A DNA stretch of 63,358 nucleotides from Paramoeba atlantica. Taxonomy: Eukaryota > Protista > Discosea. The notes beneath the pieces are model-generated. The model did not search any database and was not told where the DNA came from. It worked only from the letters and a program-made list of their open reading frames with translations. Of the stretch, positions 1 through 63,358 are shown one piece after another. Position 1 is the first letter of the stretch. Each line of letters opens with the position of its first letter. The translations under genes were made by a program, and so were the position numbers. The stretch covers positions 1-63,358 of the forward strand of contig CDRNVI010000166.1 in assembly GCA_977017575.1 (NCBI GenBank), written 5' to 3'.

Positions 1-24
1 GGTGACTTTTCGCTGTGGGGGGTT
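1..24. mobile_element. Right terminus of an AACCCC-TIR Tc1-like element (truncated by window start)
   Basis: GGTGACTTTTCGCTGTGGGGGGTT followed by TA; matches family right ends at 917, 24077 and 36636. Confidence 0.6.
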
Positions 25-29
25 TATAA

Positions 30-917
30 TATTTATAATATAAGTTTGAGCTCATTTTTGTTGCATTTTGCTGTTCCCAACACAAAGACTTTGCGCGTTA
101 TAGCATGGAACCAAGGCTCTCAAATGCGTGCATCCGATAGATGTATTATCACTTTCTTCACATTTTTCAAGAGACCAATTTCTCACACTTTAACAAAATA
201 AATCTTCTCCTCCCGTGAGAAATTCAATTATTTTTGTCCGTTTTCGCTGATTTTTGTTGCAAACGAGAGATCTCGTTCTCCTAGCAAAATTCTTTGCCGC
301 TATTCTTTAATATTGACCCACTTGTGCCCCCTGGCCGCGGGAGTGTTTGTTTTCTTAAATTAGTGTGGTATGACGATGCAAAAAAATAGAACCTAAAAAT
401 AATTTTTTTTTTCAGTTTCTAAAACGATCTAAAAATGGTGGGAACGTCTAGATCTCAGAATTTTGAACGAGAAAATGATATCTTAACACCCTTAGGCCCC
501 TTCAAGCAAAAAGTAAAGGGGACAGCTTAAAAAAGTTGATTTATCACCGTTTCAAGAAAGAACCAATCAAAGACAAATATTCCACCACGTGACAAATTGA
601 ATGTTTGTTATCTGTTTTTCATCATTTTTGTTGCAATCGAGAGATCTCGTTCCCCTAGCGAAGATCTGTGACACCATTTTCATGTTGACCCCCTTCTCCC
701 CACCTGGTCGAGGAACATGAGATTTTTCGGGTAATATTGGCATGACTATGTAAAAACGTCATTAAAAAAATGAGTTTTAATTTGTTATCTGTGAAGAGGT
801 CTAAAAACAGCGGGAACGTGCAGATCTCAAAATTTTGAACGAAAAAGTGGTGCCGCAACCCCCCTAAGCCTCGTTGTATAAAAAAAAGAGGGGGGTGACT
901 TATTCGTGTGGGGGGTT
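30..917. mobile_element. Non-autonomous, degenerate AACCCC-family derivative(s)
   Basis: Carries the family subterminal module AAAACAGCGGGAACGT.CAGATCTCAAAATTTTGAACG (about 805-845; second decayed copy about 420-480); ends GGGGGTT+TA at 917-919; left boundary approximate. Confidence 0.6.
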
Positions 918-1369
918 TATATGAGACGGTGTTTACTGATTAGATATAGTTTATTGATGTTTTATCTCCAATGCCTGGACGAGGCGTCGCCGACCGCTTG
1001 TTACCCAAATACTAATTACTAATCTTAACTCCTTGTGAATTTTCAGCGCCACTTCTCGTAACGCGTTGGTTGCCAGAGCTCTCGCTGCATCCTGCATTTT
1101 TTAGGGCCTCACACTTAGCGGAAGGCTCTCCGTTGTAAGTGCTTTTAATTTTGACCTTTAACGATTTTTCACTTTCTTTAGACTTACGTGATCCTATTAC
1201 ATGGTCGGCCTTCTCGGTTAGACCTACTCCCTTGTTGCGTGCTTTCTTAAGGGACCGCAGAGGAGGAAGTCTTGTCATGGTGGTGCCGAAATATTAAACA
1301 AAAAAATCAACAAGGTACAGAAATAGATAGAAATAGATAGTGACGACGAAATTTCATGTATAAATCTAT

Positions 1370-1545
1370 GCCATATGCTGGCCGATCTCATCCATGGTTT
1401 CCTGGAACGTAATGAGGCGCCTCAACCGTGCTAGATTGGTCGCCATCCACAAACCTAAAGGTGGCGTTAGGCCAGTCGCTATGGGAGAAGTCTTGAAACT
1501 AGCTGGCATAATTCTTATGCGAAGATACGAACGCATGCTGGACCC
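1370..1545 (+). pseudogene. CRE-clade reverse transcriptase fragment
   Basis: LVAIHKPKGGVRPVAMGEVLKLA matches the RPIAMGE motif also seen in the CRE copy at about 50620. Confidence 0.6.
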
Positions 1546-1614
1546 ACTACTCTCCCTCTCATTAATTTTTATAAATTATAAATTATAACAAAAAGTGAGT
1601 TATAATTATAATTA

Positions 1615-2574
1615 CCGTCCCCCCCCTATTTACTATTTAGTACCTTGCCCCCCCTATTTAGTGTTTAATTTCAAGGCTTCGCAGAAAATGGCGCCGCGAA
1701 GCGGCGCCGATTTTTTTTTGTACAACCCCGTTCACGAAAAATGGGACCAACCTTGAAAGAGCTGCGAGACTTGTTTTTAGTTACTGTCCCCCCTCCCCTT
1801 AAGCGCACCCGGTCAGCCCCCCTCCCCTTAAGCGCACCCGGTCAGCCCCCCTCGCCCCCCGTTTAAGCGCACATAGAGTTGAAGGAAAGAGCCCGGCGCC
1901 GCGAAGCGTCGCCAAATTTTTTTTTACGCAGTGATTCAGACCCCTACGTTTAAGTGCACTTTTCGCTGAAAACGAGGTGCGCTTAAACGGGGGGGGACAG
2001 TAATTTCTTTTTAGGCATACTCAGATTACCACAGAGAACACCGAAAAAATAGTGCCGAAGCGCAAGGAAATGGACCATTGTCGCCTGGGTTAGACGCAAA
2101 GCTTTTAGAAGCGGTAGGGGAAATAAAGGGTCTTAACTCCGATGTATCGCGCGGAGCTGATGACGATATCAGCCTTGACTCTTTGTCCCCTGAAAAGGAA
2201 GCACCCGTTCCACAATTAATTTCAGATCCAAGTGACGAACAATTCAAGTCCTTGGAGGAAAAATCAATGCCAAGGATGCAATTATCAAGAGGCTGCTTAA
2301 CAAGCTCTGCAAGACTAAACGAAAGATTAGAACTCTTGAAAGAGTGTGGAGGATTTCATGGAGCCCGAAACGCGAACATCAGCCGGTTCGTTTCGAAAGT
2401 TTTCGAGTGTAGTTTCGGTATCAACGAATATGGCGCCGCAAAGCGGCACCGTTTTTTTCCGCTCATTTTTTCATTTTTTATCTGTTTTTCACGTCTTTTT
2501 CATTGATCTTTCCTCTCCCCTACTTAGTGTTTAATTTTGCCGAATTCTACTAAACACTAAATAGGGGGGGGGGG
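1615..2574. mobile_element. MITE-like TIR element containing a nested MITE
   Basis: TA-flanked imperfect TIRs (CC)GTCCCCCCCCTATTTA ... TAAATAGGGGGGGGGGG; repeated CTA(T/C)TTAGTGTTTAATTT motifs near both ends. Confidence 0.5.
1784..2000. mobile_element. 217-bp MITE (CTGTCCCC TIR, TA TSD)
   Basis: TA-CTGTCCCCCC ... GGGGGGACAG-TA; internal TTAAGCGCAC repeats; close homolog at 29360-29539. Confidence 0.7.
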
Positions 2575-3394
2575 TATAATTATAAAAATTAATGATCCCG
2601 TATAAATGACCGCTATTTCAAAAAAAGGTCGGCGCTAGTACGATCTGTAAGATGGTAGTGCCAGGGAAATTGTTGGAAATAATTCGCGTAAGCACAAAAC
2701 GATAGTGCTGAAATTCGGTTCAGAGCCTAGAGATTTTCCATGCCTCGTATATTTCACTGCTTGTTTCGACAAGGCGTCCACAGCGTCGCATACTACGTTT
2801 TTGATTGAAACTGATAACTGTTTTTTTAACGACAGGGTCGACCCCTCTTCGCTGGAGTCCGATTCTTCTTCGTTACCTGACTCTGCGCTATCAGGACTCA
2901 AAATTTGAAATTGTTCTGTGAGTTTATGCCATTGAATAGCCCCATTGGCATCGCAAAACCACATAAGTCGACGGTTCTGCTTATCCCAGAAGACAGGAAC
3001 CCCTTAAGCCCCCTTAGCAAACAATACAGTGGCATATACGCTGCACTGCAATGAGCAAAAAGCTTCTCTTTGTTCTATAAAGCATTGGCCATGTATCCCC
3101 TCCATCATACTTTCTCTGCACTAAACATGGCAGCACGTGTTGAACGGAGATAGTCTTCCCATAAATTACCAAATAAGTTTGTATTTTCTCACCATCTGCC
3201 TCCAGCATAGAAATCAACCATTTGCGCTTTTCTGTAAGAAATTTCTTCGAAGGGCGTCCATCCACGTTCACAAAATAATCCATCTTAAGTAGAGTAAAAG
3301 AAAAAATTCTTTGGTTTAGAAAAAAATTAAGAAATTGCGTTCGATTAATTTCTGATTTATAAAAATTAATGATCCGCATAAACTAAATTTTTAT

Positions 3395-4075
3395 TCTGCA
3401 CTCCGCGGCGGATGCAGCCCTTGCTCAAGAGCAGATGGAGCAATACGAATTTTCCCGAATTCAGGTTGATGAAACCTTTATAGGGAAACGGAAATATCAG
3501 CGGGGGAGGCGACAGCGCAAACGGGGGTGGTGGTTTGCGACAGTTACCGAGATTCGAGGTCAAGAAATGGGAAGAACCCATAGCTAGTGAAACGAAGAGA
3601 TACGGAAACTCTTCATAACTTTATTCTTCCTCACTTGACAAGTGCGAGGGCTGTCGTGGTTAGCGACTGTTGGGGGGCGTACACCACTTTGGGTGACTTT
3701 TGTCGCCACCACGCTGTGAATCACAGCGTGGAGTTTGTGAACTCCCAAGGGTACCACACGAACACCGCTGAAGGGTCACATCGCATCATAAAGGACTGGG
3801 TGCGGAAACAGCACTACAATTTTGGTGCCATGTCCTTGGAATTGATGCGAAATGTGGCCCTTCAGTGTGTGAAGTTGGGGGACGTCCACAACGGGCGAGA
3901 GACCGCGTGGCAAGTTCGCATGGCAAACCTTTTCACGTGCTTCCTGGAATATTACGGAAGTGATGTAGATGATTTTGAGGACAGCGTCAGTTTGAGTAGT
4001 TGTCCGTCAGATTACATGAGCGAAGATGATTTCGTTCCAAGTGAGACTGACAGTGTTACAATGGAAGACAATTAA
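3395..4075 (+). pseudogene. Merlin (IS1595/ISXO2-like DDE) transposase, frameshifted and 5'-truncated
   Basis: IQVDETFIGKRKYQRGRR (about 3460-3510), 1-nt frameshift near 3580, then VVSDCWGAY, HAVNHS, HTNTAEG; acidic C-terminal tail. Confidence 0.85.
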
Positions 4076-4248
4076 TATTTCCTTTTTTTTGTACATAACT
4101 ATATAGTTTGCTGGGACTCAGAGCTGAATCTGACTGGCTAAAATAAAAACAATAAAAAACAAAAAAAAAATAAAAAAAAATAGTTTTGGGCGCGGAAAAT
4201 TACTGCATGCAAGGATTGAATCCTTCTCCAGCTAAAGATTCAGTTTCC

Positions 4249-4367
4249 GTAGCCCACTTCTGGAGGCAAAAGCCCCCGTTTGCGAGCAAGGCCCAACGTT
4301 GAGCGAAGCCCACTTCTGGAGGCAAAAGCCCCCGTTTTCGAGCAAGGCCCAACTGTGAGCGTAGCCC
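4249..4367. repeat. 56-bp tandem repeat (2 copies plus start of a third)
   Basis: AGCCC starts at 4251, 4307, 4363; unit AGCCCACTTCTGGAGGCAAAAGCCCCCGTTT.CGAGCAAGGCCCAAC. Confidence 0.85.
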
Positions 4368-4890
4368 TGGGACATAATAATATTTTTCGGCGACCCGCGC
4401 GCTCCAGCGCGCGGGTCGCGCACTGAGAACCTGTGTTTACCCCTTCCGCAGGATTGTCGCTCAAAATATGTATATGGATCAGTCAAAAACGCTTCGATGA
4501 AGACAAACAGAAAAAACAGTGAAAGTTGACTTGCGTGCTGCGTGGCACAGCTCCTAGCAAGCGATAAGGGGGGGCTTGTTCTAGGGAGGTAACATCTCCT
4601 CGGAGATATAATGCCTAAAAAAATCAAAAATCAAACGGTCGATATGGGTTGAGTCGCGTGCTTTTCGTCGTCCTTCCCCGATAAATGACAATTTCTTCCG
4701 GATGTATCAGCACGAAGTTCACTCTTGTTAGCTGCGTAACCTCTGTCCACCTGGCTGCCGCCTTCCAACAAATTAGTATCGCCATCCATTCCGACGCTGT
4801 AACTCGACAAGCTAGCTTCTTTAGTAAATAAGGCGTGACGGGCAGCATCTGCCTTTGTGGCTCCAGTGCGCCTTGGGCTTGAAGAGCTCT

Positions 4891-5351
4891 AGGAGGCCTT
4901 GGGCTTGAAGAGCTCCAGGAGCGGTGCGGGCGTACTTGGTAGACGATGGGCCTTATAACCTGCAGGTTGTGGGTTCGATTCCCGCTATCGACAAAACTCG
5001 CAACCTGGCTGCCTCACTACAAAGGGAGAGCGATCAGGAGTGCCTTCAAGGCCCAACCAAACCCTGCTCCCCTGGAGGACCGACCCGGAACCGCCGGGCT
5101 GAACCAGGCTCCAGCGCACCCGCTAAATTGCGAGCTGCTTACGCAAAGGAGGCTTGAGACACAGCCTACACGATGCAACGGGGTTGGACGCCCGTCCTGG
5201 GAGCTACGGTTGGGTAGCCGTTCTCGGGCCGCAAGGCGTCGAGTGCCGTCCGGGAAGGGGGTAGCAAGACAATGAAGGTCAGTGACCTGAGACTCTACCC
5301 TAACGGTTGGCGCTGCAGATCCCTCCGTGTCTTCTTCTTCTCTTCTTCTTC
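4891..5351 (+). mobile_element. tRNA-derived SINE-like retroposon with (CTT)n tail
   Basis: 11-bp TSD TGAAGAGCTCT at 4880-4890 and 5352-5362; tRNA-like head 4920-4993; about 340-nt GC-rich body; tail CTTCTTCTTCTCTTCTTCTTC 5331-5351. Confidence 0.75.
4920..4993 (+). pseudogene. tRNA-like sequence (Ile-TAT/Met-like), head of the SINE; not a functional tRNA
   Basis: Perfect T-arm GTGGG-TTCGATT-CCCGC (box B GGTTCGATTCC), box-A-like GGCGTACTTGG, anticodon-loop-like CTTATAA; acceptor stem 5/7 paired, anticodon stem degenerate. Confidence 0.7.
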
Positions 5352-5773
5352 TGAAGAGCTCTTGAGTACAATTTTAGCGGGGTCACTTCGTACGACATCA
5401 GGTTGAGTACGGACTGCAGGTTTTTCACATAACTGTGACGTGTCGAGGTGTGACGTGTCGCTGCTTTCGACAAAATTCTTCCATCCTCGTCCATAGTCGA
5501 CTTCTCGAAAGCCAGGTCCCTTGCGTCCACATAGGCTGTACAGCCGTTACCACTATTCGCCCCGTCGCTGTGGTTGGGTTTCATGAATTTTGGAGGTCAG
5601 ACTGTGCATAGTCGAGGTGTTTTGCCGAATCGTGTTGTTGGATGGACGAATTTGTCGCTGCACGGCACGATGCATCGTGAGTTCTTGTCTCGAAGAATGA
5701 TAGGACGTGTTTAATAAAATCACCCGCCGTCGTTTCAACGGCTGGGCACAGTATTCGGGGTGGGGGCCATTTC

Positions 5774-6851
5774 CTAGTAAGGCCGTCTTTCGCCGCGAGC
5801 ACCACGCATCGTCGTTGCCGCGGTGCTGGTCACGGTGCTGCTTGCCACCCCTCGCCCGAAACCCGATCGATTCAAGGCGGGGCAGTCGGCCCGAAAATGT
5901 CCAGTTTGCCGACAGTTATAACAGACTCGTTGACGGAATGTCCGTCCGCGCGTGCGATTTAGCTGTGTAGCACGCAAGTGCTCTTCAATCATGGCTTGAC
6001 CGTATTTGTCTCCCGGGTTCTCCTCCTTGTACAGCTTTTGATGAGCACGTTCAACTTCCACTCCGGCGGCGGCTCAGTAGTGGCTGCGAAGCTCTTCTAC
6101 AACTATCACTGCCATGTTTAGAAAATGACCATCCCGCCAGTCCTGCCACTCACGGGCAGAATAAATTCATTCGATCAAGAGCTTGAAAAGTCGTTCGCGT
6201 TGCGGTGGGGGATTAAATCGGACTCCTAACTGGGGTGCATCCCGCAGCTCCCTAATCAAATCTCTTGCTTTAAACTCATCGCCAGCATTCAACCAAGGTC
6301 CCCACGTAGTCGGATCGTACGGAGAGAAATTCTTTGGGTCATCGGGAACCACAGCGCGTAGGTCCATCTCTGCCTGCTGAGCCGCGAGGGAACCGTCTTC
6401 AGTACCGTCCGGCATACAGCTATCAACCTGCACGATCTCAAGGGCAAAATATCGAATTCGCGGATGAGGAAAAGGATAGCTTTTGTTAGGTTCGTCATCC
6501 CACTTTGCAACCAACTCATCATTGTTTCGTTTTTTTGGGGAACTTAAAAGAGACTGACCCTTCGACGACCTGCTGAAAATCATCCCCCTGCTCCGCCCAC
6601 ACAGCCTTGATCCTAACCTTTCGCTTCGCTCGCAAAATATCAACTATTCGAGCTTGGAACTCTCCTCTTTCGACATCAGTCATTAAACGGGTCTCGCGGT
6701 CTTCCACCTGCTCGGGATTCAGCGTTCCATCCCTGCGCTCGCGTCGTGGCCCTCGACGTCGAGATGCAGGAGGATCAGGAGCGACGGGAGGCGGACTTTC
6801 AGCTCGTGTCATCGACACCGCCCGTCGCACCGCATCAACGATACCAGACAA
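5774..6851 (-). pseudogene. gag-like ORF (frameshifted) with CCHC zinc knuckle, upstream of the tyrosine recombinase
   Basis: Successive ORF pieces 6519..6851, 6167..6643 and 5774..6061; CYNCRQTGHFRADC knuckle. Confidence 0.7.
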
Positions 6852-7080
6852 CTCGTAGCACTTAGCAAAACTTGAAGACTACTATCAAAATATATAAAAT
6901 ATTTATTTCCATGTATCACTATAGAAACTATTCATAAATAAAACGTACAATGCCCGTCGGCCAATTTTCATCACTATAAAGCCCCTCCTAAATTTCCTTC
7001 CGTGAACTTCTACTGTATCTGTGCCCATGTTGAATAATACGAGATAGACTTGACTTTGGAGACTAGAAGATTATTTGACT

Positions 7081-7410
7081 TCAAAGGCTTATGCCACCTA
7101 GCCATTTTTCACCCTGTATGTGGTTCCGCAATTGCGATACGATAGTGTAAGCCGCAAACTTTTCATTTTCCAATTGAAAAGCTTCACGTATAACTTTTGG
7201 GTCAGAATCCGCTCGTTTTGCAAGGGCTTTGATCAAGACCTTGGTATCTTCATGTAACATTCCACAATCCGTTAAAGCGATGCAACGAAAATACTCTGGT
7301 TCTAATCCCTTCTCTACAACGTATTTCCGATGTTTCTTTCTACGGCACTCTCTAACAGGGCTTTGCTGGTCTGTTTTTGGTAACTGCTGCATAGTGTGTG
7401 GACAACTGTG
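7081..7410 (-). pseudogene. C-terminal (RLE-tail) fragment of a CRE-like non-LTR element
   Basis: ECRRKKHRKY...FRCIALTDCGMLHEDTKVLIKALA resembles the K..(H/Y)...F.PLAFTVFG..GKRTVLLL tail of the CRE copy at about 52200. Confidence 0.55.
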
Positions 7411-7494
7411 ACATCATATAGAACTCCAATATCTGGATTCAATATAAATTTATATATATATATATATATTTATATCCTATTATTATATAATATA

Positions 7495-8833
7495 AACCCC
7501 TGGCCAAAATAAGGCACCCCCCTCTAAAAATTCGATGCTTTGTTTGTTTGAGCTAATTTCAATGGCATTTTGCAGATCTCAGTTCGGGATTTATGTCATC
7601 CCACACTTGGTCACTAGTCCTATAGCTATTTATAAAGTGGAAACTATTTACCACTTTTTTACCTTTTCGCCACCTAGTTCGACGCAGGCCTTCAGTCTAC
7701 GATCGAAGCTTAAGATGGTATCATTTATCATCTCAGTAGGTAAAGAACTCCATGTGTTTAGAATACACCTTTGCAGTTCGGAAACTGTAGATGGTAGCTT
7801 TTCATTTACGTCTTGTTGTACCATTGACCATATGTTTTCAATGGGAGAAAGATCGGGAGAATTTGGGGGCCAATTTTTTAGTAGATTAATTTTTCGTTTG
7901 TTCAGGTAATTTATGGTGGCCTTGGCCGTATGAGCGGTGGCACCATCTTGTTGAAATATTCTTTTGCGGGGGAAATAAACATGTTTTAGTGTGTCTATGT
8001 ATGTTTCGTGGGTAATAGAGGTCCTGCTGGATAAAATTTTTAAGCATCTCCAGTTAATTCCTATAGCACCCCACACCTGACACTTAGGCGCCCAGCGCAC
8101 CTTTAGTCTCTTTGCAGGGGTCTCTCCTTTTTTTACCCACATTTTCATTCGATTATCGTTTGTATCAAACACCTTCTCATCTGAGAATATCAATTTCGAT
8201 GTGTCCTCTTTGTAATTTAAAGAAAACTGTACGCGTTTTTCTTTTTGTACAGCGGTGAGCCCTTGTGAAATTGGGCGTGGCCTGTATTGATGCCCTGCTT
8301 GCCTCAAATCTCGACGAACAGTTCGAGGGCTTGCAGTAACACCCTTTCTGCACAAAACAACAGAAATACGCTTTGAACTGTTGTACTTTGGCACCCCTGC
8401 CGCATCTTTCTTAGAAATAATGGTTTCAATCCTTTTTTTACGAGACTTTATTTTTTTTTTCTGTGGGGATTTCTTTAGGCTTTTTTTCGTCTCAATTTTG
8501 GGGTGATCACGGAGGTATTTTCGAATGTATTTCACGCTTACATTCAATTCACGTGCTATTCGTTTCTTTGGGATGCCATCTTGAAACCTTAAAAGCATGA
8601 GTTCCTTCCCCAGGGGGCTGAGGCCACCTTTCGGAGGCCTGCGGAATGATTTTTTCATAAATCGACCCTAATGTTAAAGTGGTAAAATATTTTTTTATTT
8701 TTTTATTTTTCATGAGCTAAAAACAGCGGGAACGTACAGATCTCAAAATTTTGAACGAAAACATGGTATGATAACCCTGCCATACCCCCTCATGCAAAAA
8801 ATAAGGGGGGTGCCTTATTGGTGGCCAGGGGTT
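7495..8833 (-). mobile_element. Full-length Tc1/IS630-like element, AACCCC-TIR family
   Basis: TIRs AACCCCTGGCCAAAATAAGGCACCCCCCT / AGGGGGGTGCCTTATTGGTGGCCAGGGGTT, TA on both sides, intact transposase. Confidence 0.92.
7648..8658 (-). CDS. Intact Tc1-like transposase, 336 aa, D-x77-D-x35-E
   Basis: HTH (IARELNVS), IFSDEK, FQQDGATAH, WPPNSPDLSPIENIW; spacings counted by hand. Confidence 0.92.
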   Translation of the reverse strand: MKKSFRRPPKGGLSPLGKELMLLRFQDGIPKKRIARELNVSVKYIRKYLRDHPKIETKKSLKKSPQKKKIKSRKKRIETIISKKDAAGVPKYNSSKRISVVLCRKGVTASPRTVRRDLRQAGHQYRPRPISQGLTAVQKEKRVQFSLNYKEDTSKLIFSDEKVFDTNDNRMKMWVKKGETPAKRLKVRWAPKCQVWGAIGINWRCLKILSSRTSITHETYIDTLKHVYFPRKRIFQQDGATAHTAKATINYLNKRKINLLKNWPPNSPDLSPIENIWSMVQQDVNEKLPSTVSELQRCILNTWSSLPTEMINDTILSFDRRLKACVELGGEKVKKW

Positions 8834-9185
8834 TATAATATATATATATGAGGGGCTGCGGATCGCGGGTTCGGCGCGGGTTCGGTGCGGGTTCGGCCTC
8901 TATCCTGATGGATAGAGGAGGAGTTTCGGGAGCAATCCACATGGGCTGTAAATCTTACAGTTGCTCCCATGTGCAGTTCAAAGCGCACATAGCTAAGGAA
9001 GAGCTAAGGCGTCTGAGATCAGTGTCCGTGGCGACAAAAGGACTTGCTCTCTGTAGCTCAAGAAAAAAATCTGTGAGTTGCTCTCTGGTAATGCCGTACA
9101 TGATAGAATTGCAGGACGCCTAGAGAGAAAACAAAAAGTAAGATGACATTCATGGGTAAGATACCTAACTTATTCATGATACATA

Positions 9186-10116
9186 AACCCCTCCGCATCA
9201 AAAAGGCACCCACCCTTATTTTTTGCGCGAGGGGGCTAGGGGGGTTATCGCACCACTTTATCGTGCAAAATTTTGAGACCTGTTCGTTCCCGTTGTCTTT
9301 AGGTCATTTCGAAAACTAAAAAAGAGTTGGATTTTTTTTTAAAAAAATCACTTTTCATGTCAAGAAATACGTATCGACTTCCCAGGGGTGGTCTTACAGA
9401 AAGTGGAAAAGTGTTATTGCGCATGAGGCTTGGCCAAAGGGTTGCGATAAGGCAACTAGCCCGCGAGTTTAATGTCAATGTGAAACATATTCGAAAATAT
9501 TTGAAAAACAATTCGCCTGAAAATGTTTATACTCTGAGCCCTGAAGTAAAAAACAGAATAAAAAGACACCTTGTTGTTCTCCCACCCATCTCAATTACAT
9601 GTGTTTCGTACATTAAAACATTAAAAAAAGCACCATTCACCCCAAACTGTATTTTTCAGCAAGATGGGGCAACACCTTAGACTGCCAAGGAAACAAAAGC
9701 GTACCTTGAGGACGGCAACATGAAATTATTGAAAAATTGTCCGCTCAACTCCCACGATCTCTCACCAATAGAAAACGTGTGGAGCATGGTACAAAATCTT
9801 GTAGATGAATACAATCCTGCAACTAAAGAAGATCTCATAAAAAGCGTACGTAAAGCTTGGCGTAAATTGCCTCAAGAATATATTGATGATTCGGTTTTGA
9901 GCTTCGATGCTCGCCTCAAAGCTTGTGTGGCGAGTAACGGAGAAAAAGTGAGAAAATCGTAATCTCTACCTAAAATATAGGTATTGGTTTCTTTTTGTCT
10001 CATTTCTTCACGCGCAAAGTCTTTGTGTTGAGATCTGCAAAATGCAACAAAAATCACCCCAAACGGACAATTGGCTGAAAAGTTAAGGGCGGGTGCCTTA
10101 TTGGTGCGGAGGGGTT
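9186..10116 (+). mobile_element. Internally deleted AACCCC-family Tc1 (931 bp)
   Basis: TIRs AACCCCTCCGCATCAAAAAGGCACCC / GGGTGCCTTATTGGTGCGGAGGGGTT; N-terminal HTH fused in frame to the region before QQDG; stop in QDGATP*; x35 spacing retained. Confidence 0.88.
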
Positions 10117-10120
10117 TATA

Positions 10121-10304
10121 AGATGACATTCATGGGTAGGATACCTAACTTATTCATGATACATATAAGATGACATTCATGGGTAAGATACCTAACTTAT
10201 TCATGATACATATAAGATGACATTCATGGGTAAGATACCTAACTTATTCATGATACATATAAGATGACATTCATGGGTAAGATACCTAACTTATTCATGA
10301 TACA
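10121..10304. repeat. 47-bp minisatellite (4 copies here, a fifth at 9140-9185 split off by the Tc1 insertion)
   Basis: AGATGACATTCATGGGTAAGATACCTAACTTATTCATGATACATATA starts at 10121, 10168, 10215, 10262. Confidence 0.92.
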
Positions 10305-10449
10305 AGATGCATGATATCTAAAAAATGAATGATATAAAGGTTAGCACTTCAAACTTCAAAAAAAACGAGCTTATCACTTCTCTTGAATTAGAACTCTTTT
10401 TCTCTTACGTACACTTTGTGCGGGAAACGTTCGCTTCTGCGAGGGAAAA

Positions 10450-11115
10450 CTAAAGGGAAGGAAAGCGCATCACGCGAGAGGAACGTGGCTTCAAAGGGGC
10501 TTCCCCAAGCGAAGGTTGAGGGAGCGAGGAAGGTTGAGTGCGCAAGTTGGGTGAAGAGATCACCGTAGAAGAAAGGGATTCCTCTGCTACATTTTCTTTA
10601 CCCTGGCCACTCTTCCGTTTGCGCCACAGAGTGCATGATCTGGAACGCTTTCCTGAAACAGAACGCCACACGTTCTCCACGAACTCCCCCACAGCTCCTT
10701 CATGAGGAGGGGCGTAGAGAGGGTTCTGTTCCAAGAAAGCTTCCAGATCACGCGTCGCCTCTGCAAGGAAGTAGACCCCTCGTGGCAGACAATCCAAGAG
10801 AAGGTGTCCTCGGCGCTCCACAAGGTGGAAGATGACACGCTGCAGCACTTGGGAGCTAACCTCCACGACACACACAGAGCGTGTGGCATGTAAGTAGCTG
10901 TCCATCGTGCGCGATCCGCGCCTCACGCATTCTTCCACCTTGGCTCCCAACTCCTCCTCAGTGACAACGAGCGCTGGGGGGGCGAAAGGAGTTTTGCGCT
11001 TCGTGAAGGTGCGCATAAGCGATGCGACAATGACGTCGTATACGTCATCATCCCTCGCAGATGTTACTTTCATACGTGAAGTGAAATCTTCGTTGCTCTC
11101 AACAGGGCTCATCAT
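10450..11115 (-). CDS. Hypothetical 221-aa protein carried inside the TIR element
   Basis: Open 221-codon frame with protein-like composition; no recognisable motif. Confidence 0.4.
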   Translation of the reverse strand: MMSPVESNEDFTSRMKVTSARDDDVYDVIVASLMRTFTKRKTPFAPPALVVTEEELGAKVEECVRRGSRTMDSYLHATRSVCVVEVSSQVLQRVIFHLVERRGHLLLDCLPRGVYFLAEATRDLEAFLEQNPLYAPPHEGAVGEFVENVWRSVSGKRSRSCTLWRKRKSGQGKENVAEESLSSTVISSPNLRTQPSSLPQPSLGEAPLKPRSSRVMRFPSL

Positions 11116-11457
11116 ATAAAAAGGAGGATAATGTAAAAGAATTATGCATGTATTGTGGAGGGTATATTAATTGTACATTTGATTTGTGTAATGCATACAC
11201 CGTTCGTATACAGCACCGCATACAGCGTACACCGTATTTTCACAGTAAGGCGGCTATGTACGGTAACAAACTAAAAAAACTACACTTTAAGCTACTTTGT
11301 ACGTGTACAACCCATTTTTTGGGTCTAAAATAGACCTCGTTCGACCTCAAATGCAAAGCGCGGGTTCGGTGCGGGTTCGGTGATGCACACCCGCAGCCCC
11401 TCATATATATATTATTATATATTCTTATAAATATATATATATATTTTATAATATATA

Positions 11458-12784
11458 AACCCCTCGACACGAATAAAGCACCCCCCTTTATTTTTTGCGT
11501 GCGGGGACCCATGGGGGTTGCAGCACCACTTTATCGTCCAGAATTTTGAGATTTGCACGTTCCCGGGGTTTTTAGCTTCATTTAAAACTTTTAAAAAAAT
11601 CAGTTTCAGAAATATTTTTTTTCTAAAATTTCATGGTAAAATCCAAGTACCGTCCCCCAAAGGGGGGGATGACCCCTATAGGTAAGACATTATTGCGCCT
11701 GAGGTTCGAGGACGGTGTCCCAAAGAAGCAACTTGCACGAGAATTTAATATTTCTGTAAAATATGTGAGACAATATTTGAAAGCAAAAGAAACCAATAAA
11801 ACCAAAATATTTACACCGAAAAAAAATATCTTACGTCGCAGAAAAAAAATAGTAACCATTATTTCACCAAAAGACATTGCTGGAGTGCCGAAACACAGCA
11901 GCGCTAGATGCATTGCGGGGAGATTGAGTAAAAAGGGGGTACATGTCACAAAACGCACTGTTCAACGTGACTTAAAAGCAATGAAATATACTTATTCCCC
12001 ACGCCCGGTTACTATGGCGTTGACCGAACGTCAGAAGGCTAAAAGGGTTGAGTTTGCCTTAGCATGGAATGGGGATTCACGCATAATTGTATTTTCTGAT
12101 GAAAAAATCATTGATACTAATGATATGCGTAAAAAAATTTGGGTTGCCCCGGGCGAAAAGGCTGCTCCAAGGCAGAAAATGCGTTGAGCCCCAAAATGCC
12201 ATGTGTGGGGTGCCATTGGAGTTGGGTGGCGTTATCTAGCTATTCTTCCCAATGACAGCTCAATTACGAGCGAAACGTATATTAAAACCCTGCGTAAAAC
12301 TCCTTTCCCCCGTAATTTTATTTTTCAACATGATGGAGCAGGCGCACACACTGCAAAAATGACAAAGTCTTATCTTTTTGAATTAGAAATTCAGTATATC
12401 AAAAATTGGCCTGCCAACTCACCTGACCTCAATCCTATAAAAAATGTATGGGAAATGATACAGCAGCGAGTATGTGGAATGAACCCCTCCAGTACTACTT
12501 CGCTTATTAGGTGTGTAAAAAAAGCATTTAAAGAAATCCCCCGAAGGGAAATAAATAAAACTGTTTTAAGCTTTGATCGTCGACTAGAAGCCTGCGTAAA
12601 GTGCAAGGGAGAAAAAGTGAAAAAGTGGTAATCGTCTACTTATATTTTACCTTAGTCACCCCAGGACAATTTTACAAGGTGCGCAAAGTCTATTCACTGA
12701 GATCTGCAAAATGCCGCAAGAATTAGCTCAAACGGACTTACCATACAAATTTTAGAGGGGGGTGCTTTATTGTGTCGAGGGGTT
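11458..12784 (+). mobile_element. Full-length AACCCC-family Tc1 with inactivated transposase (11633-12631)
   Basis: TIRs AACCCCTCGACACGAATAAAGCACCCCCC / GGGGGGTGCTTTATTGTGTCGAGGGGTT; the two ORFs are one frame broken by TGA at 12185-12187 (Trp in sister copies); catalytic E changed to K (DLNPIKN). Confidence 0.9.
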
Positions 12785-13099
12785 TATATATATATACAGT
12801 CAGCAATGTATATACAGTCAGCAAAAAAACCGTTCGAATGTTTCGGTCTTTTTTTCTTTTGTATAGAGCTATTGATTAAATATCACCGTTGCGCTGGTAA
12901 TGTGTGCTAGTAGTGTAGGCATGAGTGTCACCTAATAGTACCCGTAGATAGTTCACCTCAGTTCGTTCTACCAAAGAAGTAAGAATAAATATAAAAACGT
13001 TTAGCATTCGAAAGGTTTTTTTGCTACCTATTATAGAGAAAATCTTGTCCCAAAAAATAGATGAAACGTAATCGCCCAAGAGAGATTATGCCCGTAAAA

Positions 13100-14110
13100 T
13101 TAGTATTTAGTATTCCCCCCACGAGCCTTCAGCACTGCCTTCATACGGGCAGGCATACTGTCCACCTGGGCACGACATACTGAGGGTGGTATGTTCGCCC
13201 ATTCCATTTTTACCCTCTCCCACAACTCTCGGACCCCGCTTGGTGGATCATCGTGCGCTGCAAGGCGCCGCTTGAGTTCCCCCCAAACGTTTTCGATTGG
13301 ATTTAAGTCAGGGGACTGCGGGGGCCACCGCATGACTTCAAACCCGGTACCCCGGAGGTGCCGTTGCGCACAATGGCTTGTGTGCTTGGGGTCATTATCT
13401 TGTTGGAAGATGACCATTGGGGGGTCTAGACCCATAGTTTCGATGGAGGGGGCAAGATTCTCTTCAAGAATCTCGACGTACTGTGTGGCGTTCAGGTTCC
13501 CTTGAACTAGACGCACATGCCCCACACCGCTTCGGGACATGCACGCCCAAATCATGATGTGCCCCCCTCCGTACTTTACCGTGGGAATTACCCCTTTTTC
13601 ACCCAGTTCCTCCCCCGGGGTCCCCCATGTCCAAAGACTTCCCCCCGTTTCAAAGCGCGAGATCTTCGTCTCGTCCGACCATACAACTGGAGCCCAGTCG
13701 TGCACTGTCCAGTGCTCATGGGCCGTGGCAAAGTCCATCCGAAGCTTGCGATGGCGCTTGGACAGGTAGGGCTTGCGGACACGCTTTCTACCTTTGTGTC
13801 CGAAGCGGTGCATCGAAACTCGGATAGACTGAGGAACAACATCAGCAACGCCCTTGCGGCGCAGCTGAGATGATACCTCTCGCGCAGAATTTCCGGAGAA
13901 CACAAGTCGTCGCACACGGCGTGTGCACGGCTCGGAAAGCTTTCGAGGGCGTCCACCCTGCATCCTGAGAGTATCAGGCCTTTCTTTTTTTAATATCATA
14001 GAAATTGTTGAGATACTTAAATTTACTGTATCAGAGATGGACCTCATAGACACACCGCTGTCGTAGAGCTCTGCAATTTGGTTCTTTACGTAACGTGGTG
14101 TGGGCCTCAT
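13100..14110 (-). CDS. Intact canonical Tc1 transposase, 336 aa, D-x91-D-x34-E
   Basis: GGRPRKLS, WSDETK, KYGGGHIMIW, FQQDNDPKH, WPPQSPDLNPIENVW; a TA-CAGTCAGCAA end at 12815 downstream; opposite TIR not found. Confidence 0.93.
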   Translation of the reverse strand: MRPTPRYVKNQIAELYDSGVSMRSISDTVNLSISTISMILKKERPDTLRMQGGRPRKLSEPCTRRVRRLVFSGNSAREVSSQLRRKGVADVVPQSIRVSMHRFGHKGRKRVRKPYLSKRHRKLRMDFATAHEHWTVHDWAPVVWSDETKISRFETGGSLWTWGTPGEELGEKGVIPTVKYGGGHIMIWACMSRSGVGHVRLVQGNLNATQYVEILEENLAPSIETMGLDPPMVIFQQDNDPKHTSHCAQRHLRGTGFEVMRWPPQSPDLNPIENVWGELKRRLAAHDDPPSGVRELWERVKMEWANIPPSVCRAQVDSMPARMKAVLKARGGNTKY

Positions 14111-14207
14111 ATAGAGTGCAAAATGTAACTGTGTAAGATAAACAATGTAATAGTGTAAGATAAACTCTATAACCTAAAATTCTTCTTACCTAAAATTTTT
14201 ATTTTCT

Positions 14208-14489
14208 ATGAGGCCCACACCACGTTACGTAAAGAAACAAATTGCAGAGCTCTACGACAGCGGTGTGTCTATGAGGTCCATCTCTGATACAGTAAATTTA
14301 AGTATCTCAACAATTTCTATGATATTAAAAAAAGAAAGGCCTGATACTCTCAGGATGCAGGGCGGACGCCCTCGAAAGCTTTCCGAGCCGTTCACACGCC
14401 GTGTGCGACGACTTGTGTTCTCCGGAAATTCTGCGCGAGAGGTATCATCTCAGCTGCGCCGCGAGGGCGTTGCTGATGTTGTTCCTCAG
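14208..14489 (+). repeat. Inverted duplicate of the first 282 bp of the Tc1 transposase
   Basis: Reverse complement of 13829-14110 with about 3 mismatches; 97-bp spacer. Confidence 0.92.
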
Positions 14490-14784
14490 AATCCCCGGGG
14501 GTTCATGTGATCTATCAGATAAGCTTTTACTGTTTTGCTTAGAGCGGGATCGCTTTTGCGGCATAATAGTTAATAGCTGAAAAACAAAAAAATATGGAAA
14601 AAACTGCAAAAATTGAAAAAGCTGCAACTTTTAGGGGGGTAAAAAACCTTTAAAAAATATCTTTTTCAAATTTGTTTTCTTTTAACTTGATAATAGCCCC
14701 AAAACATATCGAGTGCGCTATTATTTTCCAAAATTGCGCAAAAATTGCCAATTTTAGACCCCCCAGCATCTTTTCGCACCCCTG
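14490..14784 (-). mobile_element. Terminal fragment of a CAGGGG-TIR Tc1-like element
   Basis: Ends GCACCCCTG-TA; MPQKRSRSKQNSKSLSDRSHEP start shared with 31960-32030. Confidence 0.6.
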
Positions 14785-15053
14785 TACGATGTGTCAACGG
14801 ACTGATTCAGAGTGTTGTGTGTTCTGCCACATACAGACATTATATTACACATCCAGACTTCTTTTTTTGCGCATTATTGTATTATGCCCCCCTGAACATC
14901 CCATCACGCGATTACCCATGCGCAGCACTGGAACATAAACGCCATTTACAGCGCTTAGGCGCTCAAAACCACATAATAGAAAGAAGAGCGCCGCGAAGCG
15001 GCGCGGTTTTTTTTTTTTGAGTGGAAAATTTTCACCCTCAACCTGAAACATAC

Positions 15054-16611
15054 CAGGGTTCGCGGAAACTTTAAAACTTTAAATAAAGTACTTTATAGTA
15101 ACTTTATTTTTTAAAAAAAACTTTAGTTTACTTTATTTTTCCCTTTCACTTTTTAAGGAGGCTGACGGCTCTTTAGCACATTTACTTTTTGAACGTACAC
15201 ATCCAATGTACATAATCTTGTATTTATTGTCTCCTTCATCTTTCCTTTCCCTTTCCTATGGATAACTCATCCGAGGAAAGTTCTGCAAGGAATTTTTCAT
15301 TGAAATGAAGAGCGCTGAAGCCGACAAGCAAGTAGCAGAGTGTAAGTTGTGTCTTGAAGGTGGACGTAAACGCTTTTTGATCGCCAGAGGTCTGTGAGAC
15401 CGACTACATGGCTCCAGAAAAACACCTGCTCATCTAATAGCTTGGTAAGCGCTTTTAGAGTGCTTGGACAAGTCTTCTCCTAGGATTTCGCACTCTTCTT
15501 CTACACATTGAGTAATTTTATCTTCGTGTGTTCTTGCAAAAATGGTCAAATGCCTTACGATTTCTGGCTATATTAACGATGGATTTCATGTCAAACATAT
15601 CTGTATCTGAATCTTCTCCTTGATTTCTCTTTGTGTTAGAAATGCGCTTTGGTAGCTGTTCTGACGCTCTTTTTATCGCACTCGAGAGTCTATCCCACAT
15701 TACATGAACCATTACACTGTCTCTCGGTCTTTTGCTGCTCCCTTGCATTGAGCTCGCAATGTTGTTAATAAACGTGTCCCTTATATTTTCATTGCGAAGA
15801 GATCCCCAGAAAGGTTTATTCGAATTAGATTCACAAGAGCAATTTTCAATGCTTCCTGGATGAGTGTATTTTTACGGCCTGGCACGCATTTCGACGATGA
15901 CCCGCGACATGTCTCCGCATTTCTGACGAAAACGAAGCACGCAGCACGAGCAGAAAAAGAGTTTAATAGCTCAAACGCTGCGGTCTCTCTCTCGTCGGAA
16001 ATCAAGCATCGATGCGCTGAGAATTTATACTTCTGAGACCTGATCAGAAAGGGGATTTCGGCGATCAAAGGACACAAATATGAAATTTCACGATGCTTCA
16101 ACACTAGTGCGAAACTTGCCCGAGACGCTGAACCATACATCGCATTTGACTGTCTGTCACATTCGCGTCCTCCATTGAGGCTTCCCCCCAACTTCCCCAC
16201 TCTTCTGGCCAGCTTCTTCGACGGGACGAGCCGCGCGATCGCGCCAGGGGGCATGAAATATGTCAGAATAACAAAAGGTTGACGAGGGCTTTCTCCCCGA
16301 CCCCTTTTAGATAACAAGATAGATAGATTTTTCCAGCAAGGTAAAGCCGACGATGAAGAATCGGATCCCCACTTTTTAACAACAAACGCGTCTCCTGTAG
16401 AGCCATTACTGATACACCGTAACTCCTCATGGAGTTTTGTAGACTCCTACAGTCCAGAGTGTTGCCCCGACAGATTTTTGGACACGCCACCCGTCAGTAA
16501 AGTCCACTGTTCCACTAGGCAGCCGTATTCTGTCGCTTTTTTTGAAAAATGAAAAATAAAGTTTTTTAAAGTTTTATAGTAAAATAAAGTCAATAAAGTA
16601 CTACACCCCTG
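15054..16611. mobile_element. Decayed hAT-like element (CAGGG termini, ACTTTATT subterminal repeats, BED-finger remnant)
   Basis: CAGGGTT ... CCCCTG; CKEFFIEMKSAEADKQVAECKLC and TTWLQK(H)L at about 15285-15430; no matching 8-bp TSD. Confidence 0.4.
16340..16490 (-). pseudogene. APE-endonuclease N-terminal fragment of a LINE
   Basis: CRSLQNSMRSYGVSVMALQETR motif. Confidence 0.45.
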
Positions 16612-16943
16612 TTCCACTTTTTTGCCCGCAATTGATTGAGCGCACCAGATGAGCTTTTCGAATAATTTTTTCAGCAAAGTACGTAGATGATTCGCCAGAG
16701 CGTGTAAAAAATGCGTTTTTCACCCCTTGTTTCAGCTGTGGTGACTGAGAAAAAAAGGTTCGTTTTTTCCACGTTTTTCAGTAACAAATTGCATTTTTTT
16801 TTTGTTTTTTTAGGTTATTTTACCACAATTTATGTATACTTCTATCTTCCATTTCTCTTTTGAAATGTCCTGATTATTTATTCTATGAACAATACTGCGT
16901 TTTTAAGACTCCTTCGTTTTATTAATAATATTTCTTACTAGTA

Positions 16944-18830
16944 ATGCACAATCGTCACCCAAGTTCTTTATCCCTTGAAGATTTAGTTCGCTCTGGCGAA
17001 TTGATCCAACTTCAGAGCGGGAGATATTTTTTATGCGACCGAGATCAGGATGCGTTGCCTACCTTGACCCCTCCACTATCAGATTCTTTCATCTCCTCAG
17101 AGCTTCATCTTTCTGTTTCCTCTTCTTCGGTACCACCTGATACTCCTGTCGAGGGTGATTTAACATTCTTCGTTTCACCTGTGGTTGCTTCTCCTCCTGT
17201 CGGAAATCCTCCAGACCTTCCTCTCTTAGCATCCGACTTTTCTGATACAGAAAGTGACGACGTATCTTGTACTTCCTCGATTGTTGAGGACAACTGGAGC
17301 GAAGAAAAGGGCGTCGAAGCGTATGCAGCTTCCCTAGGTCATATGAGGGAGGAAGGTGAATCTTTTGAATCATTCGTGACTAGGATGCAAAATTCGGAAC
17401 CCCCTATGGAGCAAACAGGGGAGCAAATGAACCTGATTGACCTCATTACGACTTCTCATGCAGCAGGAGTGGAAGTGAATCTTGTCGAGCACATCACGAC
17501 TTCACATGGCGTTTTGCCGACGGAAACGGAAGAAAAATTGAGAGCCGAGTTGAGAGACAGTCGAGACCTTTGTCGGGTTAAAGCCAAAGAATGTACCTCT
17601 CTGAGAAAGAAAATCACAGCGATGGAGAAAAAGCTCGTATCTTCTCAAAATGAACGAGCGGATATCGTGAAGATGATTAGTGAATTGCGTGAAAGGTGCA
17701 GCATCGCTGAAATTGAAAAAGACAAGGCTGTTCAGTTAAAAGAAGGAGTTACCCTGGAATGCGAGAAAAGAGCCGCTAAAGAAATTAAACTCCTAAATAT
17801 CTTGAGCTACCTCCAGCAACGACCCGTTGAAGAAGCACCTTCTTCTGATGAAGGGGATTCAGTTATACGGCGTGGGCGTCCCTTAAAGCGCAAGCGTGGA
17901 AGAAAACCGCGAGATACCGATTCTCTACCAATCCTAGTCCACGGAAAAGGGGCGCTCAATGAGGAAGACAAATTTGCCTTCAAAAAGATTCAATCAACGG
18001 GACGAGTGCAACGTTGGGAGTTGGGCTACATGTTTTCTTTGGAGCGCACGACATGTCGGCGGCTCTGGAATTCTCCTCTCAAAGTTTCCACCGGAGAGGA
18101 GCAGGGTGAAAGCAATTCCATTGTGAAATGGGAACACTACGATGCGGCTACTGACCTTTTGCCGCAAGCAATTTCTATGTACGGCTCGTACCGTACAATT
18201 ACAGATATTCAATGCGTGTACGTGAAGCTGACAAACTTCAAGATCGTCCCTTCTCGCAAGAAGGTAGGCCAATTATTATTGCACCATAAGTATCACTACG
18301 GACCGAAAGTTCATACTCTTTGTCTGAGTGTATCAAAGATGGAAGCCCGAGTTCGCTTTGCACAAGCAATGCTGCAAGAGCAGGACAATCGAGACCAAAA
18401 TTTTTTTTCGCGCCTAATTTTTTCTGACGAGGTTATGATACAGGCCGGTGACTCATCCAGAAAAAGGCTGGGCAACACCCGGATTCCCCAGTATCCAAAT
18501 CCCGCACGGACCATCCACCTCAAATAATGTTATGGGGCGCTATGGATGTCGACGGGAATTTCCTCCATCACTGGTGTGAATTCAAATCTTTTTACGACGA
18601 ATATACTCGAAACGGGGGTCAAGAAGAAATTCCTCCAAACAAAGGGCTCGGAACATTGTATTATCGAAGTTGCATTTTGCAAAAGACGTATCTTCCGTGG
18701 GAGAAGATAGGAAACAAAATTTTTATGGACGATAACGCGCCTGGCACAAGGCCATACTAACAATCGCCTGGTGGAAATCTCATCCCCGGGTTGAGGCTCT
18801 GCGGCTTTGTAAAGAGCGATCGGTACTTGA
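16944..18830 (+). pseudogene. Tc1-like DDE transposase with about 400-aa N-terminal extension, frameshifted
   Basis: 527-aa ORF ending RFAQAM...LIFSDEV; next frame MLWGAM...IFMDDNAP; third catalytic residue region missing; N-terminus acidic Ser/Pro-rich, coiled coil, RRGRP and KRGRKPR motifs. Confidence 0.7.
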
Positions 18831-19624
18831 AGTCTCCTGCTTGTCGGAAGGAATGTTATAAACTGCACCGTACTTTTAAAAAACGAATGGAAATGGTTAT
18901 TTTGTATGGAGGAAAGAAGATCCCTTACTGAAATACTACAGTGAATCTTTCATCCACTTTAGTATTTCGATAGAAATTATGCAATTTTCTGCAAGTTTTA
19001 GTTCAGAGGAACATGTTTAAGTATTTGCATCTCTGTGAAAACCGCGTCTGCCTTTGACAAAATTTTCAAAAAAAAAGAAAAAATTCTTTTTCTTTTCGAT
19101 GTTCTTCTTTCAGAGATGACACGTCTTTTGACAAGACACGAGCTTTGATGATGAAATCTCCCCCACCTAAACCAAAGAGGAGGCTCTCACACTCTCCCAG
19201 GATGGCCTGCAGACTCCTCGGATCTGCCTTTCCTATCAAACCGAGTTATTTTACTTGAAGATGAGATTTTTTGAAAAGTTTCACAGGATTTTTTTCACTG
19301 CCTAGATGAGCAAATTCTCAGATTTTTGCCCTTCCTCCCACGTTTATCGCATGCTGTTTAACTATAGGCATATTTTTCCCTGGTAGGGCATCACCTAATT
19401 ATGCCGAAAAACCACTCTTTAGACCCAAATAGAAACTTTTTTTTATCACATAATACCGGGCAAAACAGGGGAACGGGGGTGTATATAGTAACTTTATTCG
19501 CAAAAACAACTTTATTTTACTTTATTAAAGAAACATACTACCCGCCCCCCACTTATAGTGCCGTTTGGTCGAAAACCGCGGCACTATAAGTGTCGGGGAG
19601 CACAGTACCTTAATTTCTGGTACC

Positions 19625-20320
19625 TTAATTTTAATTACCATTATTAGTGTTTTGACGGTAATATAATAGAAGAAAAAAATATAAAAGGGGGGCCCGGTGG
19701 TCCAAAGCTGAAAAACAATTTGAAAAAAATGGGCGGTCTAGGGGGGTCCATGGGGGGGACATACGTCGCGAATATTTTTTTCGAATTTTTTGCTTTTCAA
19801 AATCGAGCGCAGGGAAGTGGTAGAGTATGCCGCGGCAATTAAATTTATATTCCACCCCTCCACCTGGGGGTGACCCCCCCTGATACGCGCAGGATGGGTC
19901 CAACCAAGTTCGAAATTTCCGAAATTTTTTGGGTGACCCAAAAAAAATTTGACCCAAATTAACATTGTCTAACAAGTACTTTTTACTTTTTTTAAAAAAA
20001 GTAAAAATATATTTTTTCCAAAATCGACTACTGAAACGTATTTTAAGAGTTTTGGACCTCAGCTACCATTCTGCAACGTTTTTTTCGGAAAATTCGCCTC
20101 CTACCCCTACTGGTAAGGCATTAAAAACGTCCCAAATTTTGGAGTAAAATTTCGCTATTTTCACCTAAAAATTGGTCTTTTCACCCAAAAAAGGAGTTTG
20201 TTCATGATATTTCTCTTTTACTCGCTTTATTAAACGCGGAGGTAGTTTTCAACACGAAGCGCGCAGCATGAGTGCCTTCTAGGTTGAAAACAAACACCGC
20301 GTTTAACGAAGCGACAAAAA
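19625..20320 (-). repeat. Copy of a composite dispersed repeat (hairpin module + GGTAAGGCAT module + GGACCCCCC module)
   Basis: Reverse-complement homolog of 54330-55090; partial copies at 42585-42880 and 43410-44140. Confidence 0.7.
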
Positions 20321-20853
20321 AAATGAAACCAGTCTGGAAAGCGAGGGCCATATCTAGAAAAACACAAACTACTCTATTCGAAGCACATGTTATGTCTATT
20401 CTTATGTACGAATGCTGTACATGGAATCTGTCACCGACACAGTTCAGGAGGATCAACCAGACATACGTAAAGATGGTCAGGTATGTGCTAAAATTACCTA
20501 ATGTAACTATTATACATAAGCCCAGCGACCCAAAAGGAGAAAACCAGAAACTATACATTTCCTATGAAGAATCTCTCAAGGTGACACACACGCCTACAAT
20601 GCAAGAAAGATCGGATACCCGAATACTATTTTACGCGGGGCATGTGGCACGCGTGGGCCCCGAAAGAATCCCAAGCCGACTACTATTCGGAAGCTGCGAC
20701 GGGCAAAAAAGGGGACGTAAACAACAATCCATGCATGAAACAATCGCCCAAGCAGCTGAGAGAGCAGAATTTCAGCCTTTCTCATGGAAGCTTCAAAGTC
20801 AAAATAGAAAGATATGGAATAAAGCAATATACGAATACCGCCAAACTAAGTAA
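20320..20853 (+). pseudogene. 3' end of an RTE-clade LINE ORF (5'-truncated)
   Basis: W..R.IS.KT...LFEAHVMSILMYECCTW; RILFYAGHVARVGPERIPSRLLFG...KRGRK...W...SQNRKIW. Confidence 0.8.
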
Positions 20854-21354
20854 CTGGTATGCCCCCCCGTTTTATTTTATGTTGTATGTTAGATTAGCAC
20901 GAACAAGTCGGGTGTGTATCTTCTATGGTCGAGTTTTACTCTCATGTCGATACGGATGTCTTGCACATCAGCACCCGCACAGCGTACCTAGGCTGGAACT
21001 AGGGAGCCATATCTTTTCGAAGACAAACAGCTCTGACAATTAACAATTAACAAACTGTACCCTAAATTCTCTTCAAAAGGCCTATCTAACTTGTTAACGA
21101 GGTGGAAACCATCGACAAATTGTCTTATTTATGTCGAATTGCACCTTGCAAGAACCTAAAAACAAGAAACGAAGTCGTCTTTGATGCAAATATACATTTT
21201 TGAAAAAATATTTTTTTAGGGTACATTTTGACTGCAGTTGAGCCAAAGTTTTTGTATTCTAAAGTAAGACAGACACACAAAAGACGCTCGAATCTTTATG
21301 AATCGAATTTTGGTTAATTATGAGTAAAGCAGTGTAGTTACATCTATTTTATAC

Positions 21355-22341
21355 TTGTTTAGAGGAATGTCACAAGACTTTATTGATCACACAGCATCTC
21401 TGTTTTGCGTGAACTATTATAGACATCTTTCGAACGCCACGATCGCTGATAATCGTTTCTCTCTGGATGCCAAAAACAAGCTTATGTCTATGTACGAATC
21501 GAATTGTCAAATTCGTACGAAAGTATCTGATAGCTCCAGTGGCTTGAGAGAATCAGATCGATCGCCACCCGAATCCGAAAACGAATCCTTGACCTACCGA
21601 ATAAGTATTTTATCGAACTTGCTCCTTACAGAAAGTTCCATTTCTATCCAATCTCTGCAGGCGATCAACGTTTCTACCTCCTTACACAAAGATGCTCGGG
21701 AAGCACCGAACGGGGCATGTATCCTACTTCGAATTGAAGCGTTAATAGGCGAAAATAGCAGTTTGTACCAAGTGGTTCTGCTTCTCGATCGAACGACTAC
21801 GAACCAAAACAAAAGTTTTCGTATTGCTGGAGATATGCTAATGCTCTATCGTAATTATCACTCGTTTCATCTTTCTTCTACACTGGCAGAAGTCATCACT
21901 GAGAAATTACCTTTAGAAGATGAGGAAACCAATAAACTAACCTTGCCAAAGCATGAAGGATACTCCTCGAACTCACCTGTTGACTCGTATCACAGTCGAA
22001 AAAATAAGGAACAATCGTATAGGGACACTTTGAATGCACCAGAGAAGTGTACCATAGAAAAGCGGGTGCACTATACGTCTAGAAACCATAAAAATTTTGT
22101 GCTGCTAAAAGTTCCGCATCTTTCCACTGAAGAATTTAACATTCGAAGCATTACGAAAGCATTGAAGGGGAGGGTGGAGGTTAAAAAATTGAGTATGGTA
22201 TCCAATAGCCTCGCTTGCCAGGTGCAATTCTATAGCAGAAAGGACGCTGAAAAGCTTATGAAGATTGTTCGTCGTGAAGGACTCTTGATTGAGAATCACT
22301 TAGCAATGGCAAAATTTTCCGAAACAAATATACTTGTGTAA
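21355..22341 (+). CDS. Hypothetical protein, possible C-terminal RRM-like domain
   Basis: 328-aa open frame (first ATG 21367); FVLLKVPHL...ACQVQFYSRKDAEKLM resembles RNP2/RNP1. Confidence 0.7.
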   Translation: MFRGMSQDFIDHTASLFCVNYYRHLSNATIADNRFSLDAKNKLMSMYESNCQIRTKVSDSSSGLRESDRSPPESENESLTYRISILSNLLLTESSISIQSLQAINVSTSLHKDAREAPNGACILLRIEALIGENSSLYQVVLLLDRTTTNQNKSFRIAGDMLMLYRNYHSFHLSSTLAEVITEKLPLEDEETNKLTLPKHEGYSSNSPVDSYHSRKNKEQSYRDTLNAPEKCTIEKRVHYTSRNHKNFVLLKVPHLSTEEFNIRSITKALKGRVEVKKLSMVSNSLACQVQFYSRKDAEKLMKIVRREGLLIENHLAMAKFSETNILV

Positions 22342-22915
22342 ATATATGATGTAGATTACCATGGCTAATAACAACACTATTAGAATAACAGTGTAATTAA
22401 TAACTTAATTACAGTGACGGGTAACAATTCTCCGTCATGTAAGCATTAATGAACTTGATAAAAAAATCACCTATAGTGGACGAAGCATTGAGTGACAAAA
22501 TACAGAATATTTTTTGTTGCAGTGGACCTTAAAATTGGTCGTTCTGCGATGAGCTTGTGTTAAATTGTTGTCGCTCTCATCGTTCAAAAGAATGTGCTAC
22601 CTTCTTGAACTGCATTCAATGTAGATGCTCGTCGAAAGTGTTCTGTACCGTAAGGGCATAATGTGGTTTAGATGAGTACTGATCGAAACTGCCATATTAC
22701 CGTTTCTTCAATTAAAAGTTATAAGAGATCAATGTTTTTTTAGTTCGAAAGTTTTTTCTACCCAGTATGTCTTGTATAGCCCCTTAAATTCTTCTACAAA
22801 CAACTGGGTTAATGACGGGTTATATTGCACCCAAAAAATAATTCCTTGCTTTTATCACCTCTTTTCCTTTTTTCGGCTTGTGAAACTTTGTTATTTTGAT
22901 TTCAGTTAAAAATCT

Positions 22916-24213
22916 ATGTCCGAGTGCGCTTGCAAAAAACACACTGTGCAGAGTAAAAGAACAGTAGTGTACACCGATGGATGGCGTGCTCATAGAGGCC
23001 TGGGCGATACAGTGCGACATCGAACTGTGAACCATTCCAGAAGCGGAAAATACCGGTTTGTCACAGAGGAATCATGCAGAATTAGCTCGCTCGTCGGTGA
23101 AGCGCTCAGTCCGAAGGCAAGGAAGGTTGTCTATGAAGCCGAGAGAAGCAGAGAAATGCATTGCCCTACATACACTTTGGTTCAAAAGAACCACGTGGCA
23201 GGAACATCTGCAATCATTACTTCTCTGTCTAAAATTTGGGCAATGCCTGCCGAATATAAACCCCCCGTCACGAATAAGTGACCATAGGCTATCTGTGTTC
23301 AGGGGGGTATGGGGGTATACATACCATAGTTTCGTGTAGAATTTCGCGTTCTGCAGTTTCCCGCTATTATTTTCTGTCCTAGAGAAACTAAATTTTTTAA
23401 AACAAATGAAAATATCGATCTTTTGAAAAACATTTTTTTTTTCGCCCAAATGGAAAACCATCCACAAGACAAAAGTACGCTGGGCACCAAAGTGTCACGT
23501 TTGGGGTGCGATTGGGGTCGGGTGGAAATGCTTGCGCATCCTCCCTGTTTCGAATATAAATAGTAAAACCTACGTAGAAACGTTCAAAAGTGTAACACTA
23601 CCTTCTAACCGTATTTTTCAACAAGATGGGGCCACTGCTCACATAGCGAAGGCCACTAAGCAGTATCTTTTGAATTCAGGAATAAGCTTCATCGAAACGT
23701 AGCCCCCCAATTCATCCGACCTTAATCCCATAGAGAATGTGTGGTCTATGATGCAAGAACTTGTTGATGAGCAATTGCCTTCTAATACCGAATCACTTAT
23801 CCATTGCGTAAAGAATGCATGGAGCAAGATTCCTACTGAGGTTATGGATCATATGGTTCTTAGCTTCAATAAGCGACTGAAAGCTTGTATTGAGAAAAAT
23901 GGCGAAAAAGTGAAAAAATGGTAGGCGACCCCCCCTAGGTGTTGGTGTTCAGAATTTGTACCAAGTGTGTGACCCCAAGATATTAGAGCCTGAGATCTGT
24001 AAAATGCAACAAGAATTAGCTAGAACGGCTTTATATACCAAAAGTTAGCCTATGGTCACTTATCGTGACGGGGGGTTTAGAAGAAGAGGACAATGAAAGT
24101 GAAACAGAAGAAGAGGAACAATGTGAGCAATTTATGGAAGAGGAGGAAGAAGCAGCAACGGAGGCAGAAGACACAGAAACATGGAACATGATCCAGAGTT
24201 TCATGAATCTGTG
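22916..24213 (+). pseudogene. Merlin transposase remnant interrupted by a Tc1
   Basis: VYTDGWRAH, TVNHS; the C-terminal frame CLPNI|EEEDNESETEEEE is restored when 23259-24079 is removed. Confidence 0.7.
23259..24077 (+). mobile_element. Internally deleted AACCCC-family Tc1 (819 bp)
   Basis: TIRs AACCCCCCGTCACGAATAAGTGACCATAGGCTA / TAGCCTATGGTCACTTATCGTGACGGGGGGTT; C-terminal transposase half with TAG at 23700. Confidence 0.88.
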
Positions 24214-24470
24214 AAGGAATGTGTGAAGTGAGTGGGGTTTTAAGGAGCGTTGTTAAGTTAAGGAGTGTTGTTAAGTTAAGGGGTGTGAATTAGGATGTAC
24301 GGTGAAGACATGGTCAATTTTTATGATTTTCATAATTATTTGTGACAGAAGTCAAGTCCTAAGGAGGTTTGTACTCGAAAATATGGTATAAAACAAAGTT
24401 TTGTGTTAAAAGATGAATTTATGTCTGAAAAATGCATGATCAGGTTTTTTTATATATGTTTTAGGAATGG

Positions 24471-25733
24471 GTGCAATATAACCCGTCTGTAGCACAACTG
24501 TATACATCTTTAGACAACCTTTCCTTTCATAAAATGCGCAAAACAGCTTACATTGGCTCATTACATTTGTACACCTCTTATTATAGTGGGTTACAGTGGC
24601 CGAACCAAATGTACCATCCCCGCACTGTGATACGAAGCGAGAACATCAAAAATTGGCAAGACTTGAAGGAACCAAGCTACGAATCCAAGCAAGATATTAA
24701 AGGCCAGTTCTCACAATATTGTAAAGAAAAAAACAAATCTGCGCCAATTGCTCATAAGAATGTTCGAGTGAATGCCAATATTGAACTTCAAGCTGATTAT
24801 CTCCTCGAATGTGGAGGCAAAGAAAACGCGCAAATGGCGTCACAACTATTAGGGATTTTATGGCACACCATCCGCTGTGAATCTCCTGAACAGGATGTTG
24901 TAAGGATATTGGTCAAACTGTCGAAGGCACTACAAGCTGCAGGATTTGTGCGTGGTGCTTTCCGTGCTAGCTGTGCAGCACTACATAAATTGCTTCATCC
25001 GGAAGCCGAATTCGGGTTGGAGGATTTTTTAGATGCTTTTTTACAGCAAATCAGGGTTATCAATCAGGTTACAAGAAGTGAGCTAAACAGTTTCCTAAAT
25101 ATACTTCCATCTTGCCTTGTCAACGAAGGATACGGCTCCAGTTTAATTGAAAATTTGTGTCATATTTCCGTTCGCGTTTTCCTGCAACATCACGATTTAT
25201 CGAATTCGGAAAGATATTCACGGCTTATTCCGAGAACCGTAAAATATAATCAACAGCTTTTCGAAACTCGTTGGATTCACTATTCGCCATACGACTCGGA
25301 CAGATGTTTTGCTCTTATGGATACTTTGCTACAATGTGCTGAAGAGTATTATTCGTCAACAGGAAATAATAAAGGGATATTGTGGGCCCTACGAACAAGG
25401 TCTGATATTCATGATAATAAAGAGTTTAACCGGCGTATTTACTCAGGAAAAATTACTACACAACGAGGCCGTGGATTGAGCAGAGCCAATAAGCTTACCA
25501 CTAATCCTACAGCATATGAACTACTTTGTTTTAATCCTTCCGTACACCAACCATACTTTGATTATCGATATCTCCTTTCAGCTCCCGTAGGTCGTGAGAA
25601 TGAGGTTTGGCCAGGGGTGAATCGAACGAGAGAGAATGGCGATCCACTCCGACGACAGTGCAAATTTTATCGTCAAGATATTGCTCGAAAACACGGCCAC
25701 TCTGTTGCGTCACAGCATAGCGAATACAACTAG
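24471..25733 (+). CDS. Hypothetical protein (about 400-420 aa; first ATG 24533)
   Basis: Long uninterrupted ORF, helical composition, no TE motifs. Confidence 0.75.
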   Translation: MQYNPSVAQLYTSLDNLSFHKMRKTAYIGSLHLYTSYYSGLQWPNQMYHPRTVIRSENIKNWQDLKEPSYESKQDIKGQFSQYCKEKNKSAPIAHKNVRVNANIELQADYLLECGGKENAQMASQLLGILWHTIRCESPEQDVVRILVKLSKALQAAGFVRGAFRASCAALHKLLHPEAEFGLEDFLDAFLQQIRVINQVTRSELNSFLNILPSCLVNEGYGSSLIENLCHISVRVFLQHHDLSNSERYSRLIPRTVKYNQQLFETRWIHYSPYDSDRCFALMDTLLQCAEEYYSSTGNNKGILWALRTRSDIHDNKEFNRRIYSGKITTQRGRGLSRANKLTTNPTAYELLCFNPSVHQPYFDYRYLLSAPVGRENEVWPGVNRTRENGDPLRRQCKFYRQDIARKHGHSVASQHSEYN

Positions 25734-26244
25734 GTTTTAGAGGATGCTAGCTATTTTTCGGGCATTTTCTTCAGCGCACGTTTGTGTTGTCTGTTTAGCG
25801 CTTTCGAATTATTCTTTTCGAATTATGCTTTTGTATACTTGTACATGTATACTCTTGTATATTCTTTTCGAATTATGCTTTTGTATACTTGTACATGTAT
25901 ACTTGTACTTTTGTATACCTGTACTAATTCCATACAAAAATTATAGATACTACATTACCACCTACATCATACCTACACTGTATGTACTGTATGTACACTA
26001 CATGCTTTTACCTGTATATACACCTTCGCATTCTTTATTTTTTTAACGTACAAACATGCAATTAAATACTATATACATGTATGCATTAACGTATTTTGGT
26101 TGTGGATGCACAATTTGTTATTCCATAATCTCTTCACCATACAGTGTAAGTGATACCAATATACACAAATGAAATTTTATATACTGTCACCCCCCCCTTT
26201 ATACTTCCGTTCTCGTCCAGACGAAAAATCAGCACCCCCCTTTA

Positions 26245-26560
26245 AACCCCTCGACAAGAATAAGGCACCCCCCTTGTTTTTCGCGTGCAGGGACTCATGG
26301 GGGTTGCAGCACCACTTCGTTCAAAATTTTGAGATCTGTGCGTTCCTGGGGTTTTTAGCCTGTTTTAAAAATTTGAAAAAAATAGTTTGAGAAAATAATT
26401 TTTGAGAATAGCTTTTGTAAAAATCCAAGTACCGTCCACCAAGGGGAGGGATGATACCGTGGGGAAAATATTATTGTGCCAAATTTTCGAGGACGGTATC
26501 CCGAACAAACAAATGACATATCTGCTGGAGGCTTTAAACTTCTTTTTTAGTTTTTTGACA
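26245..26560 (+). mobile_element. 5' fragment of an AACCCC-family Tc1
   Basis: TA-AACCCCTCGACAAGAATAAGGCACCCCCC, family subterminal module, decayed KYRPP..G...GK..L start. Confidence 0.7.
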
Positions 26561-26859
26561 CCACACGCTGCAGCATCAGTGAGCATGAACATACGAAACC
26601 CTTTGAAAAATAAAGTAAACTACGCTATACATCGTATGTGTTGTGATGAGTACGCTGCAATAAGGTAAACAATGTTTTATGCAAACAGGAACAATAGATT
26701 CGAAAAAAGTTTTATAAGTATGTGAGGAGTGATTTTCTCGAGCACAAAAAACATAGGATAATACGAGACAACAACACAAGAACAGCGGATTACTAGAAGC
26801 CCACATAGCAGTAGGTAGCAAAATGTATGTAAAACAAGCAAAAATCGAAAAACAAAATA

Positions 26860-28300
26860 CTATTCGTCAACAGAAATTTCCTTTATATGCATCTCCTGGA
26901 ACACGCGGGACACAAGTTCATTCTCGCGTTGCGCTTCCACAGTTGTTGCAGGAACAACGAGGGTGTTTGCGCGAAGGTTTTGCACACCTCGGACTGTGAC
27001 AGTGTTAACGTTCCTTTGTAAAGCAGGAAGGAACAGACGCTCAAAGGCTTCAGAGTAAGCGTCTTCAGCGCGAAACGCACGTAGTGCATGAACTACGAAA
27101 CGCGTAATCTTTTTCCGTGTTGGTCGACGGAGCTCACTCTGCAGTCCACGCCACGCCGAAAATTTCTCGCGATAGTGGTGCTTGAACTGTCGGTTAACCG
27201 ACACATCCATAAGCTGAACAAGGGAAGTGCAGCCGGCAGGAACAAACAGACAGTCTACTTCACGTCCGCGAGGGAAAGATAGAACTTCCTCGAAACGATG
27301 CGCTGCGTAGAGATCGACTACGAGCAGCGTCTTCCGTGGTGGATACCGTATCCACCAACAAAACAACACGTATCATACGTGTTGTGGTCCAACAAAACCT
27401 CCTTCAACCAAGCCAGAAAAGAATCGCCTGTAGCCCAGCCAGACACTGTGGTAGTAGCAGTGCAACTGTACTTGTCAGCTGCACCGCGGACTTCCCGAGA
27501 TATGGGCCCTGAATCGGACTGCGCCTGCCAGAGGAGATGCGGGGGAAGAAGTTGGTGGGTCCAGAGACCTTCGCCGTTTAAGACAGAGCGTGCGGCAAGA
27601 AAGGCAGTCGTCATTTGGCGCTCGGTGCCCAACGTACGTACACGCACCCGCGACGTTCCTCGAATCTCAAGAGTTGTATTCACAGCAGGTTCACGCACGA
27701 CTCCGGTCTCATCACCAGTGAGGATGACAGTGTAACCGTTGCGAGAGGCACTCATCAGTGTCATCAACTCGAAAAAGTCTCGGATTCGTTCGTCAGCGTC
27801 CGTCGGAATGAGTTGCGTGCAACCGTTCACACGGCGGTGGGTTACATTAGCAAACTGACAGAAGCGCTGCCAGAATTTCTCCTTACCATTTTCTGTAAGC
27901 TGATTGAAGTGATCGAATGTTCCAAAAAAATGAAACATCATCTGCTTCGTGACTCCAACAAGTGCCTCACGCATAGCCGTCATCGTGCGAGCACCTGCCG
28001 TGTAGAAGTCTCGGTTCTCACGTGGGGGATGGTACTGGTACGCTCGACCGTAACCGAGCTTCACCAACTCCAGCAGTTCCTTCTTTTTTCTGCAATTTTA
28101 TAAACTGTAGAAAGACTCACGCCGTACTCGCGAGCTACTACAGATTCGGGCTTCATCGCTCCTATCGAAGAACAAGTGTTCAGTTTTTGCTGAATGGTGA
28201 GCTCCACCCGAATTTTACGGCGACGCTCTTTGCGCATGAGCTTCTGTCAAGAGCTGCGCATTCGGAATTACGGTAGTGACCACGGTTGCATGAGGAATAA
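26860..28300 (-). pseudogene. pogo/Tigger-like (DDE_1, CENP-B type) transposase, DD35D, frameshifted
   Basis: ELTIQQKL...VAREYGVSLSTVYKI HTH (about 28090-28210); LTGDETG; SGWAT; LLVVDLYAAH...VPAGCTSLVQLMDVSVNRQFK. Confidence 0.85.
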
Positions 28301-29359
28301 CAACAACCGGCTTTTGCGGAAGATGAGCATTACGAACCTGCTCGGCATTGAAAATTAATCGATTTAATGCCGGCATGTGGAAAAGCGAAAGAAGAGAGTA
28401 CAAAAGAAGAAAGTTTTGGCACAAAAAAACTAGTTAAAAGTAGCACGAAAACAAAATTCGTTTTTTCTTCCATATTTTCGAACTCTTTTTCCGTGAACAC
28501 AAAAAAGTTGGATAAGTCAGAGACTTACCCAAGTACGCTACTTGTCCGAAAAATCGGATTTTTTTAGATAAGTAGCGTACTTGGATAACAAAGGGGGGGG
28601 GCCTTGTGGAATCTATGCCGTTTCCCGTGCTTTTACGCACATCACCTTTTAGATAAAAATTACGTTTTTTCGTGGTGCAAAATTTATATTTTTTCTCATT
28701 TTCTTACTTTTTTGCCTGTTTTTTCCCTTTGGAGCATTCATGCCACAAAGACTGGTACACTCACATTCTTCTCGAAGGAAATTCTCGGAGAGCCGTTTCT
28801 CACCCTCAGATAAAACAAAACTAACGCATAGAATGTTTTTTTGTTCAAGATTAGTCATTTCGCCTTTTTGCAGTTTTCTAGAAAAATTTGTAATTGATGT
28901 TTTTGAGCCACCTGTCATTTTACAAAAATGTTATCTATGCGGGAAACGACATAGATTCCACAAGAGGGCTATTCGAGAGCTCTCGAATGCACTATTATTT
29001 TTCAAAATTGACCGCTTTTTACAAATTTTACCCCCCCCCCCAGATTTAGCTGATCCCCCATGTACATGCGAAGATATCCGAAAGCGAAAAGACACCAAAT
29101 AGACAACAAGTTGACAGAGAAGAAAAAAATTTATGTCGAACAAAAAATATAGACGAATCATTGTTACTAAAGATATTGATGGAAACTGCAGCGTTAGATA
29201 CATGGCAGGAAGATGAGCCAAAAACAGGCGCATTCCCCCCTGGTTAACCTTTTCGAACGAGTATTGCGGGTGCGTTTCTTCATTTTTTTCTGCTAAAAAA
29301 GTACTCCTCCTCTCATTGATTTTTATAAATATAAATTATAACAAAAAAGAAAATTTATA

Positions 29360-29539
29360 CTGTCCCCTATTCCCTTAAGCGCACCCGGTCAGACCCCCCC
29401 GTTTAAGCGCACATAAAGTTGAGGTGGAGTCTCCGGCGCCGCGAAGCGGCGCCAATTTTTTTTTTATGTACTGATTCAGACCCCCCCGTTTAAGCGCACT
29501 TTTCACGGAAAACGAGGTGCGCTTAAACGGGGGGGACAG
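29360..29539. mobile_element. MITE, sister of 1784-2000
   Basis: TA-CTGTCCCC ... GGGGACAG-TA; shared internal sequence. Confidence 0.75.
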
Positions 29540-29944
29540 TATTTATAATTATTAACATCAGTGAGAATGCTTTCCAAAGATACCGGAGATCCGCCAGTAA
29601 ACGACCTCCGGTAAGAGAGATTGGCTCGGGAGGCTAGCTGGTTGGCGGGGCTGAGCGGGCGGGGGTTGTTGGACGAGTAAAGGTGGGTGAGCGAGGTGAG
29701 GGTTATTGGGAGGGCTGTGATGGCTGTGGTACGAAGTTGTCTGGACAGAAAATCAATGCACGCATGAGTAAAAGAGGTCTTACACAGAGTGGGAAACCGA
29801 GTTCAACTCGCTTTCGAAGACGTGTGTGCGATAAATGTGATATAACGACTACTTGTAGAAGGGGGGGCATTTAATCAAAACAACCCAGGCTAAAGTGGAC
29901 GACGGAGATACTCGTCCTTGCGCCCCCTCCTTCCTCTAAGGTCT

Positions 29945-30125
29945 TGAGCGTAAAAAAGTAAAAAAATGGTAATCGCCCATTCATATTTTACCTTACTCAC
30001 CCCACGATAAGTTTACAAGGTACGCAGAGTCTGTTTACTGAGATCTTCAGAATGACACAAGAATTAGCTCAAACGGACTTACCATAATGATTTTAGAGGG
30101 GGGTGTCTTATCGTGTCGAGGGGTT
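29945..30125 (+). mobile_element. 3' terminal fragment of an AACCCC-family Tc1
   Basis: KKW* end, then a 3' module nearly matching 12630-12784; ends GTCGAGGGGTT-TA. Confidence 0.72.
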
Positions 30126-31929
30126 TATTATAAACCCTGTATGTGGTAATGAGGTAATTACCTCCCATTACTTCCTATTACCACCCTATATGTTGTTTAC
30201 CTTTGCTTGTTTTCTGAAACGATATTTTGGGAACAAAGTACTGTAAGGCGGTTTGTTGAATAAATTGTAGCATCTGATTTTCCCTACACTACTAAACGTG
30301 TCGAATAACGACGAAGTATATCAACTTCTTATTCTTAACTTGCAAAATGAGAGGTGAGAGATGGCCTACGGGAGGATTTCGCATTCCTCCTCCTCCCATT
30401 TGTCTTCAACAGGGGTTTCCTCTGCCAGAGAGTATTTGTAAGAAGTCCAATGTCGAAAAAGATTCTTCCCGACAAATTAATCACGCGTCTTGTCCCCCTG
30501 CTCCAACTTCTTCACTTTCTCCACCTCGACACTCTTCCCGGTCAATCCGTAAGGTACATGATGTTACAATTACCACCTCTTCACCGGAAGCATTTTTTTC
30601 TCAAGAGGTTCACTCTTCAAAGCACGATTAATTTCTTTATAACTCCCAAGATAAGACACTAAGAACACGGAAGAGGGCGAGCAACCGCATGGACAGTGCT
30701 ATCTGCGATGCTGTTGCCGAGCGTGTGGCGGAAGGACCGCGGCAGCTACAGTTGTAAGTCTATCCACCCTTCGAGAAGCCATCACGTTTGGGTGAAAAAA
30801 ACAAGAAAAGTAAGCCTTCCGGAAACGTGGATGATCCGCTGAAGTATGGGGATCTATCTAAATACTTTTATTATGAGTCGTGCGATTTTAAGCATACGGA
30901 TAACGCTTCCTCGAAATGGACCATCGTCAGACCTCGGGCTCCTTTCTAAAAGATGACGCTCATCAGCGGCGACATGTAGTTTGTCGATGCTGTTCCATGA
31001 TTTTTCACAGCCGATGTAAATAAACATACTATGCACACAAAAACGACTTTTGCAAATCGGTGCGAGAGAACAAAAGCATAGTGAGGGCAAGTCATCTCAT
31101 GATTTCGACGCGACATCATTCATTGAAAGGTCACTACCGTGTCTCGGTGCGAAAACGAATTTATCAACTGAAGGGTTGCTGAAATTTGTCTCTACGTGTA
31201 TGAAGAAATGCGACCGCACATAGAACCACAAATCATACTGCGCCGTCTTCCATGTGCCAAAACATCGTTACGAGAAAACCTTGGCAACCGAAATTTGGGA
31301 GAAAATTTATAAGACCGTATCGGAGGCTACGTTTTTCGGAATAGCAATAGGCGGGGGAATTGATAATGTCAAGCATCAAAACGTTTTAATTAGTGTTTTG
31401 TACGCAGGCAGTGAGTCTTTTGTCCTCCCACCTATCTACCATAAACGTTACAGGGCGTTTAACGGCAATGAAATGTCAAAATCAATACTCAGTATGCTTC
31501 GGAGTGGTCTCGGAGACTCGATACAAAAATTGCGATACCTAATGGTCTATGGTTGCGGTGTAAACCACGTTGCACGGGTTGCTACAGAGCGTGAATTGAA
31601 AGATCTTTACGATCGTATTTCACCTGTGGGGGCGGAAGACACAAATAATATGTATAAATAAATAATAGTATGTGCAATGGCATACGCATGATGATTCCTT
31701 GTGTTAGGGAACTGTCGTGCTTTGGGCACATATTGAATCTCGTCGCGCGGGACACTTTCAATCGATGGCAGTTATGCGCCTCCGAAACACTTTTACGCAT
31801 GTATTTTGGTCAGGAGGCAAGCCAAGTGCAAAGAAGGGGAAATATATGGGCCGTGCTCCTCCTCCTTTCATAATTCTTTATAGATATAAACTGTAAGTGT
31901 TGCAGCTTTTTCAATTTTTGCAGTTTTTT

Positions 31930-32882
31930 CCGTGTTTTTTTTTGTTTTTCAGCTCACTATTATGCCGCAAAAGCGATCCCTCTCTAAGCAAAACAGTAAA
32001 AGCTTATCTGATAGATCACATGAACCTCCGGGGCACACAAAATATTCACACAGGACGAAAGTTGTGACGAAAAAAAGTTTACTTGTCAACTTGGGCGCGA
32101 AAGCCGTTCTTACATTTGCCGAGCGAGTGACCCCCCCAAGCCACCCCTAAAAGCTGCGCAAAAATGGTTTGGGGGGGATGGAGTAAACGTTTGGATGGGT
32201 ATAAGCCTTATTTATGGGGTTTTTTATCACGTCTTTCCCGACAGGGACAGAAATGGGAAAGTTACGATTACTTCAAATGTTTTTAAAGCAGCTATGTCAA
32301 AAAGGGGGGGTTCTTAAGTTACTTGAAGCGTCATAGCGGTACTAGAGTTGCAATGGATAATGCTCCTTGTCACAATGGCACCTTTAAAACCTTTCGAGAA
32401 AACCAAGTCTTTGTTTTAGACTTTCCCCAAAAATCCCCAGATCTTAACCCTATTGAAAACATTTGGGACATCATGGACACCTTTATTAAAGATGGTACAA
32501 ACCCAGAAAATAGGACTGAAATTTTGTATTCTATTGAAAAGGCGGTTGATTACATTAAAACAGATGGTCATAACATGCTCATAAACACTTTAAACAGCAT
32601 GCCGCGGCGTTTCGACATAGTAGTAGAAAAAAAAGGGGAAAGTTGTAATTATTGAACGTACAAAATTTTTCTTTCACTTTTTGCATTTTGACGTTTTTGG
32701 GCTTCTCCTCAGTTGACCACCCCGGGAACAGGTCTCCTCAGTTGACCACCCCCTTACACCCCGGGAAACCGCCTATCCAAATACATAGATCTCTGCGAGA
32801 GCTCTCGAATGCGCTATCATTTTCCAAAATTGCGCAAACATTGCTAATTTTAGACCCCCCCAGCATCTGATTTGCACCCCTG
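31930..32882 (+). mobile_element. Deleted CAGGGG-TIR Tc1-like element, DD32E transposase remnant
   Basis: VWMGISL..GVFYHVF; MDNAPCH...FPQKSPDLNPIENIW (32 residues D to E); ends GCACCCCTG-TA; left end not found. Confidence 0.75.
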
Positions 32883-32898
32883 TATGTATGTATGTATA

Positions 32899-33837
32899 CA
32901 GGGGTGCGGGTCTAAAGGTGGGGGGGTCTAAAATTCGTAAAAGTTGTCGAATTTTGGAAAATAATAGCGCATTGGATAGCTTTCACAGAGTTGTATGTTT
33001 TAGGCGCATTAAAATCCTGCGATTTTAACGTACATATTTTTTGATACCGTATTTCGCTTTTTTCCCTTGCAGAAAATACATTTTTTACTAGAAAATGCCC
33101 CAAAAGGGCGCTCGCTCGAGGACTTCCCGTGGAGTACTGAGCGATAGATCGTATTCTTCCCCCGCCCCCGTCAAAGAGAGCCACCGCATGCTTTTGGTGG
33201 CGGAATACGAGCGCACAGGATCGTACTCCGCTACGGCACAGCACTTTGGTGTTCATGAGAACACTGTAAAACGTTGGGTTGAACGTTTTACCCTTACGGG
33301 TGACGTGTTAACGACATCCCGAGAGCGTGTTTCGACGGTGGTTACCCCTGCGTTCCTGGATGTGGCTCTTAAGCTTGTCGACGAGGGGTATGACCTTGTT
33401 TACGGCGTAGAGAGCTGGAGCGATCTTCTGGTCTGTGATGGACGCAGACAGAAATCATCTTCGACACCGAAATCGACAGCAACTGGAAGCCGCTATTGAG
33501 GGGTCTTTCCTTAAATTGAAACAGACCCACTCTGCAACGGTTCAGAAAACGTTGAAGAGTTTCAGGAAGCGTTGTAAAATTGTTATTAGTCGGAACGGGG
33601 GGCACTGTGGTTACTAATTGTCTTTTGCAATCCAAATTACAGAAATTATTGACACCACTAAAGTATTGCAATATGTGTTTTTGACCCTTACATGAAAGGG
33701 GGGTACCCCCCAAACCCCGGAAGCTACCTATCCTAAAACATACAGCTCTGTGAGAGCTATCCAAAGCGCTATTATTTTCCAAAATTGGACAACTTTTACG
33801 AATTTTAGACCCCCCCACCTTTAGATTCGCACCCCTG
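32899..33837 (+). mobile_element. Internally deleted CAGGGG-TIR Tc1-like element with about 90-bp TIRs
   Basis: TA-CAGGGGTGCG...; ...CGCACCCCTG-TA; HTH (TAQHFGVHENTVKRW) joined to the C-terminal WSVMD...RNGGHCGY. Confidence 0.85.
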
Positions 33838-35259
33838 TATGTATTACTGGAGGAGGGTGATGAAGTTTTCATCCATGCATGTATTTTTCAGCAGCAAAAA
33901 GCAGATGAATGACTGCCCAATTATATCTGGAGGTCGCGGCGATATATCTTTTTCGGAGCGGCGAACCTTTATTTCACATCACTGAAGAAGAGTGGAATAA
34001 TTAGGTAGAATACAAAAATTATGAATGGAAACCCTCTGTACACACATCTTCATGGACGGGTAGGAAGATGTAGGGAAAGAAAGGTTTCCTTCAATTTATC
34101 ATGCTGCTAAGCTCTACTTGTGGGTACCGACAATAGTCACTGCGTGTGGTTCTCTCCTCTCTATCATGGGGTGGAAATATAACCACCGACAAGCTTCCTT
34201 AGATAGCAATACCGTAGCAACACAAATGTTCGTAAGAGGCAACCTGGATAAATTGCTTTATCTTGACAGAAAGAGTACTGAAGGGGACATAGATTTCTTG
34301 AGCGCAGAGGACTCTGGTGACCCAGCGTAAAACTTGTCAATGTAATCTCAGAGGCTCCTGATGTGAGTCTGCCTATTCATTTTTTTAAACGTTGGGTGGA
34401 CGAAGAATAGAATTACGTACTTTTATTTAGTACGAGTATATTTTTTTGGGCTGTAACCTAGGCTCCTAATGTGACCCAATAAAAAAATCTCCATCGAATT
34501 GTTAATATGGTTTCATGATATAGTCTACGAAAATGTGGTATCTTGCTTATTTGCATAAACGAAAGCTATTTTACTTTTCGTTTTTTCACACGCTAAAAAA
34601 TATGTCCTGAACTTCACTTATGAGAAACGAAGTGTACCCCACGAGTGTACCCCACCGTGCCAAATTCTGATGAATGAGCAGCTTGGTCCAATGCAGATCG
34701 TTTTTTACGAAATCCTCATGTGTTCGTTTGCCTCACAAATTTCCATTACCCTTCACGTTTATATTCTTTCGCGTAAACTGAATCATAGTTGCAGTTCAGG
34801 AGACAAACAGGCTGCAAAACAAATTTCATTTTTCTCTCAAATTAGTAGGCAATTACTGCCCCCCCCTACTTAAGAGTCCTTTTTGACGGAGCCTCGGGCT
34901 GCCTGCGGCGCGAAGCGCCGCCAGATTTTTTTTTTTTTTTGACTTTTTCTATTTTCTTTGATTTTTTTTAGTTGTCTGCCCATTCCGTTTCGGTACTTCC
35001 AAAAGTACCGAAGCCGGCGGAAGTATAGAGGGGGGGGGTGATAGTAAAAATATACACCAATATGATAAAAACACATTATTATTTGTACCCTAACTATTTG
35101 TACACGTACTTCTGGAATTCGTTTTTCATTTTTTAGATAAGGGTTCAGAGATTATTTTTACAATCGTAATGAATACATAATGTACAAAAATCTATTCTGC
35201 AGCTTAAATTTAGTTACAGTGAAGTATTCAAATACGAGTGAATTATATTATTATATTAT

Positions 35260-35430
35260 GACCCTAATGTTAAAGTGGTAAAATATTTTTTTATTTTTTT
35301 ATTTTTCATTGGCTAAAAACAGCGGGAACGTACAGATCTCAAAATTTTGAACGAAAACATGGTATGATAACCCTACCATACCCCCTCATGCAAAAAATAA
35401 GGGGGGGTGCCTTATTGGTGGCCAGGGGTT
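35260..35430 (-). mobile_element. Solo terminus nearly identical to 8665-8833
   Basis: GACCCTAATGTTAAAGTGG ... GGCCAGGGGTT-TA. Confidence 0.8.
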
Positions 35431-35701
35431 TATTACGGTTATTTTTAATTAAGATTATTTTTAGCAGCGAAAAAAAATACCCTTTTTCATGTCTATCACC
35501 ATCGAACTCACCTTCATACGAAACAGTAACCTTTATAAAATCATCACAGACGAATCCAGTGGCTTGGGCGCTTAAAAGTTACTCAAAAAGTGTGTTCAAA
35601 AAATATTAATTTACGAGTGGATTATATTACGGTTAATTTAATTAAGATTATTAGCCAAAAATAACCTTAAAAGCGTAATTAAATAATCCCGTAATTAAAT
35701 A

Positions 35702-36636
35702 AATCCCCGCTCACGAATAAGTGACCCCCCCTTATTTTTAGCACAGGGGGGCGTCGGTGGGTTATCATATCACTTTTTCGTTCAAAATTTCGAGATCTGT
35801 ACGTTCCCGCTGTTTTTAGCTCATTTTAAAATTTTAAAATTTAATCAAAAAACATAATTGGTTTTTCAACTTTTTTTTCCAAAAATGACCAAATCACCAT
35901 ATCGGCTCCCAAAAGGGGGGCTTACGGATAGTGGTAAGGTTCTGTTGAAGATGAGACAGGCAGAAGGTGTTCCGATAAAACAATTATCCCGTGATTTTAA
36001 CGTCTCTAGAAGGATAATCAAAAAATATCTGAACGAAAAAAAATCTAGCGGGGAATACACTTTGAGTCCTGTGACCATCTATTACAAGTGAGACATCTAC
36101 GAAATGACACATCTATTACAAGTGAGACGTACATAGAAACATTAAAACAGGTAGATTTCCCCCCTAATAGTGTATTTCAACAGGATTGGGCAACGGCACA
36201 TACTGCCCGTGCCTCCAAAGAGTATATTGAGAATTGAATGAGTGATGTTCTAAGAAACTGGCCCCCCAACTCGCCCGACCTTTCCCCCATAGAAAACGTC
36301 TGGTCTATGGTCCAAGAGGCGGTAGACGAACAAACCCCATCGGACAAACCTTCACTTATCCGATGTGTATGTAAAGCATGGTCTTCTTTAACTCAAAAAG
36401 TGATCGACAAAACAGTATTAAGTTTTGATTCTCGACTTAAGGAGTGTATAAGATTGAAGGGCGAAAAAGTGACAAAATGGTAATTCTTCTCTAAATTGTG
36501 CGTATTCGTTTCTTTTTGTCTCATTTCTGCACGCGCAAAGTCTTTGTGTTGAGATCTGCAAAATGCAACAAAAAACAGCTCAAACGGACATTTGTACGAA
36601 AAAAAAGAGGGGGGTCACTTTTCGTGAGCGGGGGTT
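35702..36636 (+). mobile_element. Internally deleted AACCCC-family Tc1 (935 bp)
   Basis: TIRs AATCCCCGCTCACGAATAAGTGACCCCCC / GGGGGGTCACTTTTCGTGAGCGGGGGTT; N- and C-terminal transposase pieces, x35 spacing. Confidence 0.85.
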
Positions 36637-37734
36637 TATAACACTGTAAATACTTTTTTGCTTTAAACCTAAGTGCGTGACAATCAATTTTATCCATGTG
36701 ATTCAAAGTCTTTTATCTATTAAAAGTTTTCTTTAAAAACTTTCTCGTATTCTTCCTGCAAATGATTTCGTATGGTTCTCCTACTGTAGGTCAACGTATT
36801 CATAGAATCAAGTATGTAATACCTCTTTGCATGCTGGTCAGTAGTGCTGTCGTCGCCATGGTCGCTGAAAACCGTTCACACTGTGTTGCATCACATGACG
36901 CAATTTTTCGCCACGCGTATCTAACACTTGAGGACGGTAGAAGGGCTCAAGTACACCCATATGTATACGCAGATCTATCTTATCGAGGTCTTTGTACAGC
37001 AATTCTTGAATGCCTAAATCCTCTGCCCTGAGTTTATCCGGCTGGAGTTGATCACACCTACATAAGTAAATAAAAAATATTTTCAAGTGTCACGCTTCAT
37101 GGTTGGGCTGAAAAACATAAAAGTAGAAGTAGAGTATTTTATATTCTTTGTTGATATTGATTTATGACAATCTTCCTTTTCGACTATTGCAAATGTTGGA
37201 GTGCCTTTAATGTATGAATAATGTATGAAATGACGTTTGCATACAGTTTAGGTTGTATACAGTGTAGGTCATAGGTTTTGCGAAAGCGTACTTTAAATTA
37301 GACGCCACTCTGCCTTTTTTTGATACGCGCAAAATTTCCTAAAGCTTTGAAGGCAATACTACTTTCGAAAGGTTTTTTGAAGGCAAGTTTTGAGAGCAAA
37401 GTTTTACGAATTTTAGACCCCCACCCTGTCGTCACCCATATCTGTATATTTCGTACCGTTCTTTTGAAATGCAAATCCGGCTGGAGTTTGGTGGCTCGGG
37501 TTGCTTTGCAGTCAAGATATCGGCTTTCGATAGCCTATTACCGTATACCCCCCAGTAAGAGAAATTTGGATCGGGAGCCCCACAGTAAGCGTATAGGGGG
37601 TAGGGGGTGAGTGTCCGCATGTCGGGGGCCTCGGGGGTAACCCAAATAAGCGTTTTAACACGTTTTCAAAAGCAAAAAAATAAAAATTTGTCTAAAAAGT
37701 TGGAGGAAAAGATAAAACTGGCCAAAAAAGTATA

Positions 37735-37793
37735 CCCCCCAGTAAGAGAGATTTGGCCATTTTGACCCAGAACCCATTCTCTTACTGGGGGGG
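37735..37793. mobile_element. 59-bp mini-MITE (CCCCCCAGTAAGA TIR); sister at 60868-60926
   Basis: CCCCCCAGTAAGAGA ... TCTCTTACTGGGGGG flanked by TA. Confidence 0.65.
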
Positions 37794-37971
37794 TATACGG
37801 TATAATGAAATGCTGATTTTTTACATGCACGGAGTCTTAGGTTTGCGAGTTCAGGTCATACAGGGGGGATCAGCTCGATCTGGAGGCGGTCTAAAAATGT
37901 TAATACTTGACCAGTTTTGGAAAATAATAGCGCATTCGAGAGCTCTCACATAGCCCTCTGGTGGAATATAG

Positions 37972-38733
37972 GGGGGATCACCAATATCGGGACACCGGCC
38001 ATTTTTTTGCCATGTGTCCGTTTCATCTGATTTTTGTTCCAAAGGAGAGATCTCGACGCGACTGTGATCGGAACGACATTTTGCGCCTATTTAAACACAC
38101 CTAAAAAGTAGGGTGCGCACGACAATTTTTTTTTTCAAAATTTGCACATTTGAAAATGTGGGTAAAAATGTCTTAAAAAGCAATGAAAATGTTACTTAGT
38201 GTGAAATAACCCCTCCGCTACACTTCCGTAACTCTTCTAACCGTTTTGGGAGGCTTTTCAGAGTCCTCTCTAGGATATCCCGCTTTTCGGTTAGGAGATA
38301 TTCAATAGCCTTGGGTATGGCCTCTCGCACTTCATGCCTATTTTTCGGACGCAAAGAGTATGAATGTAGTCATCCATGATAGACCACAAAATTTCTATCA
38401 AATTTAAGTCAGGTGACTTTGGACCAATCAATAATACTTAGGCCTGACAGAAGTTTAATCTATATTAAATCTGTATATCGTTTTCCCATTTGGAACTTGA
38501 TAAAAGAGAAATGTATCCTTTAATAGACAATTTTAACGGGATTTGTACAAGTTTTACATAAATTTGCATATTTTTTGGAGAATTTTTTACCATTTTTTAC
38601 AAATGTGTTTAAATAGGCGCAAAATGTCGTTCCGACCATATTCGGATGGTCATCTCTCTTTTGCAACAAAAATCAAGTGAAACGGACCCACGGCCCAAAA
38701 TGGGAGGTGTCCCGATACTGGTAATCCCCCCTG
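37972..38733 (-). mobile_element. Deleted Tc1-like element with about 130-bp TIRs
   Basis: 37975-38100 is inverted against 38604-38733; minus-strand PKSPDLNLIEILWSIMD...RPKNRHEVREAI at about 38200-38440. Confidence 0.65.
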
Positions 38734-39401
38734 TATATATCGTTTCCTGTATAATTAGCAGTATCGTGAAATGGTAAGAGGGCGAAAAACGTCAATTGCA
38801 AGATTTTTAAGAAATTTCACCTTTTTGGCATAAAATAGAGCAGACGAACCTAGTACCCACAGTGCCCCCCCGCTCCTTCTCTATAACAATCCTCATTCTG
38901 TTTGGCGCACTTTTTAATGTGCGTTCAACGAAACCAACTTCATTAAGCAGCTCATTGTACGAAGCTGTGATGGATTCTTTCAATAAATCACGGTTCAATG
39001 AATTTTTTCTGCACTTTATGACATCCATCATTCACACAGCATTCTGTGTGTCAGCTTTGTTTTTCCTGGGGGTGAGAAATAGGTCTCAGAGAATTTCCCT
39101 CGAGAAGAACGCGACGTGCTCAACTTTCAGCAGTGACGACTTCTGAGCAAGCAGCACGTTTTGTGCGTGCCTTCTTTCTCAGTGATTATCTCTGTAGCTC
39201 AGCTGCATGATTAATATACAATGTATATTATAGAATATTATATATACAATGTACTTCGTTGGGGCATGAGTGATCAATAAAGGGGGGAAAAACAGGAAAA
39301 ATCCAAAAACGAAAATAGAAAATGCAAAATTTGCAACACAAAAAATTATTTTTTCGACAAAATGCGTTTTAAGTGAAAATGCGGGAAACGATATACATGT
39401 A

Positions 39402-40975
39402 CACTGTCGTTCAGCTATAAGTCCGCCCCCTCGAATTTTGAAAAACTGGTCTGTTTTTTATCATCTTTTTTTTAAACGTGTAGAGAATTTTACGTAGGTG
39501 CGTTTCCCGCCGTTTAAATTGGTTTTTCGCGACTCATTAGGATCGAATTATTTTTTGAAAAAAATGAGCCGAACAAATGATTTTTTTTACAAAAATGATC
39601 CATTTTTTGATATATTTGCCGGGTAAAACCCCATAAATACACTCACCGCAGGAAAAGAAGATTACACAATGACAAGCTTAATATCCAATATTCCATCCCC
39701 CGCTCTCCAACACCTTGTTCATACGTTTTAAGTACTCTGAACACATTTTTTTGACCAGTTCCCCCATTTCCCTCTGTACCCACTCAAACGTCACACGTAG
39801 AGCTTCCCGTAATTCAGTTCTATTTTTGGGGCGAAGCGTTTCTTTTATGTAGCGCGCCATCATGGCCCAAATGTTTTCCACTGGATTCAGGTCAGGAGAC
39901 TTAGGAGGCCAGTCTAAGCGCCTGTTGATCATCTGAGCCTTTGTGATGGTGTGTGTCGGGGCGTTATCCAGCTGAAGCACCGCGTGCCTGTGATCGCGAA
40001 TGTATCGTACAAAACCGATATCATTCAACGCATCCCACACCGTGGTGGTCTTGATGGATAACCCCCCCTCAAAGACATGAAACCACCAACCATGAGTAAC
40101 ACTGTACCCCATCCATACCATAACCCCCGGACCACCAAAACACTTCTGGTGCGCTGCGGTCATCCGCATGCGTGGGGCGTCGCGTCGGCCAATGTAGTAA
40201 AGGCGCCGCCCATTGCGACTGCAATTGAACGATTTTTCATCCGTCCAGATGATATTGTTTATTTGGGCTGGGCTCCAAGTGAGAAGTTCACGGGCCAGTG
40301 CAACGCGCTTCATGCGCTGCTCAGTTGTAAGTCCCAAGTCTTTGCTCTTACGGATGCGCCCGTAGTCGTCGCAATCCAATGCCCTCTTCACCGAGGAAAT
40401 TGATCCTCCATGCGAATCTTTGATTCTTTCATGGATGGCGGCGAAGGAAGAACACCCATCTGGGTCTTCCCGTGCAAGCTTCAAACAAGCACTTTTGCAC
40501 TCCCTACGGTATCGGTCCGTTAAGGTAGTTTTTTTTCGGGGAACTCGCTCTGGGGTGGTCAAGTCATTTTTTTCATCGTACATTTTTACCCATTTTCGCA
40601 CCGTTTTTTTTAGTCAACTTTATATTTTTTAGAGATGGAAGTGATGGAAGCACCGCATTTTCGTTCAACAAGAAACGAAATGCGCATTGCGAGCGTCGTA
40701 CGCTCCGAGTTGAGGTAACTCGGCCTGTGGTTCCTCACCATGGGTATAAAAAGGGTAGTGTCAATGAGAAAAAAAGGGAAATTTTGACTGTACATTGGAA
40801 AATCTCATTTTTGACCAGTATTTTGAGTGCCAAAAACGTATATTAAGTTATTACAAAAAAAGAAGACCGGCAAAGATAGGCTAGGGATCGAGTTCTCTCG
40901 TTTCCCGCTGGAATTAGGTCAAACGGACGCGCGACCCAAAAATAAAGGGAGGGGACTTATAGCTGAACGATAGTG
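39402..40975 (-). mobile_element. Full-length Tc1/IS630-like element with DD29E transposase (39678-40741, one frameshift near 40610)
   Basis: TIRs CACTGTCGTTCAGCTATAAGTCC / GGACTTATAGCTGAACGATAGTG with TA TSD; IWTDEK; LDNAPTH...WPPKSPDLNPVEN (29 residues D to E). Confidence 0.9.
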
Positions 40976-41021
40976 TATATTCCACCAGAGAGCTATGCGA
41001 GAGCTCTCGAATGCGCTATTA

Positions 41022-41428
41022 CTGTCCCCCCCTACTTAAGAGTCCGCGGGATACCCCGCTTCTTAAGAGTTCTTTTTGAGAGAGCCTCGGGATGCCTGCG
41101 GCGCGAAGCGCCGCCAGATTTTTTTTTTGATTTTTTTCTATTTTCTTTGATTTTTTTTGTTGTCTGCCCATTGCGTTTAGTTGTGTTTTTAAAATTTCCA
41201 AGCTATTTATACTTGATGGTACTCTGAGGAAGGAGCAGACTACGGGCAGGCATGGTACACAACCATCCTCCTCAACCCCCTTCAACTCTCTCGCGAACTG
41301 ATCGAAGTTCTTCTCGCCTCCGATCACCCACCTCACAAGAGAACGGAAAATTTGCCGACCAACCCCCTTCATCTATCTCCTCACCTAACCAAATGCCTAA
41401 AATCGGCGGACTCTAGTAGGGGGGGCAG
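41022..41428. mobile_element. MITE-like element (CTG(T)CCCCCCCTAC TIR); partial sister from 34858
   Basis: TA-CTGTCCCCCCCTAC ... GTAGGGGGGGCAG-TA. Confidence 0.55.
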
Positions 41429-41789
41429 TATTTTCTAAAATCCCCGAGTTATACGAATTTTAGACCCCCCAGATGTAGCTGATCCCCCCTGTATGATTTC
41501 ATGCCTTGGGGATGAAATACCTCCGAAATAAGGAGCAGAGTAAATAGGGGGGAGATAGCAATGCTCTTGCAGCTACGGGTTGTTACATTGCAACAGCGCT
41601 GTCGCTATCGAATTTTCTGCTTTTACATGTGTACTATCCTCGGCGGGAAAAGAGTGGTGGAAGGCTGGCGTTGGCTAATTTTTGAATTTTAATGATACCT
41701 TTATACTTCGTTTTATATAGATAAAAGCACACTTTGTGCACCAGAAAGTAATGGGCCGTGTTTTCGGAAGCAACTTCAACGAAACACCG

Positions 41790-42030
41790 AATCCTGGTCA
41801 TAGACTCTCGGACGATAAGGGAAAGATTACTTCTTCCATGGAATCTGTATTGACGAATCAGTTGCGCAACAAAATGTCTCGCTCATGGGTGGAAGCTCTG
41901 CCCAACCGAGCGGAATACCTCATGCGCCCAGAGGAATGGGAAGTGGCCATGAGGATGCGGTACCTCATTGCCCCAACCTCATGGACAGAGGTGCAATGCA
42001 AATGTGGAGAATCTTTCCTTCTTACAGGAC
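41790..42030 (+). pseudogene. Diverged CRE-clade 3' fragment
   Basis: SWVEALPNRAEYLMRPEEWEVAMRMRYLIAP...CKCG parallels NWTEAHRNRGEYFMRDAEWQTAMRMRYLIAP...CECG. Confidence 0.7.
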
Positions 42031-42956
42031 GTACGTGGAGAAAGAAGCGAAGTTCCCAGGGAGCACCCTGGAGAAGACAAAAGCACAAAAAATGTGCCAG
42101 CACGAAGCATGTTCATGTTCATGTTTATTTAAACCCTTTTGTCCTCGAAAGGATATGCGTTCACAAGCGCTACCATAGTTATTTAGAGGGGGGCCACCGT
42201 CAATGCGGAACTATTCTGCCATATTCTGCCGATCGCAGGGGTTTTGTCCTTTTGAGACGTATTTTAGTTTCGGAACCTGCCCCACGCCGCGAAGCGGCGC
42301 CCTTTTTTTGTTTGAAAAGCTTTTTTTGATTTGGTGGTTATATACCCCTCCAGTAATAAATAATTTAGAATCGATTTTGGATCAAAATGGATCAAATCCT
42401 TGTTACTGAGGGAGTGTACTTTTTGGGAGCGAAAGGTGCTTTTTTGTTCATGAGTGCGTTGATTTTCAGTCCATCCAACCCCGCAACCACGCTCCACATT
42501 CGCTCCCTTGCAACCGCCCTCACCCCGCCCAAACACCCCCACCCGCCCAAACACCTACTGGACATTAAACGTGACATTAAACGTGACATTAAACGCGGCG
42601 GTTGTTTTCAACGTAGAAGTCACTCATGCTGCGTGCTTCGAGTTGAAAACTACCTCCGCGTTTAATGAAGCGACTAAAAAAGAAAAAAAGATCACGAATA
42701 ATACAATTTTTTGGGTGAAAATGCCCGTTTTTTGGGCCAAAAAAGCGAAATTTTGACCCAAATTTGGGCTGCTTTTGATGCCTTACCAGTAGGGGTAGCA
42801 GGCACACCTGACGAAGAAACCGTCGTAGAATGGTAGCCCAAACTCTTAAAATATGTTTTAGGAGTCGATTTCGGAAAAATAATAAATCACCGTCCGCGTT
42901 ATTATAGGGATCCTAGGGACACCTATTGTACTTCCTAGGTATAATTTTCTTTTTTA

Positions 42957-43051
42957 GGCTCTTCGTTAAACGCGGTGGTTGTTTTCAACTTAGAAGTCAC
43001 TCATGCTGCGCGCTTCGCGTTGAAAACTACCGCCGCGTTTAACGAAGAGCC
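42957..43051. mobile_element. 95-bp palindromic mini-MITE (GGCTCTTCGTTAAACGCGG TIR; TTA/TAA flanks)
   Basis: Near-identical copy at 54330-54424; diverged copies at about 20225-20315 and 42585-42675. Confidence 0.75.
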
Positions 43052-43409
43052 TAAAAGAGAAAATTTAGCCTGGAAAACGAAAAGATTATAGCCAAAAATA
43101 GCCGAAAATCGGGTAAAAATGGGGCGATTTTTGGGTACTTTTGCTGTCAGAGCACTAAATCCGACATTTGCGCGTGGGAAATCACTCGTAGGCATGAATG
43201 GAAGCCTAGCGAACGTATTGGGTAGAGAATGCGACTCCAACCATACCATTCTTTCGACACAAAAATGCCCCTTTAGGTCCGAAAAATACTTTTTCACCTT
43301 TTTTAATCAAAAATGGGTCATTTTGAGGGGCGCACCACGGTTCGAAGAAGGGATACCTTGCGAAAACAACTGCGGAGAAAGCTAGTGTAGGTCCCTAACT
43401 ATCAAAATA

Positions 43410-44140
43410 CAATAGGGGAAACGATTTTGGAAAAATATTTTTGTTGTCATTTTTTTCGCCAAGTTGAATCATTTTTCAAATTTTTTTTTCCGAAAAAATC
43501 CGAACTTGGCGGACCCGTCCTGCGGATACGCGGGGGGGGTCACCCCCGGGTAGGGGGGTGGAAAATGCGCGCCAAGACCCCGGCTACCCTTTCTGCGTTT
43601 TTCGAAAACTAACTTTTTTCGAAAAAAATTGCTCGACCATGACTCCCCCCCCTGGACCCCCCCCATGGACCCCCCATTTTTTTCAAATTTTTTTTCAGTT
43701 TTGGTCCACCGGAGCCCCCTTTTATATTTTTTTCTTCTATTATATTACTGTGTTCCTCTCTATATTTTCACTGTTTTTGTTCACTTTTTTTTCAATAATC
43801 GAGTGTAGAGCGGTAGTTTTACAACCACCGCAATAAGTGTCCCTAGGGTCCTTATTATACCTTCATGGTCGAGAAAATTTTTTCGAAAAAATTAGTTTTC
43901 GAAAAATTTGCTCGACCATGACCCCCCCCCCTGGACCCCCCCCCCTGGACCACCCCCCTGGACCCCCCCCATGGACCCCCCATTTTTTTCAAATTTTTTT
44001 TTGAGTTTTGGACCACCGGAGCCCCCTTTTATATTTTTTTCTTCTATTATATTACTGTGTTCCCCTTTATATTTTCACTGTTTTTGTTCACTTTTTTTCA
44101 ATAATCGAGGGTAGAGCGGTAGTTATACAACCACCGCAAT
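43410..44140. repeat. GGACCCCCC-module repeat with internal tandem duplication
   Basis: 43630-43830 duplicated at about 43910-44135; homologous to 54880-55090 and 19630-19780. Confidence 0.75.
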
Positions 44141-44423
44141 TATTATTATTACCGTGGAAACATTAATTAAGAATTACACTAATTAAGGGAAAATGATTTT
44201 CAAAAAGAAAATCCCTACATTAGTGTTCCCTTATTTTATGTTCCCTTAATTGTTTTGCGGGAATAAATAGAGGGGGGGGCACCCATTATCACACTTTTTT
44301 CGGTGTAATAATAAGTGAATTGTGTGATAACAAGTGAAATTTCGAGAAAGCGTGTTAATCAGTGGATAATTCACGTATTATCACATTTTGGTCTGACCAG
44401 CGAAGTATAAAGGGGGGGGGCAC

Positions 44424-44456
<33 letters not shown>

Positions 44457-44543
44457 ATAGAAACATATATTTTTTCGTATGGAAAAGATACAGATATTTT
44501 ATTTAGTTAAAAAACATGTCACAAGGTTTTCCACTATCTAACT

Positions 44544-46274
44544 ATGCTTTCCACATCTACATTTGCAAACTCCATCGACGATCCCATTCACATTTCTAGT
44601 ACAGTTTGGGATGATGTTCTTCACGTTGTCGTAAAATTGTCGTCTTCTGGAGTACTTCTTTCCCCTGAACGTATGACTCTGGTGGCATTATACGGTACGT
44701 TAGACTACCACGGTGATAGGTTTCCTGTTGGAAGCACCTGCTGTTTCCCCCGAGATCCGCACGCTGGTGCAGAAGTGCTATGTGGATACAAGAGTTCTAA
44801 AAAAGCGATAAAACGCACAAGAACGAGCAGAACAGGTAATGCTTGCATGTCATGGCGACCAGATACTTTCAGTGATCTGCACAAAAAAGAGTGCGCACAA
44901 TGTAAAGGGTCATGTAGACTCAAAAGCATTAATAGAAGTTGGCTTGGTAATCTACTTGCTCAGATATTTTCAAATAAGAAAGTTAGATCATGGACGACCG
45001 CCTATGCACTTATCCTACTTGATCGAATATCAGAAGATGAAGACTTGCTATCTCAACAAAGACGCATACGCCCACTGATGTGCATAAATAGTTTTCCTTT
45101 GCTTTCAGAACGAAAACATCTAAATAGTTTTGGTAGAGTGGTCATAATTGAAGATCAGGATTGGGATATTTCCTCGGTAGTCAGTTACTTTATTAATCGT
45201 GCCATAAGTTTGCAGAAACTTCGTCACCTTAGTCGACCTTCCGTGTTGTACATAGAAATTTGCCGTTCGCGGTATTCCTTGAACTACCCTTATATAGCGG
45301 TCTGGGAAGTAGTCCATCCCTTGCACGGAAATGCGTCTGGAACCTTTCTAAAGTCGTTTTATTTGGGTGGAGAAAGATTAGAAAAAATACCCCTTAGATA
45401 CGAACAAATCGTCAAAGAATTGAAACTATGGTTGGAAGAGAACATAAATCATTCTTCTGTTATAATACGGGCAAAAGACTCAAGTGACGAAAATGGCTTT
45501 TGTCTTCTGCGCATGACTCTCATTGATCTCGGAGTTGACAATTTGTTTTGCTGCTCCGAGCAGTTTCGTCACGGAGCTCAGAATTTAGTACCGAGGATTA
45601 AGTGCCATACATTAAAATCATCAAACTTTAGTATGATCAACAGAAAAGACTTGAATAGCTCTGCGCAAAATAAAGTGCTTGATTTCGTGCAAAGTACGAG
45701 CACCCCATCTCATGAGTGCGCATGTCGCTATGACATAAACTTAAATCATGTACGTACAGATATATCCTGCGTTTTAACAAGATTTCTTGATACGACCTCA
45801 ACATTTTCGTGCACACAAAGTCCTTTATTTCTTCAAAATCCAGATGAGCTAGTTGGACAAGTAGTAGGCGTTGCTTCTATTGATAGATTTGATGTAGTAA
45901 ATGAAGCTGAGACACCAGCGACCACAGTAAAACCATCACAGAGAAAACCATTCACGGAGAAAACCATTATCCGATGTGAAAAGGGGAGCCAAAGTAGCAC
46001 TGAGTGGGAATTCTATGGCACAGCAATTGTTGAGCGGTGTAACATTGATGAAGGTACTTTGTCGTTGATGTTAGAACATGCTGATATGAATCTAAAGAAT
46101 TTAGTACATGAGTTTGAAGAAGAAAAGCGTCTTCTAATTTTGTATGGTCAGATAAAAAAGTTAATTCCAAACCCACTCAATGTGTTTCCCGTTCCAACGA
46201 TAGGACTGCCACCTGCAATGGAAAGTGCACACCATTTTTCAGCAAGACACAAAAAAATTAAAAAAACGTCATGA
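44544..46274 (+). CDS. Hypothetical 576-aa protein
   Basis: Long uninterrupted ORF; Cys-rich N-terminal third; no TE motif recognised. Confidence 0.75.
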   Translation: MLSTSTFANSIDDPIHISSTVWDDVLHVVVKLSSSGVLLSPERMTLVALYGTLDYHGDRFPVGSTCCFPRDPHAGAEVLCGYKSSKKAIKRTRTSRTGNACMSWRPDTFSDLHKKECAQCKGSCRLKSINRSWLGNLLAQIFSNKKVRSWTTAYALILLDRISEDEDLLSQQRRIRPLMCINSFPLLSERKHLNSFGRVVIIEDQDWDISSVVSYFINRAISLQKLRHLSRPSVLYIEICRSRYSLNYPYIAVWEVVHPLHGNASGTFLKSFYLGGERLEKIPLRYEQIVKELKLWLEENINHSSVIIRAKDSSDENGFCLLRMTLIDLGVDNLFCCSEQFRHGAQNLVPRIKCHTLKSSNFSMINRKDLNSSAQNKVLDFVQSTSTPSHECACRYDINLNHVRTDISCVLTRFLDTTSTFSCTQSPLFLQNPDELVGQVVGVASIDRFDVVNEAETPATTVKPSQRKPFTEKTIIRCEKGSQSSTEWEFYGTAIVERCNIDEGTLSLMLEHADMNLKNLVHEFEEEKRLLILYGQIKKLIPNPLNVFPVPTIGLPPAMESAHHFSARHKKIKKTS

Positions 46275-46709
46275 CAATATGCTCATTATACACTGTACGT
46301 ATCATTGTCATGGCCGTATAGCCTCCGCTCTACCCTGAAGTATTGACAAAGTGAACAAAAAAAGTGAAAAAATAAGAGAAGCACAGTAATGTAAAAGGAG
46401 AGTATGCAGTAGGTCTGTGTAAGTACGTACGTGATGAGCTGTGTAAGCACGTATACCATGACCCCCCTTTAGTTATGTGTCATTTTTGGTCCAAAATCGG
46501 GGTTTCTTGGACAAGTAGCGTACTTATCGAAAAAGATAGAAGAAAACTGCTCAAAGGGCTGACTTATACCAAAATCTCTGAGCTCGAAATTTAGTACTAT
46601 TCTAGTAATCTGCTGGGGCCTCAAGTTTTTTTAACACCGCACGCTGCAGCATCAGTGAGCATGAATATGCGAAACCCTTCGAAAAGTAAAGTAAATATTA
46701 TTGGCTCAT

Positions 46710-47169
46710 TGGCCCGGCCGGCCCCTCCGTGCGTTCGGCCTCTCATTTCCCCCAAAACAACTACCACCTTCCCCCCATTTATCAGGGGTCGCTCGCGCGA
46801 CCCCCGCTAAATAGGGGGGAAGGTGGTAGTTGTGGGGTATGGAGGCCTTCACGCAACTCCGGGGCCTCACCGGGAGCAAAAGTGAATTTATTGGGTATCT
46901 TGGCCAACCATCTTTACGTGGCATTTACGGTTCTGTTTTGCAGACGGGTAAACAAGATCTAGGTTTAGTTTTCGGGTGTCACACTTTCACGTGACTCAGT
47001 GGCCCGGCCGGCCCCTCCGTGCGTTCGGCCTCTCATTTCCCCCAAAACAACTACCACCTTCCCCCCATTTATCAGGGGTCGCTCGCGACCCCCGCTAAAT
47101 AGGGGGGGGAAGGTGGTAGTTGTGGGGTATGGAGGCCTCTCGCAACTCCGGGGCCTCACCGGGAGCAAA
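46710..47169. repeat. Two 170-bp direct repeats (period 290 bp), each containing a long hairpin
   Basis: 46710-46880 and 47000-47169 nearly identical. Confidence 0.92.
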
Positions 47170-47232
47170 GGTGAGCTTCCATAGCACCCCGCACCAACTT
47201 TTGGAAAAAGTTGAAATCCGTGCCTAAAATTT

Positions 47233-47442
47233 TATGCATGTGAATGTGCTGTTATGCATGTGAATGTGCTATATGCATGTGAATGTGCCAGATTTATGCA
47301 TGTGAATGTGCCGTTTAATATGCATGTGAATGTGCATTATGCATGTGAATGTGCTGTTATGCATGTGAATGTGCTATATGCATTTGAATGTGCCGCTTAG
47401 TATGCATTATAAACGTGCAGTTAATATGCATTATAAATGTGC
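47233..47442. repeat. Minisatellite, 10 copies of TATGCATGTGAATGTGC core with 1-7 nt variable linkers
   Basis: Direct reading of the sequence. Confidence 0.9.
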
Positions 47443-48308
47443 TAACGCCCTCTCCCGAGCCAAATCCTTGTTACTGGGGGTCAGCCGAAAAAGGATCAAA
47501 TCCTTGTTACTGGGGGGGTCTATTACTTGGGGGGTCTGCGGGAATCGATTTAATGCCGGCATGTGGAGAAGCGAAAGAAGAGAGTATAAAGAAGAAAACA
47601 AGTCCGTTTTTTCTTCGATATTTTCGAGCTCTTTTTTCGTGAACACAAAAAAGTTGGATTAGTCAGAAACTTACAGTGCGCCCAGATAGTAAAGTTGTTT
47701 TAGTATTTACCACCAATTTTGGGCAACTACTAAAAAAATCTTGTAGGCCAGCATAGCTAGGGGGGGTAGGGGTGGCGATCAACTCTTCCGACTGACTGAA
47801 AACGATTTTTAGAATATTTGAACGAATTCTAATTTATTATAATCTTTCATTACGAAGGAACCGTTGTGCAAAGAATGTTAGCAACACCTTTAAAATCACA
47901 TTTCGTGCAACAATATGAGCTTTGACTGCGAAGGGTATGATACATTGAGTGAATTAAATATTATCATCGACGTATGGGATGAACATTCCTTCCTAGAATG
48001 TATAAAAACTCTTCAGCGCTGTGCGAAGGTGAAAGGTGCAATCCCGCAATACAAGCATTCGTAATATTTCTGGACAGTACTAATGAGGAACGATAAAATG
48101 TTTTTGTAAGTTTAAGAATTTTTTTGTACTCGTCGGGGAAAAATTTCATTGAAAAAAATATTTAGTACAAAAATATGCACCTTTAAGTTAAAGGGGCATA
48201 TTTGATGAAAATGCTGGTACGCCTAAGGCGCTTCGACCATTATTCAATATCTCAGAACAAGAGTGGGAGGAGTGGGGATCTTGCGTTGACTTTCGCTGGA
48301 ATCCAGAG

Positions 48309-48602
48309 ATGCACGAAGACGAAAATGTTTGGTGGCTAGAAATAGGCAGCGAGATGTTTCCTGCTATATTTCGAGCTGCTATGCACTACATTTGGACGCC
48401 ACCTCTGGTTACCAAGTGTGACAGTTGGCTTTCGATTCTATCGTACATGTATAATTCTAGGCAAACTTGCACGTCGCCCCAAGTGGTGGCCAACCGGATG
48501 TTCATTCGCGGCAACCAGGAGAAGCTTGAATATTTGATACCGGGAGGTGATGAAGAAGGTGATACGGACGAGTCAGTTGACATTACAGACAATGAAGGTT
48601 GA
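48309..48602 (+). pseudogene. hAT C-terminal dimerisation-domain remnant
   Basis: VWWLEIGSEMFPAIFRAAMHYIWTP...SR....PQVVANRMFIRGN. Confidence 0.65.
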
Positions 48603-48788
48603 GCATAACGTTGTGTGTAACATATGAATTGCAAGTTCTACGTCTATTCTACATCTACACGTATATCGAATAAAATTTACCAATCATCGGGGCTATGTTT
48701 TTCCCCGACTATAATCTTTTTTTCAAAAACAATGTTTTTCAAAACTTTTATTTCTAGTTGACTTTTATTTCTAGTCTCTCATTCCCAC

Positions 48789-51700
48789 ATGCCCGCCTGG
48801 GAATTCCCCAAGAGAACATGCCGTGATTGTGATCGCCGATTCAAGCCGGCGAATAATGCGTACAAAATCTGTCGGAAATGTTTTCTCGGCGCTAAGGAGC
48901 CAATGGTGGCAGGAGTGAAGACTGAAGATCTATTTCAACTTTTTACGTCTTTCATTTCCTCTCTCTCCGAAAAGAGAACAGTTGCTCACAACCTTCGCCG
49001 GGGGGACCATCGTATTCGTGGTCTCCAAACGCGCGCGAGTGTGGACAACGCGAATGTGCCGTCTGGTCGTGCAGGTAAACGCCCGGCCAATAGTTCCAAG
49101 GGGGATCTCACAGAATCTCAAAAACGACTTGATCCAGCTCCCGCAGTTCACAATCCGTTTTCGTCTCTTCGTTTCTCGAAGGGCAGCTCAAATGAGGACA
49201 AGAAGGCTCCATCACGTCTGACTTATTCACAAGTGACAGCTGGTCATTCTCTCAAATGGTCCAAAAAACCCGCAAAGTCGAACTACGGGACTTCCACCAC
49301 GTCCCGCTTGTCTCCCTTCCCCAAACGCGCAGGTGGGACTTCACGCCTAGATGACGACCAAGTGGCCTCTAAGCCGAAAGCGCTGAAACCAGGGAAGTCC
49401 TTTGCAGAACGGTTTGGGGAACTGAAGCGGGAGCTTCAGACTCAGGAAGTCGCCAAGTACGGCGCTCTTCATAATACGATTGCAATCCACAAGTTACAGA
49501 CTCAGAGTCTCAAGCTAGAATACAAGTGGATGTTACAAGCTCGGCGTCTGCAGGAACAACACATGCACCACATGTTAAACCTGCAGCAGCAGTGCCAAAA
49601 TGCACTGCGGATTGTCGAGCGCGGTGGCCACATTTGTTCCACATGCCATCGCAAATTTATGGATCAGTCTTCCCTGGAGGAACATCAGCGGTCGCACTCC
49701 GCCGCTAGGGAGAAGCAAAATGAGAGATTTATTCAATCTCAGGCGCTGAAAAGAGAAAGCTTGTTTTTGTCATATATCAAAATGCGAGATCGCATAATAA
49801 ATCAAGAGGAAGATTCCAGCCTCCACATCGCGTCGCGATTTCTTCCTCGCGTTACCCACCTCCACCTCGAACGTGCGCCGCCCCCTAAAAGTGCTACCCC
49901 CAGTTCTAGGCCTTCCATTGACGAACCAGGTGGTTTCGGCGGCGAGTGGGATGAAGATGATATTTCTTCCCTTGATTCGGAGACTCATGCATCCTATGTG
50001 ACCAAAGTGGCGTTGTTCCTGGAACCGGAGAAAACGTCCCACGTCCTGGTAACAGGGCTCAGCCCAAGCGCGTCACTTGGATTGCTCCGAGATCACGTGG
50101 CAGCCACAATTCGACTCCCAAACGGCCTTATTCAAATCGTGGATCCCACCTCATATGAAGAGTTACCTCTCTCTGGGATTATCGGTCCCCCGACGACGGA
50201 ATGCGTGTACGGGGCTACTATCAAGGCCCCACCAGGAGAAAAGTCAGGCAACGAAATCCCAATTTATTGTCAAATTGAAGATCACCCAATCCGCATACCT
50301 GAGGGTGTAGCGCCGGTTGAGTACCCTGTTGCTATCTGCCACTTTCTAGGCATTGAACTTTCTTTGTCAAAATCCTGGGAACAGATTAAGGATGCGAGCG
50401 GGGTTTCATGGTGGTGCTTTAGGCCACCGGAAGTTTTGTCATCAGAAACTGGCTGGTCCAAAGACCAAGCTCCTAGAGGACCAGGATATCGTGGCCTGCG
50501 TTACTTGGATAGCTACAGCAGTGCTGCGAAACTCCCGAGACGCTCAGCTAAGGGACGTCTTAACCAGCTCCACTCTGATCTTGCTGCGCAAGGAGGGCCC
50601 TTCCGTAGAAGGATCCCTAGCCTGCCGACCTATAGCAATGGGGGAAATCTTTCTTAAATTGGCTAGCCAAATCGCCATGGACAGGGTAGCAGAAGCAACG
50701 GGCAGACTTTTCCAAGATACACAATTTGGTGTTGGAACAAGAAACGGAGGAAAATTAAAATAATATTAAGGGCAAGAAACGCGTTTCGTCAAAAAGCGGA
50801 CTTTGTGCTCTTGACAGTAGACATCCGTAACGCCTTCAATTCAATTGAAAGAAGCGCGGTGTTTCAGTATCTAAGGGGAAATGATGAATTTCACGAGCTA
50901 TACGGGGTGACCTCATATGTATATGGGGCTCCAACTACGATATTTAACTCGTCGTGTTCGCCGACTAAGGTTCTGAGGGGAGTCCGACAAGGCGACCCAT
51001 TAGGACAGTTACTGTTTTCTCTCGGCTTGCACCAAATTCTTGGAAAATTGAAGGATGAGTTCAGTGATCTGACGCTTTGGGCTTACCTAGACGACCTTTC
51101 AATCATCGGCCCGGCAGAACGTGTCGCACAGGCGTTTGGCGCTCTCTGTGATCACGCTTCGGGAATAGGACTGGAGGTACATCCGGCCAAATGTAAGCTT
51201 TCGACGCATTTCAATGACCAGTACGCTCCTTTCAGAGGTATGAACATAGAGTTGCGGAGCAAGGACAAAAGCTCCTAGGTGCATTCGTCTCCAAGGAAGG
51301 CGTGGATGAAACCAGATGGGTAGTCAACCAAATGCCTAAATTGCAGACATTCCTGGATCGGCTGCAACATCTCTCGTTACAAAGTGCTTACATTTTGCTG
51401 AAGAGATGTGGAGTCCCCCGGTGGGACTACCTAATGCGGTGTCATGAGCCGGAGGTAACGGCAAAAGCCAACGTGTTAGCGGACAAGGCCATACAGGAGT
51501 GTGCCTCAGAGCTGCTAGGAGGCTTCGAAGACCGGGAAAAGAACCCGTTTCACAGTACTCTCATGACGGGCGACCTTTTGTGGGCGAAACCTTTTGCGCA
51601 GCAAGCGGCAACTCTGTATTCTCGCACAAAAGCTGAGGTATTAGGGTGTATGGAAAGACGACGTTCTGCCTTGACAAGATATGAAGAGTCGAAGTCAGCA

Positions 51701-52441
51701 GTGCGTAAAGAAACCAGCGAACTACATGACGTCCATTCACTTCAGTTGATGGACAAGAGAACGCGCAATTGGACAGAGGCGCATAGGAATCGGGGTGAGT
51801 ACTTCATGCGCGACGCAGAATGGCAAACAGCCATGCGCATGCGATACTTGATAGCACCTACTTCGGACCCTTTCGCACAATGTGAGTGCGGAGACATCCT
51901 CTCAAACAAAGATTTTGTTGTGCACGCCCTTGACTGCAATAAAGTCAAAGGCGACACTGCGGCCACTCGCCACAAACTTGTTAAGAATGCCTTCGTGCAC
52001 TTGCTACGACAGTACGGATTCACTCCTGACAATCATGAACCCCGATTCTCTGCTGGTCGGGGCCCCGACGTCTGCTTTATGCTGGGAGGGAAAATATGTC
52101 TGGTGGACGTGACCGTCGTTAACCCCCTCGCCCCTTCTTATGTTAAGGCCGAATGGGTAGCGCCTGGCAACACTCTAGAAAGGGTGGAAAGCTTGAAAGT
52201 AAAAGCGCACAGTGACATGGCCACGAAAAGGGGTATGCATTTCTACCCCCTTGCATTTACCGTTTTTGGTGTGGCAGGGAAGCGCACCGTACTCCTCCTA
52301 AAGGAGATCGCAAGGTATACGTATGACAGGAAAGGTTTCCTGCGTCATGCACTACAAGCCATTAATGTGGCTGTTCAAAAAGGCAACGCCGCGATACTAT
52401 CCTCCGCGGTAAAAGAGTGGAGGAAGGCGGGTGTCCGCTAA
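48789..52441 (+). mobile_element. Near full-length CRE-clade (CRE/SLACS/CZAR-like) non-LTR retrotransposon; single ORF broken by 3 frameshifts (about 50465, 50750, 51268)
   Basis: C2H2 finger CSTCHRKFMDQSSLEEHQRSH; RT motifs RPIAMGE, QFGVG, VDIRNAFNS, GVRQGDPLG, YLDD; CCHC finger CECG..HALDC; RLE motifs RH, E, PD..D, K. Confidence 0.92.
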
Positions 52442-53454
52442 TTGAAAATTTTCAAAAGCATATTTCCAGTTCAGCTTTTACCTTGGGGTTTTTTTCCATC
52501 GTTACATATCGTAGGCCTTGTTTTCCCCCTTCGTTAGCGTAATTTATCTAATTTTGTTTACATATGGTTTCTGCTCTAAGCATTAGTTTACGAGAAATAT
52601 GTGAGACGATACGGTGTGCTTCTTACGTCATTATGGATAGTTTATTTTATTATACGAATGTACGAATGTTTTATCGTTACGATTCCTATCTCCAACCATT
52701 CAAAATATTCAACAAATTGGCACACCTTGTTCAAATATTTTTCTTTCTGCACAATACTATACATCGTCGTACCCTCTTTATCACTATACCACTTTCCTCA
52801 CTTCCGCTTTAGATTTCTACGAACTTTAAATTAAATTTCAGATGAGTGCTATGTAGATCGACATAATTTTAGAGAAAATATCCTCTTACATCCAACCGGG
52901 TCCCAAATGGCTTCCAATGCTCTTGAGGGCCTTTAACGTACCTGAGTTCTCCTCCTTGGTTGATGACTAAAAAATGACGGTTGGGGGAAGTGTAAGTTTC
53001 TTGGATGGAAGTATAAAGGGAGTCCTGATTCATTGTCTGGAATGAAAATGTAGGTATAAAGGGAGGGATCACCCTCTGAAATATAAAAGGGGGTGACAAT
53101 ACTATCCAAATTCTTCCGATATGGCAATGATATTTTTCTAGCTCCCGTATTTTGTGCTGCGGGTAACACCGAGTACCATGCGTACGGTACGCGAGTACGG
53201 TACTCGGGTACTCAAGGCCCTAGGTACTCATTTGAGTACCTGAGTACCGTACTCGCGAATGTATGTTTAACCATATTTTACGATGTAAGAAATTTTTAAA
53301 GGGGGGATGTTCAAAAGCGCGTGAGACATCGTAACATTCCCCCCGGAATCAGACTACAGGAATGTTAAACCGGACTGTGGTCTAAAACTAACTTTACATA
53401 CAACCTCAGTACATTTTGCAGAGAAAAATATATATTTTTTATCTTGTATTGAGA

Positions 53455-54132
53455 ATGCGCACGCTGTTGATCTTTGGATTGCGCGGTACACTTTTGGAAA
53501 GACTTCCCGTGAGTGAAACACCTACCTCACTAAGCCGACTTTCATCGTTCACATTTGCACGATACAATGTATGGCTGCGTCCAGGAGCGCGTGAAATGCT
53601 CAATAAATTACAAGAACTGGCAGATGTGGCCATATGGTCTGCCGCTGCAGCACGAAACACGGTGCCCGTCGTGAAGGAGGCATTTCCAGACATTAATTTT
53701 CAGTTTGTGTGGCATCGCGATCACACAGAGGCAGATAAGATTCGAAGACAACTGCGCGGTGCATCGGATGAGAGAGTCGATGCGCATAGTGTAATAAAAG
53801 ACCTGGGGCGTGTATACCACGAATTTCCGGGCCGCAGCGCTGCCCATACCGTAGTGGTAGACGACACCATTTTTAAGGGTCGAGGACAAAGTGAGAACGT
53901 GCTATTGGTGCCTTCCTACAGTCTTTTTGAAGTCATGTGCGAATCCGCTACGTATTCCACTTCATGTGAGAAGGACGTCGGCATGCCTCACGTCGTGCAA
54001 GAGGAAAACATCGAACAGATTCCCAAACATGATTTTGACGGGTTGTTTGAGATGCTAAAGAACGACATTTTAAGTGCTTCGGATGTCAGAAAGATCCTCC
54101 CCATGAAAACATTTCTTAGCGAAGTCAAGTGA
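53455..54132 (+). CDS. NIF/FCP1-SCP family HAD phosphatase-like protein with degenerate active site
   Basis: LLIFGLRGTLL at the DxDxT position; VWLRPG, VAIWSA, FQFVWHR, IKDLGRV, VVVDDT, NVLLVPSY; ATG 53455 follows a pyrimidine tract and AG. Confidence 0.8.
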   Translation: MRTLLIFGLRGTLLERLPVSETPTSLSRLSSFTFARYNVWLRPGAREMLNKLQELADVAIWSAAAARNTVPVVKEAFPDINFQFVWHRDHTEADKIRRQLRGASDERVDAHSVIKDLGRVYHEFPGRSAAHTVVVDDTIFKGRGQSENVLLVPSYSLFEVMCESATYSTSCEKDVGMPHVVQEENIEQIPKHDFDGLFEMLKNDILSASDVRKILPMKTFLSEVK

Positions 54133-54329
54133 ATCGGTGGGCTTAGCAACATGTCAAGTGGGCTTATACAATCTTTCACCATGAGGAATGTTATCACTTG
54201 CCTACATGAAACGCACTGTGAAGCATATTTCACATAATGTACATTAGGTACGTTTAAATTACGAAACATTAATTAAGAGACACATTAAATAAAGGAACGC
54301 CAATTAAGGGAACACGGATTTCTTTTTTA

Positions 54330-55090
54330 GGCTCTTCGTTAAACGCGGTGGTTGTTTTGAACTTAGAAGTCACTCATGCTGCGCGCTTCGCGTTGAAAAC
54401 TACCGCCGCGTTTAACGAAGAGCCTAAAAATTAAAAATCGGCAAAAGATAGATGGGGATTAGATGAATAATCTATTTTTTGGGGTGAAAAAGCTGGATTT
54501 TTCAGCGAAAATTGCGAAATTCCAACCCGAATTTGGGCCGTTTTTGATGCCTTACCAGTGGGGCAGGAGGCGAATCTGTCGAAAAAAACGTTGCAGAATG
54601 GTAGCTGAGGTCCAAAACTCTTAAAATACGTTTTAGGAGTCGATTTGGAAAAATAATATTTTTGCTTTTTTTTGCGTCAAATTTGTTTTTTGGTCACCCC
54701 AAAAATTTCGGAAATTTTGACCTTGTCGGACCCCTCCTGCGCGTACCAGGGGGGTACCCCCAGATGGGGGGGGGGGGGTGGAAAGTCATCGCCGCGGCCT
54801 ACTCTACCACTTCCCTGCGCTCGATTTTGAAAAGCAAAAAATTCGAAAAAAAAATTCGCGACGTATGCCCCACCTCATGGACCCCCCCTGGACCCCCCCC
54901 TGGAACCCGCCCTGGACCCCCCCTGGACCCCCCATTTTTTTCAATTTTTTTTTAATTTTGGACCACCGGAGCCTCCTTTTATATTTTTTTCTTCTATTAT
55001 ATTACTGTGTTTCTCTTTGTATTTTCACTGTTTTTGTTCACTTTTTTTCAATAATCGAGGGTAGAGCGGTAGTTATACAACCACCGCAAT
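54330..55090 (+). repeat. Composite dispersed repeat, most complete copy
   Basis: 95-bp hairpin, then GCCTTACCAG module, then GGACCCCCC module; mirror of 19625-20320. Confidence 0.72.
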
Positions 55091-55656
55091 CACTATTAAT
55101 GAAAGGGGGTGTACTAAATTTCGAGCTCAGAAATTTTTGGATAAGTTAGCCCTTTAAGCAGTTTTTTCGATAAGTACGCTACTTATCCAAAAAAAAACCC
55201 GATTTTGGACCAAAAATGACAGATAACTAAAGGGGGAGTCATGGTAATGTGCCCCCCGATTTACGAATTTTGACCTCCATATTTTCGTGCCCACCCCTGT
55301 ATAGCGACACTGTATAATGTCGTTTGGTCAAAACCCGCAGCACTATGTAGGGGGGGCACTGTAAATATGGTGAGCTACTTTTCATGTTTTTCTCTCAGAA
55401 ACCTTTAGAAATATTTTCACAGTGCTTATCATTCATTTTCTAGCAAAATAGATTTTGGTGAAACTGAAGCATTATTGCGCCAAAAAAACACTTTTCCTTT
55501 CCTTTAAAAAAGCGAAATCAAAAGAAATAAGTACTAGCGGCCCATAAACCCAAAAAAATATCTTCATTTATTTTTTTCCAAAAGAGGCGCAATAATGCTT
55601 CAATTTGACCCAGATTTTTAGTTGTCTAATAGGTTTTTGCTCTAATAGATTTCTTT

Positions 55657-58125
55657 ATGAAAACCAAAGAAAAAGAGGACACTTGTGCTACCGAATCCGT
55701 GGGTTTCTCAAACACACACGCTACCGGGTCAGAGGGCGAATCCTCTCTTCAGGTTGAAGGACTAATTCCCCAATCACTTGAGCTATCTGCAGCAGGAGAA
55801 TATGTTATGTCTTGTTCTTCATCGAAAAAAGTTCAGATTCACGAGATTATTCTAGCATATTATTTTCAACTGCAGCGTGGGTGTGGAAACGTAGAATGTG
55901 TGAATCATTTGTGTCGAAGCAGCCCGCTGTACGAAGAAGCTTTGCGTACACTTTCCGCCGAGGAATTGTTTAGCAAGAGTGTACAACTTGCCAAACGCAC
56001 TTTTCAATCAAGCAATATAGACTCTTTTTTCTTCTGTGACAATGTGGCACATCCGCTTCATTGTTTTCGTATCGATGTATGGAGCTCCGAAAAATTGTAT
56101 CAAAGTGCACAAGAAGGGACTGAGGCGTTAAGCGAAGTCTTGAGAAGGGGAATTTCAAGTCTGGAGCACTTGCTATTCTCCTTTCCGCTTTGCACAAAGT
56201 CTACTTATGTGCGAGAAAGTGAGCGAATGCGCGCCTTCGGTGTTCCTGAAGAAGATCAATTGGGAATTGAGTTTTCTAGTATGGGGGATGCGCTGAAACT
56301 CACGCGCAGCGTTTCGTCTTCAAAATGGCTTCCGAACTTAAAGGAAACTATATCACATCTGACGTCCTTCATGTTGAATCCAATGTACACAATGGAGCCC
56401 GTGCAATTTCACGCCGGACTTTACCTTACGGGGGTAAGTCTGGCTGTGCGTGCAATACTTGTTCTTTTTCACATTCCTGCGCTTTTTGACCCTACTCATG
56501 AGTATAATTCTTGCCTGCATAGCCTATGCAGCGCAATTGAAGATACGGAGGCGATTCACTACATGCTGAAAGTACAATTTGCTTTGCTGCCCCAGGAAAA
56601 TTTTTATTCACTGGTTATGAATTTGCAGCAGTACATTAGCGTATCTCTCTATAATAACATTGTGTTAATAAGCGAAGTAATAGCGAGCGCGACGTTCGTT
56701 CTGGCGCTGTTATATAAGGCGAATTATTTGCTACCTTCGCATTCGACTCATGGCAAAATTTCTTATGAAGCTTTTTATAACGGAGCCGTCAATGACGTTA
56801 TAGACGTAAGAAAAGACTTTCTAGCGTATGCGAACAGTCGACAACGAAGTACAGGGGAAATGACACTACGTGGGAAAATTTTCACTTTTGCCGAACACCC
56901 TTTTTTGCTAGATCTGTCTTATAAATCTCTACTACTTCATTATCACTCCCGTATTGAACAGCAGCACGAGGTACAGAATACGATTCATTCCTTAATGGCT
57001 ATCCATATGCTTGGGGGAACTGTAGATACCATTAGCCAAGACGACTTTGCGCTTAAGATTGTTGTGGACAGAGAGGAGCTCTTAAAAACGACATTACAGG
57101 AACTATCCTCAAAGTCCGATAAGTACAAAAAACCGCTTCGAGTACATTTTAAGGGCGAAGAAGGTATTGACGAGGGAGGAGTAAGGAAAGAGTTTTTTCA
57201 ACTTCTTATTAAACAAATTTTTGATCCCGAATTTGGTATGTTTGAAGAGACTTCTAATCACTATCAATGGTTTCGTCCACACATTCTCTGCGGAGAGCGG
57301 GACGAAGAGTTTGAATTTGTGGGACTTCTTTTCGGATTGGCGATTTATAACTCCATTATCCTGGACGTACAGTTTCCGCTTATCATATATCAAATGCTAT
57401 TAGGGCATAAACCGGATACTAGTCTTGACACCCTGAAAAGAGTCGATCCAGAACTCTCTGCTGGGTTGCAAACCTTGTTAGATTTCGAGGAAAATGAGGC
57501 ATGTGGGGACACTGTTCAGAACACTTTTTGTCGAACATTCTCGGAGTCCTACACCACAAGTTCCGGAGAAATGGTTGAGGTGGAGCTTGTGAATGGGGGA
57601 AACAAAACTTCACTGACTAAAGAAAATCGCGCCGAGTATGTTGACGCGTACTTGAAGTATCGACTCTCTTTGGAGCACCAACCACACTTTAAACTTTTTT
57701 GCAAAGGATTTCTTAGTGTCTGCCAGAATCCTATGCTACCACAGATCCGCCCTGAAGAACTCGAGGTCCTTATCATAGGTTCGCCTGATCTTGATTTTGC
57801 TGTTTTACAACGGAATTGCAAATACGATGGATACAAAAAGAGTGACCCGACTATTGTTTCCTTTTGGGAAATTGTTCTGCACGATATGACGAATGAGGAT
57901 CAGCGCAAATTGTTGAAGTTTTGCACTGGCTCTGATCGAGTACCTATTGGAGGGCTCGGTAGTATATTGTTTGTCATTGGGAAAAACGGAGGAGACTCTG
58001 AGTTACTTCCCACAAGTCACACTTGCTTTAATCATTTGTTACTTCCTTCCTACAGAACAAAGAATAAACTCCGCGGAAAACTTATGCAGGCCATTAATAA
58101 TTGTCAAGGTTTCGGTCTCATGTAA
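55657..58125 (+). CDS. HECT E3 ubiquitin ligase with N-terminal AZUL zinc-binding domain (E6AP/UBE3A-like architecture), 822 aa
   Basis: YYFQLQRGCGNVECVNHLCRSS (AZUL); KPLRVHFKGEEGIDEGGVRKEFF; FCTGSDRVP; LPTSHTCFNHLLLP (catalytic Cys). Confidence 0.95.
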   Translation: MKTKEKEDTCATESVGFSNTHATGSEGESSLQVEGLIPQSLELSAAGEYVMSCSSSKKVQIHEIILAYYFQLQRGCGNVECVNHLCRSSPLYEEALRTLSAEELFSKSVQLAKRTFQSSNIDSFFFCDNVAHPLHCFRIDVWSSEKLYQSAQEGTEALSEVLRRGISSLEHLLFSFPLCTKSTYVRESERMRAFGVPEEDQLGIEFSSMGDALKLTRSVSSSKWLPNLKETISHLTSFMLNPMYTMEPVQFHAGLYLTGVSLAVRAILVLFHIPALFDPTHEYNSCLHSLCSAIEDTEAIHYMLKVQFALLPQENFYSLVMNLQQYISVSLYNNIVLISEVIASATFVLALLYKANYLLPSHSTHGKISYEAFYNGAVNDVIDVRKDFLAYANSRQRSTGEMTLRGKIFTFAEHPFLLDLSYKSLLLHYHSRIEQQHEVQNTIHSLMAIHMLGGTVDTISQDDFALKIVVDREELLKTTLQELSSKSDKYKKPLRVHFKGEEGIDEGGVRKEFFQLLIKQIFDPEFGMFEETSNHYQWFRPHILCGERDEEFEFVGLLFGLAIYNSIILDVQFPLIIYQMLLGHKPDTSLDTLKRVDPELSAGLQTLLDFEENEACGDTVQNTFCRTFSESYTTSSGEMVEVELVNGGNKTSLTKENRAEYVDAYLKYRLSLEHQPHFKLFCKGFLSVCQNPMLPQIRPEELEVLIIGSPDLDFAVLQRNCKYDGYKKSDPTIVSFWEIVLHDMTNEDQRKLLKFCTGSDRVPIGGLGSILFVIGKNGGDSELLPTSHTCFNHLLLPSYRTKNKLRGKLMQAINNCQGFGLM

Positions 58126-58348
58126 GCTATAGAGTGCGGCTCAATCACAATGTATTTCTTTATTATGTTTGCCAACATTGTTGCATAAATCATTTCGCTC
58201 TTAACGCGCATACGTGATTCAGTAAAACAGCTTGCAGTGCGCTAGAAGTTATGGCTCCGTATGAAGAGTTTTACGGTACTCGCAAAAATTAGGAAAACTT
58301 TTATTGTAAAATAATAGAAAAGTTTACTAATTAAAACTTTACTAACTT

Positions 58349-58971
58349 TAATGCGGTGTCACGAGCCGGAGGTAACGGCAAAAGCCAACGTGTTAGCGGA
58401 CAAATCCATACAGAAGTGTGCATCAGAGCTGTTAGGAGGCTTCGAAGACCTGGAAAAGACCCCGTTTCACAGTACTCTCATGACGGGCGACCTTTTGGGG
58501 GCGAAACCTTTGGGCAGCAAGCGGCAACTTTGTATTCTCGCACAGAAGCTGAGGTATTAGGGTGTTTGTAAAGACAAGAATTGACAAGATATGAAGAGTC
58601 GAAGTCAGCAGTGCGTAAAGAAACCAGCGAACTACATGACGTTCATTCACTTCAATTGATGGACAAGAGAACGCGCAATTGGACAGAGGTGCGTAGGAAT
58701 CGGGGTGAGTACTTCATGCGCGACGCAGAATGGCAAACAGCCATGCGTATGCGATACTTGGTAGCTCCTATTTCGGACCCTTTCGCACAATGTGAGTGCG
58801 GAGACATCCTCTCAAACAAAGATTTTGTCGTACACGCCCTTGACTGTAGTAAAGTTAAAGGCGACACCGTAGCTACTCGCCACAAACTTGTTAAGAATGC
58901 CTTCGCGCACTTGCTACGACAGTACGGATTCACTCCAGACAACCATGAACCCCGATTCTCCGATGGTCGGG
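58349..58971 (+). pseudogene. Internal 3' fragment of the same CRE family
   Basis: Closely matches 51433-52060 at nucleotide level. Confidence 0.9.
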
Positions 58972-59132
58972 TTTTTTTTTTCGGTTTAAGTATGATACAG
59001 GTGTCCACGAGTGAAAAGGACCTCGGATTCGGAACGATTGGGTCGAAAAACAGTCCCATACAAAATATTTCCAAAATCGGACAAATTACAAGACCTGTAG
59101 GGGGGGGGGGTAAAAGAGGCTGAACACTACTG

Positions 59133-59519
59133 TACATACATACGTACATACGTACATACATACATACATACATACATACATACATACATACATACATACA
59201 TACATACATACATACATACATACATACATACATACATACATACATACATACATACATACATACATACATACATACATACATACATACATACATACATACA
59301 TACATACATACATACATACATACATACATACATACATACATACATACATACATACATACATACATACATACATACATACATACATACATACATACATACA
59401 TACATACATACATACATACATACATACATACATACATACATACATACATACATACATACATACATACATACATACATACATACATACATACATACATACA
59501 TACATACATACATACATAC
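59133..59519. repeat. (TACA)n microsatellite, about 97 units
   Basis: Direct reading of the sequence. Confidence 0.98.
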
Positions 59520-59675
59520 GGTTAAACTGAAGCAAATTTAGCATTTTTCATATTTTTTGATATTTCCGATAAATCCTGGCCCTACTTCGAAGCTACTCTC
59601 TTCCAATACAATGAATTTGAATTGATTTCTTTCTTACTTCAGTATCTTAAGACTTTCTTACATAACTCTGCGAAC

Positions 59676-60179
59676 TTAAAGATGAATACAAGTGCAATGA
59701 GTCTGCAAGTTCTCGAGGATTCTCAACATGACATCCCCGCCGTTCCTCTTCAAACTTCTGTTACATTTTTCAGCAATTGCTTGAACTCGGTCTGATCTTT
59801 TCCCTGGCTTGCTCCCCAAAATATTTCCTTCACGCTTTAAACGCTTTTTAGCCATAAACCTAGCACATTCGACAGTGTTTGTGTGTACCCCGTCTGGGGT
59901 GACCCATTGCTGACGATGATTTACACTTCGCCACTCGTACTTGGACCGAAAATTTAGATTATGACGGGCGCCAAGAAGCGGACGGGTGCTATGAAGAAGC
60001 AAGTTCATCAATTTTTGGAACGAGCGTTGGTACACCACCACTTTGCGCCAATGAGTTTCATGTGTTGGGGTGACTTGTGTACTTTCCTGTAGCACACAAC
60101 TTTCTGGGCTACCAGCTTGTGGCTTTTCATCCATTCGGCACATTCCTGCTCGCAAAGTGCTTCCTCCTCCAAAGTGCAA
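59676..60179 (-). pseudogene. Third, diverged Merlin transposase remnant
   Basis: CRMDE; WRSVNHRQQWVTPDGVHTNTVE. Confidence 0.7.
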
Positions 60180-61083
60180 CTTTGCTTAATGTGAGGTCAC
60201 CCCGACAAGAAAACCCAGCACACCCTTGACAAGGCATAACAAAATCACGAAAAATCCAAAAATCAACCTAGGAGAATAAAAAGAAGATTTTTTTGGGGGC
60301 AAAAAATAGGGAAAAAAATTAATCGAGAAAAAAACTAAATTTGCTTCAGTTTCACCATACATACATACATACACATTCTATGTTATGCATACAGGGGTGA
60401 CTAATTTTGGACAGTAGTAGTGCATTCGAGAGCTCTGGAACAGACGACCAGTGCTTGCCTTCCCCTTGGGTAAATCAAGCTCAGATCGGAGCCGTTGCTT
60501 CAAAACGTCTACACCCAATTGCCCGTTTGTTAAGTACGAGTTCCATGACGAAACATTTCTTCTGACTCTTTCTCTTCCGGTTAAAATTTCGCAATTTTCG
60601 CCATGAAATCGAGCTTTTTCAACCAAAAAAATTGTTTGTTCATGATGACCCCATTTTTACCTGAAAATCGGCTATTTTTGGCTATAATCTTTCTGTTTTC
60701 TTCAGCAGCAAGGAGAATTAAGGGACGGTTAATTGCGGGCCTTGATGGGGGGTGTCCCTTAATTAACCCGTCCCGTAATAAAGCCCCGCACCGTAACCCA
60801 AATAAGCATTTTAACAAGTATGCCAAAAAAGTTGGGACAAAAGAGAAAACTGACCAAAAAAGCATATCCCCCCCAGTAAGAGAGATTTAGCCATTTTGAC
60901 CCGAAACCCATTATCTTACTGGGGGGTATGCGGTACCAATTAACAATTTATTAATTTTTGATTCAAGAATTAATGTTACATTAATAATTGTGTGCACTGT
61001 AGTCAGAATAAATTTATAGAATTTTTTATATTAAGTAGCTTCAAATTTACACCAAACGCGGCCTATCTATTTTTTATGAAAAG

Positions 61084-61380
61084 ATGCGACTTGCCGTTTT
61101 CGCCGAATTTATAGGTAAATCCACATTTCAGCATTTGCCGCTATGTGTCACGGCTGACATTGCTTTAACCAGAATGGAACTCAAGAAAAGCGCCGAAATT
61201 GAATGCGTGGAGCGAAATGCAAAGCTTTTCTACGAGCCCGAGGAGGCGCTTATGGTTGACGATACCTTAAAACAGCTTCAAAGTATCGGGTACACGGTTG
61301 TTGACAGAACTCCAAATACATCCCCACGGCCCACGTCATGGGCTTTTTCGGATCGTATTATTCTCTCTTACACAGGCTAA
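61084..61380 (+). CDS. Possible small hypothetical protein (98 aa)
   Basis: ORF in unique sequence on the host-gene strand; no motif. Confidence 0.3.
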   Translation: MRLAVFAEFIGKSTFQHLPLCVTADIALTRMELKKSAEIECVERNAKLFYEPEEALMVDDTLKQLQSIGYTVVDRTPNTSPRPTSWAFSDRIILSYTG

Positions 61381-61701
61381 CGGAATATGTATTCATTTTT
61401 TTAGTTTCTTCCTTACTTCACTAGGAAAGAAACGGTAGACTGCGGTCGCAATCGTAAGCACTACACCATAGAAAACATTCACTTAGTACTCAGTGAAATG
61501 AGATACGTGCTGCAAAAGTGCGTGGTCCTTTCTCATTACATATCTGCTTTCGAAAACTCAAAGTGGCCATAACGAAAATTTAAACTCGAAATTTCAAAAT
61601 AAAACACACACATTCAGGCTATCTAAGTTAACATTCCCACACATTTATTTATCCCCCCCCCTCTTCTTTTATTCCTCACTTTCTTCTATCCCCTCACCTC
61701 T

Positions 61702-62343
61702 ATGGACGCCTCGGACGCACCCCGCTCCATCTACGCACGACGAGGGGACGCGCTCGAGATGATTTGCGCTGGACCTTTTCACACCGTCGAGGAGCTCCGC
61801 GCCAAGGTCCCCACCCTCTCCGGGGTAATCCAGTGCAGCCCCTCGGGTGCCCCCCTTAGCCGTGCGCTCCTCCTCTCCTCCCCCCACACCACACTCGAGG
61901 CCGGGGGGTGTTACTTAGCCTACGAGAGTGTCAGTCTGGTGGAGGAGGAGGAGCAGCAGCAGCACGGGGAGGGGGAGGGGAGGGGAGTTACTACTACTAC
62001 GACCCCCCCACCGAACCAAGCCACCTTGGGGGGAATCGTCGAACCCCATGGTGGGGATACGACCCCCTCCCCCTCCTCCCACCCCTCTCGTGTCACGTCA
62101 CTCCCGGTGCCATCGCGTCGTCGGGTTACGTTTCACAACGCGCTCCGTCGACCCGTACTCCAGCATGAGATGGTGGAGTGGCAAGGGGAGGGGGACGGGG
62201 GGGCCAGGAGTGCGTCCCTGGGGGATATCCTGGATAGCCTGCCTGTGCTTCCCCCGCTACAGGACCTCTCCCCGTGGTGGGGAAGCCAGCGGAACGGGGG
62301 AGAGACCCCCGTGCCCACAGAGGTGGGGGAAGGGGTGGATTGA
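61702..62343 (+). CDS. Hypothetical GC-rich, low-complexity protein (213 aa)
   Basis: ATG preceded by a long polypyrimidine tract; no motif. Confidence 0.5.
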   Translation: MDASDAPRSIYARRGDALEMICAGPFHTVEELRAKVPTLSGVIQCSPSGAPLSRALLLSSPHTTLEAGGCYLAYESVSLVEEEEQQQHGEGEGRGVTTTTTPPPNQATLGGIVEPHGGDTTPSPSSHPSRVTSLPVPSRRRVTFHNALRRPVLQHEMVEWQGEGDGGARSASLGDILDSLPVLPPLQDLSPWWGSQRNGGETPVPTEVGEGVD

Positions 62344-62757
62344 GGGACCACGGGAAGTTCAAGGGAGGGGAGGGGAGGGAGGGAGAGGGTAGTACTCTCG
62401 GGAACGCGCTTTCTGTGAAAGCGTTGTGAAACGGGAGGAGGTAGGGACTACTGGTGAACCGAAAAGGGTTTATGGGTAGTTGAGGTGATGAGAGGTCACT
62501 GCATGTTTTGTATTGAGTTTGTACATACATGTTACCGTTCGTACGTACTGTTCAAACAATATTGTATTTTAGGGCAGAGAAGTCAACCGCAGCATTTCAT
62601 TCTGGGGTTTTTACCTAGGCTTCATTAATCTTTGTAGGTGGGAGCAGTACTTCAATAAAAGGACTATGTTATGTGTAATTCCCCCGTCCTGAAAACGTTG
62701 TCTGTGTAGTCAAAAAGTAACGGGTGACTTGACTCATTTCATTGCAAGACTGTTAAG

Positions 62758-63358
62758 ATGGGTGTTTATCGGCAGGCAGGGTTTGTGGTTACCGAATGCG
62801 CGGAACACAGAGGCTCTCTGAACTTATGCCTGGGGAAAGCCATGGAGAAGAAACGTCAAACCTTTGCCGTCGCCAGCGAGACCCTCAAGCGCCTGCCCTT
62901 GTTAGATGAGATTATCCACGAGTTAAATCTCCTTATTCCTGCCCAAGCCACCTTACGTCACCATCCCACCATACAAACCGCCGAAACCCTCGGCATCCTC
63001 CGCACCATGCTACACGACCACCTCTTCGCCGGAGGTATCCGTACCTCCAAATACATCGCCACCGTGATCCGTCTCCACCACGACGCCATCACCCAAACCT
63101 CCACCCGCATCTCCCCCCCCCAACCTCCCCCCCCAACCTCCCCCCACCCCCCTCCCCCCCTCCCCTCCTACATCCGTCTCAACTACCTGCTTGCCCCCTG
63201 CTGGTGGCTCCCCTCCCCGTGGGTCGGGGCGGCGTGTGCCCCGGACGTGCTCGCGCTCCCCCCGGGGCCCCCCCCGGGGTGGGTGCGGGGGGCCGCGCGC
63301 CGGGGGTGGGTGCTGCAGCAGCGCCTGGGGTCGTGCCTGCCCGCGCACGCGCTGTGGG
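62758..63358 (+). CDS. NSUN5: 5' part of an NSUN5/Rcm1-like rRNA m5C methyltransferase (runs off the window; absent from the ORF track)
   Basis: Hand translation MGVYRQAGFVVTECAEHRGSLNLCLGKAMEKKRQTFAVASETLKRLPLLDEIIHELNLL...LRTMLHDHLFAGG...GWVLQQRLGSCLPAHAL parallels the NSUN5 N-terminus (MGLY...RQGSIK...YALVCET....LD.VI) and the pre-motif-I G.LILQD.ASCLPA..L segment. Confidence 0.7.
   Translation, partial: MGVYRQAGFVVTECAEHRGSLNLCLGKAMEKKRQTFAVASETLKRLPLLDEIIHELNLLIPAQATLRHHPTIQTAETLGILRTMLHDHLFAGGIRTSKYIATVIRLHHDAITQTSTRISPPQPPPPTSPHPPPPLPSYIRLNYLLAPCWWLPSPWVGAACAPDVLALPPGPPPGWVRGAARRGWVLQQRLGSCLPAHALW

Follow-up and report, generated by a model that had tools for sequence, protein, structure and literature searches.

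A probable tRNA-type SINE with a (CTT)n tail, nested in a tyrosine-recombinase-type retroelement remnant

Introduction

Four clades of retrotransposons, CRE, INGI, TATE and VIPER, have been described from trypanosomatids and Bodo saltans (PMC12278014), and DNA transposons were first reported from kinetoplastids in 2021 (PMC8101967). The short retroposons of trypanosomatids are otherwise derivatives of LINEs or of VIPER. RIME, NARTc and SIDER are non-autonomous kinetoplastid retroposons that are thought to be moved by LINEs; they are truncated or deleted LINEs themselves, with LINE 5' signatures and A-rich tails (PMC2323293). SIRE of Trypanosoma cruzi, a repeat of ~430 bp that is physically linked with the tyrosine-recombinase retroelement VIPER, is made of VIPER's own ends (PMC6681497). 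A different class, tRNA-derived SINEs with microsatellite tails, is mobilised by RTE-clade LINEs (Nishiyama and Ohshima, 2018; PMC6007223). The plant Au-like SINEs and the Sauria SINEs that go with Bov-B belong here; they are short and non-coding, carry a tRNA head with A and B boxes, end in a simple repeat at the 3' side and show 5' truncation (PMC6007223). Our literature search found no paper that joins tRNA-derived SINEs with kinetoplastids.

We analysed a stretch of 63,358 nt (the window; positions 1 to 63,358 of contig CDRNVI010000166.1, assembly GCA_977017575.1, Paramoeba atlantica) in which a reading made without database searches, here called the sequence-only reading, had placed a tRNA-headed, (CTT)n-tailed SINE that splits a tyrosine-recombinase gene at 4880–5362. 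The observation as a whole was confirmed, and the interpretation built on it is partly supported. We consider it highly probable that the unit at 4921–5351 belongs to a young family of tRNA-type SINEs, presumably transcribed by Pol III and mobilised by a LINE through target-primed reverse transcription, and that it is nested in a recombinase retroelement. The element resembles the Au-like and Sauria SINEs in being short and non-coding, in its simple-repeat 3' end and in the 5' truncation of some copies, and its tRNA-like head with putative A and B boxes would be a further likeness. With SIRE it has in common the length and the physical link to a tyrosine-recombinase retroelement, but it shares nothing with its host element and is distinguished by its tRNA-like head, (CTT)n tail and target-site duplications (TSDs). 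By description it is also set apart from RIME, NARTc and SIDER, which lack such a head and tail.

The 3' end of a kinetoplastid-type spliced leader followed by GTA occurs at 181 sites in the genome (control, 0); the pattern, taken from general knowledge, speaks to the lineage and not to the species. The sites are scattered over many contigs and do not form one tandem array. As far as the literature search reached, the SINE is new for its lineage, as had been suggested, and an ordinary kind of element. A young SINE of the Pol III type, as predicted here, in a spliced-leader-using relative would mean that the classical SINE/LINE partnership exists in the lineage, and its copies could serve as presence/absence markers and as a natural reporter of LINE activity.

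Results and discussion

The insertion and its empty sites

On the forward strand, TGAAGAGCTCT occurs as the 5' TSD at 4880–4890 and again as the 3' TSD at 5352–5362. The two perfect 11-bp copies enclose 461 bp (4891–5351), exactly as the sequence-only reading had it. The flank 4635–4890 has four paralogues elsewhere in the same genome at 96% identity, and in these copies of the host element (L033–L036; L and C numbers are our handles for loci and contigs) the position that corresponds to 5352 follows directly, TGAAGAGCTCT occurs once and the insert is missing. The four empty sites thus establish that the 461 bp were truly inserted and that 11 bp of target were duplicated, with one base ambiguous at the TSD boundary, as the (CTT)n tail could end in T too. 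The mobile unit proper is 4921–5351, ~430 bp, the family having its 5' start at ~4921 and not at 4891.

A near-identical duplicate of the SINE locus lies on contig C21 (L002) and agrees with it in TSD and junction duplication. The window locus and L002 are one insertion event that is present twice, through segmental duplication or because they are two haplotypes. The window contig (1–63,358) as such resembles a near-identical second copy of part of C21 (163–226 kb), and would be a haplotig or the product of a large segmental duplication; the C21 region carries both the SINE locus and the window's RTE fragment (20272–20853), at offsets that differ by ~2.9 kb.

Family size, age and arrays

The 45.7-Mb assembly was searched with 436 bases from 4916 onwards, which gave 213 candidates; the 40 that were scored are 93–100% identical to the query. 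A 30-nt head motif has 124 sites genome-wide and a 26-nt tail motif 102, with no site for either reversed-pattern control, and at least 148 tails were recovered with a covariance model built on the terminal 104 nt. Taken together, the head-motif, tail-motif and covariance-model counts put the family at roughly 125–150 copies. Alignment of 32 copies with their flanks gave a common 5' boundary at window 4921 and a 3' boundary that consists of a CCGTGT block followed by (CTT)n. The proposed multi-copy family with tRNA-like head, simple-repeat tail, shared ends and variable TSDs (see below) is supported. Divergence from the majority consensus was 1.2–2.5% in 20 sampled copies, and the window copy, at 3.7%, is the most diverged of the sampled set. 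Judged by these alignments, the family is young. Exact-word scans of metagenome and genome collections for relatives outside this genome gave 0 matches.

Many copies have identical flanks and form arrays, tandem or segmental, on C40, C61, C71, C65, C87 and C12, and 32 weaker tail matches on C105 and C10 belong to a tandem array in which they are spaced 3.95 kb apart. Since array copies have identical flanks, independent retropositions are fewer than the copy count. These arrays would also suit an explanation by duplication only, in which a genomic segment, for instance a tRNA pseudogene with neighbouring sequence, was spread as a repeat and the TSD arose by chance. Such spreading leaves unexplained that at least 21 copies with distinct flanks start and end at the same element bases, that 13 TSDs of at least 8 bp stand far above mismatched controls and that the window copy has empty sites; we give it hardly any credence.

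Two arrays differ in composition. Eight SINE heads with a period of 3.5–6.1 kb lie at C87:19.8–53.2 kb, and five with a period of 6.5 kb at C12:136.5–162.5 kb, in both cases with no tail motif nearby among the sites listed. They may be a tail-less or tail-swapped variant that is carried in tandem repeats.

Marks of target-primed reverse transcription

Distinct 5' flanks were found in 21 of the 31 copies inspected, and in 13 of these 21 a TSD of at least 8 bp (up to 14) abuts the tail. When 5' and 3' flanks were paired across different copies as a control, the median was 5 and the 95th percentile 7. L028, in which ~70 bp of flank are repeated on both sides of the element, stands outside the TSD count because it offered the script no 5' anchor. 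The CTT tail that had been reported is present at 5331–5351 (forward strand) as (CTT)3-CT-(CTT)3-C, and its length differs between copies. One copy is truncated at the 5' side and retains element positions 224–431 (L073), and a 55-nt tail-only copy is found in L011, L018 and L024. Variable TSDs, a simple-repeat tail of variable length, 5'-truncated copies and empty sites together identify insertion by target-primed reverse transcription.

By inspection, T is the first base of most clear TSDs, immediately behind a tail whose last base is C, as would fit a nicked target that pairs with the CUU repeat. A link between the tail repeat and the start of the TSD is known for RTE-related retroposons, and RTE-mobilised SINEs likewise have TSDs of ~8–14 bp that mostly start with T after a C-ending tail (PMC6007223). 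The stretch of T upstream of the TSDs described for them (PMC6007223) was not evident to the eye in the few copies inspected here.

The truncated SINE at L073:2300–2640 (C30:605300–605640) is flanked on each side by ~45-nt reverse complements, that is, by an inverted target duplication and not by a direct TSD. The same arrangement is present in duplicate at C30:582.6 kb.

Re-copied flank at the 5' junction

Between the 5' TSD and the element start lies a filler on the forward strand (4891–4920) that is made of AGGAG, a 21-nt re-copy of the flank 4870–4890 with one mismatch, and AGGA, so that the order across the junction is flank, AGGAG, re-copied flank, AGGA, element. The filler is foreign to the family except at the duplicate locus L002. 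Described differently, a 26-nt unit (4870–4895) is repeated in tandem at 4896–4921 with one mismatch and spans the junction. The sequence-only reading had noticed the re-copy but gave it as 19 bp; it measures 20–21 nt and is part of the 26-bp tandem duplication.

Flank re-copying is a recurring feature of the SINE family and is seen in other copies as well. In L006, L025 and L027 the 5' TSD is separated from the start of the element by imperfect re-copies of the upstream flank, 13–21 nt long, and shorter ones are found at the 5' junctions of L004 and L005; at the start of L017, the first 18 nt of the element itself are partially copied in tandem. We propose that slippage or template switching, while the 5' end of the cDNA joins the upstream target, would leave such a re-copied flank. 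In the window copy, a slip back onto upstream target DNA could have produced a few untemplated bases and the 26-bp tandem duplication. Similar junction duplications occur with R2 elements. The recurrence gives a small mechanistic clue to how insertions get completed.

The tRNA-like head

A tRNA-like head, in tRNA register from the first nucleotide, occupies 4921–4994 on the forward strand. It has an A-box-like motif, GGGCGTAGTTGG, at ~4928–4940 (element positions 8–19), a perfect T arm, GTGGG/TTCGATT/CCCGC, at 4969–4985 and, within the T arm, a perfect B box, GGTTCGATTCC, at 4971–4981; seven bases of 3' acceptor and a discriminator A follow at 4986–4993. The T arm and B box, both noted as perfect by the sequence-only reading, are thus in place. 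The sequence corresponding to the anticodon loop is CTTACAA in the family and CTTATAA in the window copy, with TAC and TAT, respectively, in the anticodon register, that of the variable loop is AGGTT, and pairing has been lost from the D and anticodon stems. Checking head and body against tRNA and Rfam models gave a divided result: the head is tRNA-like, but on the Rfam tRNA model, with its gathering score of 29, the window copy reaches 14 bits and L003, which is close to the consensus, 22.3 bits, and the body has no Rfam match. ARAGORN was silent on the head at default settings and reported 'tRNA-?(Val)' at a lowered threshold only.

No parent tRNA emerged from a partial set of 24 distinct tRNAs from 30 loci, where the best match was 49 of 74 bases. 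A genome-wide search with the T-arm pattern returned a sole gene without the SINE's downstream bases, a tRNA-Pro(CGG) that is otherwise unlike the head. The element has no TTTT anywhere inside, which is compatible with Pol III read-through.

Genomes with a spliced leader of the kinetoplastid type are transcribed by Pol II in long polycistrons, and tRNA-like structures set an end of some long non-coding RNAs. The same locus could accordingly be read as a LINE-dependent short retroposon that is not driven by Pol III and lies within Pol II polycistrons, with the tRNA-like head as an RNA-processing signal for one end. Besides the spliced leader in this genome, the window head speaks for such a reading in that it scores 15.5 bits on the mascRNA model against 14 bits on the tRNA model and could adopt a tRNA-like fold that has no D arm, with GUUGGUA paired to UAUCGAC. 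If RNase P cut such a fold, however, the first ~15 nt would be lost, whereas full-length copies start at nucleotide 1, and RNase Z cleavage would separate head from body. Pol III transcription fits with A- and B-box-like motifs that stand at the canonical distance and with the lack of T4 runs. We therefore regard RNA processing from polycistrons as improbable and retain Pol III transcription as the preferred reading.

A further pairing involves the head. The 5' half of the T arm with its preceding bases, CAGGTTGTGGGT (4963–4974), can form 12 bp with ACTCGCAACCTG (4996–5007). The pairing, which would exclude the T arm, appears in all predicted folds and is family-invariant, with no covariation.

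Body, 3' hairpin and RNA folding

On the forward strand, the head is followed by a GC-rich body (4995–5241) without an ORF of note, an Rfam match or a TTTT run, a long imperfect hairpin (5242–5314) and a unique 3'-terminal block (5315–5330) that ends in CCGTGT, as defined by the alignment of copies and the tail-motif search. The whole element of ~430 bp has chance ORFs only. Nothing in the window reached the gathering score in Rfam, and the matches to the body were at chance level.

The sequence-only reading had listed stems in the body and proposed that it may be a functional RNA fold. The stems are present, but shuffled sequences with the same dinucleotide content fold equally well. For the window copy, the minimum free energy of −162 kcal/mol compares with a shuffle mean of −160.2 (z −0.33), and for L019 the values are −168.7 and −162.1 (z −1.0). 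At 62% G+C and ~430 nt, body stems of the kind listed arise by chance. An alignment fold of 21 copies gave a covariation term of +0.75, with one pair changed on both sides, in two related copies; as the mean column identity is 96%, such an alignment has almost no covariation power either way. With energies that equal those of shuffles and a lack of covariation, read with that little power, a functional fold of the body is not supported.

The hairpin at 5242–5314 was found in single-sequence and alignment folds. It pairs GGGTAG (5259–5264) with CTACCC (5295–5300) around AGGTC..GACCT and is invariant across copies, without covariation. The palindrome AGGTCA-G-TGACCT that had been singled out at its centre is present in the window copy but is private to it and L006, the family having AGGTC-GGT-GACCT. 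Of the predicted structures, we retain this 3' hairpin alone as a possible signal by which the reverse transcriptase recognises the RNA.

Search for a partner LINE

The sequence-only reading had suggested a partnership with an RTE LINE near 20320. The fragment in question (20272–20853) is RTE-like, with a match to DUF6451 only, and neither it nor its 3' flank shares anything with the SINE tail. A BLAST search of the SINE against the whole window gave chance words of 11–21 nt only and no partner LINE. We then sampled the 2-kb stretches downstream of 20 matches to DUF6451 (RTE thumb), which represent about eight RTE-like LINE families. Their 3' ends are (TAT)n, (GTTG)n, (ACA)n, (GGATT)n or A-rich of the AATC type, and none of the eight or so families has a CTT tail or a SINE-like 3' end.

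Pattern and covariance-model scans agreed with this comparison of LINE 3' ends. The 15-nt sequence CCGTGT(CTT)3 has 76 sites in the genome, nearly all at SINE-type tails already listed, and the covariance model found almost only known SINE tails and a few low-scoring matches (C12, C58, C11 and C24). No SINE tail was seen by eye to lie downstream of, and on the same strand as, any of the 150 reverse-transcriptase (RT) matches listed. Two candidates for a LINE end were set aside: a 55-nt 'tail B', which has 89% identity with the SINE tail across 63 nt, is confined to one segmentally duplicated region, and a match downstream of an RT domain on C30 is a 5'-truncated SINE.

All RTE-like LINEs sampled end in microsatellites, so a microsatellite-tailed SINE fits the LINE biology of this genome. 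The presence of such LINEs is a further likeness to the RTE-mobilised SINEs (PMC6007223), from which the present case differs in that no LINE with a common 3' end was found and in its kinetoplastid-like host. An RTE-like partner LINE for the SINE is plausible.

A heavily 5'-truncated RTE-like LINE is represented in the window by its 109-nt 3' end (4526–4634, forward strand), which has an A-rich tail of the (AAAAATC) type. It abuts the exact point at which the host element is cut off and is unrelated to the SINE. The same sequence lies ~0.3 kb downstream of LINE ORFs in L074 and L075, and the genome has about 70 further copies of this LINE tail.

A model for the insertion

We propose that the decayed tRNA-like head, through its internal A and B boxes, would direct Pol III to initiate at base 1, and that the polymerase would read through the ~430-nt element, which has no T4 terminator. 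A LINE endonuclease/reverse transcriptase would then nick the target and use the (CTT)n terminus of the RNA for priming, with probable help from the 3' hairpin, and copying of the RNA into the nick would yield the (CTT)n tail and a target duplication of 8–14 bp. The landing site was the recombinase ORF of a retroelement copy in which that ORF follows a Gag-like one, and the whole locus was later duplicated, or is present as a second haplotype, on C21.

A more far-reaching proposal combines three points: that this is the first tRNA-type SINE lineage described for Kinetoplastea, that its LINE recognises little beyond (CTT)n and that the 5'-junction re-copies are a family-wide signature. The second point derives from the fact that no LINE with the SINE 3' sequence was found. 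We put the combination forward tentatively and think it doubtful as a whole; were it true, the 5'-junction signature would report how second-strand synthesis is primed in these protists.

The host element

The SINE lies in a defective retroelement copy on the reverse strand (4635–7012), whose paralogues are 95–100% identical over the aligned segments. On that strand the copy has a Gag-like ORF with a zf-CCHC domain (5774–6061; Pfam, E 1e-7) and the remnant of a tyrosine-recombinase ORF (5584–5363 and 4890–4624) that is split by the SINE. The sequence-only reading had stated that excision restores a recombinase frame of 162 codons. The arithmetic is right, as removal of the insert joins 5363–5584 to 4624–4890 in one frame of 489 nt (162 codons and a stop), but what is restored is a frameshifted, 3'-truncated remnant and not a working gene. 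A length difference of 46 nt at 5449/5458 switches the frame relative to intact relatives, and the host copy, cut off at 4635, does not reach the HxxR and Tyr motifs and keeps the first Arg only. It may have been defective when the SINE arrived or be dead by now. A search for a twister ribozyme on the 5' side of the host found none at 6700–7500.

Relatives of the recombinase ORF number 446 candidates, with open frames of ~385–395 aa. Pfam and PDB sequence searches with them gave no matches. RWTE, HSIKRG, KH and LLRY are invariant in six subfamilies, and an AlphaFold model of an intact relative (mean pLDDT 63.5) best matched Cre, Tre, the Tn1549 integrase and Xer (E down to 4e-7). The invariant motifs and these matches of a predicted, Cre/Xer-like structure support the assignment of the host ORF relatives, by fold and catalytic residues, as tyrosine recombinases, the identity already given to the split ORF. 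In relatives of the host, Gag and recombinase are followed by an ORF with RT-like motifs that were read by eye; Pfam found nothing in this partial ORF. The order Gag, recombinase, RT-like ORF is a likeness to VIPER and TATE (PMC6681497).

With such a host, the SINE might also be a non-autonomous derivative of the tyrosine-recombinase retroelement, by analogy with SIRE and VIPER (PMC6681497): it sits inside an element of this kind, and SIRE, which is built from VIPER ends, has the same length. A SIRE-like repeat would have termini identical to those of an autonomous recombinase element, whereas the host paralogues have no similarity to the insert. Four of them show no trace of the 430 bp, and a BLAST search with the host region gave nothing SINE-like in them. 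Moreover, many unrelated flanks, TSDs, simple-repeat tails and 5' truncation point to target-primed reverse transcription and not to integration by a recombinase. We consider derivation from the host very improbable; the locus is an ordinary nested insertion of a SINE among dead transposons, and nothing points to a function for the cell.

Two further observations concern the host relatives and their surroundings. In the five subfamilies (among L095–L099 and L036) whose locus spans the region, a second frame on the same strand is open across the whole 1.1-kb recombinase ORF and runs on into the RT-like region, for 545–787 aa, with several frames running off the locus. Some 385 stop-free codons in the alternative frame are far from chance and suggest a conserved overlapping reading frame. 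Beside the retroelement pile, a 162-aa ORF on the forward strand at 3435–4075 has an IS1595/Merlin-type DDE transposase domain (PF12762, E 2.6e-8) and marks the remnant of a Merlin-like DNA transposon.
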